The position numbers and the translations under genes were made by a program. The notes beneath the pieces are model-generated. The model ran no database searches. It saw only the letters and a list, made by a program, of their open reading frames with translations, and had not been told where the DNA came from. A stretch of 64,000 bases of DNA from an uncultured Gemmatimonadales bacterium (GTDB lineage: Bacteria; Gemmatimonadota; Gemmatimonadetes; Gemmatimonadales; GWC2-71-9), in assembly GCA_963695555.1 (NCBI GenBank), contig CAVOGR010000002.1, forward strand, positions 352,001 to 416,000, in the 5' to 3' direction. The first letter of the stretch is position 1; the number at the start of each line of letters is the position of its first letter. Positions 1-64,000 of this stretch are shown one piece after another.

Positions 1-663
1 AACGGCCGGGCGGCTCGGGTCAACGATCTCCTGGACATCGTGGGCCTGGAAGAGGCGGGCAACAAGATGGTGGGGCAGTTCTCGTCCGGCATGAAGCAGC
101 GACTGCTCATCGCGCGGGCGCTCCTCCCCGAGCCGCGGCTGCTGCTGCTCGACGAACCGACCCGAAGTCTCGATCCGGTGTCGGCCGAGCGCTTCCGCAG
201 GTTCCTCCGCGACGAGATCGGTGGGCGCCAGGGTTGCACGATCCTCCTCGCCACGCACAACGCCGAGGAAGCGCTCGATTTGTGCACTCGTGTGGCCGTG
301 CTCGATCGGGGGAGGGTCCGGGCGGTTGGGACGCCGGAGGCGCTCGCGCTCCGCGTGGCGGAGCAACGCTTCCGGATCTACACCCGGACGCCCGACGCGC
401 CGGCGTTCGGGGAGTTGCTCCACCGGGGCCTGGCGCAGAGTGTCAGCATGACGGCCGCGGCTGACGGCCAGTGGTCGGTGGTGGAGGTCGAGATTCCAAA
501 GGGCAACGAGGGATGTGAAGCCGTTCTTGTCTACCTCGCCCGCCAGGGCGTTACGGTAGCCCGCCTCGAGCGCGTCCGACCCACCCTGGCCCAGGTCATC
601 GAGCACGTGGTGGCCCAGCATCCGCCGGGCACGGCAGCAGCAGCAGAGGCCCCTCGATCATGA
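1..663 (+). CDS. ABC transporter ATP-binding protein (ABC-2/DrrA-like), 5'-truncated by window edge
   Basis: Frame is open from base 1; ABC signature FSSGMKQRL, Walker B LLLLDEPT, H-loop LATH; stop overlaps the permease start (ATGA). Confidence 0.9.
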   Translation, partial: NGRAARVNDLLDIVGLEEAGNKMVGQFSSGMKQRLLIARALLPEPRLLLLDEPTRSLDPVSAERFRRFLRDEIGGRQGCTILLATHNAEEALDLCTRVAVLDRGRVRAVGTPEALALRVAEQRFRIYTRTPDAPAFGELLHRGLAQSVSMTAAADGQWSVVEVEIPKGNEGCEAVLVYLARQGVTVARLERVRPTLAQVIEHVVAQHPPGTAAAAEAPRS

Positions 664-1460
664 GGACGATCCTGGCGTTCCTGCGGGCCAATTGGCTCAC
701 CGCGACGAGCTATCGGATCGACCTCGTCATCTCGCTCATCTCGCTGGCCGCCGCCGCCGTCCCGCTCTACTTCGTGTCGGGCGCACTGCAGCCCTTGATG
801 GCGGACTCGATCCGAACCGAGGGCGGGCAGTATTTTGGGTTCGCGCTGGTGGGTATCGTGACGTACAGCTTCCTGGGTGTTGCGGTGAACAGCATCCCCA
901 CCGGCTTGGGGAAGAGCATTAGCTCGGGCACGATCGAGGCGTTTCTGGTCGCGCCGGCATCCTTGCCTTCGATTCTCGCCGCCTTCGCCTCCTACGATCT
1001 GATATGGACCACCATGCGGGCCGTGGTCTTTCTCGGGGTGGGCGCGGTGCTCGGCGCTCGCTTCGCCCCGGCCGGACTGCCGGCAGCCCTATTCATCCTG
1101 GCTCTGACCGTGCTGGCCTACGTGCCCATCGGCCTCATGGCGGCGGCAATGGTCATGGCATTCCGAACGACGGGGCCGCTTCCTAAGGCGGTGTTCGCAG
1201 CCTCGGCGCTGCTTGGTGGCGTGTACTATCCCACGACCGTCATCCCGTCCTGGATCGAGCTGGTGTCGCGCATCGTGCCCCTCACCTACGGGCTCCGCGC
1301 CATCCGGCGCACGCTGCTCGAAGGATGGTCACTCGGGCAGGTGGGCGGGGACGTATTGACCCTGATCGGGATCAGCGCCGTGCTGTTCGCCGTCGCGATT
1401 CCGTTGTTCCTGAAGGCGCTTGGGACGGCACGCCGCCGCGGGACGCTCGCTCACCCATGA
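660..1460 (+). CDS. ABC-2 type transporter permease
   Basis: About six hydrophobic segments; GGVYYPTTVIPSW...PLTYGLRAIR is typical of ABC-2 permeases; coupled to the ATPase. Confidence 0.88.
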   Translation: MRTILAFLRANWLTATSYRIDLVISLISLAAAAVPLYFVSGALQPLMADSIRTEGGQYFGFALVGIVTYSFLGVAVNSIPTGLGKSISSGTIEAFLVAPASLPSILAAFASYDLIWTTMRAVVFLGVGAVLGARFAPAGLPAALFILALTVLAYVPIGLMAAAMVMAFRTTGPLPKAVFAASALLGGVYYPTTVIPSWIELVSRIVPLTYGLRAIRRTLLEGWSLGQVGGDVLTLIGISAVLFAVAIPLFLKALGTARRRGTLAHP

Positions 1461-1467
1461 GGGGCTA

Positions 1468-3372
<1,905 letters not shown>

Positions 3373-3620
3373 TTCTCGTGCATCATGGTGCGGACAGGGC
3401 CTGGGCCCCATCCCCCTGCAGCATGGTCGCAACTTATTCCGCCTCATCAGGTTATGGGACGTTATCCCAAGACGTGCTCCGTGTCCCGATCGGCTGCCTG
3501 GTCGCTAACTCCCGATCCCATCTGGTCTTAGAGGGGTGACCTGGCGGGTGCCCTCTGTTCAAGTCAGGAAATTGGATGCATTATGATGCCCTGCCACCCA
3601 CTCATCAGAGAGGTTGAATC

Positions 3621-6200
3621 ATGCGCAGCTCTCGTTGGCAAGGCTTGTTCGGCTGGCGGGCTTCCCTCGTATTCCTAGGAGTGTGCGCCGCCGGCCTGGC
3701 ATTCGCGACCTCGGCCCGAGCCCAAGCTACCGGCACCGTCACGGGCTCCGTGACCCGAGCCGAGGATGGAATTGCGCTCCTCGGCGTGACGGTGTTGGTG
3801 CAGGGAACCAACCTCCAGACGTCCACCAACGCGGAAGGTCGGTACACGCTCGCACGAGTGCCTGATGGGGCACAGGTCATTGTGTTTCGCTGGCTGGGCT
3901 ACGGGGGGGTCGATCAGCCGGTCACGGTTTCGGCCAACCAGGCCGCGGTGGTGAACGCGGCGCTGACGCGGGCCCCCATCGCCCTCGGCGAGCTCACCGT
4001 CGAGGCGGCCTCCCGCGCGCCCGAGCGGGTGGTGGAAGCGCCTGCGGCGGTGTCCCTGGTTACCCCCCAAGTATTACGGGCGGCGTCGCTGACGGGCCAA
4101 GCGGGCATCGCGCTCCAACAGCTCCCCGGTATGGACGTGGTCCAGAGCGGGGTCAACGACTTCAACGTGAATGCCCGCGGCCTCAACTCGTCGCTGAATA
4201 GACGGGTGCTGGTCTTGCTGGACGGCCGCGACCTGGCGATTGCCTTCCTCGGCGCCCAGGAGTGGAACGGTCTGCCGGTTCCACTCGAGGACCTGGATCG
4301 GGTCGAAGTGGCACGCGGCCCCGGTTCCGCACTCTATGGCGCGAACGCGTTCAGCGGCGTGGTCAACATGATCACACCGGATGCGCGCCAAGTCTTGGGT
4401 ACCAAGGTCACATTGGGCGGTGGCGAGCTGGCCACCTTCCGGGGCGACTTGCGGCACGCCGGCATGATTGGCGAGGGTCGGGTCGGGTACCGCGTGAACG
4501 CGGGCTTCTACCAGAGCGAGAGCTTCACCAAGTCCCGAACCGGCGTTGGCGACTGGGCGAGCGAGTACGCCACGGCCACCGACGATTCGAGCCTGCTCCC
4601 TTCCGCATCTGCCATTGAAGTCGTGCCGTTGGATGGTCAGACGACGGCCGGCCTCGGTCAACCCGCCACCGGCGAGCCCGACGATTTGCGGAACATTTAC
4701 GGCTCCGCCCGCCTCGATTACTACGCCGACAACGGATCGGTGGTCTCGGTGGACGGTGGGGCCACACGGGTCGAGAACGAGGTCTTCGTGACCGGCATCG
4801 GGCGAGTACAGGTCAAGAAGGGCACCAAGCCCTGGGCGCGCGTCGCGTGGGCCGCCGAGCGTTTCAACCTCTCGGCGTGGTACACCGGCCGAAACACCAA
4901 CGAGGATCAGGTGTCGCTCGCGAGCGGCGCTCCGCTCTTGGAAACATCCGCCATCTTCCACGTCGAGGGTCAGACCAACCACAACTTCGTAGAAGACCGC
5001 GGCCGCCTCGTCGTCGGGGCATCGTTCCGGAACTACAACGTCGATACCGAGGGCACCCTGATGGCCCTGAGCGACGACAACCGGAGCGACAAGTCCTATT
5101 CCGCATACGGCCAAGTTGAGTTCAAGCTGATACCCGAACTCAAGGCGGTGACGGCCCTTCGCTTCGACGATGCCGACCTGCATGAGGCACAGTACTCGCC
5201 GAAGGCCGCCCTGGTGTTCAGCCCGACGCCGGATCATTCCATCCGACTCACCTACAACCAGGCGTTCCAGGTTCCCAACTATTCCGAGTTCTTCCTGCGC
5301 GCCGCCGCAGGGGCACCGGCCAACTTCTCGCAGCTCGAAGCGGGCCTCCGGGCCTCGCCACTTGGCCCGGCACTAGCCGGCGTGCCGGTGGGTGAACTAT
5401 TTGCCGGCGCCACCGGAGGAAGCTCCTCGGCCGTGCCGGTCCTGGCTCTCGGCAATGCCGGCCTCGACGTTGAGACGGTCAAGGGCTGGGAGATCGGGTA
5501 CAAGGGCAACATCACCGACCGCGCCTACGTAACGGTCGATCTCTTTCAGAGCAAGATCGATAACTTCGTCACCGATCTCCTGCCCGGCGTGAACCCGACC
5601 TACGGTGCCTGGACTGCTCCCGCTGCGGTCCCGGGTCCGGTTGCCCCCCAGCTCGAGGACGCGGTACGGAGTCAACTCCTCGCCGCAGGCCAGCTCACGG
5701 CCGCCTTCGGGCTCACCCGGCTCCAGAACGGTGCGACCGCCATCGTCGTCTCGTACACCAATGCGGGCTCCGTGAAGCAGCGGGGAATCGAGCTGGGCTT
5801 CGGCATTCAACTCATCGACGAGGTCCGCTTCGACGGGTCGTACACCTTCTTCGACACCGGCTACTTCATGGATCAGGTCAAGGGCCTCCAGGCGGGGGAC
5901 GTGCTGGAGCCCAACACGCCCAAGCACAAGGCCAACTTGTCGCTCGCCTATAGCGGGCTCCAGGGACTCGACGCCGAGGTGGCCGTCCGGATGATCGATG
6001 GCTATGACTGGGCCGCCGGTATCTTCCAAGGCCACGTGCCATCGAGTGAGACGGTTAACGTGAGCGCCGGCTACCGGATCAGTAACCACTTCCGAGTCCA
6101 GGCCGCCGTCACCAACCTGTTCGATCAGGAGCGCTACCACCTCTATGGTGGCTCGGTTATCGGCCGGCGCATTCTCGCTGGGGTGACAACCTACTTCTAA
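3621..6200 (+). CDS. TonB-dependent outer-membrane receptor with N-terminal carboxypeptidase-regulatory-like domain
   Basis: Signal peptide (SARA-Q); GTVTGSV..TNAEGRYTL domain; plug motifs RVLVLLDG and RVEVARGPGSALYGANAFSGVVNMIT; NLFD near the end; terminal Phe. Confidence 0.93.
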   Translation: MRSSRWQGLFGWRASLVFLGVCAAGLAFATSARAQATGTVTGSVTRAEDGIALLGVTVLVQGTNLQTSTNAEGRYTLARVPDGAQVIVFRWLGYGGVDQPVTVSANQAAVVNAALTRAPIALGELTVEAASRAPERVVEAPAAVSLVTPQVLRAASLTGQAGIALQQLPGMDVVQSGVNDFNVNARGLNSSLNRRVLVLLDGRDLAIAFLGAQEWNGLPVPLEDLDRVEVARGPGSALYGANAFSGVVNMITPDARQVLGTKVTLGGGELATFRGDLRHAGMIGEGRVGYRVNAGFYQSESFTKSRTGVGDWASEYATATDDSSLLPSASAIEVVPLDGQTTAGLGQPATGEPDDLRNIYGSARLDYYADNGSVVSVDGGATRVENEVFVTGIGRVQVKKGTKPWARVAWAAERFNLSAWYTGRNTNEDQVSLASGAPLLETSAIFHVEGQTNHNFVEDRGRLVVGASFRNYNVDTEGTLMALSDDNRSDKSYSAYGQVEFKLIPELKAVTALRFDDADLHEAQYSPKAALVFSPTPDHSIRLTYNQAFQVPNYSEFFLRAAAGAPANFSQLEAGLRASPLGPALAGVPVGELFAGATGGSSSAVPVLALGNAGLDVETVKGWEIGYKGNITDRAYVTVDLFQSKIDNFVTDLLPGVNPTYGAWTAPAAVPGPVAPQLEDAVRSQLLAAGQLTAAFGLTRLQNGATAIVVSYTNAGSVKQRGIELGFGIQLIDEVRFDGSYTFFDTGYFMDQVKGLQAGDVLEPNTPKHKANLSLAYSGLQGLDAEVAVRMIDGYDWAAGIFQGHVPSSETVNVSAGYRISNHFRVQAAVTNLFDQERYHLYGGSVIGRRILAGVTTYF

Positions 6201-6310
6201 TCGCCGCGTGACCACGCTGGGGCACCGTGCCCGATCCCGGCCCAGCCGGGGTCGGGCACGGTGTCGTTGATGGGATAGCGTCCCAGCCGGCGGGCCGGCA
6301 GATTCGTTCC

Positions 6311-7171
6311 ATGTGGCTCGCTCTTCTCCGCGCGATGGCCTTCGGGGTCACGCTCTACGTCGCCTTGGCCGCGGTCCTCTGGTTGTCCCAGAGCCGGATG
6401 ATTTTCTTCGCACCCCGAGGCGCCGTACCCGATCCGCGCGCGTTCGGACTGGCTGGCGAGCGGGTGGCGGTCGAGACGGCCAATGGGCTCACGCTCTACG
6501 GTTGGTACTTGCCGGCGGAGCGGGAACCCGGCTCGGTTGCGCCGGCCCTCATCTGGTTTTACGGCAACGCCGAGAACGTGGCGCTGCTGGCACCCCTCCT
6601 CGGCTCGCTCCGCCCACCCGGCTATGCCCTGCTGGTCCTGGACTATCGTGGCTACGGCCAGAACCCGGGCACGCCGAGTGAGGCGGGGCTCTACCAGGAC
6701 GCGGATGCCGCGTGGTCGTGGCTCGATGGCAGACCGGACATCGATCTCGGGCGCGTAGCCGTCTACGGGCGATCACTGGGAAGCGTGCCGGCACTCTACC
6801 TTGCCACCACCAAGCCAGTGGCGGCCGTGATTCTCGACTCGCCGTTTACCACGGCCCGAGCCATGGCCCGGGTCCACTACCGGCTGTTCCCGTCGTTTCT
6901 AGTCCGCTTTGCGATGGACAACCTGTCGCGATCGAAGCGGATCACCGCGCCGCTATTCATCATCCACGGAACTCACGACCGGATCGCACCCATCCGCATG
7001 GGCCGAGCACTCGCCCGCGGCGGCAGGGCGCAGGTGCTGCACGAGGTCCAAGGGGCAGGCCACAACGACGTCTACCAAATGATTCGACCTCCCTATGCCC
7101 ACGTGATCCGGCAGTTTCTCGCTACCGTCCGGGACGCAGGGGCTGCCGAGCCGCCGCGCGGCACGCCGTGA
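6311..7171 (+). CDS. Membrane-anchored alpha/beta hydrolase (ABHD13/Bem46-like)
   Basis: N-terminal TM; FYGNAEN, DYRGYG, nucleophile GRSLG, HGTHD, AGHND; start chosen at ATG 6311 (ORF is open from 6227). Confidence 0.88.
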
Positions 7172-7980
7172 CGACGAGCCCCCTGCTCCAGGTTGGCCGC
7201 CGCCTCGTCATCGCGCATCGGGGAGCGTCGGCGTACGCCCCCGAGAACACCATGCCCGCGTTTCAACTCGCGGTGGAGCAGGGGGCGGACGCGATTGAGC
7301 TGGACGTCAGGGTGACCGGCGATGGCGTCCCGGTGGTGCTCCACGATGCCACCACGGCGCGCACCACGGATGTGGCCATGGTCCTGGCGGACACCACGGT
7401 GAGCCAGTTGCGAGCGGTCGATGCCGGGGCACGATTCTCGCCTGACGACGGCCGGACGTTCCCGTGGCGGAACCGGGCAGTGAGGGTACCGACGCTGGCG
7501 GACGTGCTGGAGGCCATTCCGGATCTTCCGCTTCTCATCGAAATCAAAGAGCCACGGGGCCAGGGAGAAGTCCGGCGCGTCATCGAGACCCACTCGGCAC
7601 AGCACCGTGTGGTCGTGGCCTCCGCCGACTGGCACGCACTTGCCGCGTTCCGCGACGGCCGCTTCAGCCTTGGTGCCAGTCGGCGCGAGATCGTTAGGCT
7701 GTATGCAGGCGCGTTGGCTGGACGGGCTCCCCGCGCCGTGGCGTACCGAGTGCTCTCGGTCCCCCAGTCTTTCCACGGTCTTCCCGTCCCGACGCCGCGA
7801 TTCGTGGCGGCAGCCCATCGGTGCGGATGCCCGGTGCATGTGTGGACCGTTGACGATCCGGCCGCCGCCCGGCGATTGTGGGGCGATGGGGTTTCAGGTA
7901 TCGTAACCAATGTTCCGGATGTGATGCGCCAGGTTCGGGATACAATACCATTCACACCCGACGCCGCTACAAACCTCTGA
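7168..7980 (+). CDS. Glycerophosphodiester phosphodiesterase
   Basis: [44 protein letters not shown] start overlaps upstream stop. Confidence 0.92.
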
Positions 7981-8004
7981 TATCCGCCTCGTGACGGGAG
8001 GACA

Positions 8005-9078
8005 ATGGCTCGCACCAAGGCTCGGAAGAAGGCTCAGCGGAACGCGCGCAAGAAACCCAGAAGGCTCTTCTGGACCCGGTGGTCCGACGAACGGCTCCTC
8101 GAACTCCGGCTCTGCGACCTGGGGCTTCGCGTCGAGGGTACCTGGATTGCCAAGCGCGTGAAAGAACTCTACCGCGAGCTCGGTGCTCGGGACATCCGGC
8201 TGCGGCCGCACATTTGGCTGACCGACGAGTGGTTCAGCCCGGCCGGGATTCCCGGCATTGGCGTGCCATTCTATTTAGCGCATCCGAGGCTCATGCGGCT
8301 CGAACGAGCCAAGATGCTCGAAGTGGAAGGTGGCACGCGCGCGGATTGCCTCCGGATACTGCGTCACGAGACCGGCCACGCGCTGCAACATGCCTATCGT
8401 CCGGAGCGGCGGCGGTCGTGGCAGCGCCTGTTCGGTCTTTCCTCCACGAAATATCCGGAGTACTACCGGCCGAATCCAGCCAGCAAGCGCTACGTGCAAA
8501 ACCTTCGGTTTTGGTACGCACAGAGCCACCCGGACGAGGACTTCGCCGAGACCTTTGCGGTGTGGCTCAAGCCCCGCTCCGATTGGCGCAAGCGCTACGC
8601 GAGCTGGCCGGCCATCAAGAAGCTCGAGTACGTCGATCTGTTGATGGCCGAGATTGGGCCGACCGTGCCTGTGGTGCGGACGCGGGCACAAATGGACTCG
8701 ATTTCGACACTGCGCACAACCCTCGGTGAATTCTATGCGGCTCGCCGCGAACGCTACCGCATGGACATCCCCAACACCTACGATCGCGACCTGCTTCGTC
8801 TCTTCTCGAATGACCCCCGGCATCGCCGACATCAGGCGGCCTCCACGTTTCTCCGACTGCATCGTGCCGAGATCCGAGCCCGCATCGCCAAGTGGTCCGG
8901 CGAGTATCAGGCCACACTCGACGCGGTGTTGGCCGACATGATAGGCCGCTGCCGGGAACTCCGACTCCGCGTGGCGGGGTCCGAACGGCAGCTGGTGATG
9001 GACTTTACCGTCATGCTGACGGTGAACGTGATGCAGGTGCTGTACGGCCGTGGCCGGCGGGATTGGATCGCCCTATGA
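8005..9078 (+). CDS. Putative zinc-binding metallopeptidase (zincin-like)
   Basis: HETGH (HExxH) and downstream YAQSHPDEDFAETFA third-ligand motif; no signal peptide. Confidence 0.8.
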   Translation: MARTKARKKAQRNARKKPRRLFWTRWSDERLLELRLCDLGLRVEGTWIAKRVKELYRELGARDIRLRPHIWLTDEWFSPAGIPGIGVPFYLAHPRLMRLERAKMLEVEGGTRADCLRILRHETGHALQHAYRPERRRSWQRLFGLSSTKYPEYYRPNPASKRYVQNLRFWYAQSHPDEDFAETFAVWLKPRSDWRKRYASWPAIKKLEYVDLLMAEIGPTVPVVRTRAQMDSISTLRTTLGEFYAARRERYRMDIPNTYDRDLLRLFSNDPRHRRHQAASTFLRLHRAEIRARIAKWSGEYQATLDAVLADMIGRCRELRLRVAGSERQLVMDFTVMLTVNVMQVLYGRGRRDWIAL

Positions 9079-10088
9079 AAAAACACCGCATCCTCGTCCT
9101 CATGCACCCGGAGATGGTGCCGCCCGAAACCGTGCGCGGGTTCACGCAGGATGAGATCAATTTGTGGAAGACGGAATACGACGTGGTCACCACGCTCAAG
9201 GAACTGGGCCACGAAGTCGTGCCGGTCGGTGTCCAGGACGAACTGCTCCCGGTCGGGCAGGCGGTGCGTGACCTGGAGCCCCACGTCGTGTTCAACTTGC
9301 TGGAAGAGTTCCACGGGAAGGCGACCTACGACCAACACGTGGTCAGTTACCTCGAATTGCTTCGCATGCCGTATACCGGCTGCAACCCGCGCGGGTTGGT
9401 GCTGGCCCGAGGGAAAGCCCTGAGCAAGAAACTCTTGGCGTACCACCGGATTCGCGTTCCCGCCTTTGCCGTCTATCCCATCGGCCGCAAGGTGCGCCGC
9501 TCCACACGCCTCGCCTTCCCGCTCATCGTCAAGAGCCTGATCGAACACGCCTCCCTCGGCATTGCGCGAGCGTCGGTGGTCGACTCCGATGAAAAGCTGG
9601 CCGAGCGTGTGGCGTTTGTGCACGAGCACATCGGTACCGACGCGATTGCGGAACAGTACATCGAGGGACGGGAGCTGTACGTGGGCGTGCTCGGGAACGA
9701 ACGGCTGCAAGTTCTTCCGACCTGGGAGCTCACCTTCGAAGGCATTCCCGACGACGCTCCCCGCATCGCCACGGCCAAGGTGAAGCACGACCCTGCATAC
9801 CAGGCGCGGCGCGGCATTTTCCAGGGGCCGGCCGAGAACATCCCGGCGGCGCTCGAGATGCACATCACACGAATCTGCAAGCGGATCTACCGGATTCTCG
9901 AACTCTCAGGCTACGCCCGAATCGACTTCCGTCTCACCGAGGCGGGCGAACTGTATTTCCTCGAAGCCAACCCCAACCCCGAGATCGCCCAGAGCGAGGA
10001 GTTCGCCTCCGCGGCCGACTATGCCGGGATCGAGTACCCCGAGCTCTTACAGAAGATCGTCAATCTCGGTATGCGACGAAGGCACTGA
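9075..10088 (+). CDS. Ddl-like ATP-grasp ligase (non-canonical)
   Basis: LELLRMPYTG, PLIVKS, EQYIEGRE, GYARIDFRL, YFLEANPNP; lacks canonical Ddl GGxSxE, LHG..GEDG and EVNTxPG motifs; ATGA overlap with the peptidase. Confidence 0.85.
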   Translation: MKKHRILVLMHPEMVPPETVRGFTQDEINLWKTEYDVVTTLKELGHEVVPVGVQDELLPVGQAVRDLEPHVVFNLLEEFHGKATYDQHVVSYLELLRMPYTGCNPRGLVLARGKALSKKLLAYHRIRVPAFAVYPIGRKVRRSTRLAFPLIVKSLIEHASLGIARASVVDSDEKLAERVAFVHEHIGTDAIAEQYIEGRELYVGVLGNERLQVLPTWELTFEGIPDDAPRIATAKVKHDPAYQARRGIFQGPAENIPAALEMHITRICKRIYRILELSGYARIDFRLTEAGELYFLEANPNPEIAQSEEFASAADYAGIEYPELLQKIVNLGMRRRH

Positions 10089-10137
10089 CCAGTCCATTCA
10101 TCCGCGACCTTCAGTAGGCCGGTCGCTGGGAGGCCGT

Positions 10138-11427
10138 ATGCAGACCCGCCGATCCTTTGTCGCCGCTCTGGCCGGAGCGGCTGCGACCCTCCCGCCATTC
10201 CGCGCCGACGCGATCATGCAACTCTGGCGTGCCAACGACGTAGCCGGAACTCGTTCGCCCGAGGAGGTGGCCGAGGACGAGTCCTACTGGAGTCACATCC
10301 AGCGGGCGTTCGACACCGACCGGACGATCATCAACCTCAACAACGGCGGGGTCTGCCCAACCCCAACCCACGTGCTGGAGGCCATGATCAGGGATCTGCG
10401 CTTTACCAACGAGATCCCGGCCTATCACATGTGGCGGCTCCTCGAGCCCAGAATCGAATCGGTACGACGAGAATTGGCCATCGAATTCGGCTGCGACCCC
10501 GAAGAAATGGCAATTACGCGAAACGCGTCCGAGGCGATGGAGACCATGATCTTCGGCCTCGATCTCAAGCGCGGCGATGAGGTGCTTGTCACCAACCAGA
10601 ACTACGGACGGATGCTCACCTCGTGGAACCAACGTGAACGCCGTGACGGCGTCGTGCTGAAACAGGTCTCCTTTCGCGTTCCGCCCCCCTCGCCCGAATA
10701 CCTCGTGGACCAGTTCCGTCGCGCCATCACCCCACGCACTCGCGTCATCGAAGTCACCCACATCACCAACCTGACCGGTCAGGTCATGCCGGTCCGCGAG
10801 CTCGTTGAGCTGGCCCGCCCACGTGGCATCGAGGTGTTTGTCGATGGAGCGCACGCGTTCGCCCATTTTCCCTTTACCCGCGACGACCTGGCGTGCGACT
10901 ATTACGGAACCAGCCTCCACAAGTGGCTTCTCGCGCCCATTGGAACTGGATTTCTCTACGTCCGGAAAGAGAAGCAACGAGGGCTCTGGCCCCTGATGGC
11001 GGCCTCCGAGGCACAGGACAACGACATTCGCAAATATGAGGAAATTGGCACGCACCCGGCCGCGAACCACAATGCCATCGCTGCCGCGCTGGCGTTCCAT
11101 CGGGGCATCGGGGCCGATCGCAAGATCGCGCGCCTTCGGTATCTTCGGAACCGGTGGGCCAAGCACTTGCTCGCGTCGAGCGACCGCGTTCGAGTGCATA
11201 CGCCGCTGGACACCAACGACGCGGGCGCCATCGCGTTGATCCAGGTCGACGGGCTGGATTCAGGTCAGTTGTCCGAGTGGCTGCTCGGGCGGCACCGCAT
11301 TTTCACGGTCGCGATCAAACACGCTGAGTTCGAGGGTGTCCGGGTGACACCCAACGTGTACACCACCGTGGACGAGGTGGATCGCTTCGCCGAGATGACG
11401 CTCCATGCCATAGCCCACGGCATCTGA
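10138..11427 (+). CDS. Class V PLP-dependent enzyme (isopenicillin N epimerase/cysteine desulfurase-like) with Tat-like leader
   Basis: LNNGG, TRNASEA, VDGAHA, PLP-lysine motif SLHKWL..P.GTG; N-terminal TRRSFV; GGAGG RBS. Confidence 0.85.
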   Translation: MQTRRSFVAALAGAAATLPPFRADAIMQLWRANDVAGTRSPEEVAEDESYWSHIQRAFDTDRTIINLNNGGVCPTPTHVLEAMIRDLRFTNEIPAYHMWRLLEPRIESVRRELAIEFGCDPEEMAITRNASEAMETMIFGLDLKRGDEVLVTNQNYGRMLTSWNQRERRDGVVLKQVSFRVPPPSPEYLVDQFRRAITPRTRVIEVTHITNLTGQVMPVRELVELARPRGIEVFVDGAHAFAHFPFTRDDLACDYYGTSLHKWLLAPIGTGFLYVRKEKQRGLWPLMAASEAQDNDIRKYEEIGTHPAANHNAIAAALAFHRGIGADRKIARLRYLRNRWAKHLLASSDRVRVHTPLDTNDAGAIALIQVDGLDSGQLSEWLLGRHRIFTVAIKHAEFEGVRVTPNVYTTVDEVDRFAEMTLHAIAHGI

Positions 11428-11481
11428 GTGCTGCCGGAACACGACCTTGTCAGGGTTCCGTGCCGCCACAACCTTTCGGGC

Positions 11482-12945
11482 ATGGCCCGAGGATTACTTC
11501 ATCTCCCTGCCCCGCAGGGTGCCCGGCTTCTGACCCGTGACCTGATCGACACCGTCCGAGCCGCCGCCGCTCAGCTCCAGGCGACGCCCGGCGCGGACGC
11601 ATTGCACGATCTGCGCGTTGCGATTCGGCGGCTCCGAAGCCTGCTCAAGGCCTACAAAACGTGGCTGGGTCCGGCAGCATCTCCCAAGGTCCGGAGGGGC
11701 CTGGGACGAATTGCCTCCGCAACCGGAACCACCCGTGACATCGATGTCCAGTTGGCCTGGATCGAGCAGCACGCCTCCACGTTTGCGGCCCGGGAGCAGG
11801 CGGGCCTCACTTGGTTGAAACGTCGGCTCGAGCGGCGACGGAGCGCGACCCTGGCAAGTCTCCGCCGCAAGGAGGCGAAACGCCTGCGCCGGCTGACCGA
11901 CTTCATCGGGGAGGAGGTGCGGGAGTTTTGCTTGCCGGCAGACCCAGCGGACAGCGCTCACCAGCCGGCGGCCACCCTCGCCGCCGTGACCGGCGATCTG
12001 CTCGGAACCTTGCTCCACCAATTCGAGCCCGAGCTCGATGCCATCCGGTCGATCGATGACCGGAACCGTGCGCACGCTGCCCGGATTACCGGAAAGCGGA
12101 TCAGGTACCTCATCGAGCCGCTGAGGCAGGAGCTGTCGGCGGGCTCCGACGCCGTTGGTCAACTCAAGCAACTGCAGGACCTGCTGGGTGAATTCAACGA
12201 TGCCAACCAATTCGAGGACCTCGTAGCCCGGGCCCACGAGCGGGTGGCGGTTCGGCAGGAGCGCCGGTTCTCGAAGGCGGTGCTCAACGGGAAGGTCCTG
12301 GATGAAGCCTGGGTGGGCCGGATGCGGGAGCGGGACCCGTGCCCAGGGCTTGCAGCCTTGCACGAGCGTCTCGATGCGCGGCGGCACGAGTGCTACGCTC
12401 GCATCGAGCAGTGGCTGCACGATGAAGCCTTCGCACTGCGCCGCCGCTTGCATGACATGGTCGGGGCGCTCTGCCGCACCCAGCTGCCGGATCGCGAAAT
12501 CGAGCGCAAGTACCTGCTTCGGTCATTGCCGGACCTGGTCGTCGGTTCGGCTGCCCAGCTGATCGAGCAGGGCTATCTCCCGGGCTCCCGGGTTCGAGAA
12601 CGCCTCCGACGCATACGGATGACAGGAACGGAACGGTATTACCGGACGATCAAAGTGGGAGACGGAATCGACCGCGCGGAGTTTGAGGAGGAGACCACCC
12701 GCGAAATGTTCGCCTCCATGTGGCCGTTGACCGAGGGCAAGCGTGTTCGCAAGCGCCGCTATCGCGTGGTCTTTGGTGAGCTCATCTGGGAAATCGACGA
12801 ATTCCTCGACCATCCACTCATCATGGCGGAGGTCGAGATCCCCCACCCCAGCATCGATCCGGAACCGCCCGAGTGGCTCAGGCCCTACGTGGTCCGTCAA
12901 GTCTCGGGCGAGCCCGAATTCCTCAACGTGAACCTGGCGCGGTAG
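11482..12945 (+). CDS. CHAD-domain + CYTH-domain fusion (polyphosphate-binding / triphosphate tunnel metalloenzyme)
   Basis: CHAD motifs LHDLRVAIRRLRS, HAARITGKRIRY, LQDLLGEFND; CYTH motifs EIERKYL, WEIDEF, AEVE; start uncertain. Confidence 0.88.
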   Translation: MARGLLHLPAPQGARLLTRDLIDTVRAAAAQLQATPGADALHDLRVAIRRLRSLLKAYKTWLGPAASPKVRRGLGRIASATGTTRDIDVQLAWIEQHASTFAAREQAGLTWLKRRLERRRSATLASLRRKEAKRLRRLTDFIGEEVREFCLPADPADSAHQPAATLAAVTGDLLGTLLHQFEPELDAIRSIDDRNRAHAARITGKRIRYLIEPLRQELSAGSDAVGQLKQLQDLLGEFNDANQFEDLVARAHERVAVRQERRFSKAVLNGKVLDEAWVGRMRERDPCPGLAALHERLDARRHECYARIEQWLHDEAFALRRRLHDMVGALCRTQLPDREIERKYLLRSLPDLVVGSAAQLIEQGYLPGSRVRERLRRIRMTGTERYYRTIKVGDGIDRAEFEEETTREMFASMWPLTEGKRVRKRRYRVVFGELIWEIDEFLDHPLIMAEVEIPHPSIDPEPPEWLRPYVVRQVSGEPEFLNVNLAR

Positions 12946-12988
12946 GGCCCAGGAATCGCCACCCGGGGCCTCCGGTGCCCCTAGGGGG

Positions 12989-13017
12989 TTGACGAGCCCT
13001 GGTCCTTGTGCTATCCT
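12989..13017 (+). promoter_or_regulatory. sigma70 promoter with extended -10
   Basis: TTGACG(12989)-N17-TATCCT(13012), preceded by TG-n. Confidence 0.75.
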
Positions 13018-13036
13018 TTCATCCGGATGAAAGGAT
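13013..13036. promoter_or_regulatory. Perfect 24-bp palindrome, candidate operator of the ArsR/SahR-type repressor
   Basis: ATCCTTTCATCCGGATGAAAGGAT is its own reverse complement and overlaps the -10, predicted +1 and RBS. Confidence 0.8.
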
Positions 13037-13039
13037 GCT

Positions 13040-14011
13040 ATGACCGCACAGGCTGACATCTTTGGCCGGATGGATGTCCTGGCCGACAGTACGCGCACCC
13101 GCTTGTTGCTGGCCCTCGAGGCCGGTGAGATGACCGTATCGGAACTGCGGACCGTGCTCCAGCTGCCCCAGTCCACCGTGAGCCGCCACCTCAGGATCTT
13201 GTCGGACGAGGGCTGGGTCAGCGTCCGCGCAGACGGGGCGAGCCATCGCTATCGCAAGACGGCGAGCGGGCCGGATACCAGGGCCGCCGAACTCTGGCAC
13301 CTGGTCCGCACCGAGGTTCGGGAGACCGCGACGGCTGCCCAAGACGCGGCGCGCGCCGAGAGCGTGCTGGCCGCGCGCCGTGCCACGTCGCGTGAATTCT
13401 TCTCATCCACAGCTGGACGGTGGGATGAGTTGCGCCGTACCCTGTTCGGCCCGCGTCCCGAGCTCAGTGCGTTTCTGGCCCTGTTCGATTCGGCATGGGT
13501 CGTGGGTGACCTGGGAAGCGGTACCGGGCAATTGGCGGAGGCGCTGGCGCCCTTCGTCAGACGGGTCCTGGCGGTGGACGAATCGCCGGCCATGCTCGAA
13601 GCCGCACGGGTGCGGCTCACCAGCCTGCCCAACGTCGAGGTGCGTCGTGGCGAGCTCGAGGCCCTCCCAATCGAGGCCGGGGAGTTGGACGTCGCCATCC
13701 TGTCCCTGGTGCTGCACTACACGCCGGAACCCGGCCAGGTGCTGGCGGAGGCAGGCCGGGTGCTTCGGCCGGGCGGTCGGATGCTCATTATCGATATGCA
13801 ACCCCACGATCATGCCGAGTACCGGAGCGACATGGGACACGCGTGGCAGGGGTTTTCCAAAGAGCAGATCTTCGAATGGCTTGGGAACGCAGGGTTCGAT
13901 CGGCCGGTCTATCACATGCTGCCGGCGGATCCGGAGGCCAAAGGGCCGACGCTTTTCGCAGCGAGCGCGTATTGGCCCACTCGACCGTCGTCACCCGGCG
14001 CGACCGAGTGA
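13040..14011 (+). CDS. sahR: ArsR-family HTH + SAM-dependent methyltransferase-fold regulator (SahR-type)
   Basis: LADSTRTRLL..QSTVSRHLRIL ArsR HTH; VGDLGSGTG SAM-binding motif; directly upstream of ahcY. Confidence 0.85.
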   Translation: MTAQADIFGRMDVLADSTRTRLLLALEAGEMTVSELRTVLQLPQSTVSRHLRILSDEGWVSVRADGASHRYRKTASGPDTRAAELWHLVRTEVRETATAAQDAARAESVLAARRATSREFFSSTAGRWDELRRTLFGPRPELSAFLALFDSAWVVGDLGSGTGQLAEALAPFVRRVLAVDESPAMLEAARVRLTSLPNVEVRRGELEALPIEAGELDVAILSLVLHYTPEPGQVLAEAGRVLRPGGRMLIIDMQPHDHAEYRSDMGHAWQGFSKEQIFEWLGNAGFDRPVYHMLPADPEAKGPTLFAASAYWPTRPSSPGATE

Positions 14012-14045
14012 CGCACTGAACGATTCATTGTAAGGAGTCAACCTC

Positions 14046-15533
<1,488 letters not shown>

Positions 15534-15556
15534 TGGTCCGAATCGACTCTGACTGG

Positions 15557-15582
15557 CGACGGGGCGCTTCGGCGCCCCGTCG
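15557..15582. terminator. GC-rich hairpin between convergent genes (probable terminator)
   Basis: CGACGGGGCGC-TTCG-GCGCCCCGTCG, 11-bp stem with UUCG loop, 24 nt after the ahcY stop; no U-tract. Confidence 0.6.
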
Positions 15583-15587
15583 TCGTC

Positions 15588-16112
15588 CTACCCGCCGGAG
15601 TCCTGTCCGCTCGAACGCCCACCCATCATGCCGCAGCCCCGTCCCATCCCGGACTCCATGCGCGACTGCATCTGCTTCATCTGTTCAGCGTGATGTGCGT
15701 CCAGCTTCGCTGCTTGATCGGTCGTCAATGCCGTCTTGATCCGCTCATGGAAGCGGAGCCGGGCCGGCATGAGGGCGTGCATCGCCGCTTGAGCGGTCGA
15801 CCTGAGCGCGGCCACAGAATCCGCACCCACCCCAGTTCGACAGCCGTGCTGCAGGGCGTCGTGTGCCTGCTTCGCTTCGGCTCGAAGAGCCTTCGTCTCG
15901 ACGAGCAGCGAGTCCCGAAACGGCTTGACGAGCGCGACCTGTTCCGGCGTGAGATCGAGCATGGTGGCAAGACGTTCCGTGGTGGGTTGGAACCCCTGGT
16001 CGTCCAACGCCATGCCTCCCCCCATGCCCCCCATATGTCCGCGCTGCTGTGCGACGGCCACCGTTGCGACGCACAGGAGCAGCCCGGCAATTCGGAGAGT
16101 GCGACCCAACAT
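15588..16112 (-). CDS. Spy/CpxP-like periplasmic protein
   Basis: Signal peptide (AVA-QQ), Gly/Met-rich termini, two LTxxQ motifs (LTPEQ, LTTDQ); GAGGAGG RBS. Confidence 0.8.
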   Translation of the reverse strand: MLGRTLRIAGLLLCVATVAVAQQRGHMGGMGGGMALDDQGFQPTTERLATMLDLTPEQVALVKPFRDSLLVETKALRAEAKQAHDALQHGCRTGVGADSVAALRSTAQAAMHALMPARLRFHERIKTALTTDQAAKLDAHHAEQMKQMQSRMESGMGRGCGMMGGRSSGQDSGG

Positions 16113-16457
16113 TCGATGCCTCCTCTAGTGTTGTGCGATAGGACCGCGGCTCGATCCTCCGCGCGTCCGCCCACGGTGGTGCCGTGGGCTTCCATGTAAG
16201 AGAGATCCAGGTCCATGAATAGAGGATGAAGCGAGGATGATGGACCCCTCATATGGGAACGCTATGAGAGAGGACGAGCCCCGATGGACCGGGTGCATGC
16301 GTCAGGCACAGCAGTTCGGTCCAGCGCCCGGGCCGCACGCCTATCTCAAGACTCGAGCCCGAACAGCCGCGGCCTTCGTTGGCCGGCTCCATCCGGGCTC
16401 GTCGGCACATCCCGGGACGTGCCTACATTGGTTGCTGGGCCGCTTCTCGGGAACCTC

Positions 16458-17099
16458 CTACCTATTACCCACGGTTTGGAGGTACGTCACGATGGCCGTG
16501 GTCTGTTCACGCGTCGGCGGCGTGACCTTCATCCGCTCGATGTTCCGCTCCATGCGCATGAAGATGGCAGGCCAGTCGTTGATGGTGTGCGCCTTCGGAT
16601 CCGGAAGCGCATGGCATTGGCCGCAGACCGCGGCAAACTCCTCGCGTCCCGTGCCGGGAGGGAGGGTTCCAGTGGTCACCTGGAGCGCGTGCTCGGTGAG
16701 GTAATCGAGCAGGACTCGCCGCTCCCCGGTCTCTGGAACCTGGATGCCAAATTCAGCCGGTAGCCGGTCCATTCGGAGCCACATCCGCCGGACGACGTTG
16801 GGCCAATCGGTGGCACTGTGGGTCGTCGGCGACGGTAGCCAGTGGCACTGCTGTGCGCAGTAGGTCACCACGAGTTTGGCGCCTCGCGATTCCGGATCCG
16901 GCAAGTCGGCAGCCGTCGTCCCCTCCGGGGGGAGCGCGACGCTGGCCGAAGCGAGCAAGATTTGATCGCGGGTTCCCTGGGCCGACAGCGGCGGGGGCGA
17001 CGCCTCGCCGCCTTGCGGCTGGGGGGCGCGTTCCTGGCATGCCACGATCCCGAGACCGACGAGAAGCAGGCCGACGGTCCGGGAGGTGAGGGTCCACAT
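16458..17099 (-). CDS. Diheme-type c cytochrome lipoprotein (CX3CH + CX2CH)
   Basis: Lipobox GIVAC; two homologous halves CAQQCHWLPSPTTH..W..VVRRM and CGQCHALPDPKAH..W..IFMRM. Confidence 0.78.
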   Translation of the reverse strand: MWTLTSRTVGLLLVGLGIVACQERAPQPQGGEASPPPLSAQGTRDQILLASASVALPPEGTTAADLPDPESRGAKLVVTYCAQQCHWLPSPTTHSATDWPNVVRRMWLRMDRLPAEFGIQVPETGERRVLLDYLTEHALQVTTGTLPPGTGREEFAAVCGQCHALPDPKAHTINDWPAIFMRMERNIERMKVTPPTREQTTAIVTYLQTVGNR

Positions 17100-17299
17100 G
17101 CGAGCCTCCGAAGTCACAGGGCCTCCTGCCGAAGTTAGGGTTCAGTCCTCAAGTTAAGCTGGAAATGGCGTCGAAACCACAAGGGCCGCCCTTTCAGTCT
17201 TTTCGACCGGTTCGTCATCGCATACCTTTAGCCTGCAGTAGTAGTTCGACGACGTGGCGTGAGTCCCCACCCGACTCCTTCCACCGAGTATCCCTTGCC

Positions 17300-19357
17300 G
17301 TGACTTCTAAGCCCACCTCTCAAGAGCACCTGGTCCTGTCACGGGAAGTCTCCGTGTTCCTGGTACAGTTCTCAATTGCGCTCCACAACATCTCGACGTA
17401 CCCGCGCGGCCACCCCATGCTGGCAACGGCGGTAGACAGCGTCATGGGTCGCGTTCGCCCATTGTTGAACCGGGACCACTCGCTCTCCCTCGGCGTTGCC
17501 AAGATGCAGCTTCTGGTCGAAGGCGCGGCCACCGACCCGGACAACGCTGTGTTGCGGGATCTGGCCCAGCGGCTCCACCGCCACCAGGTCGGGACAGTGC
17601 GGTTTGATGAGGGGGTCGCGCACGACGAGATGGCGGATTTCCTCGAGCGCCTGAGCGCCGACCCCATTTACCAGGGCGAGCCGCTCGGCTTGGGTCCCGA
17701 AAGAGAGCGCCTGAAATGGCCCCACATTCGGGTCACGCCGCTGGCGTTCGATCAGCTCGAACTGGTGGACAAACGTCCGGGTGACAGCGAAGAGACCCGA
17801 GCCGTTCGACTGTGGTTGGCGTTGGCTGACTCAGCCGTCTCGAAGGAAGAGGACACCACGGATCGACAAACCCTCGACGTGAAGGACGTCGCGCAGGCCA
17901 TCAACGAATCCTCCCGTGGCGAATCCTACGATCGCGTGATCGTTGGCTATCTCCTTCAGCTCAGCCGAGAATTGGCAGCGAGCGATGGGACGGACGGAGC
18001 CGTGCTCAAACGACGCCTGACGGAGTTACTCGAAGGCCTCACACCCGAAACTATGCATCGCCTGCTCCAGATGGGCGGCGGATTGGCGGAACGACAGGAG
18101 TTGATCAAGACCCTCTCGGGTTCCATCCCGATCAACGCCGTGTTGGAGTTGATTCGCGCGTCGGCGGACACTTCCCAGCAGACCATCTCGCACTCCATGC
18201 TCCGTATTCTGACTAAGCTCGCCGAACATGCTGGATCCACAACATCGACCGTCCGTTTCGACGCCGATCTCGCCTTTCGAGACTCGGTGCTGGACTTGGT
18301 CGACTCATGGGTCCTCGAGGATCCAAACCCTGAGGCCTACACCCAAGTGCTCGAGCATCTCGCTCGGCCGGCTGCTGCACTCGAGTCCAACGCGGAGGTC
18401 GAATTCGAGTCCGAGGCTCAGCGCATTGTCAAAATGAGCCTTGAACTCGACATGTTTGGACTGTCAGCGGGGCCTGCGGTGGATCATCTGGTGCGCTCGG
18501 GAAGTCTGTCCACGTTGCTCATGTTATTGGAAGAGGATGTGGGGAAATCGGAGACCCGTGAGGCTTTCTGGTCTCATCTGTGCCGCGTGGACACACTCGA
18601 CCGCCTCCTGAGGGAGGAGAATCCCGACTTTGAAAGCATCGCCCGCGTGGTTGACCGAATGGGAGCCGCCGCAGCTGAGCCGATGCTCAAAGCGCTTGAG
18701 CTGGCCGAGTCCTTGACCACCCGTCGATGGCTCTTGAACCAGCTGCGACGGCTCGGTCCCGACCTAGGACCGCTGCTTGTGGCGCGGCTCACGGATACCC
18801 CGTGGTACGTCCGGCGCAACATGCTGGTTTTGATTGGGGCCATCGGGACGTGGCCCGAGGACTTCTCGCCGGCACCCCACGCCCGCCACGAGGACGCGCG
18901 GGTGAGGCGGGCAGCGTTCAAGCTCATGTTTGAGCGGCCGGAGTTCAGGGACGCTGCAGTACTCGATGCCCTAGGTGACTCCGATGACACGGCCATTCGG
19001 ATGGCCCTTGGCGTTGCGCAGGAAGGCTGTCCCCCGGCTGCGCTGCCGCGAATCATGATCCTGCTTCAGGACCCCCAGCGAGACCCCGATCTCCGGGCTC
19101 TCGGAATTCGGGCCCTCGGCGGCGTGCCGACTTCCACCAGCCGCGACTGGCTGGTGGAGCGCGCCCTCGGGCGGAAGCGCTGGTTTCGACGGCGCCGGCT
19201 GGCCGCCAAATCCCCCGAACTCCTCGCTATTCTGCAGGTCTTGGCTGCGCAGTGGGCAACGCACCCCGATGCGGCGACCGTCCTCCGGTTGGCGGCCCAG
19301 AGTGCCGACCCTGAGGTCCGGGCCGCGATTCAGACTGAGCCGAAGGACCCCGCGTGA
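17300..19357 (+). CDS. HEAT-repeat protein with N-terminal YPxGHP domain
   Basis: C-terminal HEAT-like units (DTPWYVRRN, HEDARVRRAA, DPEVRAA); start uncertain (ORF is open from 17165). Confidence 0.75.
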   Translation: MTSKPTSQEHLVLSREVSVFLVQFSIALHNISTYPRGHPMLATAVDSVMGRVRPLLNRDHSLSLGVAKMQLLVEGAATDPDNAVLRDLAQRLHRHQVGTVRFDEGVAHDEMADFLERLSADPIYQGEPLGLGPERERLKWPHIRVTPLAFDQLELVDKRPGDSEETRAVRLWLALADSAVSKEEDTTDRQTLDVKDVAQAINESSRGESYDRVIVGYLLQLSRELAASDGTDGAVLKRRLTELLEGLTPETMHRLLQMGGGLAERQELIKTLSGSIPINAVLELIRASADTSQQTISHSMLRILTKLAEHAGSTTSTVRFDADLAFRDSVLDLVDSWVLEDPNPEAYTQVLEHLARPAAALESNAEVEFESEAQRIVKMSLELDMFGLSAGPAVDHLVRSGSLSTLLMLLEEDVGKSETREAFWSHLCRVDTLDRLLREENPDFESIARVVDRMGAAAAEPMLKALELAESLTTRRWLLNQLRRLGPDLGPLLVARLTDTPWYVRRNMLVLIGAIGTWPEDFSPAPHARHEDARVRRAAFKLMFERPEFRDAAVLDALGDSDDTAIRMALGVAQEGCPPAALPRIMILLQDPQRDPDLRALGIRALGGVPTSTSRDWLVERALGRKRWFRRRRLAAKSPELLAILQVLAAQWATHPDAATVLRLAAQSADPEVRAAIQTEPKDPA

Positions 19358-20535
19358 CGGACCCCACCAGGTTCCTGACATCGCTCGGGCAGGCCTTGGC
19401 GACCATGGCACTCTATCCGGCCGGCCACCCAGCGCGCGAGCGCGTCGTGGATGCTGCCTTCGAACAACTGCAGCGGCTGATGCAGGAGGACTCGACACCT
19501 AGGATCCTCTTCATCGACGGAGAGGTGGTGTACAGCCGGCAGGTTCTGCGCCAGATGAGCGAGTGGGAATGGGGCATCCGGCTGGCCGACGCCGGCATTC
19601 AGCGGCTGGAATTCCTCGGCCAAATCAACGGGGACGAATTCGAAGGGTTCCTCAGCGACGTCTATCAGCGGCTGAGCCCGGACACGCCCGATACGTCCGC
19701 GGCTCGCCAGATGACCGCGACCAACATCCGCTATGGGCCCGTCGGAGTGCGAGGGGCGGATACGAGCATGGCTGCAGAGGCTGTCGCCACCGCAACCATC
19801 GCCTACTCACTACAGGATGAGGTGCACGCCATTGAGTGGATGCACGAGGAGGTCAAGCAAACCGGCAACTTGCCGTTACGCGAAGCGCATGCCGTGGTGC
19901 GCTCGCTCTCACTGGCAATGCACAGCCAAGGAGCGATCTTCCTTCCTCTGCTCGAGCTCAAACAGTTCGATCAATACACCACCACGCATTGCAGCAACGT
20001 CGCGGTCCTGTCGATGGGCCTCGCCGAGCACCTTGGGTTGGCTTCCGAACACGTGCGGGGCGTGGGCGTGGCCGGACTCCTCCACGACCTGGGCAAGATC
20101 CGGATCCCCAAGGAAATCCTGGTCAAGCCTGGCAAGTTTACGGAGGAAGAACGAAACATGATGCAGGCACACCCGGTAGAAGGTGCCCGGATCATCCTTT
20201 CACGGGAACGGAGTCTGGACCTGGCTGCCGTTGTCGCCTACGAGCACCACATCATGCTCAACGGTGGCGGCTATCCGGCGCTCCGGTTTCAGCGTGATTG
20301 TCACTACGCCAGCAAGTTGGTGCACGTCTGCGACGTGTACGACGCTCTCCGCACCGACCGACCCTATCGCGGGGCGCTCCCTTCGGAGGAGGCGCTCGGC
20401 TACTTGGCGGAAAAGGCCGGGACCGAATTCGATCCCGACCTCGTTCGTGCCTTCACCGTGATGATTCGTGAGCGCTCTGAGCGTCGCCTCCGGCTCGACC
20501 GGCCCACCATAGAGCCGGAAACCCCGCCGCTATAG
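19354..20535 (+). CDS. HD-GYP domain phosphohydrolase (putative cyclic dinucleotide phosphodiesterase)
   Basis: YTTTHC, GLLHDLGK, HPVEG, EHH..NGGGYP, CDVYDAL..RPYR, FDP; GTGA overlap with the HEAT gene. Confidence 0.9.
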   Translation: MTDPTRFLTSLGQALATMALYPAGHPARERVVDAAFEQLQRLMQEDSTPRILFIDGEVVYSRQVLRQMSEWEWGIRLADAGIQRLEFLGQINGDEFEGFLSDVYQRLSPDTPDTSAARQMTATNIRYGPVGVRGADTSMAAEAVATATIAYSLQDEVHAIEWMHEEVKQTGNLPLREAHAVVRSLSLAMHSQGAIFLPLLELKQFDQYTTTHCSNVAVLSMGLAEHLGLASEHVRGVGVAGLLHDLGKIRIPKEILVKPGKFTEEERNMMQAHPVEGARIILSRERSLDLAAVVAYEHHIMLNGGGYPALRFQRDCHYASKLVHVCDVYDALRTDRPYRGALPSEEALGYLAEKAGTEFDPDLVRAFTVMIRERSERRLRLDRPTIEPETPPL

Positions 20536-22381
20536 CGACGTCGCACGCCGGGGCGCAACCGAGGGTGCTTCGACTTCCTCGGCAGGAAGCTCGGGCGTGA
20601 AATCTTCACCGGGGTTGATGAACCGGTCGCGCTCCAGTCCGTATTGCTTATCGTACAGCTGCTTATAGCGTCGGCCCAGGGCGAGAAGCTCGTCTTGTGC
20701 CCCTCGCTCGACGACACTGCCCGGCCTCGAGCACGAGGATCTGATCCGCGCTCGCGATGGTGGAGAGGCGGTGGGCAATCACAAAGGTGGTTCGTCCCTG
20801 CCGAAGCGCCTGAAGGCCGTCACGGATCAGGGCCTCACTCTCGCTATCCAAACTCGACGTCGCTTCGTCTAAGATGAGGATGCGCGGGTCGGCCAGGATC
20901 GCGCGCGCAATCGCAATCCGCTGGCGTTGACCGCCGGAGAGCTTGACCCCGCGCTCACCCACGATGGTATCATACCCGTCGGCGAACTGCTCGATGAACT
21001 CGTCGCAGTGTGCCACTCGCGCCGCCTGCTGCACCTGTTCCAGGGTCGCCGACGGACTGGAGAAGCGGATGTTCTCGGCGATCGTCCCGTCAAAGAGAAA
21101 GTTGTCTTGCAGCACGACACCAAGGTGTGACCGGTATTCACGCACTCGCAGGGTCGTGAGGTCACGGCCGTCGATCAGGACCCTCCCGCTGGCAGGCCGA
21201 TTGAACGCCATGACCAGGCTGATCAGGGTACTTTTTCCGGAGCCACTCGGCCCCACTAACGCCGTCGTCGACCCGGCTGGAGCGTGAAGCGACACATGGG
21301 TGAGGACCGGCAGGCCTCCGGCGTAGGCAAAACTCACGTTTTCGAAGACGACGTCGCCCACCACGCGTTTGACGGGTTGCCCTTTGGTCTCGTCCTCAAT
21401 CACGGTCTGCCGGATCTCCCGAATCCGGTCGAGCCCCGCAAAGGCTTCGCTAATCTGGGTGCCGATCGAGGCAATCTGCACCAGCGGCGCCGCGACCATG
21501 CCGATGAAGAACACATACATGACGAAATCGCCAAGCGACATCGAGCCCGAAAGCACCGCGCGTCCGCCGACGAGCAAGAGGAGCACGCCGACCGCACCGA
21601 TTATGATGGTGGCAAATGACGAGACCGCCGAGACCGCGGTGATTGAGCGGGCAATGTTCCTGAGCAGGCGGTGCACGCCTCGCGCGAACACCCACTCCTC
21701 GCGCCGCTCGGCCGTATAGGTCTTCACCAACCGGATCCCGCCCAGCGATTCCGCCAAGCGGCCGGTGACCTCGGCGTTGATCTTCCCCCGCTCGCGAAAC
21801 AATGGCCTCAGCCTGGTGAAGGCGATGGCCATCCCGGCGCCGAAGGTGCTGAGAATGAGCAGGGTGATGGTCGTGAGCTGCCAATTGAGATAGAACAAGA
21901 CGCCGAGCGCGATCGTTGCGGTGACGAGGCCGCCGGTCAGCTGGACGAGGCCGGTGCCCACCAGATTTCGGATTCCTTCCGCGTCGGTCATGATGCGAGA
22001 GATCAACACACCGGTCTTGGTCGTGTCGAAATAGCTGACCGGCAACCGGAGCACGTGAGCGTGCACCCGTTTTCGCATATCGGCGATTGCCCGCTGTGCC
22101 GCGATGCTCATGACCTGCGACAATCCGAACGAGGTGGATGCCTGCACGACCGCTGCCACCGCTGCCGCGGCCGCGATGGGAACCAACAGATCGTGCCGCT
22201 GTCGTCCGATCACGTCGTCGATCAAGAACTTGGAGCTTCCCGGCAGGACCAAGCCTGCCAGGCGATTCAGCAACATCAAAACCAACCCGATCCCCATCTG
22301 CCGGCGATGAGTCCACACCAGCTCCCGGGCTTCGCGCCACACGATGGCCGGGTTCAGGGATCGTTTCTTGGCTTCCTCCAT
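20530..22381 (-). CDS. ABC exporter, fused permease/ATPase (MsbA-like); apparent frameshift near 20715-20725
   Basis: TM domain, GPSGSGKS, LSGGQRQR, ILDEATS; the natural C-terminus VVERG.QDELL..GRRYKQLY continues in another frame to the stop at 20530. Confidence 0.88.
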
Positions 22382-22619
22382 GCCTCGGTTCCTTACACGA
22401 AGGCGGTTGGTCGACTGCGCGAACCCGTGCAGCATAATATGCTTTGAGTCGTGCCGCTTCCCCCGCCCGCGGCTGGCCGCGGGCAGCAGCAGCGTTCTAT
22501 ATTGGCCCGACAGGCGCCCCGCATGTGTCGAGGCATGGCCAACTCGAGGCCCGTACCTCTTCGCGGCGGCGGGGCTGACGCCTCAGGCTGGTGCGCCACG
22601 TCTTCCCCCGAGCAGAACG

Positions 22620-23180
22620 GTGACGACCCAACCACCGAACCCACCGCGTCGACCAGGCCTTCGAGAGATACCGCCTGATTTCACTGTCCTGAATTCGGCC
22701 GGGGAGCCGCGCCGACTCTACGATCTCGTTCGGTCGCGGTCGGTGGTTCTCTTGTTCTATCGGGGTCACTGGTGTCCATTCTGCAAACAGCAGTTGGCCG
22801 CGTATCGCGATCGCCATGACGCGTTCGGGCGTGCTGGGGCGGATGTCTACGCCCTGTCCGTAGACTCGCCGGAGCGCTCCGCGGAACACAAACACCGTCT
22901 CCGTCTTCCGTTTGAACTTCTCTGCGATCCCGACCGCGCCGTGATGCGGGCGTGGGATCTGTACAACCGCTGGGAGCATGGCGGGGTCGCGAGGCCCGCA
23001 GTCTTCGTCCTGGCCTCACCGGATGGACGCGTTCGCGCACGATCGATCGACCGCATGGCGAGCAGGGTCCCGCCGGAGAAGGTGCTTGCCGCGCTCACGG
23101 CTCTGGATCGTCAGCGCCTCGGTCGACGCCTGGTCGTGCCCCGACTCGGCGATTTGATGGCATCGATGCTGGGTCGATAG
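22620..23180 (+). CDS. Peroxiredoxin-like/redoxin (AhpC-TSA family) protein
   Basis: PDFTV, LFYRGHWCPFC, ALSVDS, FELLCDP, RPAVFV; GTG start inferred. Confidence 0.82.
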   Translation: MTTQPPNPPRRPGLREIPPDFTVLNSAGEPRRLYDLVRSRSVVLLFYRGHWCPFCKQQLAAYRDRHDAFGRAGADVYALSVDSPERSAEHKHRLRLPFELLCDPDRAVMRAWDLYNRWEHGGVARPAVFVLASPDGRVRARSIDRMASRVPPEKVLAALTALDRQRLGRRLVVPRLGDLMASMLGR

Positions 23181-23208
23181 GCCGGAGAACCGATCAGAAC
23201 ACTTGTCC

Positions 23209-24237
23209 CTACCGCACCAGGAATCCGTGGCCCAGCGGATCGCCGGGATCGATCAGAAATTCATGCCGTCCGGTGATCCACGCGCGACCGGTGACCTCGG
23301 GAATCACCGCACGGTGCCCCCCGACAGTGGTCGTCTCGATTACCCGCACCCCGAACCGCGTACCGACGATGCTCTCGATCTCGATCGCATCGCCGGTCCT
23401 TAGTTGGCCGCGCGCGTGCAGAATCGCCGCCCGGCCACATACCCCCGTTCCGGTCGGGCTGCGGTCGAGCTCTCCGTTTGCGAAGATGCAGACGTGACGA
23501 CTATGGGCCGTGCCGGCGCTCGGGCCCACGAAGATGGTTCCGTAGAGAAAGTTCAGATCGGCCGGACTGTCAGGATGGACGATCGTGCAGGTTTCGCTCA
23601 CCCGCCGCTTGATCTGCATCCCGAGTTCGATCAGGCGCACTGAGTTGGCCGGCTCGAGGTCCAGCCCAAGCTGAGCCGCATCGACATAGGCGTAGAACGC
23701 CCCGCCGAATGCGATGTCGCATCGCACCACCCCCAATCCGGGAATCGTGGTGTCGACATCGGACGCGACAACGAGCGACGGCACGTTGACGAAGGAAACG
23801 CCTTCCACCCGGCTCCCGATGACCCTCGCAGTTGCCACCACCCGGCCGGCGGGGGTGTCGAGCCGGAGCGTGGGGGTCGACGAACCGACCGACACCAGGC
23901 CGCATTCGATTCCTACCGTGACGGCCCCGATCACACCGTGGCCGCACATGGTGCTGAACCCGTCGTTGTGCATGAACAGGATGCCGAGGTCGCCATCCGG
24001 GGTCGTCGGAGGGGTGAGGAGACAGCCGTACATGTCGGCATGCCCGCGCGGCTCCCACATGAGTGACCTGCGCAGGTGATCGAAGTGCTCCGCCGCGAAG
24101 CGGCGTTGCTCGACGGCGGTTGTGCCGGATGGAACTGGGAAGCCGCTGACGATCAGCCGAAGCGGTTCACCCGCGGCGTGGGCATCGATCGTCGTGATAC
24201 GACGCCAGTCAGGAGGAGGTTGCCAGGGCTCGGACAT
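23209..24237 (-). CDS. Proline racemase family protein, Cys/Thr type (probable trans-3-hydroxy-L-proline dehydratase)
   Basis: IDAHAAGEP, EPRGHADMYG, STMCGHG, and DRSPTGTG with Thr in place of the second catalytic Cys. Confidence 0.88.
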   Translation of the reverse strand: MSEPWQPPPDWRRITTIDAHAAGEPLRLIVSGFPVPSGTTAVEQRRFAAEHFDHLRRSLMWEPRGHADMYGCLLTPPTTPDGDLGILFMHNDGFSTMCGHGVIGAVTVGIECGLVSVGSSTPTLRLDTPAGRVVATARVIGSRVEGVSFVNVPSLVVASDVDTTIPGLGVVRCDIAFGGAFYAYVDAAQLGLDLEPANSVRLIELGMQIKRRVSETCTIVHPDSPADLNFLYGTIFVGPSAGTAHSRHVCIFANGELDRSPTGTGVCGRAAILHARGQLRTGDAIEIESIVGTRFGVRVIETTTVGGHRAVIPEVTGRAWITGRHEFLIDPGDPLGHGFLVR

Positions 24238-24359
24238 CGACACTCGACCGACACCTGCAGGTAGTGAGGACCCGCTGAGGCCAAGCGGGCGGTTTGACCC
24301 GTATCGCTTTGGGACTTCTTGCCCGGTGGACAACACCCGGTTGCTGGTCGGGCAGGGAG

Positions 24360-24432
<73 letters not shown>

Positions 24433-24444
24433 CGCGGGGGCGGG

Positions 24445-24473
24445 AATATACGGACGAGCACCTGGAATGCCAA
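24445..24473 (-). promoter_or_regulatory. sigma70 promoter of tRNA-Phe with GC-rich discriminator
   Basis: Minus strand TTGGCA-N17-TATATT-CCCGCC. Confidence 0.7.
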
Positions 24474-24612
24474 GGCAACCTGGGTACGCTTCTTGCCCAT
24501 TCCAAGGGCTGCTGCGGTCGGGACCGACCGACGGCGTGTCTACCCTGACCGAGATCGTGGCGAAATGTCGAGAAGTCATACGTTGTTGTCTAGTTTTTTG
24601 ACAGGTGATTCG

Positions 24613-25820
24613 ATGCACGGGGCGTCTGTGCTTTTCCGTCGTGTACGTGTCTCCTGGCCTGCTGTCGCATTTGTGCTTCTCCTGGTGGCCGGATGCGGCG
24701 ATAAATTCACCGACCCGAACCCACGCCCCCGCCACCCCCGCCACCGCCGCCCGCCGTCGGGGTGATGGCGGTGGCCACGGTCACTGTGGGCACCAATCTC
24801 GATCCTGACGGATATTCCGTGCGGGTAAACGGAGGGCCGGCGCAGGCAATCGGCCTCAATGCCGTCCTGACCATGCCCGACCTCGAGGTCGGCCCGTATC
24901 AGATTCAACTGGAGGACGTCGCGCCGACCTGTGTTGTCCAGCAGGTCAATCCCCAGACCGCGACCGTATTGGAGAACCAGACCGTCGTGGCCCCGTTCGA
25001 CATCGCGTGCGCGGCGCCGGTGGTAAACGGCAAACTGGCCTTCAGCTCCGACCGGGCGGGGAATCGCGAGATCTACGTCATGGACACCGACGGCTCGGAT
25101 CCGATCCGCCTCACGAACACGCCGGGAACCGAAGGGGAGCCGGCGTGGTCGTTTGATTCGCGCATGGTGGTCTTCTTCAGTGACCGGAACGGCAATTCCG
25201 ACATTTACGCCGTTAACGCCAACAACTCCGGGGGCCTGGTTCAACTCACGAACCACCCGGCCAACGACACCGACATGTCGTGGTCGCCCGACGGGAGCAA
25301 GATCGCCTTTCAGACCGACCGTGATGGGAATGAAGAGATCTACGTCATGAACGCGGACGGGTCTAACCCAATCAATCTGACCAACCATCCGGGGTTCGAT
25401 GCGGACCCGATCTGGTCCCCGGACGGAACCAAGATCGCGTTCTCGACCGATCGTGCCGGGAACTTCGAGATCTTCGTGATGAACGCCGACGGGTCCAACC
25501 CGGTCAATCTCACCAACCACCCGGCCCTCGAACGCGATCCGTGGTGGTCCCCGGACGGTGCCAAGCTCGCGTTCGTGTCCTTACGACCGGGAAACCGGGA
25601 TATCTTCGTGATGAACGCCGACGGTTCGAACCCCGTGAACCTCACCAACGCCGCGGGGGACGATTTTGAGCCCGCCTGGTCGCCCGACGGTGCCAGAATC
25701 GCGTTCGAGTCCAGGCGGGATGGGAACCCCGAGATCTACGTCATGAACGCGGACGGGTCCGGCCTCACCCGACTGACCAACAGTCTGGCAGGAGACTTCG
25801 AGCCTTCCTGGAGCAAGTGA
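24613..25820 (+). CDS. TolB-like beta-propeller (PD40 repeat) lipoprotein; apparent frameshift near 24720
   Basis: Lipoprotein signal (LLLVAGC) in one frame; poly-Pro linker, beta-rich domain and about six IYVMNADGSNP.NLT..P.WSPDG.KIAF repeats in the next frame. Confidence 0.85.
25040..25817 (+). repeat. Intragenic tandem ~132-bp coding repeats (PD40 blades)
   Basis: Recurrent GAGATCTACGTCATGAACGC.GACGG / ATCTTCGTGATGAACGCCGACGG units at about 132-bp period. Confidence 0.8.
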
Positions 25821-25925
25821 GGACACGCGACTGAGGTGGGCCGCCCTGAGCCCGCCCCGGGAACGCTCCGAGGTGCTTCTGGCCTTCTGATTTGCGGCGC
25901 GGCCGGTCCACGGCATATTTCGGCC

Positions 25926-26570
25926 ATGGGCACGCCGCGCTTTCCCAATCTGACCGTTCTCGATCACCCCCTGATCCAGCATAAACTCACGCTCTTGCGC
26001 GGAGCGGGGAAGAGCACGCGGGACTTCAAGCAACTCGTCAACGAGATCGCGATGCTCATGGCCTATGAGGTCACCAAGGATCTCCCCACGGAGGAAGTCG
26101 AAGTCGAGACGCCCCTCGAGCGGACCACGGGACGACAAGTCGCCGGAAAGAAGCTGGCACTCGTTCCCATCCTGCGGGCCGGCCTCGGCATGGTCGACGG
26201 CATAACCCAGCTGATTCCGTCGGCGAGGGTGGGCCACATCGGGATCTATCGGGACCACGAGAGCCTTCAGCCGGTGAGCTACTACTTCAAGGTGCCACCG
26301 GGCGGCGAGGAACGGGACTTCATCGTGCTCGATCCGATGCTGGCCACCGGGGGATCGGCCTCCGCCGCCATTGCAAAGCTCAAAGAGGCGGGGGCGCGTC
26401 GGGTTCGGCTCCTGTCGCTCGTCGCCGCACCCGAGGGCGTCCGACGGATGCTCAACGATCATCCCGACGTCCCGGTCTTCGTGGCCGCCCTCGATCGGGG
26501 CCTCAACGACCGGGGCTACATCCTGCCCGGCTTGGGTGATGCCGGCGACCGGTTGTTCGGCACCCGATGA
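25926..26570 (+). CDS. upp: Uracil phosphoribosyltransferase
   Basis: [44 protein letters not shown]. Confidence 0.97.
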
Positions 26571-27961
26571 GCACGCTACGCCTCACCTTTCACGGCGCCG
26601 CCGGTGGGCAGGTGACCGGCTCGATGCACCTCTTGGAGGCCGCCGGTGCTCGGATCCTGCTCGACGCAGGCCTGTTCCAGGGCCGCCGTCGACAGACGTA
26701 CACACTCAACTCCACCATTCCCCTCGACCCGCGCCAGTTGGACGCGATCGTATTATCGCATGCGCACATCGACCATTCCGGGCGGCTGCCGCTCTTGGTG
26801 AGCCAGGGATTCCACGGCCCCATCCACGCGACCGCGGCCTCGCGCGATCTCTGCGGCATCATGCTCCCCGATTCGGCCCACATCCAGGAAAAGGACGCCG
26901 AATTCCTCGCCCGGCGTGGCAAGAAGGGACCAGAGAGCGAGCCGCTCTATTCGATGGCCGACGCGGTCGCCGTCCAGGAATTGTTGGTGGGTGTTCCGTA
27001 CCGGCGGCTCGTGCACCTGCGCAAGAATCTCAGCTTTGAATTCACCGAGGCGGGGCACATTCTCGGTTCCGCCACCGTGGCGATGCGCATCACGGAGGAC
27101 CGGCCCCATCGCTTGGTGTTCTCGGGCGACATCGGGCGCACCGGCCTGCCGATCATTCGTGACCCAGAGCCACCGCAAGGTCCGGTCGATACGCTGATCA
27201 TCGAATCGACCTATGCGAACCGCACTCACGAATCGGTACAAGGCGCGGAGGAGCATCTCGGAGACATCGTCCGACGGGCCGCCGCACGAGGAGGGAAGGT
27301 TCTCATCCCGGCGTTTGCGGTGGGACGCACCCAGGAGATCATTTACGCGCTCCACGCGCTGTACCGGGCCGGGAAGATTCCGCAAATCCCGTGCTTCGTC
27401 GACAGCCCGTTGGCCGTCGATGCCACGGACATCTTTCGGCTGCACCCGGAAGTCTTCGATCGGCGTGAGGCGCTCGTTGACCATACCGCCCACCTCTTCC
27501 AATGGCCCATGGTGCGCTATGTGCGTGACGTAGCCGAATCGAAAGCACTGAACACCCTCACGGGGCCGGCCGTCATCGTGGCCGCCTCCGGCATGGTTGA
27601 AGCTGGGCGCATCCTGCATCACCTGAAGAATCACGGCGGCGATCACCGCAACGTGATGCTCTTCGTCGGATTCCAGGCCGAACACACGCTGGGACGACGC
27701 ATCCTCGATGGGACCCGGACCATTCGGGTGTTCGGAGAGATGATGGAACTCCGCGCAGAGGTCGAAGCCATCGACGGTTACTCGGCGCACGCCGACCAGC
27801 ACGAACTTCGGGCCTGGGTCCGCCGGCTCGGTGGCCCGATTCGCCGAGCCTTCGTCGTCCACGGTGAGGCGGAGGCCACGCAAGCGATGGCTGTCCTGCT
27901 GCGCGAAGAAGGAGTTGAGAAGGTTGTCATTCCCAAGCTGGGGCAATCGTTCGACCTCTGA
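26567..27961 (+). CDS. MBL-fold beta-CASP ribonuclease
   Basis: [46 protein letters not shown]. Confidence 0.92.
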
Positions 27962-28013
27962 TCGCGACCCACCCTGCTTGATGGACCCGGCATCCAGCGA
28001 GTAGCTTCCCCCC

Positions 28014-28610
28014 GTGACCATCATTCGGCGTGTTGGCGTGGTCGGCGGTGCCGCATTGCTTGCGACCGTTCTCACCTACGCGCTTGCCTTCGCCTTTGTG
28101 GCCGGGGCCAGCCGCCATGACTCCCGTGAGCCGGCGGATGCGATTGTCGTGCTCGGCGCCGCCCAATACGATGGCCGGCCGTCGCCGGTCTTTCAGGCTC
28201 GGCTCGACCACGCCTCGATCCTGTTTCACGAGGGGCTCGCCCCGCAAATCGTCTTGACCGGTGGCATCGGGACCGGCGACACGGCCAGTGAGGCCGCGGT
28301 CGGCCAGCGCTACCTCCTCACTCGAAACGTGCCCCCGGAAGCCCTCGTAGTGCGCCCGGAGGGACGATCGACCGAGGCGTCCATTCGGTCCGTCGCGGAA
28401 TGGATGCACGAGGGGGGTCGGCAGTCGGTGCTTCTGGTGAGCGACCCATTCCACATGGGGCGGCTTCGGCTCGAGGCCCGACGCGCGGGGATCGAGGCCC
28501 GCACGTCGCCCACCCGTACGAGTCCTATTTCGCAGAATTTTCGGCGTGAGGTCGGCTACTTCGCGTCCGAAGCGCTCAAAATCCCTGTGGCGTGGGTCCG
28601 CAGCTGGTAG
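28014..28610 (+). CDS. YdcF/ElyC (DUF218) family protein
   Basis: N-terminal TM; ADAIVVLGA, RLDHA, LTGG, SEA, VSDPFHM.R. Confidence 0.88.
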   Translation: MTIIRRVGVVGGAALLATVLTYALAFAFVAGASRHDSREPADAIVVLGAAQYDGRPSPVFQARLDHASILFHEGLAPQIVLTGGIGTGDTASEAAVGQRYLLTRNVPPEALVVRPEGRSTEASIRSVAEWMHEGGRQSVLLVSDPFHMGRLRLEARRAGIEARTSPTRTSPISQNFRREVGYFASEALKIPVAWVRSW

Positions 28611-28622
28611 GAGACTTCTTTC

Positions 28623-29999
28623 ATGACTCGAGTCCGATCCCTTCTTGCCGCATGCGCCGTCCTGACCGGCGTGACATCCGCCCCGGGTACAGCCCAAGAG
28701 CCTCGGCTGACCGTGCCATACACCATGGACACTCTGGCCAACGGCCTTCGATTCATCGTGCATGAGGATCATTCGGTCCCGGTTGTAGCAATGAACGTGT
28801 GGTACCACGTGGGCTCGGGAGACGAGAAGCCAGGGCGCACCGGCTTCGCCCATCTGTTCGAGCACCTCATGTTCATGGGCTCACAACACGCCCCCTATCC
28901 CGCATTCGATAGGCTCCTCGAGGCGGCCGGGACCAACAACAACGGTTCCACCACGGAGGACCGCACCAACTACTACGAGTGGGGCCCAAGCAACGCAGCT
29001 CCACTCATGGCGTGGCTCGAAGCGGATCGGATGGGCTACTTCCTGCCGACCATGGATCAGGACAAAGTCGATCTCCAACGCGACGTCGTCCAGAACGAGC
29101 GACGGCAGGGAGTCGACAACCAGCCCTACGGCAAGGCCTCGGAAACGATCGGCCGGATGCTCTACCCTCCCGCCCACCCCTACTCCTGGCCGGTTATCGG
29201 CTCCATGGCGGATCTCTCGGCTGCGACCCTCGAGGACACTCGCGAGTTCTTCCGTACCTACTACGCTCCGAACAACGCGGTGATCGTGGTGGCGGGTGAC
29301 GTCACGCCTGAGGCGGTCGGGGACGTCATGCGGCGCTACTTCGGCGATATTCCCCGAGGACCCACGATCACCCGTCCGACGCCGGCATCGTTCACCGTGA
29401 CACACGACACCCTCGCCGTGCTCGAGGATCGCGTGCAGTTGCCGCGGGTCTACTACACCTGGCACACCACCAAGGCCTACGCACCCATGGATGCCGCGCT
29501 CGACGTGGTGGCCTATATCCTCGCCGGGGCGAAGAACAGCCGACTGACACAACGCCTCGTGTACGAAGACCAAGTCGCGTCGGACGTCGTGGCCTATCAA
29601 GACGGCAAGCTGCTCGACGGCGATTTCACCATCCGGGCCACCGCACGGCCCGGACATGACCTGCCGAAGCTCCATCGGATCATTACGGAAATCGTCGGCA
29701 GGCTCGCAGCCGACGGCCCGGCACCGCGAGAGCTGCGCCAGGCACAGAATGCCATCGAGGCGTCGTTTCTCAATCGGTTGGAGCGGGTCCTGGCCAAAGC
29801 CGACCAGCTCAACGGCTACTTCTATTTCACCGGGGAACCCGACTACTTCGCGCATGACCTGGCTCGCTATCGCGCGGTAACGCGCGAAGATGTTCGTCGA
29901 GCCGCGGCAACCTACTTGCTGGCCCCCAAGGTCGTGTTGAGCGTCGTGCCCGAGGGCAAGCGGGAGCTCGCGATCGAGACGACGGAGGTGACTCCATGA
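28623..29999 (+). CDS. M16 family zinc peptidase, catalytic subunit
   Basis: Signal peptide; inverted zinc motif HLFEH; NGSTTEDRTNY; YYAPNNA. Confidence 0.93.
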   Translation: MTRVRSLLAACAVLTGVTSAPGTAQEPRLTVPYTMDTLANGLRFIVHEDHSVPVVAMNVWYHVGSGDEKPGRTGFAHLFEHLMFMGSQHAPYPAFDRLLEAAGTNNNGSTTEDRTNYYEWGPSNAAPLMAWLEADRMGYFLPTMDQDKVDLQRDVVQNERRQGVDNQPYGKASETIGRMLYPPAHPYSWPVIGSMADLSAATLEDTREFFRTYYAPNNAVIVVAGDVTPEAVGDVMRRYFGDIPRGPTITRPTPASFTVTHDTLAVLEDRVQLPRVYYTWHTTKAYAPMDAALDVVAYILAGAKNSRLTQRLVYEDQVASDVVAYQDGKLLDGDFTIRATARPGHDLPKLHRIITEIVGRLAADGPAPRELRQAQNAIEASFLNRLERVLAKADQLNGYFYFTGEPDYFAHDLARYRAVTREDVRRAAATYLLAPKVVLSVVPEGKRELAIETTEVTP

Positions 30000-31465
30000 T
30001 GTACCGTGTCTTGGCACTCCTTGGCATCGCGACCATTGGAGTGCTTCATCCGTCCCACGCCCAAGTCGTCGATCGCACGACACCGCCGCAGTTGTCACCG
30101 CCGCCCGCCTTGCGCTTGCCTCCGATCGAAGCGGCCTCGCTGCCCAACGGCTTGACCCTCTACGTGGTGGAGATGCGAGAGGTCCCCGTCGTCCAGTTCA
30201 GCCTCGCCGTTCCCGGCGGTGGGCGACAGGACGGCGCACGGCCCGGGTTGGCATCGTTTACCGCAGATCTGCTCGACGAAGGTGCGGACACACTCGATGC
30301 GTTCGGGATCGCGGCCCTCACCGAGTACTATGGCGCCGACCTGAACACCTATGCGGATTGGGATGCGATGGTGGTGAACCTGAAGGTGCCCTACCGCAAC
30401 CTCGATTCTGCGCTAGCCCTCATGGCAACGGTTGCCTTACGCCCCTCGTTTCGCAACATCGATGTCGCCAGGCAGCGCGACCTCCGGCTCGCCAGGATCT
30501 TGCAGCAACGTGATCGCCCGGAAAGCGTCGCCGGGCTGGCATTCAACGCGCTCGTCTTCCCCGAGGGACACCCATACCATGCAAGCCTGACCGGGGACAG
30601 TCTCTCGACGGTCGGTTTGGACTCGACGGTCGTCCGCCAGGCCTACGGTCAAGTCTTCTGCCCCAACTCAGCTACGCTCGTCGTGACGGGCAGCATCTCC
30701 GTGGCAGAGGCCATGCAAGCAACTCGGGATCATTTCGGAACCTGGCAGCGATGCCCCACCTCGGCCGTCACCAAGGCGGCCCCCGCACAGCACGACCTGA
30801 CGTCCCCCGTAAACCTCTCGATAGACCGCACGCGGGTGTTCCTCGTCGACAAGCCGGGCGCCGCCCAGTCGGTGATCCGCATTGGTGGGCCCGGCATTTC
30901 CCGCCACAATGCCGACTACATCGTCATCGAGGTCATGAATACGATCCTGGGTGGCTCGTTCTCGTCGCGGCTCAACTCCAACTTGCGCGAAACGAAGGGC
31001 TACACCTACGGTGCGTGGTCGGGCTTCGCCTATCGACCCCTCCCCGGGCCCTTCACCGCAGGCGCATCCGTGCGAACCGACGTGACCGATAGTGCCCTCG
31101 TGGAGTTCTTTCGTGAGATTCGCACGATTCGAGATAGCGCCGTGAGCCAGACGGAGCTGGATCGCGCCAAGGCCTATCTCGCCTTGGGGTTGGCGGGAGA
31201 GTTCGAGACCACATCCCAGATGGCGGGTAAGGTGATGGAGTTGCTCACCTTCGGGCTTCCGCTATCGTATTACGACGACTACGTGCAGCGGGTCATGGCC
31301 GTGACGACAGCAGACGTGCAGCGCGTCGCTCGCACATACCTCGAGCCGGACCGGACGGTCGTCGTGATCGTCGGCGACCTGGCCAGCATTCGGGCCTCCG
31401 TGGACGCGCTTGGCTTGGGGGCGTCGAGCATCCGAGACATCTCCGGACACCCCGCCGCGAACTAG
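29996..31465 (+). CDS. M16 family peptidase, non-catalytic partner subunit
   Basis: Signal peptide; no HxxEH; ILGGSFSSRLNSNLRETKGYTYG (R/Y pair); ATGA-coupled to the catalytic subunit. Confidence 0.9.
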   Translation: MMYRVLALLGIATIGVLHPSHAQVVDRTTPPQLSPPPALRLPPIEAASLPNGLTLYVVEMREVPVVQFSLAVPGGGRQDGARPGLASFTADLLDEGADTLDAFGIAALTEYYGADLNTYADWDAMVVNLKVPYRNLDSALALMATVALRPSFRNIDVARQRDLRLARILQQRDRPESVAGLAFNALVFPEGHPYHASLTGDSLSTVGLDSTVVRQAYGQVFCPNSATLVVTGSISVAEAMQATRDHFGTWQRCPTSAVTKAAPAQHDLTSPVNLSIDRTRVFLVDKPGAAQSVIRIGGPGISRHNADYIVIEVMNTILGGSFSSRLNSNLRETKGYTYGAWSGFAYRPLPGPFTAGASVRTDVTDSALVEFFREIRTIRDSAVSQTELDRAKAYLALGLAGEFETTSQMAGKVMELLTFGLPLSYYDDYVQRVMAVTTADVQRVARTYLEPDRTVVVIVGDLASIRASVDALGLGASSIRDISGHPAAN

Positions 31466-31493
31466 CCCGGACTCACTGCTCGCCGCGCTCGCT

Positions 31494-32042
31494 ATGGCCT
31501 TCCTATCCAGCCACCGCATCTACAGCGGGCGCGTGATTAACCTCGATCTCGATGAGGTCGAGCTTCCGAACGGGGCGCGCGCAAGCCTCGAGATGATCCG
31601 GCACAGCGGCGCCGCTGCGGTTGTGCCGTTCTTGGACCCGCCAACGGCACCAGACCCCCGGGTTGTTCTCATCCGCCAATACCGACACGCCGCCAACACC
31701 TATCTCTACGAGATTCCGGCCGGCCGACTGGACGGCGGTGAATCGCCCGAGCGCTGTGCCCGGCGCGAACTTCAAGAGGAAACCGGGTACGCGGCGGACC
31801 AGGTGGTGCCGCTGCTCACCATTTACACCACGCCCGGATTCACCGACGAGCAAATCCACCTGTTCTGGGCTCAGGGCCTCCAGGCCGGTTCACCCGCGCG
31901 AGAGCCCGACGAATTGATCGAGCCCGCCGTGCTCCGCTGGTCGGCCCTCTGGCGACGATTGGGCCGTGGAGAGATCGCGGATGCCAAGACGTTGACGGCG
32001 ATACTCTTGTGTGACGCCTTCCTCCGAAAGCGGCCCCAGTAG
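31494..32042 (+). CDS. NUDIX hydrolase (ADP-ribose pyrophosphatase-like)
   Basis: Nudix box GRLDGGESPERCARRELQEETG; RQYRH, EIPAG, TPGFTDE, DAKT. Confidence 0.9.
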   Translation: MAFLSSHRIYSGRVINLDLDEVELPNGARASLEMIRHSGAAAVVPFLDPPTAPDPRVVLIRQYRHAANTYLYEIPAGRLDGGESPERCARRELQEETGYAADQVVPLLTIYTTPGFTDEQIHLFWAQGLQAGSPAREPDELIEPAVLRWSALWRRLGRGEIADAKTLTAILLCDAFLRKRPQ

Positions 32043-32122
32043 GCCGCGTCCGACACTCGAGACCACGCTCCACCGCGCCGAGCCGGGTTTCTTGACCCGC
32101 GAGGGCAGGATAAGATTCCCGT

Positions 32123-33181
32123 ATGGCGGCTCATGGTCTTACGACCTTCTACCGTGACCTGAAACAGGGTATCCCCGCTCCGGCCTACTACCTCTACGGC
32201 CCGGAGGACGTCCTCAAGGACGAGGCGGTCGGCGCGATTCTGGACCTGGCGCTCGACTCCACCCTGCGGGAATTCAACTTTGATCAGCATAGCGCAACGC
32301 AACTCGCGCCCGAGCAATTGGGCGACCTATGCGTGGCGCTACCGCTTTTGGCCGAGCGGCGGGTTATCCTGGTTCGGGACGTCGAGGCCTGGAAGCGGCG
32401 CACCAAGACCCGGCAGGTGGCGCTCGACTATCTGTCGCGCCCCTCGCCAGAGACCGTGCTCATCTTGGTACAAGGAGCCGCGGCCGAAAAACCGGATGCC
32501 GAGTTGAGTCGGCACACCTATGCGGTCGCGTTCGACCCGCTGCCGCCAGAACGGACCCGACGGTGGGTCGAACATCGAGCCCGGAAGCTCGGGGTGTCCA
32601 TTGCGCCCGAGGCGGTGCGACATCTTGTGTCCGCGGTCGGGACCGACCTTGGCGCCCTGCTCGCCGAGCTGTCCAAGGTGTCGGCAATTGCAGTGGACCG
32701 CACCGTGACCGTTTCGATGATCGAGGGTGTGGTGGGGGTACGATCCGGAGAAACCGCGCTCGACTGGCGCAACGCGGTGCTCGACGGAGATACCGCGAGA
32801 GCCCTTACCCTTCTCCCCGACGTGCTGGCCCAGTCCAACGTGAACGGGGTCAGGCTCGTCACCTCCCTCGGAACCACCTTGATCGGGGTCGGGATTGCCC
32901 GAGAACGATATGACCGGGGCGCGCGTGGCCAGGTCTTGCGCCGTGGTGTGTTCGAGCGTCTCCGGGCCGTCCGGCCCTATGGACTGCCCGACTGGAAGGA
33001 CGAGGCAGAGCGGTGGAGCGCATGGGCGCCGGCTTGGTCACGATCCCGCCTGGAAACCGCGCTCAGGCGCACCCTCGAAGCCGATCAGGCACTCAAGAGC
33101 ACCCGGCTCTCGGGCGAGGCCGGGGTACTCACCGATCTCGTCCTCCAGGTGCACGCTGTGCTGCAAGAGGCGGCGCCATGA
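32123..33181 (+). CDS. holA: DNA polymerase III delta subunit
   Basis: PAYYLYGPE, FNFD, LPLLAERRVILV, ELSK, EADQALKS. Confidence 0.88.
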   Translation: MAAHGLTTFYRDLKQGIPAPAYYLYGPEDVLKDEAVGAILDLALDSTLREFNFDQHSATQLAPEQLGDLCVALPLLAERRVILVRDVEAWKRRTKTRQVALDYLSRPSPETVLILVQGAAAEKPDAELSRHTYAVAFDPLPPERTRRWVEHRARKLGVSIAPEAVRHLVSAVGTDLGALLAELSKVSAIAVDRTVTVSMIEGVVGVRSGETALDWRNAVLDGDTARALTLLPDVLAQSNVNGVRLVTSLGTTLIGVGIARERYDRGARGQVLRRGVFERLRAVRPYGLPDWKDEAERWSAWAPAWSRSRLETALRRTLEADQALKSTRLSGEAGVLTDLVLQVHAVLQEAAP

Positions 33182-33999
33182 GGTTCCTTCTGACCAGCAT
33201 GATCGCGGGGCTTCTGGCCCTGAGCGTCCCCATCAGGGTTTCGGCGCAAGATGATCCTCGGCTCACGGCCGCGCTCAGCTTGGCCCAGGAAGGTCTCCCC
33301 GATTCGGCGCGTGCCGTGGTCAACCGGCTCCTCGGGACCATACCTCCCACCGACACCTTGTACGCCGCGGCGCTCTATACCGCGGGGAGTGTGGCCGGGA
33401 CCGCCCAAGACATGCAGCGCTTTTTCCAGCGGGTCGCCATCGAGTACGCGTGGTCCCCGTATGCCGACGACGCGCTCCTCCGCCTGGCCCAGCTCGACTA
33501 TGCCGCGAACGACTTGAGCGGCGCGGTGCGGAATCTCGAGGCGATTCGCCAAGACTATCCGGGGAGCCCGCTCATTCCGACGGCGGCCTTGTGGGCCGCG
33601 CGCGCGCAGTTCGGACTCGGTGATATCCGGGCCGGCTGCGACTGGCTGGCAGCCGGTCTTGCGTTGGTTGGGGAGGACGTCGAACTCAGGAATCGGTTGG
33701 AGTTCCACAACCGCCGGTGTGGCCCCGCGGAGGAGGCAGGGGCACCCGACTCCATTCCCCGGGATTCCGCCGCCGCTCAGGCATATCGAGTACAGGTCCT
33801 GGCGACACGCAGTCGCGAGGCTGCCGAGGAGTTTCTTCCCCGAGTGGCGGCCCTTGGGTACGCGGCCCGGGTCGTGGCGGATGGGCCCTGGTTCAAGGTG
33901 CAGGTGGGCGCCTTCCCCGACGAGGGGAGCGCCCGTGCCGCCGCCGAGCGCATCCGTGGCGAGGTCGGTGGCAACCCCTTCGTGGTACACAAGCCGTGA
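33178..33999 (+). CDS. Exported TPR + SPOR domain protein
   Basis: Signal peptide; YAWSPYADDAL / YPGSP TPR-like units; C-terminal YRVQV..WFKVQVGAF SPOR domain. Confidence 0.82.
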   Translation: MRFLLTSMIAGLLALSVPIRVSAQDDPRLTAALSLAQEGLPDSARAVVNRLLGTIPPTDTLYAAALYTAGSVAGTAQDMQRFFQRVAIEYAWSPYADDALLRLAQLDYAANDLSGAVRNLEAIRQDYPGSPLIPTAALWAARAQFGLGDIRAGCDWLAAGLALVGEDVELRNRLEFHNRRCGPAEEAGAPDSIPRDSAAAQAYRVQVLATRSREAAEEFLPRVAALGYAARVVADGPWFKVQVGAFPDEGSARAAAERIRGEVGGNPFVVHKP

Positions 34000-36578
34000 C
34001 CGAGCGGACGGCGATTCGCCAGGGGACCCCCCTCATGCGGCAGTACCAACAGATCAAGTCGCAACATCGCGACGCGATTTTGTTTTTCCGCATGGGGGAC
34101 TTCTACGAGATGTTCTTCGAAGACGCGCAGCTTGGCGCCCGTCTCCTGAACATCACACTCACGTCCCGCGGCGATGGTGTCCCGCTCGCCGGGGTCCCGG
34201 TCAAAGCCGCCGGCGACTACGTGCGCAAGCTCCTCGCCCAGGGGCATCGCGTGGCGATCTGCGAACAGGTCGAAGATCCAAAGACGGCCAAGGGATTGGT
34301 CAAGCGAGAGGTCGTCGAAACGATCACGCCCGGCTCCATTCTCGATGACGGCTGGCTGCCAGGAGATCGCAACAACTTCTTGGTCGCCCTGGTAGGGGAC
34401 GGGACGCACATAGGCATCGCGGCGGCCGATCTCAGTACCGGCGAGTTCTCGATGGAGCTCGCGGCCCACAACGACCTGGACGAGGCGCTCGGGCGACTCG
34501 CACCATCCGAGGTGGTGACGCCGCGGAACGCCGCTCTCCCGCTGGAAAACGGCACGTTGCGAACGGAGCGAGAGGACTGGGAGTTCGAGTCGACCGTGGC
34601 GCGTGGAGATCTGGCGGAACGGTTTGGGTTGGCCTCGGTGGACGGCCTGGGGCTCGGATCTGGTGATGACCTGATGATCGGGGCGGCGGGCGCCTTGTTG
34701 CGCTACCTGGGAGAACTCCAGCCCGGCGGCCTCCCGCACCTGGCCCGGCCAACGATTCGGCGCAGCGAGTCGCACCTCTGGCTCGACGACATGACGCGCC
34801 GAAACCTGGAGTTGGTCGAGCCGCTCCGCGCCGGACCTGGTGCAGTGACTCTCCGGGAAACAATCGACCGCACGGTGACCCCGATGGGTGCGCGGCTGCT
34901 GCGGCAGTGGCTCCTGTCGCCGCTTCGCAATCCCATCATCATTCAGGAGCGCCTCGACGCGGTGGACGTGCTCGTCCAGGACAATCAAGGGCGGGCTCGA
35001 CTTCGGGAAGCACTCGACGGTGTTCGCGACGTGGAGCGATTGGCGAGCCGGGCAGCGGCCGGCCGTGCCACTCCGCGAGAGCTCGGTGCGCTCAGGGACT
35101 CGATCCTGCAGTTCCCGGCACTCTTGGCAGCGCTCGCCGCCCTGACGGATCGGACCCAAAGTGAGGCCCTGAGCCGCATCGCCGAGGGATTCGATGTCTT
35201 GGCGGACCTGGCCGAGGCGCTCTCCGCGGCGCTGAACGACCGACTTCCCGCAACGCTCGGAGAGGGCGGGGTGTTTCGAAGCGGCTTCGATCCCGAGTTG
35301 GACGACGCGCGGTCTCTGCGCGAGGGCGGCAAGCAATACATAGCGGAGCTCCAGGCCCGCGAGCGAGAGCAGACCGGGATCGCCACGTTGAAAGTCGGGT
35401 TCAATAAAGTCTTCGGCTACTACTTGGAAACGACCAAGAGCCACGCGGCGCGTGTGCCGGCACACTACGAGCGCCGCCAGACCCTGACTAACGCCGAGCG
35501 GTTCGTCACCCCCGAACTGAAGGAGCACGAAGCCAAGGTGCTTGGGGCGGAGCAGCGGGTCGAAACTCGAGAGTCCGAATTGTTTCACGAGTTACGCCAG
35601 CGGGCCGGAGCAGCGATCGAACGGCTGCAGCGCGCGGCGCGCGCCCTTGCACAGATCGACGTCTGGGCCGGGCTGGCGGAGGTCGCCACACACCATCGCT
35701 ATGTTCGCCCGGTCATAACCTCTGATTTTGCCTTGTCACTCACGGGGAGCCGCCATCCCGTGCTCGAGCGCGTGATGGCCCGTGAAGAGTTCATTCCCAA
35801 TGATGTCGCCTTCGACCGCGCGGAACGAGTCCTTCTCGTCACTGGTCCGAACATGGCTGGCAAGTCAACCATTCTCCGCCAGATCGGGCTCATCGTTGTC
35901 CTCGCTCAGATGGGGGCCTTCGTGCCCGCATCCGCGGCCACCATCGGGGTGGTCGATCGGCTCTTCACCCGGGTTGGGGCCAGCGACAACCTCGCACGCG
36001 GGCAATCGACGTTCATGGTAGAAATGAGCGAGTCCAGCGCCATTCTCCACAATGCGACGGCCGACAGTTTGGTGCTACTCGACGAAATCGGCCGCGGGAC
36101 ATCGACCTATGACGGCGTGGCCATTGCGTGGGCCGTCACGGAGCATCTCCATGATGTCGTAGGGTGCAAGACGATGTTTGCTACCCACTATCACGAACTG
36201 ATGCAACTGCCCGAGCGGCTCCAGCACGCACGCAATTGGAACGTTGCGGTACGAGAGACCGGGAATACGGTGATCTTCTTGCATCGCCTCGAACCAGGGG
36301 GCACCGATCGGTCCTACGGCATCCACGTTGCCGAGCTTGCCGGGCTGCCCTCCACCGTCGTGCAGCGGGCCAACGAGATCTTGCTCACTCTCGAACACGA
36401 ACACCGTGTCGCCCCAGGTGCGCCACCACGACCACCCGACCCGGGACAGCTGGCATTGTTCGGCGAGCCCGGGGCCCATCCGGCCGTGAAGGCGCTGCAG
36501 GACCTTGATGTCGATTCATTGACGCCGCTCGAGGCCCTGAACCGCTTGGCCGACCTCAAACGACGCGCGGGAGAATAA
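33996..36578 (+). CDS. mutS: DNA mismatch repair protein MutS
   Basis: TPLMRQY, FRMGDFYEMF, TGPNMAGKST, STFMVEM, DEIGRGTST, FATHYHEL, SYGIHVA. Confidence 0.98.
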   Translation: MTERTAIRQGTPLMRQYQQIKSQHRDAILFFRMGDFYEMFFEDAQLGARLLNITLTSRGDGVPLAGVPVKAAGDYVRKLLAQGHRVAICEQVEDPKTAKGLVKREVVETITPGSILDDGWLPGDRNNFLVALVGDGTHIGIAAADLSTGEFSMELAAHNDLDEALGRLAPSEVVTPRNAALPLENGTLRTEREDWEFESTVARGDLAERFGLASVDGLGLGSGDDLMIGAAGALLRYLGELQPGGLPHLARPTIRRSESHLWLDDMTRRNLELVEPLRAGPGAVTLRETIDRTVTPMGARLLRQWLLSPLRNPIIIQERLDAVDVLVQDNQGRARLREALDGVRDVERLASRAAAGRATPRELGALRDSILQFPALLAALAALTDRTQSEALSRIAEGFDVLADLAEALSAALNDRLPATLGEGGVFRSGFDPELDDARSLREGGKQYIAELQAREREQTGIATLKVGFNKVFGYYLETTKSHAARVPAHYERRQTLTNAERFVTPELKEHEAKVLGAEQRVETRESELFHELRQRAGAAIERLQRAARALAQIDVWAGLAEVATHHRYVRPVITSDFALSLTGSRHPVLERVMAREEFIPNDVAFDRAERVLLVTGPNMAGKSTILRQIGLIVVLAQMGAFVPASAATIGVVDRLFTRVGASDNLARGQSTFMVEMSESSAILHNATADSLVLLDEIGRGTSTYDGVAIAWAVTEHLHDVVGCKTMFATHYHELMQLPERLQHARNWNVAVRETGNTVIFLHRLEPGGTDRSYGIHVAELAGLPSTVVQRANEILLTLEHEHRVAPGAPPRPPDPGQLALFGEPGAHPAVKALQDLDVDSLTPLEALNRLADLKRRAGE

Positions 36579-36579
36579 G

Positions 36580-36987
36580 ATGCGGACCGTTGCCTGGGTC
36601 TTGTTGGTCGCGGCAAGCGTGGTCGGGTGCCGGAGCGCGAAGGAAGACACCGGAACCCAGCTGTCCCGGCCTGGGGCAGACCGGAGGGATCAATCCCCCA
36701 TCTCCACCAACGCCGACCCTCCGGTGCAGTATCCCCCCGATTTGTTCGCGCAACGCGTCGAAGGAACGGTGGTGCTTCGACTCTTCGTCGACTCCACCGG
36801 AGCCGTGAACCCCGATTCCACCCGGATACGGGAGTCGAGCGGTCACCCCGGCCTCGATTCGGCCGCGCTCAGCGCTGTTCCGGCACTGCGCTTCGCGCCG
36901 GCCTTGCGAAACGGTGTCCCGGTGAGCACCGCCTTCGAGCAGCCGATCATCTTCCAGCAACCCGGCACCGGAGAGACGGCCCCATGA
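36580..36987 (+). CDS. TonB C-terminal domain lipoprotein
   Basis: Lipobox VVGC; YP....VEGTVVLRLFVD.TG; SSG...LDSAAL; FAPA..NG.PV. Confidence 0.82.
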   Translation: MRTVAWVLLVAASVVGCRSAKEDTGTQLSRPGADRRDQSPISTNADPPVQYPPDLFAQRVEGTVVLRLFVDSTGAVNPDSTRIRESSGHPGLDSAALSAVPALRFAPALRNGVPVSTAFEQPIIFQQPGTGETAP

Positions 36988-38372
36988 CGCCTCAACACAC
37001 CAAACCGTACGACTCCGTCCTCGACACTATCGGGTGGACCCCCTTGATCCGCCTGAGTCGGGTGGGGGCGGGGCTCCGCACGCCTGTGTCCGGGAAGGCC
37101 GAGTTCGCAAACCCCGGTGGGTCGGTCAAAGACCGCATCGGACTTGCGATTATCGAGGACGCCGAGCGGCGGGGCGACCTGAAGCCCGGCGGCGTGATCG
37201 TGGAAGGGACCTCCGGGAACACCGGTGTCGGGTTGGCGTTGGCCGCCGCGCTCAAGGGCTACCGCTGCATCTTCACGATGCCGGATAAGATGTCTCAAGA
37301 GAAGGTTCGATTGCTCAAGGCCTATGGCGCGGAGGTGGTGATCACCCCGACCGCCGTTCCCCCAGACCATCCGGACAACTATGTGATGCGCGCCAAGCGC
37401 ATCGTCCAAGAAACCGCTGGCGCCGTGCTCGCCAATCAGTTCTATAACGATGTGAACCCGGAGGCGCACTACGCAACGACGGGGCCCGAGATCTGGGCCC
37501 AAACGGATGGCAAGGTGACCCACTTCGTGGCTGGTGCCGGCACCGGCGGGACAGTCAGCGGAGCCGGGAAATACTTGAAGGAACGCAACCCGGCCATTCG
37601 CGTGATCGCGGCCGACCCGGTCGGGTCCCTCTACACCGGCTACGCCGTGCATCGTGAGATGGGCGAGGGCGCGCCCTACAAGGTGGAGGGTGTGGGGGGA
37701 GACAAAATCCCTACGACCATCTGGTTCGATTACATCGACGAGTTCCGGCAGGTGTCCGACCGCGACTCGTTCGCCATGGCCCGCCGATTGGCGCGTGAGG
37801 AGGGGATGCTGGTCGGCGGGTCGGCGGGCATGAACGTCGCATTGGCATGCGAGATTGCACGAGAGGTGAACGACCCGGACGCGTTGGTCGTGACCATCTT
37901 GTGCGACACCGGCGAGCGATACTTATCCAAGCTGTTCAACGACGAATGGATGCGAGAGAACCAACTGCTGGAGGTGCCGCGCGTCACGGTGGCGCAGCTG
38001 CTCGAGCGACGCCGGTCCACGGCACCGGCTGTGGTGAGCGTCGCACCGGCCGCCGCGGTGCGTCAAGCCCTCAACCTCATGAATTCCTGGGAGGTCAGCC
38101 AGATCCCGGTGCTGGAGAACGAGGAATGCGTCGGCAGCCTCAGCGAAGGAACCCTGATGGCGCGGGCGCTAGCCCAACCCACCATTCTCGACCGTCCGGT
38201 CAAGGAGGTGATGGAGCCCCCGTTTCCTGTCGTCAGTGCCACCTGCCCCGCCGACCAAGTGGCCCCCATGTTGTCGCGCGACACACCCGCTGTCCTGGTC
38301 GAACGCGGCGGCAGCCTCATTGGCGTCGTCAGTCGGTTCGACGTGCTCCAGCAGCTGATCGGAGCCCAGTAA
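36984..38372 (+). CDS. Cystathionine beta-synthase (PLP domain + CBS pair)
   Basis: NPGGSVKDR, TSGNTG, GAGTGGT, YKVEGVG, DTGERYLSK, then C-terminal CBS domains. Confidence 0.92.
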   Translation: MTPQHTKPYDSVLDTIGWTPLIRLSRVGAGLRTPVSGKAEFANPGGSVKDRIGLAIIEDAERRGDLKPGGVIVEGTSGNTGVGLALAAALKGYRCIFTMPDKMSQEKVRLLKAYGAEVVITPTAVPPDHPDNYVMRAKRIVQETAGAVLANQFYNDVNPEAHYATTGPEIWAQTDGKVTHFVAGAGTGGTVSGAGKYLKERNPAIRVIAADPVGSLYTGYAVHREMGEGAPYKVEGVGGDKIPTTIWFDYIDEFRQVSDRDSFAMARRLAREEGMLVGGSAGMNVALACEIAREVNDPDALVVTILCDTGERYLSKLFNDEWMRENQLLEVPRVTVAQLLERRRSTAPAVVSVAPAAAVRQALNLMNSWEVSQIPVLENEECVGSLSEGTLMARALAQPTILDRPVKEVMEPPFPVVSATCPADQVAPMLSRDTPAVLVERGGSLIGVVSRFDVLQQLIGAQ

Positions 38373-38373
38373 G

Positions 38374-39381
38374 ATGCGGATCACGGTGCTCACGGGCGGG
38401 ACTTCTTCCGAGCGCGATGTGGCCATCGCGTCGGCCGTGCAGGTCGTCGCGGCGCTGCGCTCTCGTAATCACGATGTTCGCGTCGTCGATACGGCCAGGG
38501 GCTACGTGCCACCCCTGGAAGAATCCTCGCTGCTCCAAGCATCGGTCGGAGCCACCCCGCCGTCGCTCGAGGCATTGGCAGCGCTAGAACGTGGGCTCCT
38601 CATGTCGGGGCTTGGGAATCTTCCCGTAGTGCGTGATGCCGAGGTGGTCTTCTTGGCCCTTCACGGCGGGTGGGGAGAGGACGGCACCATCCAGTCGATT
38701 CTCGAAGTGATCGGCGTTCCGTATACCGGGAGTGGACCGCTGGGCAGTGCCTTGGCCTTGGACAAGGACATCTCGAAGCGACTGTTCCGACAAGCGGGCA
38801 TTCCGACTCCCGACTGGCTCATGGCGCCGCAACCGGCCCGCGAGGTCGGGCAACGGCTCGGCTGGCCGGTGGTGGTCAAACCGTCCCATGAAGGATCAAC
38901 GGTGGGCTTGAGCGTGGTCCAAGGGCCGGAGGAGCTCGCGGCGGCAGTCGAGACGGCCTCGGTCTACGATGCCGAGGTTCTCATCGAGGCCTTCGTTCCC
39001 GGGCGTGAGGTGACGGTCGGGGTGTTGGCCGATCAGGCGTTGACGGTCGGCGAGATCGTTCCTCAGCACGAGATTTTCGACTACGTGTGCAAGTATACCC
39101 CGGGCATGTCCGAGGAGACCTTCCCTGCCGATCTGCCCGCCGATATCGTGGAGTCCTGTCAACAGCTCGCCGTGGCGGTGCACCGGGCCCTCAAGTTGGG
39201 CGGCTATTCGCGGGTGGATTTTCGCTTGACAGCCCAGGGACAACCGCTCTGTTTAGAGGTGAATACCCTGCCAGGACTGACCTCGACCAGCCTGCTTCCC
39301 CAGTCAGCCAGGGCTTCCGGCATCGATTTTGCCGAACTGTGCCACCGCATTTGCGCCGCGGAGGTCCCCCGGGGCGCCTGA
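38374..39381 (+). CDS. ddl: D-alanine--D-alanine ligase
   Basis: GGTSSERDV, ALHGGWGEDG, PYTGS, EGSTVG, FDYVCKY, RVDF, EVNTLPG. Confidence 0.95.
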   Translation: MRITVLTGGTSSERDVAIASAVQVVAALRSRNHDVRVVDTARGYVPPLEESSLLQASVGATPPSLEALAALERGLLMSGLGNLPVVRDAEVVFLALHGGWGEDGTIQSILEVIGVPYTGSGPLGSALALDKDISKRLFRQAGIPTPDWLMAPQPAREVGQRLGWPVVVKPSHEGSTVGLSVVQGPEELAAAVETASVYDAEVLIEAFVPGREVTVGVLADQALTVGEIVPQHEIFDYVCKYTPGMSEETFPADLPADIVESCQQLAVAVHRALKLGGYSRVDFRLTAQGQPLCLEVNTLPGLTSTSLLPQSARASGIDFAELCHRICAAEVPRGA

Positions 39382-39409
39382 GTGGGAGTCTCCAAGAGGC
39401 CAGCGTTTC

Positions 39410-40240
39410 ATGAATCTGTTGCAGCAGCCCCGCATGACCCGGTGGGTTGGACGACTCATTATCGCCAATGCAGTCGTCTTGCTGCTGTTGATGACCCTCT
39501 TTCCCGCATTGGCCCCTACCCTGGCCTTTCAGCCTGCCCGAGCCTTCCGTGCACCGTGGACGTTCGTCACCTATATGTTCGTCCACGCCGGCCCGCTCCA
39601 TCTTGCGTTCAACATGCTGATGTTGTTCTTCCTCGGTCCGCCCGTCGAGCGCCGCATGACGAGCCGCGGATTCGTTCGATACTATTTCCTGTGCGGCCTG
39701 GGCGGAGCGGTCTTGTCCCTGGGGCTGGCAACCGTCATGCCCGTGGCACCTTTTCTTGGAGCATCTGCGGCCGTGTTGGGCGTGGCCGTTGCGTTTGCCA
39801 TGTATTGGCCCACCGCGGAACTGATGGTCTTTCCGATCCCGATCCCCATCAAGGCCCGCACGCTTATTGGCGGAATCGTCTTGCTGGATCTGACCTTTGC
39901 GGTCATCGGGCGCGCCGATGGCATCGCCCATTGGGCCCATCTCGGTGGCGCGCTGTTCGGCTATCTTGCCTTCCGCTTCCAAGAGATCGCCCCACGGCGG
40001 CCTGCGTCGCCGGAGGCCCCAGCAGAACGCGTCCTCGTGTTGAAACCCGAACAACGCGCCGCGGCTCGTGACACGTTGCCTCCGCGGCCGGAGGGACCGC
40101 GCGCACGAAAGGACTCGGCCGCCAAAGAAATGGACCGCGTGCTCGACAAGATCAGCGCGCTGGGCATCACCAGCCTCACGCCAGAGGAGCGTCGTTTCCT
40201 GGATACCATCGCGCAGCGCAAGAAAAACGAATTGCATTGA
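39410..40240 (+). CDS. Rhomboid-family intramembrane serine protease with C-terminal helical domain
   Basis: PWTFVTYMFVH, HLAFNML, GASAA, AHLGG; tail MDRVLDKIS.LG..SLT.EE. Confidence 0.92.
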   Translation: MNLLQQPRMTRWVGRLIIANAVVLLLLMTLFPALAPTLAFQPARAFRAPWTFVTYMFVHAGPLHLAFNMLMLFFLGPPVERRMTSRGFVRYYFLCGLGGAVLSLGLATVMPVAPFLGASAAVLGVAVAFAMYWPTAELMVFPIPIPIKARTLIGGIVLLDLTFAVIGRADGIAHWAHLGGALFGYLAFRFQEIAPRRPASPEAPAERVLVLKPEQRAAARDTLPPRPEGPRARKDSAAKEMDRVLDKISALGITSLTPEERRFLDTIAQRKKNELH

Positions 40241-40250
40241 CCCGCATCGC

Positions 40251-40279
40251 TTGACCGCGCGGTGGTGCGTTGCTATTGT
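40251..40279 (+). promoter_or_regulatory. sigma70 promoter, probably driving a leaderless mRNA
   Basis: TTGACC(40251)-N17-TATTGT(40274) with TG extension; GTG start at 40285. Confidence 0.6.
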
Positions 40280-40284
40280 GGCGC

Positions 40285-41229
40285 GTGCTGATTGATCTCG
40301 TATCCGATTTCCTCTCCGTCCTCGACGCGACCGATCGGTTGGCGGCCTACCGCAGTTATTTCGAGACCAATCGCCCGCTCCTTTCCGCCTACTGGCGCAA
40401 TTACGTCCTCGACCCCGATACACCGCCAGCCAAACAGGTGGTGGAACAGGCCCTCGCGGCCGACCGGAGCGACCTCCGAGCGCTCGTCGAGTCCGTGGAC
40501 TTGGTACGGATGGCGGAGGACACGCTGGCTCGCGCCAGTGATGTGTTGCGCATCGATCGTCCGACCGATGTCTGCCTCATGGTCGGGGTTGGCGGGGCCA
40601 ATGCGGGCGAGCTCGTGATCCGAGGGCGCGGGGTGGCGTTCATCTGCGTCGAACACTTCACTGGCAAGGCCAATCCCGAGACCTTCGGACTTGGCCTGTC
40701 CCCCGAGCTCATCCCGCTATGGATCGCCCATGAACTGGCTCACGCCGTGCGCTACACCTCGCCCGAGAGCCAAAGCCCCATGCGGCAGCTGATTCGGGAG
40801 GCGGGCGGATACTACGATTATTGGCAGACGGGAAGTTGGGCCACCCTCCGTGAGCTCATGATCAACGAGGGGTTAGCCGTGCACGCGTCGCAGATTGTGG
40901 CGCCGGGCTTCGATCCCGCGGACTACTTTGGCTATGCTCGGCGACAATACCACCGGCTCCGGGAACTGGAAGCCTTTCTGCGGCGGGCGACCGACGTCGA
41001 TCTCGACCGCCGCGCGCTGGGCCTGAGGCTCCGTTTCCTCGCCGGCGGCATGAGTCCAGCAGCTCGGCTCGTGCGCGGACGCGTTATCCCCGAGCGGGCG
41101 GGCTATTACCTCGGACACCGAATGGCGGAGGCACTGGTTGCCGAGCGTGGCATTGCGGCTGCCTTGCGAGCCAAGACCGAGGACTTCCAGCAGGCCGAAG
41201 GCCACGCGCGAGGGTTTCAGACTGCCTGA
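40285..41229 (+). CDS. Putative Zn-dependent protease (DUF2268-like)
   Basis: HELAH plus downstream NEGLA third ligand; GYYLG near the C-terminus. Confidence 0.75.
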   Translation: MLIDLVSDFLSVLDATDRLAAYRSYFETNRPLLSAYWRNYVLDPDTPPAKQVVEQALAADRSDLRALVESVDLVRMAEDTLARASDVLRIDRPTDVCLMVGVGGANAGELVIRGRGVAFICVEHFTGKANPETFGLGLSPELIPLWIAHELAHAVRYTSPESQSPMRQLIREAGGYYDYWQTGSWATLRELMINEGLAVHASQIVAPGFDPADYFGYARRQYHRLRELEAFLRRATDVDLDRRALGLRLRFLAGGMSPAARLVRGRVIPERAGYYLGHRMAEALVAERGIAAALRAKTEDFQQAEGHARGFQTA

Positions 41230-41411
41230 TCCTCGGCCTCTTTGTGGCTGCCGTCACAAAAGGGGCGAATCTTCGATCGGCCACACCCGCAGAGTTTGAT
41301 CCTACCCTCTCGCTGCTTGGGCGGCGGGGTGATCTCGTTGCCCTCTGGGTCGCGCAGGGTGACTGGGCCCTCGATCACGATGGGACCCTTGGGTTTGACG
41401 ATCACCTCCAT
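41217..41411 (-). CDS. CDGSH iron-sulfur domain protein
   Basis: LCGCGRSKIRPFCDGSH; GGAAGG RBS. Confidence 0.93.
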   Translation of the reverse strand: MEVIVKPKGPIVIEGPVTLRDPEGNEITPPPKQREGRIKLCGCGRSKIRPFCDGSHKEAEDQAV

Positions 41412-41445
41412 AGAAGCCTTCCTCGATCAGTTGGTCGCGCCGGTC

Positions 41446-42816
41446 TCACTTACCGACGCAAAATGATGCGAATACGCGGTCGAGCACATCTTCGACGTCC
41501 ACCGCGCCGATGAGTTCGTCCAACGCGCGGACGGCCTCATGAATGTGGTGTGCGGCGAGGACGGCCTCCCCCCGGCCCACCAGCAACGGGCGCGCCTGGC
41601 CCAGGGCCTCCTGCGACCGGCGTAGCGCCTCCCGATGGCGTTCCCGCGTGAGCACGGGCTCCAGGTCTGCGAGCTGCCATTGCTCCGCAAAGGCGACCCG
41701 GGCCACCTCCCTTCGCAGGACGTCGAGACCCGCACCGGTCGTGACGGAGACGGCGATGCCCTCCCCCGCGTCTGCTGCCAGGTCGGCCTTGGTCCGAACC
41801 GCGAGCACTCGAGCGCCCGGACGGAGGCGCTCCTCGGTCGAGTCGCCGTCTCCTGGGTATCCACGGAGCCATGCTTGCTCTTGGTCATCAAATTCGCGGC
41901 CTGCCTCGACGCAAAACAACACCAGGTCGGCTGCATATAGATAGCGCCGGCTCACCTCGATCCCCAGCAGTTCCACCGGCTCTACCACGTGACGCAAACC
42001 CGCCGTGTCGACCAACCGGACCGGCCACCCGTGGAATTCCGTGGCCGACTCGATAGCGTCCCTGGTGGTCCCAGGGATATCGGTCACGATGGCCCGCTCG
42101 AGCCCGAGTAGGCTGTTGAACAACGAGGACTTGCCGGTGTTGGGCCGGCCCGCAAAAACCACCAGAGCTCCTTCACGGATCCGTTCTCCGGCGGGCGCGG
42201 TCGCGATGAGGCCGTCGATCTCGGCCGCCACCCGGTCGAGGTGGTCCGGGGCTCGCGTGGGAACCAGCGGGCCGTCGTCTTCCTCCGGAAAGTCGATGTC
42301 GTAGCTCAGCAAGGCCTCGAGCTCCAGCAGCTCGTCTCGCAACCGTGCCAGGCGCCGTGACAGCGCGCCGTCGAGTTGTTGGAGCGCGAGCCTCGCCTGC
42401 TCGGGCGCCGTCGCGTCGACCAGGTCCCCAACCCCTTCGGCCTGGACCAGGTCCAGCTTGCCGTTCAAGACGGCCCGGCGGGTGAACTCCCCCGGGTAAG
42501 CCTGCCGCGCGCCGGCCGCCCCGAGCGCCGCGATGACCCTCGCGGGCGCCACCAATCCCCCATGGCAGGACAGTTCGACCATGTCCTCCCCGGTATAGCT
42601 CACGGGGCCCGGGAAGACCGTATAGAGGCCACGATCGGCCGGCTGGCCTGTGGCGTCGAGAAACACGGCCAGGGTCGCTCGGCGCGACGGTTCGACGCGG
42701 AAGTGGGAGATGACCTTCGCGGCCACCTCGAAGGCGCCCTCGCCACTCAGACGAATGACGGCGAGCGCGGCCCGCCCCGGCGGTGTTGCCAGGGCCACGA
42801 TGGGATCCGAGAGCAT
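41446..42816 (-). CDS. mnmE: tRNA modification GTPase MnmE
   Basis: IVALATPPG, SYTGED, GEFTRRA, GRPNTGKSS, GTTRD, DTAG, terminal FCVGK. Confidence 0.97.
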   Translation of the reverse strand: MLSDPIVALATPPGRAALAVIRLSGEGAFEVAAKVISHFRVEPSRRATLAVFLDATGQPADRGLYTVFPGPVSYTGEDMVELSCHGGLVAPARVIAALGAAGARQAYPGEFTRRAVLNGKLDLVQAEGVGDLVDATAPEQARLALQQLDGALSRRLARLRDELLELEALLSYDIDFPEEDDGPLVPTRAPDHLDRVAAEIDGLIATAPAGERIREGALVVFAGRPNTGKSSLFNSLLGLERAIVTDIPGTTRDAIESATEFHGWPVRLVDTAGLRHVVEPVELLGIEVSRRYLYAADLVLFCVEAGREFDDQEQAWLRGYPGDGDSTEERLRPGARVLAVRTKADLAADAGEGIAVSVTTGAGLDVLRREVARVAFAEQWQLADLEPVLTRERHREALRRSQEALGQARPLLVGRGEAVLAAHHIHEAVRALDELIGAVDVEDVLDRVFASFCVGK

Positions 42817-42841
42817 GCGGAAAGGTAAGAGCGGGGTCCGG

Positions 42842-44566
42842 CTATTTCCTGGGCTTTGCCTTGCCGCTCTTCTTCGACGCGCGTTCGGTGGGGGGTGGGG
42901 CGCCGCCGGGCTTGGCCCGGAGGCGCTCTTGTGCCAGATACCACTGCTGCGGAATGCTCACCATGTTGCTCACGGTGTAGTACAGGTTCAGCCCAGAGGG
43001 GAACCGGACAAAGAGCACCGTCATCATGACCGGCATGATGTACAGCATCATCTTCATCTGCGGATTGGGCGGCACCCCAATTTGGCCAACCTTGCTCATC
43101 GCCCACATGGACAGACCCATGAGCACCGGAATGATGTAGAGCGGGTCTGCCCGGGAGAGGTCCGGGAGCCACAAGAAGGCCACGCCCCGAAGCTCGATGG
43201 TGTTCAAGAACACGAAGAACAAGGCGAACAGCACCGGCATGGGCAGCAGCACTGGCCAGCAACCGCCGAGGGGGTTCACGTTGTGCTCCTTATACAGCTT
43301 GAACACTTCCTGCTGGAGCCGCTGCGGCTCTCCCTTGTACTTCTCTTGAATCTCCTTCATGAGCGGTTGGATAGCCTGCATCCGCAGGCTGGCTCGCATG
43401 CCCTTCTGGTTGAGCGGCCAGAGGACGACGCGGACCAACACGCCGAACACGACCAGCACGAGGCCGTACGTCATGTGCAGGTTTTGGTGCATCCACACCA
43501 AGAGCCATCGGACGCCAACCGCGACGGGGCGAATCAGCGTTCGAATGCCCGGCCAACCGTACGGGTTCACGTCGTCAAAATCATGGCCCACCGCTGCGAG
43601 GCGGGAATACTCCATCGGGCCGAGATAGACGCGATACCGGAAGAGTCCGTCGGATGTGATGGGAACGCTGGCCCACATGTCTGCCGTCTTCGGGTGTTTC
43701 CCTGCATCGGCTGGTGCGGTGGCCGTGACTCCGCTGATTGGCGCCGCGCCGCTATCGAACGCGAACATTGCGGAGACGAAGTATTTCGACTTGATGGCGG
43801 TCCACTCGAAGGGCCCGCTCTCCGTTTTGGTCTCGCCGGGCGTCAGGCTCGACAGCTTGGTCTGCGACGTCTTGATGCTCTTGGTGACCAACCCCATGTC
43901 CCGGTAGTTGCCGGTTGAGTCGGCCTCGGTATTCCGCAACCCGGGCCCAAACCCCACGAGCAACAGCGCCCCGTTCGGACCGATCCCATCGAAACGGCCC
44001 GACACTTCGATCTGGTAGTCATCCGGCCGGAACACATACTGGAGATCGAGAGCAATGCCCTGGCCCGCGGTCGCCAGCGACAGCTCGGTTGCCTGAGCCA
44101 CGTCCAACGCGGTGCCCGCCGAGGGCGTATCGAACATCCAACGGTCGAGATACAGGGTATCCCGCTCTCGGATCAGCCGGAGACCAAGCAGGTCGCTGTC
44201 GGTGCGGAGCAGCTCGAGCGGGCCCGAGTCGTCACCCGGTGCCATGCTACGATACCGGTTGAGGCGCGCCCCGATGAGGCGGGCCCCGCGTGTGCTGATG
44301 TCGTAGGTAGAGAGCGGCGTCCGCGCCGTTACGGTGTCCGAACCCTCGGCGTCCGTAGTGTCCTGGGCCACTGGCGCGGGCATGGCGGGGGCGACCGCCT
44401 CTGCTTGGGCGGATTCGGCGGGCGCCGGCGCAGGCGCCGCAGGCACCGGCGTGGTCGCGACGGAGTCGACCGCCACCGGCGGCGGCGGCGGACGCTGGAA
44501 GATCAGCGATGGAACGACGATGATTGCTATGAAGAGCAACATCGCCAAGAGGAAACGACGATCCAT
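42842..44566 (-). CDS. yidC: Membrane protein insertase YidC
   Basis: N-terminal TM, periplasmic domain, NPLGGCWP, DLSRADP, PSGLNLYY; position in the rpmH-rnpA-yidD operon. Confidence 0.97.
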   Translation of the reverse strand: MDRRFLLAMLLFIAIIVVPSLIFQRPPPPPVAVDSVATTPVPAAPAPAPAESAQAEAVAPAMPAPVAQDTTDAEGSDTVTARTPLSTYDISTRGARLIGARLNRYRSMAPGDDSGPLELLRTDSDLLGLRLIRERDTLYLDRWMFDTPSAGTALDVAQATELSLATAGQGIALDLQYVFRPDDYQIEVSGRFDGIGPNGALLLVGFGPGLRNTEADSTGNYRDMGLVTKSIKTSQTKLSSLTPGETKTESGPFEWTAIKSKYFVSAMFAFDSGAAPISGVTATAPADAGKHPKTADMWASVPITSDGLFRYRVYLGPMEYSRLAAVGHDFDDVNPYGWPGIRTLIRPVAVGVRWLLVWMHQNLHMTYGLVLVVFGVLVRVVLWPLNQKGMRASLRMQAIQPLMKEIQEKYKGEPQRLQQEVFKLYKEHNVNPLGGCWPVLLPMPVLFALFFVFLNTIELRGVAFLWLPDLSRADPLYIIPVLMGLSMWAMSKVGQIGVPPNPQMKMMLYIMPVMMTVLFVRFPSGLNLYYTVSNMVSIPQQWYLAQERLRAKPGGAPPPTERASKKSGKAKPRK

Positions 44567-44584
44567 GAAAGCTACTCGAGGCCG

Positions 44585-44815
44585 CTACGGCACGGGGTCG
44601 TACCCACCAGGATGCCAAGGATGGCATCGCACCAGGCGCTTCACACCCAGCCACGCTCCGGTCGTGAGACCGTGACGCGAGATCGCATCGCTGGTGTACT
44701 GGCTGCAGGAGGGCGTGAACCGGCAGGAAGGTGGCAGGAGTGGGGAGATCGTGAGCTGATAGGCTCGGATCAGGGCCAGGGCAAGGTACCGGGGAATCCC
44801 GAGCAAGAGTCGCAT
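44585..44815 (-). CDS. yidD: Membrane protein insertion efficiency factor YidD
   Basis: [32 protein letters not shown]. Confidence 0.96.
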
Positions 44816-44821
44816 CTCGAC

Positions 44822-45175
44822 CTATGACTCCGCCGTCAACCCATCACGCCACCCCAGCAGCTCGTCCCGGAGGACGCCGGGCGAGGCACGGTAGGCGGCT
44901 GGCTTGGCGCGAATGACGAGGTCCTGGCTCCCCTGCTCCGCTTGGACGTCGGTGCGCCACAGCTCGCGGAGGCGGCGGCGCAGTCGATTGCGGGCCACCG
45001 CGGTCGAGCGGTATTTGGGGACCACGAGCCCCAGTCGGGGGCAATTCAGGGTGTTTGGCTGCCAGATCATCTCGAGATGCTCCGTGCGATAGCGGCGCCC
45101 TTCCCTCATCGTGCGCCGGATGTCGTTACCCCGACTCAGCCGGCGGGATCGCGGGAATTGCCGCTCGGTCGTCAG
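44822..45175 (-). CDS. rnpA: Ribonuclease P protein component (start possibly CTG at 45175; first ATG at 45109)
   Basis: [27 protein letters not shown]; the conserved FPRSRRL N-terminus lies upstream of the first ATG. Confidence 0.92.
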
Positions 45176-45333
45176 GAGCCTCCGTGTTTCGACGGGATCG
45201 AGACGGTGAGCCGTTTGCGGCCCTTCTTCCGACGGCGGGACAACACGGCCCGGCCCCAGCGCGTGGCCATCCGGGCGCGGAATCCGTGTCGGTTGACCCG
45301 GCGGCGGTTACGAGGCCGATAGGATGGTTTCAT
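45172..45333 (-). CDS. rpmH: 50S ribosomal protein L34 (53 aa; below ORF-track cutoff)
   Basis: Translated by hand: [61 protein letters not shown]. Confidence 0.97.
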
Positions 45334-45361
45334 GAATCTGATGCCTCCAAATGAGGCGGAA

Positions 45362-45422
45362 AAGCTAGTCCTGCAAGGGGGTAGGGGTCAAGGTTGACTT
45401 TTCCACATCCGGCCCGTAGAAT
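45362..45422. promoter_or_regulatory. Back-to-back rpmH and dnaA promoters with a DnaA box in the dnaA spacer
   Basis: Plus: TTGACT(45394)-N17-TAGAAT(45417). Minus: TTGACC(45391)-N18-TAGCTT. TTTTCCACA (45399-45407) fits TTWTNCACA. Confidence 0.78.
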
Positions 45423-45460
45423 CGGCAGCCCTTGATCAACTCCTCGCCCAGCAAATCTGA

Positions 45461-46858
45461 ATGTCGCTGCAACTGACTGCGAAAGAGGCATGGAAGCAAA
45501 TCCTCGAGTCCGCCCATCGAGAGCTTCCGGATCATGCCGTCCGCACCTGGCTCGATCCCACCGAGGCGATTGCCTTGGACGAGGAACGGCTCATCATCGG
45601 CGCGCCGGATCAATTCGCCGTCGAGTGGAACGAAACCAAGCATGCGCAGATTCTCTCGAAGCTGGCTGAGCCGGTCCTGGGCCGGACAATGGCCGTGGTC
45701 TTCCGGGTCCAGGAAGATCGCCAAAAGCGACCGCAGATGGACTTCTTCGTAGCCCCCCTCTCCGAAGCGGGCACACCCGCGGTCGGGCCGGACGATGCAC
45801 CCATCCAGCCACTCAACGAACGATACTCGTTCGACACCTTCGTCATCGGAAAATCCAACGAGCTGGCCGCCGCTGCGGCCCACGCGGTGGCTGAAGCGCC
45901 GGGAAAGACCTACAACCCGCTCTTCATTTACGGGTCGACGGGGCTTGGAAAGACCCATTTGATGCAGGCTATCGCCCACTCGGTATCGAAGCGCGATCCC
46001 GCAAGCCGCATCCTCTATGTCGGGGCGGAGCAGTTCATCAACGAAGTGATCGAGAGCATCCACGGCCGGACGATGCCGGAGTTCCGGCGACGCTACCGCA
46101 ACGAGGTGGACCTTTTCCTCGTGGACGACGTGCACTTCCTGGAGGGCAAGGAGATGACCCAGGAAGAGTTCTTTCACACCTTCAACGCACTATATGAGGG
46201 AAACAAGCAGATCGTCCTCACCTCGGATCGCCCGCCGAAGGAACTCCCTGGCCTCGAGGCCCGACTGGTCAGCCGCTTCGAATGGGGCATGGTGGCCGAC
46301 ATCGGCCAACCCGACCTCGAGCACCGGATTGCCATCCTGCGCAAGAAACAGGAACAAGACCACCTCGAGCTGACCATTCCCGACGATGTGCTCCGCTTTA
46401 TTGCCGAGCATGTCCGATCCAACGTGCGCGAACTCGAGGGGTGCATCATCAAGCTCCTCCTCTTCGCCTCGCTCAAACACCGTGAAATCACCACCGACCT
46501 CGCCCGCGAGGCCCTGGCGGACAAGATCCGAGAAGGGGAAGAGGGTGCCCCACCGCCCACCAAGTCCATGCCCACGATCGGCCGGGTCCAGGAGGTCGTG
46601 GCCAGACGGTGGGGAGTCACGCCGGAGGGGCTCCGTTCGAAAGCGCGAATCAAGACACTGACGGTTCCGCGGCAAGTCGCCATGTACTTGGCGCGCGAGC
46701 TCCTCCAGATGCAACTGGTCGAGATTGGGCACGCCTTTGGTGGGCGGGATCATTCCACCGTCATCCACAGTGTGGACAAAGTCCACAAGCTGATGTCCCG
46801 GGATCGCCAGTACAAAGAGCGGGTCGAGCAGGCGCGCCAAGAGTTGTTAGCTCAATAA
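45461..46858 (+). CDS. dnaA: Chromosomal replication initiator DnaA
   Basis: YNPLFIYGSTGLGKTHL, DDVHFL, QEEFFHTFN, SRFEWG, NVRELEG, RQVAMYL, GGRDHSTVIH. Confidence 0.99.
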   Translation: MSLQLTAKEAWKQILESAHRELPDHAVRTWLDPTEAIALDEERLIIGAPDQFAVEWNETKHAQILSKLAEPVLGRTMAVVFRVQEDRQKRPQMDFFVAPLSEAGTPAVGPDDAPIQPLNERYSFDTFVIGKSNELAAAAAHAVAEAPGKTYNPLFIYGSTGLGKTHLMQAIAHSVSKRDPASRILYVGAEQFINEVIESIHGRTMPEFRRRYRNEVDLFLVDDVHFLEGKEMTQEEFFHTFNALYEGNKQIVLTSDRPPKELPGLEARLVSRFEWGMVADIGQPDLEHRIAILRKKQEQDHLELTIPDDVLRFIAEHVRSNVRELEGCIIKLLLFASLKHREITTDLAREALADKIREGEEGAPPPTKSMPTIGRVQEVVARRWGVTPEGLRSKARIKTLTVPRQVAMYLARELLQMQLVEIGHAFGGRDHSTVIHSVDKVHKLMSRDRQYKERVEQARQELLAQ

Positions 46859-47080
46859 TCGTTTGGGAGGATGTTTGAGGTGTTGGTAATCTGGAGAGTC
46901 TGGGCGCCACGGAGTTCTTTTGCCCATCGCCAACAGGCTGTCGACAGCCCTTGGGTGGGATAGAAGCAGATGGCGGTGACGGTTGCCCATTACGTCCACA
47001 TTTCCAGACCCTCTACTAGTACTACTAGGTATTTCTTATACTAGAAGTTGGTTCTTTTCTTAGCCTGTTCGAGGAGTGGC
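46859..47080. other. Probable oriC (dnaA-dnaN intergenic region)
   Basis: Degenerate tandem boxes ACGTCCACA/ATTTCCAGA (46992-47008), CCCT, trios CTA-CTA-GTA-CTA-CTA (47013-47027), AT-rich tract to about 47062; further boxes in the dnaA 3' end (46761-46787). Confidence 0.78.
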
Positions 47081-48193
47081 ATGAAGCTCACGATCACGCG
47101 TGAACAGCTCCAGGAAGGTTTGGTTGCTGTAGCCGCCAGTGTGCCTGCGAAGACGACGCTGCCCGTGTTGTCCAATGTCTTGCTCGAAGCTGGGTCGAAC
47201 GGATTGCATCTTTCCGGAACCGACCTGGACATCGCGGTGTCGACTAGTGTCGCGGCGTCGGTCGAAGACGAGGGAGCCATCACCCTTCCTGCCCGGAAAC
47301 TGGTCGAGATCGTTCGAGAGCTTCCGAGTGCGTCCATCCGGCTGGCGACCGCCGGTGAGCAGCGAGTCACGATCGAGTGCGGCCGCTCGAGGTTCAAGCT
47401 CCTCGGCCTGCCCCGGGAGGAGTTCCCAGCCTTTCCCGCGGTCGATTTCTCACGTGGCTGGAGAGCCTCCGCGAAGGATCTGCATAAGCTGATCACCCAC
47501 GTCGCTTTTGCAGCGAGCACCGAAGAAAGTCGGCCCATCCTTAACGGAGTCCTGTGGGAACTCCGTGCCGAGCGCATGCGGATGGTGGCGACCAACGGCC
47601 ACCGACTTGCCCGGATGGATATTCCGGTGGCCGGTGGGGGTGGCGAGGAGGCGGATCTCATCGTCCCGCCCAAGGCCCTCGAGCAAATCCGCCGGCTCTT
47701 CAAGCCCGACGACGAGGTCGAGATTGCCAAAACCGAGAACCACCTCGGGTTCCGGTCGAGTAGCACCCAGGTCTTTACGCGCCTCATCGAGGGACCGTAC
47801 CCCAACTACGAACAGGTCATCCCGCGCGAAAACGACAAGATCGCGACGGTCGACAAGGCCGCTCTGACCGCCGCGCTCCGACGCATGAGCATCGTGGCGA
47901 GCGACCAGACGCATCGAGTCCGCCTCGCCTTTGCAAACGGCAGCTGCAAGCTGTCGGTCCAAACCCCCGACCTGGGCGAGGCTCAAGAGGAAATCACCAT
48001 CACCTACGATGGCAGCCCCCTCGAAATCGGGTTCAACGCGTCCTATTTCCTGGAGATTTTGAAGTACATCCCCACCGACGAGGTCCGGATGACCTACAAG
48101 GCTCCCGAGAGGGCTGCGACCTGCGAGCCGGTGGGGTGGGATGACCCGGCCTCCTTTCTTGCGCTGGTGATGCCGCTGCGGCTCGTGGACTGA
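47081..48193 (+). CDS. dnaN: DNA polymerase III beta sliding clamp
   Basis: LPVLSNVL, GTDLD, RPILNGV, VATNGHRLA, RLIEGPYPNY, IGFNA.Y, LVMPLR; GAGGAG RBS. Confidence 0.98.
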   Translation: MKLTITREQLQEGLVAVAASVPAKTTLPVLSNVLLEAGSNGLHLSGTDLDIAVSTSVAASVEDEGAITLPARKLVEIVRELPSASIRLATAGEQRVTIECGRSRFKLLGLPREEFPAFPAVDFSRGWRASAKDLHKLITHVAFAASTEESRPILNGVLWELRAERMRMVATNGHRLARMDIPVAGGGGEEADLIVPPKALEQIRRLFKPDDEVEIAKTENHLGFRSSSTQVFTRLIEGPYPNYEQVIPRENDKIATVDKAALTAALRRMSIVASDQTHRVRLAFANGSCKLSVQTPDLGEAQEEITITYDGSPLEIGFNASYFLEILKYIPTDEVRMTYKAPERAATCEPVGWDDPASFLALVMPLRLVD

Positions 48194-48325
48194 TGGTGTA
48201 GGGAGCCGGGCCCAGCCCAAAGAAGAGCGTGCCGGTCAACCCCATCTTGCGACCGGGAACCTCCTCTACGCTGATAGTGGTAGGTGCTACTAATGGCCGG
48301 AAGGCCTTAGGCTAGACGGATCGCC

Positions 48326-49222
48326 TCAGTCCGTCTCTGGCTCGGGGAGCCGGAGGATGCGGTAGTGACTGAGTTGCCGCACGGCCACTTTCTGGCCCAC
48401 GGCTGGGACCGAGAACAACAAGTCGAAGGTCTCCTTGCCCTCGCTCCTGAGGAAGCGGCCCCACAGGTCGACGTAGGTAGTAGTCGAGTCTAGCCCCCTG
48501 CCCGTCTCTTCGATAACCTCGCCCGTCCGGGTACTGCTTCCTTGCCGCTCGAGATGGGACTCGGTCTCGATGCGGAGGGTCGGCGGCTCGTCCGTACTGA
48601 GCGCGGATGCTCGGGAGTGGCTCTCAACCCGGTCCGATTGGGTGACCGAAAGCCCAGCGACGCTGATCTGTGCGGAATCGGTCCATTCCATGTCCGGCCG
48701 CACCCCGCCGAGGGGCTGGGCCGGGAAGAAGCGCCGGGCCAATTCGGCGCTCAACCGCTCGCCGAAGGCTGAGGGAGGACCTACCACAAGGCCCCCCAAC
48801 CCGCCGGTCGGTCCCATCTCTCCCGACCATTGGACCTGACGGAGGCTGTCTAACGCCGGCTGGTAGGTAGTGCCGGGCTCCTGTCTGATGGAATCAAGGC
48901 GGAGCTCCACCCGATAGGTGCTGTCTAGGGGCTCGAGGGCGACGGTGAGAAAGACGGTTCGGCCGTGGACCTCCGTTTGGGACCCGGTCGGCAGCCGGTA
49001 CTCGATGCTGTCGAGGCGATGGTAGCTGTATGAGCCCCCAGACGCTGGGTGGTAGCGGAAGTCGCGCTCGGCGGTGTCGGCCTGCTCCAGCTGGACTCCG
49101 GGGCGCGCAGGGACCGGTCGACGGACGATGTCTCTCGATCCTGTCGTGCAGGCAGCCGAGAGGAGCGCCAATGCCGCGACCGGCATGAGGCGTGAGGAGG
49201 GATACATGGAGGGGATGGCCAC
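48326..49222 (-). CDS. Hypothetical lipoprotein (beta-rich)
   Basis: Hydrophobic leader ending LLSAAC; no family recognised; start uncertain. Confidence 0.65.
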   Translation of the reverse strand: MAIPSMYPSSRLMPVAALALLSAACTTGSRDIVRRPVPARPGVQLEQADTAERDFRYHPASGGSYSYHRLDSIEYRLPTGSQTEVHGRTVFLTVALEPLDSTYRVELRLDSIRQEPGTTYQPALDSLRQVQWSGEMGPTGGLGGLVVGPPSAFGERLSAELARRFFPAQPLGGVRPDMEWTDSAQISVAGLSVTQSDRVESHSRASALSTDEPPTLRIETESHLERQGSSTRTGEVIEETGRGLDSTTTYVDLWGRFLRSEGKETFDLLFSVPAVGQKVAVRQLSHYRILRLPEPETD

Positions 49223-49227
49223 GATCT

Positions 49228-49467
49228 TCAGTCCTTTCGATCACCGAGCGGCGGCGCGCGGCGGGTCTTCCCAAAAATGGCCACGAGTTCCGTGTCGTCG
49301 CTATGGACCCGCAGGAGCTGCCATCCCTTACGGGCCATATCGGCACGCCAGGTAGGTAACTTCTCCCACTCACCAGGCTTGGCCCGGAGCACGCGGAGTT
49401 CCGCCTGGGTTTCCCAGTCCTTGGGGTATGGCGGCTGGTTCTTGCCGGAGTGATGCGGTTCGGCCAT
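49228..49467 (-). CDS. Small hypothetical protein (79 aa)
   Basis: GAGAGGA RBS before ATG; natural-looking composition with a GWQLLRV motif; abuts the lipoprotein gene. Confidence 0.65.
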   Translation of the reverse strand: MAEPHHSGKNQPPYPKDWETQAELRVLRAKPGEWEKLPTWRADMARKGWQLLRVHSDDTELVAIFGKTRRAPPLGDRKD

Positions 49468-49561
49468 CGTCCTCTCGGGCGTTCACAACGTTGTTGCGGG
49501 GAAGAAACCTAGGGGCGGGGTCACTAGCCTGACAAGCCGGTCCGACGGGTGCGTTCAATAT

Positions 49562-49596
49562 GCGTTCGCCCCGGAATGGTGCTCCGGGGCGAACGC
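49562..49596 (-). terminator. 14-bp perfect hairpin at the rnpB 3' end
   Basis: GCGTTCGCCCCGGA-N7-TCCGGGGCGAACGC; no classical U-tract. Confidence 0.6.
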
Positions 49597-49977
49597 GAGA
49601 GGTCGTGCCGTAAGCCGAGTTCTGTTCGTCCGCAAGCGGACGGATGGTCATCTATCTGGGATGGCCGTCACCGGCCACCTCGAGCGACCTACCCGCGGCT
49701 ACCCAGGAGACCTGGACGGTGTGGGTCACACCTTGCCGCTTACTTGGTCTTGCTCCGGCTGGGGGTTACCGTGCCACCGCTGTTACCAGCGGCGCGGTGG
49801 GCTCTTACCCCACCTTTTCACCCTTACCCCCTGAGGGGCGGTATCTTTTCTGTGGCCCTTACCGTCGCCTCTCGGCGCCCAGGCGTTACCTGGCAGCCTA
49901 CCCGATGGAGCTCGGACTTTCCTCGGCGCCCGCCTCGTGAGAGGACCAACGCCGCGACCATCACGCACGACCCTCGC
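49595..49977 (-). ncRNA. rnpB: RNase P RNA (bacterial type A)
   Basis: Minus strand GAGGAAAGTCCGAGCTCCA ... GGGTGAAAAGGTGGGGTAAGAGCCCACC ... AACAGAACTCGGCTTAC; P1 ends GCGAGGGTCGTGC / GCACGACCTCTCGC pair. Confidence 0.97.
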
Positions 49978-50042
49978 TGGTATGTGGAATCTAGCCCCCC
50001 GCCCGGTTCCGAGCCATGCGGTCTGGACACGCGCCGTGAGGC

Positions 50043-51776
50043 CTACGGCTGGGGATCCGGCTCCGTCTCGGTGGTGCCGAAGATGCGCTCGTATTCGAGT
50101 GGGTGTTCCTCTCGCAGCCGCTCGAGGCTGATCTTCCCGGTAAAGATGGACTTGTCGAGCGGGAAGACCTCCGGCCGAAGAATCACACCATACGAATGCC
50201 ACAAGACCACGACCAACACGGCGAAGGTGGCCTCCAGGCCATGCATCACCCGCGCGATGGCGAGCACGATGCCGGGCAAGAGCTGAGACGCACCATCGGG
50301 GAAAAGCAGCACGAACCCGGTGACGGTCATGAGCGTGCCGCCGAGGAAGAGCCCCCAATACTCGAACTTCTCGCGAAAATCGAACTTCCCGACCTTTGGG
50401 AGGGGCGCGTTTCGGAGATAATGTCGGAGGGTCTGCACCGCGTCCACGAAGTCCTTCTTCTCGGGGAACATGGCCGGCACATGCCCCTTGCGAAACGCCC
50501 CCACCACGGACCGCCCTACATGCAGCACCAGCAGTGTGACGAACAACACGCCGGCCGCGCGGTGAATCAGCCGGGTGGTTCCGATGCCTCCCCAGAGTTG
50601 GATGAACCAGTTTCCGAAGGACGACCCCGGGTAACTCTGCGGTAGCCCCGTGAGCACGAGGAGGGTGAAGGTCACCATCGACAACAGGTGCTCCAGCCGT
50701 TCGACGAGGCTGAACCTGGTCACCATGACCTTTGACGAGGCCTGGTGCATTTCGCGGCGAAGGAGCTTTACGAAGCCATGGCGGATATCGAAGATGACGT
50801 GCAGCAAGAGCCCGGTCAGAACCAGCGGAATGAACACGTAGTACATGACGCGCACGGCCCAGACCGCGACGTTATGTCGCGGTCCTACGGGCTCGTGGCC
50901 AAGCCACGCGCCTACGATGCGCTCATCGGCGCCCTTGTGGCAGTCGAGACAAATGGGCGCGAGCTGTCCGCGGTCCAGCCAGCCGACCTTGTGGGCGCCG
51001 TGGCAGTCGGAGCAGACCAGCACGTCGGGCTGGTTCTTGCCGGACGGATGCCGCCATTGGAACTGGAGCGTGGTGCCGTGAAAGTCGCGCGCATAGGTCT
51101 CGGCGGCGAGCCTCGGGAGGTCGTAGCGGCGGATCAGCAAGTCGCTCGTGTGACAGTCGACACACAGCGCCGTGACCGCGAGCCGGGCCTCGCCCGTGCC
51201 CTCAGCGGACGCGGGGTGCGGCGGATGGCAGGTCATACAGGTCGGCAGGTCGCTGTTCGGCGAGTCGAGGGCGATGGATGCCGCGTGCCCTCCTGCCTCG
51301 AAATCGGCAAGCTCCTGGGCGTGGCAGGATCCACACCGCCCGGCAAGCAGCCCGGGTGCCTGAGCCGGCGGCGGGTCGGTGTGGGCCGAATGACAATCCG
51401 TGCAGAGGGGCGCCCCCTCCGCGACGTCGCGATGGGAGAGGTGAACGTCCTCATGGCAGTCCGCGCAGATGGCTGAGCGCTTCCGGGCGGCGATGGCCGA
51501 GTCCTGCGGAAAATCCCGGTGCCGGTCCTCGTGGTGACAAGAGAGACACGGAATTGTCGGGCCGTGTCCCGAAAGGCGGAGTTGATCCACCTCATGGCAG
51601 TCGGCGCAGTACCGGTCCTCGGCCCGGGTATCCTGTCCGACGGCGTCGGGCGTGATGCACACCGCAAGAGCGAACAGGGCAAGGGCGACCACTCGCGTCG
51701 CCCCTGCCCATCCGGCCTTCACGCTGATCGGATGCTCTGGGTGGGCGAGGTTGCGCTCAACGCGTTGGGCCATCAC
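50043..51776 (-). CDS. Nonaheme cytochrome c fused to FdnI-type cytochrome b (CbcL-like inner-membrane quinol oxidoreductase)
   Basis: Nine CxxCH (CADCH, CLSCH, CADCH, CTDCH, CGSCH, CMTCH, CVDCH, CSDCH, CLDCH), then TM helices with RF...ERLEH, IHR, MHG.EA, WH heme-b ligand candidates. Confidence 0.88.
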   Translation of the reverse strand: MMAQRVERNLAHPEHPISVKAGWAGATRVVALALFALAVCITPDAVGQDTRAEDRYCADCHEVDQLRLSGHGPTIPCLSCHHEDRHRDFPQDSAIAARKRSAICADCHEDVHLSHRDVAEGAPLCTDCHSAHTDPPPAQAPGLLAGRCGSCHAQELADFEAGGHAASIALDSPNSDLPTCMTCHPPHPASAEGTGEARLAVTALCVDCHTSDLLIRRYDLPRLAAETYARDFHGTTLQFQWRHPSGKNQPDVLVCSDCHGAHKVGWLDRGQLAPICLDCHKGADERIVGAWLGHEPVGPRHNVAVWAVRVMYYVFIPLVLTGLLLHVIFDIRHGFVKLLRREMHQASSKVMVTRFSLVERLEHLLSMVTFTLLVLTGLPQSYPGSSFGNWFIQLWGGIGTTRLIHRAAGVLFVTLLVLHVGRSVVGAFRKGHVPAMFPEKKDFVDAVQTLRHYLRNAPLPKVGKFDFREKFEYWGLFLGGTLMTVTGFVLLFPDGASQLLPGIVLAIARVMHGLEATFAVLVVVLWHSYGVILRPEVFPLDKSIFTGKISLERLREEHPLEYERIFGTTETEPDPQP

Positions 51777-51797
51777 CCACCCCTATCGGCTCCCCCG

Positions 51798-52415
51798 TCA
51801 CGGTCTCGCCGGCCAGAGAACGCCCTTGACCTGCCGGGTCACCACCCACGCCAACGCCCCGAGCCCGAGAACCGGCAGGAACACGACGAATGCGAGGCCC
51901 AGGATCGGTGCCGCGACCAGAAGCCCGATGGTCTGGGCCGGGGTCCGTTCCTGTGAGGCTGCGTCGGTCCGCGCCGTGGGCCGGACGGCCGGAAGCGTCC
52001 GCGTGCGACGCTTGACGTCCAGGACCGGGAGGACCGGATGGAGTCGGCCGGGGTCCAGCGCGACGTCGATCGCATGCGCCAACACGTCGGGCGAAACGGG
52101 CTTCTCGAGGTAGTCGCTTGCCCCGAGCTCCCGGGCCCGCCGCTCCACCTGCGCGTCGCCATAGCCCGTGAACAGGATGAAACGAGTCGTGGGCTGGCGA
52201 TCGTGCAGCCACTTCAAGAGTTCCAGCCCGTCGGTCCCCGGCATCCGAAGGTCGGAGACCACGACGTCGACTGGCTGACGAGAGAGTTCCGCGATGGCGC
52301 TAGCCCCGTCGGGAGCGGTCGTCACCGTGAGACCGCGGTCCTGAAGGAATCGCTGCCAACTCACGCGGACGCCTTCCTCATCATCAACGAACATTACTCG
52401 ATTCTTGCGCGTCAT
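51798..52415 (-). CDS. Response-regulator receiver with C-terminal transmembrane hairpin
   Basis: FVDDE, VSDLRMP, FTGYG, YLEKP all intact; hydrophobic tail LLVAAPILGLAFVVFLPVLGLGALAW; no DNA-binding domain. Confidence 0.85.
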   Translation of the reverse strand: MTRKNRVMFVDDEEGVRVSWQRFLQDRGLTVTTAPDGASAIAELSRQPVDVVVSDLRMPGTDGLELLKWLHDRQPTTRFILFTGYGDAQVERRARELGASDYLEKPVSPDVLAHAIDVALDPGRLHPVLPVLDVKRRTRTLPAVRPTARTDAASQERTPAQTIGLLVAAPILGLAFVVFLPVLGLGALAWVVTRQVKGVLWPARP

Positions 52416-52449
52416 GGTTTACCACCTTCCGTTAGGCGGCGGCTCCGGG

Positions 52450-52845
52450 TCACGAGACCATCAAACACCGGCTCCGCCGTTCGTGCATCCGACCCACAAC
52501 GGAGGCCAGGGTGTCGAGGTCCTGTCCCTTCGGCTCCGTCCACATTAGATCCACTCCGCAGGCAGTCAAGTATTCGGCGACCAGGAGCGAAAGTGGCACT
52601 TCCGTGATCGCGACCATCTGCATGGCAGGGAATTCGAGAGCCATTCGGCCGATCACCCCGAGCAAGCTGCCCTTCGGTGGTTTCCGGAGGTGGAAGATGA
52701 GGACCGGGATCGACCCCAAGGGTTGTTCGCGAACCAAGTCTTCCAACCGGTGGTAACACCTGACCGGGCAACTGCGCCGGGCGAGTCCAGTGGCGATCGA
52801 GGCCCCGGCCTCGGAATCGGAGAGCATCACCGCTTGGGCTTTCAT
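52450..52845 (-). CDS. Hypothetical protein, possibly a degenerate receiver-like fold
   Basis: GAGG RBS; alternating beta/alpha pattern (PVLIFHL, FPAMQMVAIT, GVDLMW) without the acidic phospho-site residues. Confidence 0.6.
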   Translation of the reverse strand: MKAQAVMLSDSEAGASIATGLARRSCPVRCYHRLEDLVREQPLGSIPVLIFHLRKPPKGSLLGVIGRMALEFPAMQMVAITEVPLSLLVAEYLTACGVDLMWTEPKGQDLDTLASVVGRMHERRSRCLMVS

Positions 52846-52917
52846 CGTATCGCCTCGGCATCCTCCAGTACTCCCTGACATTCGAGCCCTCCGATTCGTC
52901 CCTGCGCCAACCCTTAA

Positions 52918-52964
52918 CTCAAGCTCTATGCCAGCCTGGGCTGAACCGACTAAAGCTTTTGATA
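52918..52964 (-). promoter_or_regulatory. sigma54 (-24/-12) promoter with adjacent IHF-like site
   Basis: Minus strand TGGCAT-AGAGC-TTGAG (52933-52918) against TGGCAC-N5-TTGCW; TATCAAAAGCTTT (52964-52952) against WATCAANNNNTTR. Confidence 0.65.
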
Positions 52965-53170
52965 ACAGCAAGATAGGGATCGTGAGCCAAGGTCGCAGAG
53001 CGCCGGATCGGGCGCGAGTGTCGTCGGTTGGTATACAAACCGACGTGGTGGTGTGACGGAACGTCCGCGCGGCGTGGCGGCACAACCTCAAGCCGGCCAG
53101 GGATTTATGGGAAAACGGCGGTCAAGGATGCCTGCCAGACCAGGTGTATACCGATCTGATACGGGTCGGA

Positions 53171-54648
53171 TCAGGCCGAAGAGAGGGGTGCGTGCCCGTT
53201 GTCGTCCTCGTCGTCCGAGCCGGCCCGGGCACGCATCGGCGGGGTGATGCCGTGCTTTCGCATCAGTGCGTGGAGGTTCGGCCGCTGCATGCCGACGGTG
53301 CGGGCCGCCTGCGACACGTTCCACTGGGCGGCCTTCAGGGCCTTGAGGACGAACAGCTTTTCGAGCCGCTCGACGGCTTCGGCCCGGAGCTCCCGCTTCT
53401 TGGCGGCGAGACCCTTGGCGTCGGTGGGAACCTCGTCCCATTCGGCGGTTGGGTGTTCCCCGACCACGGTGGGCAGGTCCTCGAGATCGATCAGGCGGGA
53501 GTCGGCCAAGAGGAACGCGCGTTCCAGCACGTTCTCGAGTTCCCGTACGTTGCCGGGCCAGTCATGGAGTTCGAGCGCCGACATCGCCCGCGGTGTGATT
53601 CCGTCGATCTCCTTCTCGAACTCTTCGGCGAACTGTTTGATGAAGTGGTGGGTGAGTAGTGGATCTCTTCCGTTCGCTCGCGAAGCGGAGGAAGAGGAAT
53701 GGTGAAGACACTCAGGCGATAGAACAGATCTTCCCGGAAGGAGCCTTCGTCCGCCATCTCCTTGAGATCGCGATTGGTCGCCGCGATCAACCGGACGTCG
53801 ACGGTGACGGTTTTGTCGGACCCAACCGGGCGAATTTCCCGTTCCTGGATCAACCGAAGGAGGCTGCCTTGGATTTGCGCCGAAATGGTGCTGATCTCGT
53901 CCAAGAAGAGGGTCCCGCCCCGCGCCGCCTCGACGAGGCCCTTGCGATCTTTCACGGCCCCGGTAAAGGCGCCGCGCACGTGGCCGAAGAGCTCAGATTC
54001 GAGCAAGGACTCGGCGAGCGCCGCACAATCCGCGACCACGAAGGGGGCATCGCGGCGGGGGCTGTTGTAATGGATCGCGCGGGCGATCAATTCCTTCCCG
54101 GTCCCGGTTTCGCCGGAGACGAGGACCGTGCTGTTGGTCGGTGCAACCTTGGCGACGAGCTGCATGACCTTTCGCATGGCGGGTGACGAACAAATGACGT
54201 TGCCGATGCGGTATCGCGACTCGAGTTCGGACCGCAGCCGCCGGGTCAAGCCCAACAAGTGTTTCCGCTCCAGCGCCCGTGCCACCGACACGACCAACTG
54301 GTCCGGGCTCACCGGTTTTTGGAGGTAGTCGGTGGCGCCGAGCTTGACGGCCTCGACCGCGGTCTCGATCGTGGCGTAGCCGGTCACCATGATCACCTCG
54401 GTTTCCGGGGACATGGACCGTGCCTGACGCAGGAAGTCGATACCGTCCATTTCGGGCATCTTGATGTCGAGCAGCAGAAGATCGAATACCTCCTTTTGCA
54501 GGAGATCGAGTCCTGCACGCGGCGACGTGGCCGTGGCGACGCTGTAGCCCTCCTCGGTCAGCACGCGGCGGATGCTCTCGCAGACGACCTCCTCGTCGTC
54601 CACGGTGAGCACGCGCGGGGGCTCGGTCCAGATGTGGTCTTCGGTCAT
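53171..54648 (-). CDS. sigma54-dependent NtrC-family response regulator; apparent frameshift near 53662
   Basis: Receiver (VDDE, LDIKMP), GETGTGKE, ESELFGHVRGAFTGA, FREDLFYRL; WPGNVRELEN and Fis-type HTH continue in a second frame. Confidence 0.92.
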
Positions 54649-56300
54649 GACGCCGCGATGCTTGCAGGTTGTACCGCCACGGGCAAGAGGACGGTAAACT
54701 CCGCCCCGGTCTTCCCGTCGCTGGTTGCGAGAATAGTACCACGGTGCCGGACGATGATTGCCTGGGAGACGGAGAGTCCGAGGCCGGACCCTTGCCCTAC
54801 CGGCTTCGTGGTGAAGAAGGGATCGAAAAGCTTCTTGAGGTCTTCTGGCGCGATTCCCGTGCCGGTGTCGCGCACCCGCACCCGAACCAACTCGTGTCCC
54901 GGGGCTGGGGGAAACTTGACCGTCGCATACGCGCTCCGGTTGACCACGTCCGCGGCAATGGTAATGCGTCCACCCTCGGGCATGGCTTGCACGGCGTTGA
55001 GGAGCAGATTCACCAAGACCTGGGTCAGTTGGACGGTGTTCGCCTCGACGTACGGGAGGTCGGCTTGGACGGAGAGGCCGGTCTCGATGCCACGACCTCG
55101 GATCTCGACCTTGAGAATTTCCAGCGCTCGGTCGATCAGCTTGGGAAGTGCACACAGCTCGATGACCGGTTCCTGCGATTGGTCCCGCGAGAAATCGAGC
55201 AGGGTCCGCACGATGGCCGCGCAGCGGTTTGCCTCGTGCAGGATCATCCGGATGTCGGCGTATTCCTGGGAATCGGGTGGCAGCCGCTTCTGGACCATGT
55301 GAGCGAAGGTCACGATCGCCATCAACGGGCTGTTGAGTTCGTGCGCGATTCCAGCGGCGACGAGACCGACCGAGGACAATTTCTCAGCCTGCACGACCTG
55401 AAACTGGGCCGTCCGCAACTCCTCCGCCTTTTGAGCCACCTTCGTCTCGAGCTCGTGCTGGGAGACGTTCAGGCTCTCGATCATTTCATTGAACGAGCGG
55501 GCAAGGAAGCCGATCTCGTCGGCCGCGCCGCGGGGGACTTGCAGCTTGTAGTCGCCTCCGGCGACCCGATGTGTGGCCGCGATGAGCCGCTTGACCGGCT
55601 GGCGAACATTGTGCCGAACCAGGAGGAACAGCGCGGTCGTGATGACAACAACGGCACCGAGCGAGACCAAGATGGCCTGTCGCGTCGAGGCATAGATCCG
55701 GGCCTGGGTGGGCTCGAGCGACATGGCGACGTCGAGCACGCCGAGGACGCTCTGGGACGTGGGCAACGCATGACAACCCGCCGGGTGGCACCCCTCCTCG
55801 TTCCGGATCACGGCAATGGTCGCCAGCATCTTTTCGCCCTCAGGTTCCGCATAAATGCGAGAGCGGTCTTTCAAATCGAGATTTCGGTAGGGTTCGGACT
55901 CCGTGTGGCACCTGATACAGGCCTCGGCCTGTTTGTCGACCACGCGGCCCACCTCCTCCGGCCGGGAGGAGTACGAGATCCGGCCCTCCTTGTTGAACAA
56001 CCGCACCCACCCGATGCCGGGGTTCTTGCCCACCGATTCGATGACTTCCGTCACCCCCTCGCGCTGGTTCCCAAGCATGTCGTGATTGATGCTGAGACGG
56101 ATCGTTTCCGCGATGCTCTCGGAGCTGTGGATGACCTCGGCGAGGACTTGCTTGCGCTGCGACTGGATGAGGATGAAGGACAGTGTCGCCACGCCGCCGA
56201 GCGTGAGAACACCGGCGAGCACCGCAATCCGGGAGCTGAGGGTCCGGGGTAGCACGCGGATGTAATCCGAGAGTGAGTGGGCAGCGCGCCGCAGGCCCAA
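54645..56300 (-). CDS. Sensor histidine kinase with heme-c-motif periplasmic domain and HAMP
   Basis: Two TMs flank CIRCH and CHPAGCH; DEIG.LA.SFN HAMP; AHELNSPL H-box; NAVQA, DTGTGI, FFTTK, GSGLGL; start uncertain. Confidence 0.92.
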   Translation of the reverse strand: MGLRRAAHSLSDYIRVLPRTLSSRIAVLAGVLTLGGVATLSFILIQSQRKQVLAEVIHSSESIAETIRLSINHDMLGNQREGVTEVIESVGKNPGIGWVRLFNKEGRISYSSRPEEVGRVVDKQAEACIRCHTESEPYRNLDLKDRSRIYAEPEGEKMLATIAVIRNEEGCHPAGCHALPTSQSVLGVLDVAMSLEPTQARIYASTRQAILVSLGAVVVITTALFLLVRHNVRQPVKRLIAATHRVAGGDYKLQVPRGAADEIGFLARSFNEMIESLNVSQHELETKVAQKAEELRTAQFQVVQAEKLSSVGLVAAGIAHELNSPLMAIVTFAHMVQKRLPPDSQEYADIRMILHEANRCAAIVRTLLDFSRDQSQEPVIELCALPKLIDRALEILKVEIRGRGIETGLSVQADLPYVEANTVQLTQVLVNLLLNAVQAMPEGGRITIAADVVNRSAYATVKFPPAPGHELVRVRVRDTGTGIAPEDLKKLFDPFFTTKPVGQGSGLGLSVSQAIIVRHRGTILATSDGKTGAEFTVLLPVAVQPASIAAS

Positions 56301-56372
56301 GGGCTACGGCCTCGACTTCGTGCGGGGAAACCTATCCCGGAGCGAGCCGTTTTGGGAACCGAAGCTCCGGCC

Positions 56373-59300
56373 TCAGCCGGGGCGTCCCATCGCGGCGATC
56401 TGGGCCTCGATCTCGTCGACCAGCGGTTGGAGCGAGGGGTCCGGGGTTTTCCATTGGGCCAACGCCAGGCGGTATTGCTCCTCGGCTTCTGCCGTCCGGC
56501 CGAGCTCCTGGTAGGCCAGGCCGCGCATGACCCGAACCCGACCGATCATCCCCCACCGCGGATCGAACCGGTCGGTGTTGAACTGGGACGGCTCGAAGTT
56601 CCGTAGCAAGTCCAGCGTCGTCCCATACTCCCCCAACATGTAGCGCGCCTGCGCCGCCAGCGGCACTCGATAGTGCTCGGCGAGGTACATCTTCTCTTCT
56701 TTCGCCGTCGCCAGCGTCTCGCTGCCCCGCACCGGCTCGTTGAGCACCTCGCGGGCCCGGACGGTGTCCTTGCGGCTCAGGGCCAAGAGGGCGCGGACCT
56801 CCCGCGCCAGAGCGTGCTCGGTCAGCGCCTGGAATTCGACGAGCGCGGAGGAATCGGCGAACGTAGTGAGGAAGACGCCGAGAGCGGCGGAAGCACCCGA
56901 CATTGCCACCGCATGACGTACTTCCCCCGGGGCCAGGCGGGCCGTTTCCGCGACGGCGTCCCACACCCGCCGCTGCATCGCAACCGGGGCCTCGGTCGCC
57001 GCGTACAGATTGCCCAGCATATTTCGATTCCACCACTCGTCAAAGAACTCGGCGTTTGGCCCGCCCTCTTCGAAATCCAGGGCGCGGCGAACATCGTCCG
57101 CCAACTGAATCGCCTTCGCCGCAGTCGAGATGTCGCCCAGGTACGCGAAGACGTTTGAGCTGGCGGCCACCAGGTTCACCAGGTCGAAGTGCCGGTCCAG
57201 CACGCGGAAGTCGTCCGGGGCAATCGAGTCGAGCGCAGCACGCAACACCTCGGCGGCGCGGTCCGTATTTCCCGCCGCGAGATGCACTCGGGCTTCTCGG
57301 AAGGGAAGGTCTGGTCGCGCCCGCCCGGACTCGAGAGACTGGGCGATTTCGGTCAACGCCAGCGGGTACTCCCCGCTCAAGATGTAGGCATCGATCAAGG
57401 CGTTGTGGGCCCGATCGACGTCGGGCTGGCTTGCGACCCACGTGCGAGCCCGTTGAACGGCGTTGCCCCGGGCCCGCGCGATGGCCCGTGCGAGTTGGGT
57501 CGAGTCGAGCACCCTGCCTTGCGCGGCGTTGTGAGTCGGCGCCAAGGAGTCGCCCGGCATCAACGCGATCAGGCTGTTGGGACGGGCAGCATTGGCGAGC
57601 AACCACATAATGTGGTCGAACGCCAGTGCGTACCCCGGATCGAGCTCCAGCGACCGGGAAAAGGCCCTGAGAGACTTGGTCCAACCCGCCGGCCGGTCTT
57701 CGCCGGGTTGGTGGAACCAGGAATCGCCAAGTCCGTACCACGCATCGGCGTCCGCGGGATTCTGGGCCAGAAGTTCCTCATACAGTCGCCGGGCGCTTGC
57801 GTTGTCACCCTCGATGAACGCCCGGTAGGCTTGGATGACCTTGCGCTCGTGTGCCGGCAGATCGCTCGAATATCGGGTCGCGTGGACCATGGCCCGATTC
57901 GAAATCGAGTCATTGGTTCCGAGGCTCCAGCCACGGGCGAGCGCCAGCTTGTAATACGCCAGGCCAAAGGTGCTGTCGATCGTGACTGCCTGCGCCAGGT
58001 CGGCGATGGCTTCCGAGAGCTCCCACTTGTTGAGGTGGTGCACGCCATTCAAGTAGGCCCGGTACGCTGCCACGGATTCCGTCGTGGCCTTGGCCAAGTC
58101 GGCTTGGACGTCGGTCGGGGCGCCGCTCAGGTTCAAGAGCCGTGTCGCGAGTTGATCGAACGTGGAGCGAACGTCGTCGCCGATCGGCGCGGTCGACTGC
58201 ACCTGGTCTACTCGTGCGCCGGTGGCGACGTCGTAGACCCTGGCCGTGAGGCGTAGCGAGTCTTCGGCCTGCTCGAACTCCCCGGTGACAACGGTCCAGA
58301 CACCGGCGTCCCGCGCCAATCGGCGTGCCTCTTTCAGGCCGATGATCTGACCGGGCACGATCTCCTTGACGGCAAGGAGATCGTGAACCCGCTCCTGGTC
58401 CACCACGGACAAGTCATCCCACTGGGAGAGATTGAGCGCCAACATGCTCACGCTGCCGGAGTTGAGCCAGGCCAGATCCGGGTCGTCCCGAAGATTGTTG
58501 AACGGGAGCACCAAGATCGAGTGCCGTGGGTCGATACCCGCTGGCGGCCGCGGCTCACCCCTGCCAAGCAGCGCAACGGCCGTCGATACGGCAATCAGCG
58601 CCAGCGCCGCAACGGCGACTGCCCAGCGGCGGCCACGAGTGCGGGGCACCTTGGCCGCACCGAGAATGGCCTGACGCACCTCCTCGCCGGTCTGCCACCG
58701 GTCGTCCGGCTGTTTCTCCAGGAGTCGCATGATGATGCCGGCCAGCCTGGGCGGACAGTCGGGGCGGTGCCGCGAGACGGATTCCGGCTTGACGGACAAG
58801 TGGCGAGAGACCACCAAGCGATTGGGCCCCACGAACGGCGGGCTCCCGGTGATCATTTCGTAGCCGAGGATTCCCAAACCATACAAGTCGCTGCGGGAGT
58901 CGATGTCCTCTCCGGCGGCCTGCTCAGGGCTCATGTAGGTCGGCGTTCCGAGCACCATTCCTTCGCCGGTGATCTCGGTTGCTCCGTCTCCGGCGATGAA
59001 CCGTGCGATTCCAAAGTCCACCAGGAGTGCGCGGCCGCTCTCCTCCTCGATCAACACATTTTCGGGCTTGATGTCCCGATGCACCAAGCCGGCCTTCGCG
59101 GCAGCATCCAGGGCCGCCGCCAGGTCCAGGAGAATCCGTTCGGCCACGGCCGTCGGAAGCTGCTTGTCCCGGCCCAAGCGTTCCCGGAGGCTCTCCCCCT
59201 TCACGTAATCCATGACGTAATACACGAGGCCGTCGATTTGGCCGGCGGAATGCACGGACACGATGTTCGGGTGTCTGAGCCGCGCGATCATGCGAGCTTC

Positions 59301-59501
59301 CGCCAGGAAGCGCTGTGTCAATGTCGGATGGTTCGCGAGCTTCGGCTGAACCACCTTGATCGCCACCCGACGATCGAGCGTGGGGTCAGAGGCCAAGAAC
59401 ACCACCCCCATCCCACCCCGGCCGAGTTCTTCCTCGAGCACGTACTGGCCGCCGAGGACGGCCTGGATCTGCTCACGGAGAGCCGATGGAGAGGGCCTCA
59501 C
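56373..59501 (-). CDS. Membrane Ser/Thr protein kinase with TolB_N-like and TPR extracytoplasmic region
   Basis: LGRGGMG, VAIK, HRDIKPEN, DFG, GTPTYMSPEQ; TM; SILVLPFNN; multiple TPR-like repeats. Confidence 0.92.
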   Translation of the reverse strand: MRPSPSALREQIQAVLGGQYVLEEELGRGGMGVVFLASDPTLDRRVAIKVVQPKLANHPTLTQRFLAEARMIARLRHPNIVSVHSAGQIDGLVYYVMDYVKGESLRERLGRDKQLPTAVAERILLDLAAALDAAAKAGLVHRDIKPENVLIEEESGRALLVDFGIARFIAGDGATEITGEGMVLGTPTYMSPEQAAGEDIDSRSDLYGLGILGYEMITGSPPFVGPNRLVVSRHLSVKPESVSRHRPDCPPRLAGIIMRLLEKQPDDRWQTGEEVRQAILGAAKVPRTRGRRWAVAVAALALIAVSTAVALLGRGEPRPPAGIDPRHSILVLPFNNLRDDPDLAWLNSGSVSMLALNLSQWDDLSVVDQERVHDLLAVKEIVPGQIIGLKEARRLARDAGVWTVVTGEFEQAEDSLRLTARVYDVATGARVDQVQSTAPIGDDVRSTFDQLATRLLNLSGAPTDVQADLAKATTESVAAYRAYLNGVHHLNKWELSEAIADLAQAVTIDSTFGLAYYKLALARGWSLGTNDSISNRAMVHATRYSSDLPAHERKVIQAYRAFIEGDNASARRLYEELLAQNPADADAWYGLGDSWFHQPGEDRPAGWTKSLRAFSRSLELDPGYALAFDHIMWLLANAARPNSLIALMPGDSLAPTHNAAQGRVLDSTQLARAIARARGNAVQRARTWVASQPDVDRAHNALIDAYILSGEYPLALTEIAQSLESGRARPDLPFREARVHLAAGNTDRAAEVLRAALDSIAPDDFRVLDRHFDLVNLVAASSNVFAYLGDISTAAKAIQLADDVRRALDFEEGGPNAEFFDEWWNRNMLGNLYAATEAPVAMQRRVWDAVAETARLAPGEVRHAVAMSGASAALGVFLTTFADSSALVEFQALTEHALAREVRALLALSRKDTVRAREVLNEPVRGSETLATAKEEKMYLAEHYRVPLAAQARYMLGEYGTTLDLLRNFEPSQFNTDRFDPRWGMIGRVRVMRGLAYQELGRTAEAEEQYRLALAQWKTPDPSLQPLVDEIEAQIAAMGRPG

Positions 59502-59749
59502 GTCAAGCTCCGGGATTGCGGGTCATAGGAAACCAAACGTCGGACGCCGCCGGGGAGTTTCGACTCGAAACGGACTCCTCGGCGTTCGCCCGGCCACCGG
59601 CTTTCCAACCGTGCCACCAGTTGGACGCCTCAGATAGCCCGGTGGTTGCATTTCGATCCGCTCCCCGATGGGTGTCCCCGGCGCACGGTTGCTTCCTGCT
59701 TGAGGTTCCGGACCTACCCTTCTGACGCATCATGTTCGGGAGAGCTCAC

Positions 59750-60643
59750 ATGACCATGCGCACCAGGGGGCGAGAGTCCCCGCTTCTGGTTGCGACCGTG
59801 CTCCGGCCGGGGGAGCGCACGAGGGTGGAGGCAGCGGGGAATGGCTGCTTCGATGTCCTGCACCGCGATTCCGTGTTCGACGCCATCCGGGTGGTCCGGG
59901 AACGCTCGGTCGACGCCGTGCTCCTCTCGGTCCACCGCTGCGACGAGCCGCACGTGAAGGTAGTGGGCAACCTGGTCCGCGACTTTCCTGGTATTCCCAC
60001 GGTCGCGCTGGTCTCCGAGCACGGGTCAGACTCGAGCCAGAGGCTGCTTCACCTTGGAGCTACCGGCGTCCGCCGGGTCGTCGATGTCAGCGCTCCGGGC
60101 GGCTGGCGGCAACTGCGACACCTCGTCGGGCATCCCACCAGCCGGGCCGTGGCCCAAATCCAAGGCCCCGTTCTCTCGGCTCTCGGGCACGCAACGGATG
60201 ACGCGCGGCACTTCTTCGAGGTGCTCATTCAGGTGGCTCCGGAGACGAGTACCGTGCGCAAGCTGTGTCGACGCCTGCACATCAGACCCAGCACCCTCAT
60301 GTCCCGCTTCGCGCGGGCCGGCTTGCCCTCTCCCAAGGGGTTCCTCGCCTCGGTCCGGCTGCTCCACGCCGCCCACCTGTTTGACTCCCCTGGGTTGTCA
60401 GTCGCCGACGTGGTCTATCGGCTGGACTACTCGTCGCCCCAGAGCTTCGGCCGCCACGTCAGGGCATCGCTCGGCATTACGGCCACGGAGTTCCGACGGC
60501 GATTTCCGTTCCGAACGGCCATTGAACGATTCGTCTCTCTGATGATCACGCCGTATGCGCCAGCGTGGCGGGTGTTTCATCCCCTGAGCCCGGCCGGCAC
60601 CTCGGGCCACTGGACCAAGGCGAGTGAGGCGTTAAGTAGGTAG
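59750..60643 (+). CDS. AraC-type HTH transcriptional regulator with receiver-like N-terminus
   Basis: C-terminal RLLHAAHL...SVADVVYRLDYSSPQSFGRH; N-terminal DAVLLS/PTVALVS alpha/beta domain. Confidence 0.8.
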   Translation: MTMRTRGRESPLLVATVLRPGERTRVEAAGNGCFDVLHRDSVFDAIRVVRERSVDAVLLSVHRCDEPHVKVVGNLVRDFPGIPTVALVSEHGSDSSQRLLHLGATGVRRVVDVSAPGGWRQLRHLVGHPTSRAVAQIQGPVLSALGHATDDARHFFEVLIQVAPETSTVRKLCRRLHIRPSTLMSRFARAGLPSPKGFLASVRLLHAAHLFDSPGLSVADVVYRLDYSSPQSFGRHVRASLGITATEFRRRFPFRTAIERFVSLMITPYAPAWRVFHPLSPAGTSGHWTKASEALSR

Positions 60644-60778
60644 GTGGGTAGGTGGGTAGTACCTGCTACTACGTTTGTGGCCCTAGCCTTATTCGCGGGG
60701 CTGAGTGGCTGAAGCTTACGAAAATGGTGGTGTTGTAATACGGGTGCCGGGACTGCTGGGCTAGGTTGTTGTGCCGTT

Positions 60779-61333
60779 CTAGTCTGGCTCTAGGCCGAGA
60801 TCTTGTATAGTAGCGATTGCTACTACTTCGTACCCACCGGCCTCGATGGCTTGCCTGCCTCCGGCCAACCGATCGACTAGCCCCAGCACTCCCAGCACCT
60901 CCGCTCCGGCTTCCTCTACCGCGGCGATGGCCCGCCGGGCCGAGGCGCCGCTCGTGATCACGTCTTCCACCACCACCACGCGATCGCGCGGGCTCAAGTT
61001 TCCTTCGACTCGGCGCCGCGTGCCGTGGGCTTTTGGGTCCTTGCGCACAGTGAACGCGTCGACCAACGGCGGTGTGGAGCAGCTTGCGGCGGCAATGGCG
61101 TAGGCCACCGGATCGGCTCCGAGGGTCAGGCCACCAACCGCGTTAGGTGCCCATCCGGCGTTCCGAATAGCTGCCAGACCGAGCTGCCCGATCAGCGCCA
61201 GGCCCTCGGCGGACATGGTGGTGCGACGGGCATCGATGTAGTAGCCGGAGTGTTGGCCGCCGGCGAGGTGGAACTCGCCGTGTTGGACCGATCGTCGAAT
61301 GAGGAGCTCGACCAGGCGCGACCGGTCGCTCAC
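60779..61333 (-). CDS. pyrE: Orotate phosphoribosyltransferase
   Basis: GEFHLAGG..S.YYID, GLTLGADP, VRKDPKAHG, VVEDVITSG, LVDR; GTGA overlap with the upstream kinase. Confidence 0.95.
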   Translation of the reverse strand: MSDRSRLVELLIRRSVQHGEFHLAGGQHSGYYIDARRTTMSAEGLALIGQLGLAAIRNAGWAPNAVGGLTLGADPVAYAIAAASCSTPPLVDAFTVRKDPKAHGTRRRVEGNLSPRDRVVVVEDVITSGASARRAIAAVEEAGAEVLGVLGLVDRLAGGRQAIEAGGYEVVAIATIQDLGLEPD

Positions 61334-62229
61334 TGCCCGCCTTTGCGAAAGAGAGCCGACAGGAACCCGTCCTTCTTGGGCTGATCGCTCTCGGCGGCAG
61401 TGCAAAAAGCCTTGGCGAACTCGTCTACCGTTTTGCACCGCTGGGATAATTCGCGCTCGAGGCCGGCCATGACCGCGTTCTCGACTTCCTTCGAAAACTT
61501 GCGGCCCTTGACCGCCTGGTTCAGCGGGGTAGGCGGTTGCGACAGGAGTTGCTGAAAGAGCTCTCGAGGTGTGCGGCCGCTAAAGGGCAGGGTGCCGGTC
61601 AGGAGCGAATACGCAATGGTGGCGAGGCTGTAGACGTCGGCCTGCTCATGCACCAGTTCGCCGCTGAGGGCCTCGGGTGCCACGTACTGGAGGGTCCCGA
61701 CGAAGAATCCTGCACGCGTCAGCCGGTCTTCTGGGCTGAGCTCGGCGTCGCGGGCAATCCCGAAATCCAGCAGTTTGGCCGTCCGCGTTGCCGGGTCGTA
61801 CATGATGTTGGCCGGCTTCAGATCGCGGTGAATGATGCCCGCGCTATGGGCGGTGGAAAGGGCAGCGGCAAGTTGACTGACGATCGTGGCCGTGAGGTCC
61901 AGGCTGAGGGGCCCCGACCGGGTCAGGAACGTCGCCAGGGGCTCCCCGGCGGCCCACTCGAGCGCCAGGTAATGCAGCCCGTCGGCGTCGCCGTAGTCGA
62001 ACGTTCGGACGACGTTGGGATGAACGACGCGCACGCCGTAGTCGGCTTCCCGCAGGAACCGTTTGATGGCCACCGGATCCTGGCGCAGGCGCGGGCGCAG
62101 CACCTTCACGGCTGCCTGCCCCCGCTCGGGGTGCTCCGCGCGGTACACCGTGGCAGTGCCGCCCTCTCCAACCCGTTGGAGCAGGCGGTACCCCGCTATG
62201 ATCCGACCAACCAGGTTTTCGTCGTTCAT
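61330..62229 (-). CDS. Cytoplasmic Ser/Thr protein kinase (catalytic domain only)
   Basis: VGEGGTATVY, AAVK, HRDLKPAN, LDFGIA, GTLQYVAPE; no TM. Confidence 0.92.
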   Translation of the reverse strand: MNDENLVGRIIAGYRLLQRVGEGGTATVYRAEHPERGQAAVKVLRPRLRQDPVAIKRFLREADYGVRVVHPNVVRTFDYGDADGLHYLALEWAAGEPLATFLTRSGPLSLDLTATIVSQLAAALSTAHSAGIIHRDLKPANIMYDPATRTAKLLDFGIARDAELSPEDRLTRAGFFVGTLQYVAPEALSGELVHEQADVYSLATIAYSLLTGTLPFSGRTPRELFQQLLSQPPTPLNQAVKGRKFSKEVENAVMAGLERELSQRCKTVDEFAKAFCTAAESDQPKKDGFLSALFRKGGQ

Positions 62230-62384
62230 AATGCAGGGCCAAGCTACTCCGTTGTGATACCGGCAGCAACCCGCGCCAGGTGCCCCGATGGGCGTAAGGC
62301 TCGGCTTGACGCCTCTCCGCCCGGGCCGCTAAGCTTGGCGAGGAATCTCCGGCCCCCTAGCCGCCACTCGCTTCCGAGGGAACC

Positions 62385-63728
62385 GTGATCCGTCGAGCAA
62401 CGTTGTTGGTCCTGGCCGCTTTGGTACCGCTTGGGTGCGGCACGTGGCGTCGGGCGGGGTCTCCCGACACACCCGCGAGCCCCCAGGAACAATTCTCCGG
62501 GCTGTTTGACGTTCAGGGAGCCTACCGGCGGATGGGTCGGTTTGCATCCGGTCCGCCCATTCAATTCATCGGCACGATGGCCACCGCGGCCGGCCCTGGA
62601 GATTCGGCAGTGGCTGTGCTCGGATTGTCGTTGGAGAATCGATCCCTGGTGTTTCAGCGAGACGGGGATGGCTTTGTCGCGCGGTACCGTGCCGAGGTCA
62701 CCCTCGAACGCCCTGGCGACCCTCCGATCGAGGTCCGCAGAGAAGAGACCGTGCGGGTCGCGACATTCAAGGAAACGCTTCGGGCGGACGAAAGCATCAT
62801 CTTTCAGCAGAGCTTCCACCTGGTCCCGGGGGACTATCATATCGTGATCTCCATTCGCGATCTGGCGGCCCCATCACGGAGCGCGACGGAAGGCGACTTC
62901 ACCGTGCGCACCTTTGCGCCCGGCACCACGTCGGAGCCGATAATCGTGTACCAGGTTACCGGACGGGCTTCGCGAAGCGACCCGCTCGCAGTGCTGCTCA
63001 ACGCGCGTGGGTCTGTTGCCTACGGCGGCGACACCCTGTTGGCTTACGTGGAGGGATACGATTTTACCCAGCCGACCCTGGTCCCGTACGAGGTCCGGGA
63101 CCGGGAGGACAGCGTCGTCTTCCGGGATTCACTCCGCTTCGCGGGCGGGCAGGCAATCGAAGGCCAGGTGATCCGTCTGGCGCCCGACAGCCAGCCGCTC
63201 GGAGAACTGACGATACAGGTCGGCACGTCGCCCAACGAGCGTTCGGCGATGGCCCTCGTGTCATTCTCGGAGGCCTGGATCGTGACCAACTTCGAGGACA
63301 TGATCGACCTCCTGCGGTACTTCGGCCAAGATCAGAAGCTCAGTGCCCTCAAGAACGCCCCGGAGGCGGAGCGACCGGGGCTGTGGCAGGAGTTTTATCG
63401 CGACACCGATCCCAACAAGATCACGCCGGAGAACGAGGCGTTGGACGCGTACCTCCAGCGTGTTGCAATGGCCAATCTTCGCTTCCGGGGAGAGGATCGT
63501 CCGGGGTGGCGTACCGACCGGGGCGAAGTGTTCATCACGCTTGGCGACCCCGACGACACCTTCGACGCGAGCCCGACCAGCCAGGGTCGCATCATTCGCT
63601 GGACCTTCACCAGCCTGCGCCTCACCGTGTACTTCGAAGATGCTAGTGGGTTCGGGCGGTTCCGGCTGACCCCCGCCTCGCGCGCCCAGTACGAGAACGT
63701 GCTGAACCGGGTTCGGCGCTCGCAGTAG
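62385..63728 (+). CDS. GWxTD domain-containing lipoprotein
   Basis: Lipobox PLGC; W..F...DP...T.ENE..Y.QRV..AN..F...PGWRTDRG.V.I.LG.PD; upstream TTGACG-N18-TAAGCT promoter candidate. Confidence 0.88.
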   Translation: MIRRATLLVLAALVPLGCGTWRRAGSPDTPASPQEQFSGLFDVQGAYRRMGRFASGPPIQFIGTMATAAGPGDSAVAVLGLSLENRSLVFQRDGDGFVARYRAEVTLERPGDPPIEVRREETVRVATFKETLRADESIIFQQSFHLVPGDYHIVISIRDLAAPSRSATEGDFTVRTFAPGTTSEPIIVYQVTGRASRSDPLAVLLNARGSVAYGGDTLLAYVEGYDFTQPTLVPYEVRDREDSVVFRDSLRFAGGQAIEGQVIRLAPDSQPLGELTIQVGTSPNERSAMALVSFSEAWIVTNFEDMIDLLRYFGQDQKLSALKNAPEAERPGLWQEFYRDTDPNKITPENEALDAYLQRVAMANLRFRGEDRPGWRTDRGEVFITLGDPDDTFDASPTSQGRIIRWTFTSLRLTVYFEDASGFGRFRLTPASRAQYENVLNRVRRSQ

Positions 63729-63808
63729 CACCGGCCCGTTTCTCGGTTCCTCTAGGCGCCCGGCCCGTTGCCGGGCCGCTCACTTCTTCCCGGATCCTGC
63801 CGGTCCCG

Positions 63809-64000
63809 ATGCCCCATCACGATCCGCCACAACTCTTTCTAGTAGACGGATACGCCCTGGTGTATCGCGCGTTCTTCGCGATGATCGCCCGCCCGTTGCG
63901 CACGTCGAAAGGAGCAAATACGTCGGCGGCCTGGGGGGTCGCCAATTTCCTGCTCCGCTTACGCGAGCGCTATCGTCCCGACTACCTGGCCTGGATCCAT
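63809..64000 (+). CDS. polA: DNA polymerase I, 5'-3' exonuclease N-terminus (3'-truncated by window edge)
   Basis: Translated by hand: MPHHDPPQLFLVDGYALVYRAFFAMIARPLRTSKGANTSAAWGVANFLLRL..RPDYLAW. Confidence 0.9.
   Translation, partial: MPHHDPPQLFLVDGYALVYRAFFAMIARPLRTSKGANTSAAWGVANFLLRLRERYRPDYLAWIH

Follow-up and report, generated by a model that had tools for sequence, protein, structure and literature searches.

A conserved five-gene unit of some Gemmatimonadota combines a putative two-haem Cache sensor kinase and a sigma-54 activator with a multihaem c/b cytochrome that is distinct from CbcL

The window analysed here (64,000 nucleotides of an uncultured Gemmatimonadales bacterium; contig CAVOGR010000002.1, positions 352,001 to 416,000) contains, between positions 50043 and 56300, five co-oriented genes on the minus strand that encode a sensor kinase, an NtrC-type sigma-54 activator, a pseudo-receiver, a membrane-anchored receiver and a 9-haem c/cytochrome b fusion. 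The question raised by this locus is whether these genes form a self-contained sigma-54 module that senses redox conditions and switches on a CbcL-like electron conduit from quinone to periplasm, as a first-pass annotation had proposed. The five genes were all found in the position and orientation it had reported. The unit is flanked by a Ser/Thr kinase gene on one side and RNase P RNA on the other, and as had been claimed it encodes neither a catalytic subunit nor a porin. Its gene order is found again within the genus and in two genera from a different order, being unbroken on one contig in G000, G002, G004, G319 and G297 and interrupted in G001 and G277 solely at contig ends or N gaps. A decayed remnant, in which the kinase start is fused out of frame to the cytochrome, is found in the Gemmatimonadota genome L025, and the unit genes other than the activator have changed mostly at synonymous positions. 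The five-gene unit is conserved among some Gemmatimonadota. The genome also contains cytochrome c assembly genes and rpoN, and the idea of a self-contained module is supported by the co-occurrence of the genes in the same order elsewhere, by rpoN and by the conserved promoter and upstream sites described below. A terminator scan returned three sites against 4.5 expected. No description of the five-gene unit was found in the literature searched, outside which most subscription papers lie.

The c/b cytochrome fusion (50043..51776, minus strand) joins a 9-haem c periplasmic domain to an FdnI/HydC-family dihaem cytochrome b. The fusion was correctly recognised at first pass, with exactly nine CxxCH motifs (residues 57-280) and a PF01292 match above the cut-off. 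It has an N-terminal signal-like segment and five membrane helices with no C-terminal sixth helix, and its haem-b histidines His363, 405, 512 and 527 align with FdnI His18/57/155/169. Geobacter CbcL (GSU0274) and the CbcL/MtrH/MtoC family likewise have N-terminal CxxCH motifs, nine in CbcL as here, fused to an FdnI/HydC-like dihaem b domain (PMC6295460, PMC13591261). The broad features reported for this family, namely 3-23 CxxCH motifs, 4-6 membrane helices and conserved haem-b histidines (PMC6295460), are matched by the nine motifs, five helices and conserved histidines of the cytochrome. Pairwise identities of 28.6-100% are reported across the family, and of 57.6% or more within the CbcL clade itself (PMC6295460). 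Proteins with the GSU0274 haem spacing (four exact, one off by one residue) were used as CbcL proxies standing in for GSU0274, and the cytochrome showed 25-26% full-length identity with them and 27-32% in the b domain. CbcL has six membrane helices in contrast to five here, and the CxxCH spacing of the cytochrome (20,27,21,23,32,25,50,21) differs from that of GSU0274 (23,25,23,24,29,28,43,28). The C-terminal helix is present in a paralogue on contig C1 and in 4 of the 5 proxies, the frame of the fifth ending early; no C-terminal hydrophobic tail was found in the cytochrome or in those 91 of its best 120 homologues whose tail region could be placed. The cytochrome was placed in a separate clade (98/100), and its grouping with the CbcL proxies was rejected (AU p 4.8e-5). 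Orthology with CbcL is therefore not borne out by the topology test, the identity or the helix number; judged from these comparisons, the cytochrome has the predicted architecture of CbcL, yet it is not CbcL. Extracellular electron transfer at potentials below about -0.1 V requires CbcL. As the cytochrome is not an orthologue of CbcL, that low-potential role, its direction and its potential window are not directly transferable to this unit.

The direction of electron flow was considered from the b domain and its relatives. The four-helix core and four haem-b histidines are common to E. coli FdnI/HyaC (1kqf_C, E 6e-7), whereas identity is about 22%, the cytochrome adds a helix and the multihaem domain, and its locus is without a catalytic or Fe-S subunit. 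The scores of 59 bits for TIGR01583 (cut-off 115.85) and 21.5 for TIGR02125 (cut-off 121.5), together with the lack of a catalytic subunit in the module-bearing loci examined, argue against a formate dehydrogenase or hydrogenase subunit, the assignment that had been set against the CbcL-like one. Beside the quinone-side haem, the b domain has an FdnI-like motif, with Asp and mostly Glu at the positions of FdnI Asn110 and Gln113; this motif fits quinone reduction equally. The roles of the quinone-site residues in FdnI/HydC provide a lead here. With the regulation unchanged, the cytochrome could be a quinone reductase (FdnI/HydC- or MtoC-like) that is inducible and feeds the quinone pool, by a redox loop, with electrons from periplasmic or extracellular donors. 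The FdnI-like GKFDFREK kept in the b domain, where the CbcL-fingerprint proteins differ, suits this direction, and members of the family are reported from Fe(II) oxidisers and Fe(III) reducers alike, nothing in them setting the two apart (PMC6295460). However, no periplasmic dehydrogenase accompanies the module, formate dehydrogenase-N did not reach its cut-off in any of five genomes, and in Chloroflexota-titled loci the closest split relatives adjoin FAD_binding_2 flavoproteins. Such neighbours suit quinol oxidation by analogy to flavocytochrome reductases. We consider the reversed direction unlikely.

The sensor histidine kinase (54645..56255, minus strand; its start near 56255 is uncertain, the frame being open to 56300) contains two transmembrane segments, a periplasmic single-Cache domain, HAMP, HisKA and HATPase. 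The periplasmic haem-c motifs assigned to it at first pass are two in number, a CxxCH (CIRCH, 55905-55919, minus strand) and a second (CHPAGCH, 55770-55790, minus strand), which is CX4CH and not CxxCH. Both lie in the Cache domain, which in addition has a near-invariant Met; both motifs were present in 134 of the 150 best sensor relatives and the Met in 149. The model of the sensor domain (pLDDT 89) matched the WalK sensor (Z 14.1, rmsd 2.2, 130 aligned), CitA (Z 11.6) and Tll0287 (Z 8.7). A single-sequence PDB search gave no useful match, whereas the profile search succeeded with 3B42 (E 4.7e-6) and 3B47 (E 8e-4), in which the kinase Met and CX4CH align with the Geobacter haem site. Like the sCache_heme/Tll0287-like proteins and GSU0582/GSU0935 (PDB 3B47, 3B42), the kinase has a single-Cache domain between two membrane helices and a haem motif ahead of the last strand, and its N-terminal-helix Met aligns with the stretch holding the Geobacter Met60 ligand. 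The extracytoplasmic single-Cache fold of the sCache_heme group is matched by the model, but the canonical CxxCH of that group is replaced at the known haem site by CX4CH, a second, canonical CxxCH is found earlier in the domain, PF11845 gave no match in the sensor, and signal output runs through a histidine kinase and a sigma-54 activator. What is new here is a Cache sensor with two predicted haem motifs, which by sequence appears to be related to the Geobacter haem-c chemoreceptors. No Cache kinase with CxxCH and CX4CH was described in the literature searched; the family may sit unremarked in the supplementary sequence sets of PMC12889525, which were searched for taxon names alone.

The signal read by such a sensor could also be nitric oxide, with the cytochrome feeding electrons to NO or nitrite reduction or to protection. 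GSU0582 and GSU0935 bind NO and CO (PMC8396549), and signalling-type sCache_heme domains are reported as NO sensors, with tight NO binding by a HAMP-linked protein of the sCache_heme type (PMC12889525). G000 contains HAO-like octahaem genes and a haem-copper oxidase-like cluster on contig C2. No nitrogen-oxide enzyme was linked to the module in the loci examined, and a motif match near the C2 oxidase cluster falls within coding sequence. No terminal reductase was common to the module-bearing genomes, NosZ and NrfA each being found in 2 of 5 and neither in G000; NosZ, NrfA and octahaem were each absent from the majority of these five genomes, and neither the HAO-like octahaem nor formate dehydrogenase-N was common to them (five genomes each). 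A nitric oxide signal is improbable in our estimate, yet a live alternative to redox.

The NtrC-type sigma-54 activator (53171..54648, minus strand) overlaps the kinase stop and contains a receiver, an AAA+ domain with GAFTGA (53956-53973, minus strand) and a Fis-type HTH. These domains agree with the activator first annotated, which had overlooked a 1-base frameshift: one base is missing at 53660 and the reading frame is broken in the assembly. The frame is whole in 5/5 aligned relatives, and the extra base is carried by contigs of 5 of 8 public runs, none being listed without it, these runs representing related strains and not necessarily the source sample. The missing base falls in a short homopolymer run, and the assembly has many similar breaks in the cytochrome genes of C1. 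The frameshift is probably an assembly error. Were it genuine, the DNA-binding domain would be lost and the unit permanently off in this strain, for which the break as assembled and the decayed remnant in L025 could be cited; against the homopolymer context, the base in related strains and the mostly synonymous change in the remaining genes, this is very improbable.

The promoter region lies ahead of the pseudo-receiver gene, with all its elements on the minus strand. The sigma-54 -24/-12 element (52919..52933) reads TGGCATAGAGCTTGA, with GA in place of GC at -12, in contrast to GC in four orthologous loci. An IHF-like site (52952..52964) is one mismatch from the consensus and weakly conserved. 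Two candidate activator-binding sites of the TGTAT-N9-ATACA type were located further upstream: a proximal one (53019..53037) with two mismatches and a distal one (53145..53163) with one mismatch, centred 96 and 222 bp upstream of the -24 GG, respectively. Across 7 loci the distal site is at -219 to -222; the proximal site is at -107 in 5 loci and at -96 in 3, a difference of one helical turn, and the two sites keep a fixed helical spacing from the -24/-12 element. In five searched genomes, the exact motif matches were 5/5 at the unit promoter, and G277 and L207, both outside the motif derivation, each have both candidate sites. Counted in the window by itself, the motif is no more frequent than expected by chance (3 matches vs 3.3 expected). 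When G000 was scanned with a weight matrix, 138 matches scored at least 9.5, the top score and the sole pair with both sites at 16 or above being those of the unit promoter, whose sites were in the training set. A wider-regulon candidate at C2:96846 was dropped, as it sits within coding sequence. Thus, of the sigma54/IHF-like promoter first noted, the -24/-12 element stands, together with conserved upstream sites, but with GA at -12 and an IHF-like site that is only weakly kept.

Two receiver-type proteins are encoded between this promoter and the cytochrome. The pseudo-receiver (52450..52845, minus strand) has a receiver fold, with His at the phospho-acceptor position here and no conserved Lys. 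It gave no Pfam or NCBIfam match, and comparing its profile with that of the anchored receiver gave no significant match (probability 0.8%); the fold search settled its identity, the AlphaFold model (pLDDT 87) matching receiver domains (Z 14.7, rmsd 2.3, 115 aligned), in agreement with the receiver-like protein first noted. It was found in 5/401 genomes of the phylum, all 5 among the 6 with a close cytochrome. The membrane-anchored receiver (51798..52415, minus strand), also called as such at first pass, matches PF00072 with intact phospho-acceptor residues, followed by a variable linker and a C-terminal membrane hairpin (hydrophobic segment, residues 165-183; conserved PxxGLxFVxFLP). A metagenome scan returned 4 true orthologues of it among 80 loci, the remainder being generic receivers. 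A further new observation is the conserved membrane hairpin found alongside this cytochrome subfamily in three phyla. The Desulfovibrio hmc operon reportedly holds an Rrf1 receiver, which would be a precedent.

With receiver-type products from 2 of the 3 predicted induced genes, the unit might mainly be a signalling loop, in which the cytochrome would act as a redox antenna equilibrating the quinone pool with the kinase haems and the two receiver proteins would be the true outputs. The nearest Acidobacteriota and Chloroflexota relatives have two-component pairs, lone receivers and the hairpin protein as neighbours, not conduits, no acceptor is common to the genomes, and the extra haem motif of the kinase could take electrons. 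On the other hand, 9-15 haems (15 in 79 of the best 120 cytochrome homologues) would be costly for a signal relay, and the BccR-cbcBA operon of Geobacter, which includes a response regulator, is reported still to carry bulk current. We regard a mainly signalling role as doubtful, to the point of being improbable.

Contig C1 holds, apart from the unit, a large multihaem cluster that includes a barrel-like gene and the genome's own CbcL-clade gene (52% in the b domain). The first impression of an organism that does not look like a classical metal reducer is not supported in view of this equipment. The barrel-like gene was present in 8/8 module-bearing genomes; it is common anyway (181/401 genomes; 117/166 in the home family), and the C1 cluster has no activator site scoring 12 or above. 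An estuary metatranscriptome contained 76% of the region's words, and the contig depth of about 10 was flat over genes and intergenic DNA alike, which fits DNA carry-over.

The closest working analogue of the unit, by gene architecture, appears to be BccR-cbcBA of Geobacter sulfurreducens, an inducible quinone-cytochrome c oxidoreductase in which the sigma-54 activator BccR induces an operon of a response regulator and c and b cytochromes as the potential falls (bioRxiv 10.1101/2021.04.15.440034, Joshi et al.). As described there, a receiver-AAA-HTH activator adjoins a -24/-12 operon with a receiver gene and both multihaem c and dihaem b cytochromes, as here. The systems differ in that CbcA (7 haems, C-terminal anchor) and CbcB are separate in Geobacter and one fused 9-haem gene is found here, and in that the BccR activator is divergent from its operon whereas all genes are co-oriented here. 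A haem-motif kinase lies inside the present unit, whereas the words kinase and sensor are absent from the main text of the preprint. CbcL, in contrast, is described as constitutive and BccR-independent. BccR-cbcBA was counted in favour of the explanation below as an experimentally tested precedent of induction.

We give about an even chance to the unit being a respiratory-chain branch that can be induced: a two-haem sensor would phosphorylate the sigma-54 activator, which would switch on a c/b cytochrome that oxidises quinol and passes electrons to periplasmic carriers. The Cache domain of the kinase would bind two c haems. At the CX4CH haem with the conserved Met, the redox state would set the ligation, as in GSU0582/GSU0935, and electrons would enter at the extra CxxCH haem. 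The kinase would then phosphorylate the activator, as suggested by the overlap of the activator gene with the kinase stop, and the activator would bind the two conserved TGTAT-N9-ATACA sites and open the -24/-12 promoter of the three-gene operon, apparently its sole strong target. The cytochrome may shuttle electrons between menaquinol, at its two b haems, and the 9-15 c haems, and from there to shared periplasmic cytochromes, for which the C1 multihaem/barrel cluster would be the likeliest outlet, with the caveat that it has its own CbcL-like gene. More speculatively, the anchored receiver and the pseudo-receiver might exert feedback, such as by acting as a phosphate sink or by docking on the cytochrome as a regulator. 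The points that weigh against this explanation are the lack of CbcL orthology, the FdnI-like motif of the b domain, GA at -12, the lack of a shared terminal reductase and of a C1 site scoring at least 12, the commonness of the barrel gene, the NO-sensing sCache_heme reports and the chance-level motif count in the window.

A role of the unit in extracellular electron transfer is plausible. Electroactive bacteria switch inner-membrane cytochromes with redox potential, and the upstream sensor is poorly known. A bolder and rather unlikely possibility is that the kinase defines a widespread two-haem Cache family (1,199 clusters at 50% identity) that reads periplasmic redox potential by electron uptake at one haem and a ligation switch at the other, and which, with the quinone-linked cytochrome and the hairpin-anchored receiver, closes the loop as a potential-sensing switch for extracellular respiration in Gemmatimonadota. 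If true, the two-haem Cache kinase would identify the type of sensor that the BccR account of Geobacter lacks. The unit also shows that a metagenomic gene annotated as CbcL-like may be a distant paralogue, and such a label is no proof of metal reduction. About 6 kb here holds a candidate haem sensor, an activator, predicted sites and a target cytochrome, so that the whole chain could be rebuilt in a laboratory host, and the unit offers a testable model of how redox sensing may lead to rerouted respiration.

The five co-oriented genes and the domains assigned to them by the first-pass annotation were all recovered by gene calls and domain matches. They lie on the minus strand close to dnaA-dnaN and are bounded by a Ser/Thr kinase gene (56373-59501) and, on the opposite side, by the RNase P RNA (49595-49974). 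The genome is of 3.57 Mb and 87% complete, and its closest named relatives are Gemmatimonadales bins. In G024, from another genus of the same family, the RNase P RNA adjoins the end of the Ser/Thr kinase gene; such an empty site was seen at one of the ten loci examined from other genera. A lipoprotein-like gene without Pfam match (48326-49222), present in 32/41 family genomes, lies between dnaN and the RNase P RNA.

The same gene order was found on a single contig in two genomes of the same genus (G002 and G004) and in two of family f7 of the same class (G319 and G297; 44-82% identity), as expected for a self-contained module. The unit is divided between two contigs in G001, while in G277 the first four genes run to an N gap and the cytochrome begins after another N gap. 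Parts consistent with the unit were found on four metagenome contigs. In a contig titled Longimicrobiales (L025:9705-11347), the N-terminal part of the kinase runs out of frame into the mid-portion of the cytochrome across a few shared bases, so that either the whole module was deleted down to this remnant or the contig is misassembled. Close cytochromes (E below 1e-130) were detected in 6/401 phylum genomes, five of which also encode the pseudo-receiver; in the sixth (G003), where the cytochrome begins at a contig edge, neither the kinase sensor nor the pseudo-receiver was found. Thus, the unit is rare, patchy and tightly linked, and the module-bearing genomes represent about three genera and not eight independent draws.

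The genome encodes rpoN, as the proposed sigma-54 control requires, and 12 GAFTGA-type activators. A -24/-12 element was present between the activator and the pseudo-receiver in 9/9 loci examined, with GA as the -12 dinucleotide at five of them, the window among these, and GC at the other four; this upholds the promoter proposed earlier, of which the IHF-like site is weak. Upstream of this element are two copies of TGTAT-N9-ATACA. The distal copy has its centre between -219 and -222 in seven loci, and the proximal one has it at -107 in five loci and, one helical turn closer, at -96 in three. Exact matches numbered 1, 0, 1, 2 and 1 in five whole genomes, from three of which the motif had been derived, and every one was at the module promoter. 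Both sites were also present in G277 and in contig L207, which were not used in the derivation. Degenerate sites were not above chance when the window alone was scanned, so the evidence for these putative activator-binding sites is comparative. A matrix scan found no strong activator site at the multihaem cluster on contig C1 of the same genome, so the regulon of the activator appears to be the module's own operon only.

The activator (54648-53171), which the kinase of the unit would phosphorylate, carries GAFTGA, and its frame is split by one absent base at 53660. The frame is unbroken in the alignment of five related loci (L021, L022, L146, L142 and L143), and contigs assembled from five public runs, of related strains, have the base. 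Because the C1 cytochrome genes of the same assembly contain many similar breaks, the frameshift is likely an assembly error, short of proof.

The periplasmic domain of the kinase (~56255-54645) was modelled as a single Cache fold. Among 50%-identity clusters, 1,199 relatives of this sensor reach an E-value of 0.001 or better; of the best 150, 134 carry CxxCH and CX4CH together and 149 have the Met. A profile of 59 sequences matched 3B42 and 3B47, the haem-c sensors of Geobacter; in the alignment, CX4CH falls on their CxxCH and the region around the Met on their N-terminal helix. In the Geobacter sensors, with potentials of -156 and -251 mV, the reduced haem is bound by Met60, which NO or CO displaces (PMC8396549). 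A 2026 preprint names such domains sCache_heme, with a single canonical motif, and ascribes NO-sensor behaviour to a HAMP-linked member; neither a second haem nor CX4CH appears in its main text (PMC12889525). Together, these matches and precedents predict two haem sites in the kinase sensor, which may respond to redox potential or to NO. A second kinase of this genome, whose sensor has the same two haem motifs (33% identity), is encoded at C7:777251-782933 (L303, L105). Downstream of it are genes for an NtrC-type regulator and an archaemetzincin-like protein, and a GcvH-like membrane protein is encoded divergently; the archaemetzincin and GcvH labels were given by eye.

The pseudo-receiver (52845-52450) has no family match, and its predicted model is a receiver fold (Z 14.7). 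It has no Lys at the conserved position and, within this genus, no phospho-acceptor Asp; its sequence change is mostly at synonymous sites. The anchored receiver (52415-51798) retains Asp10, Asp11, Asp55, Thr83 and Lys105 in 21/21 aligned orthologues. Its PxxGLxFVxFLP hairpin also occurs on small proteins beside split c+b cytochromes in four loci, two L041 copies and one L028 copy lying outside the training set, so the hairpin recurs as a companion of the module's cytochrome subfamily and may bind it. The stand-alone proteins of 95-125 residues (L026:14141-14428, L028:6784-7119, L029:4642-4956, L041:8534-9457 and L054:11524-11805) are encoded next to split c+b genes for cytochromes and to pairs of NarL type. 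The three that were scanned gave no Pfam match, and they are apparently an unnamed small membrane protein family.

The cytochrome (51776-50043) starts with a signal-like segment and carries nine CxxCH motifs as putative haem c sites, with twelve additional histidines as candidates for distal ligation; its five helices include the four haem-b histidines of FdnI. At 51715-51723 its leader is 14 codons shorter than in relatives and in contigs from three public runs, the deletion being in frame and flanked by short repeats. The homologues are mostly longer, and 79 of the best 120 carry 15 haems. The cytochrome had been likened to CbcL, and this was examined with proxies that carry the GSU0274 (CbcL) haem spacing; the haem positions were taken from a published table and the spacing sought among 30 loci returned from 301 genomes in the phylum of a Desulfobacterales-titled locus. 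Over its full length it is 25-26% identical to the proxies, and in the b domain 27-32%, against 51-52% for a paralogue on C1, in which a sixth helix is present. In trees of 121 and 47 rows, drawn from 230 b domains and thinned at 78% identity or by hand, the module cytochromes form a separate clade (97; 98/100) and the C1 paralogue groups with the proxies (100; 100/100). Forced grouping of the module cytochromes with the proxies was rejected (p-AU 4.8e-5). The cytochrome is therefore not a CbcL orthologue, and the CbcL-clade gene of this genome is the C1 paralogue; the root of the trees is unsure because the E. coli outgroups are long branches. It fits the broad description of the CbcL/MtrH/MtoC family, whose listing already includes one Gemmatimonadetes member (PMC6295460). 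Of the outside rows, the closest are split c+b genes from Acidobacteriota and Chloroflexota, found next to two-component pairs of NarL type, lone receivers or FAD_binding_2 flavoproteins. In L030, L037 and L038 these flavoproteins have twin-arginine-like leaders, which suggests that the split relatives may be quinol dehydrogenases serving periplasmic reductases in those hosts. Separately, G319 has another kinase/sigma-54 pair convergent with the module (L142:919-5812), accompanied by an 11-haem c-type cytochrome and a cytochrome b of the CbcL clade, which places two regulated c/b systems next to each other.

The known system that the unit would work most like is BccR-cbcBA of Geobacter, where, near -0.21 V, a sigma-54 activator induces an operon that encodes a response regulator together with c- and b-type cytochromes (bioRxiv 10.1101/2021.04.15.440034); this likeness does not imply homology. 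No catalytic partner accompanies the unit, whose cytochrome would exchange electrons with quinones, perhaps in either direction, and NosZ and NrfA were each found in 2/5 genomes tested, neither being in the genome studied. At least eight multihaem genes lie in its C1 cluster, together with the CbcL-clade gene and one resembling cytochrome b6. An unassigned protein of 494 residues is encoded there too, and the named Atlas clusters closest to it are those of outer-membrane barrels (scores of 0.92-0.93, with family shares of 10-59%). The cluster (C1:566000-590400, L300 in part) also holds a Rieske-like gene beside a hydrogenase, and elsewhere on C1 (724708-729926, L301) are two near-copies of an HAO-like octahaem cytochrome gene, one frameshifted in the assembly. 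The barrel-like gene is present in 8/8 module-bearing genomes, against 181/401 in the phylum and 12/70 in family f7, and this co-occurrence weakly suggests that the module may be linked to extracellular transfer.
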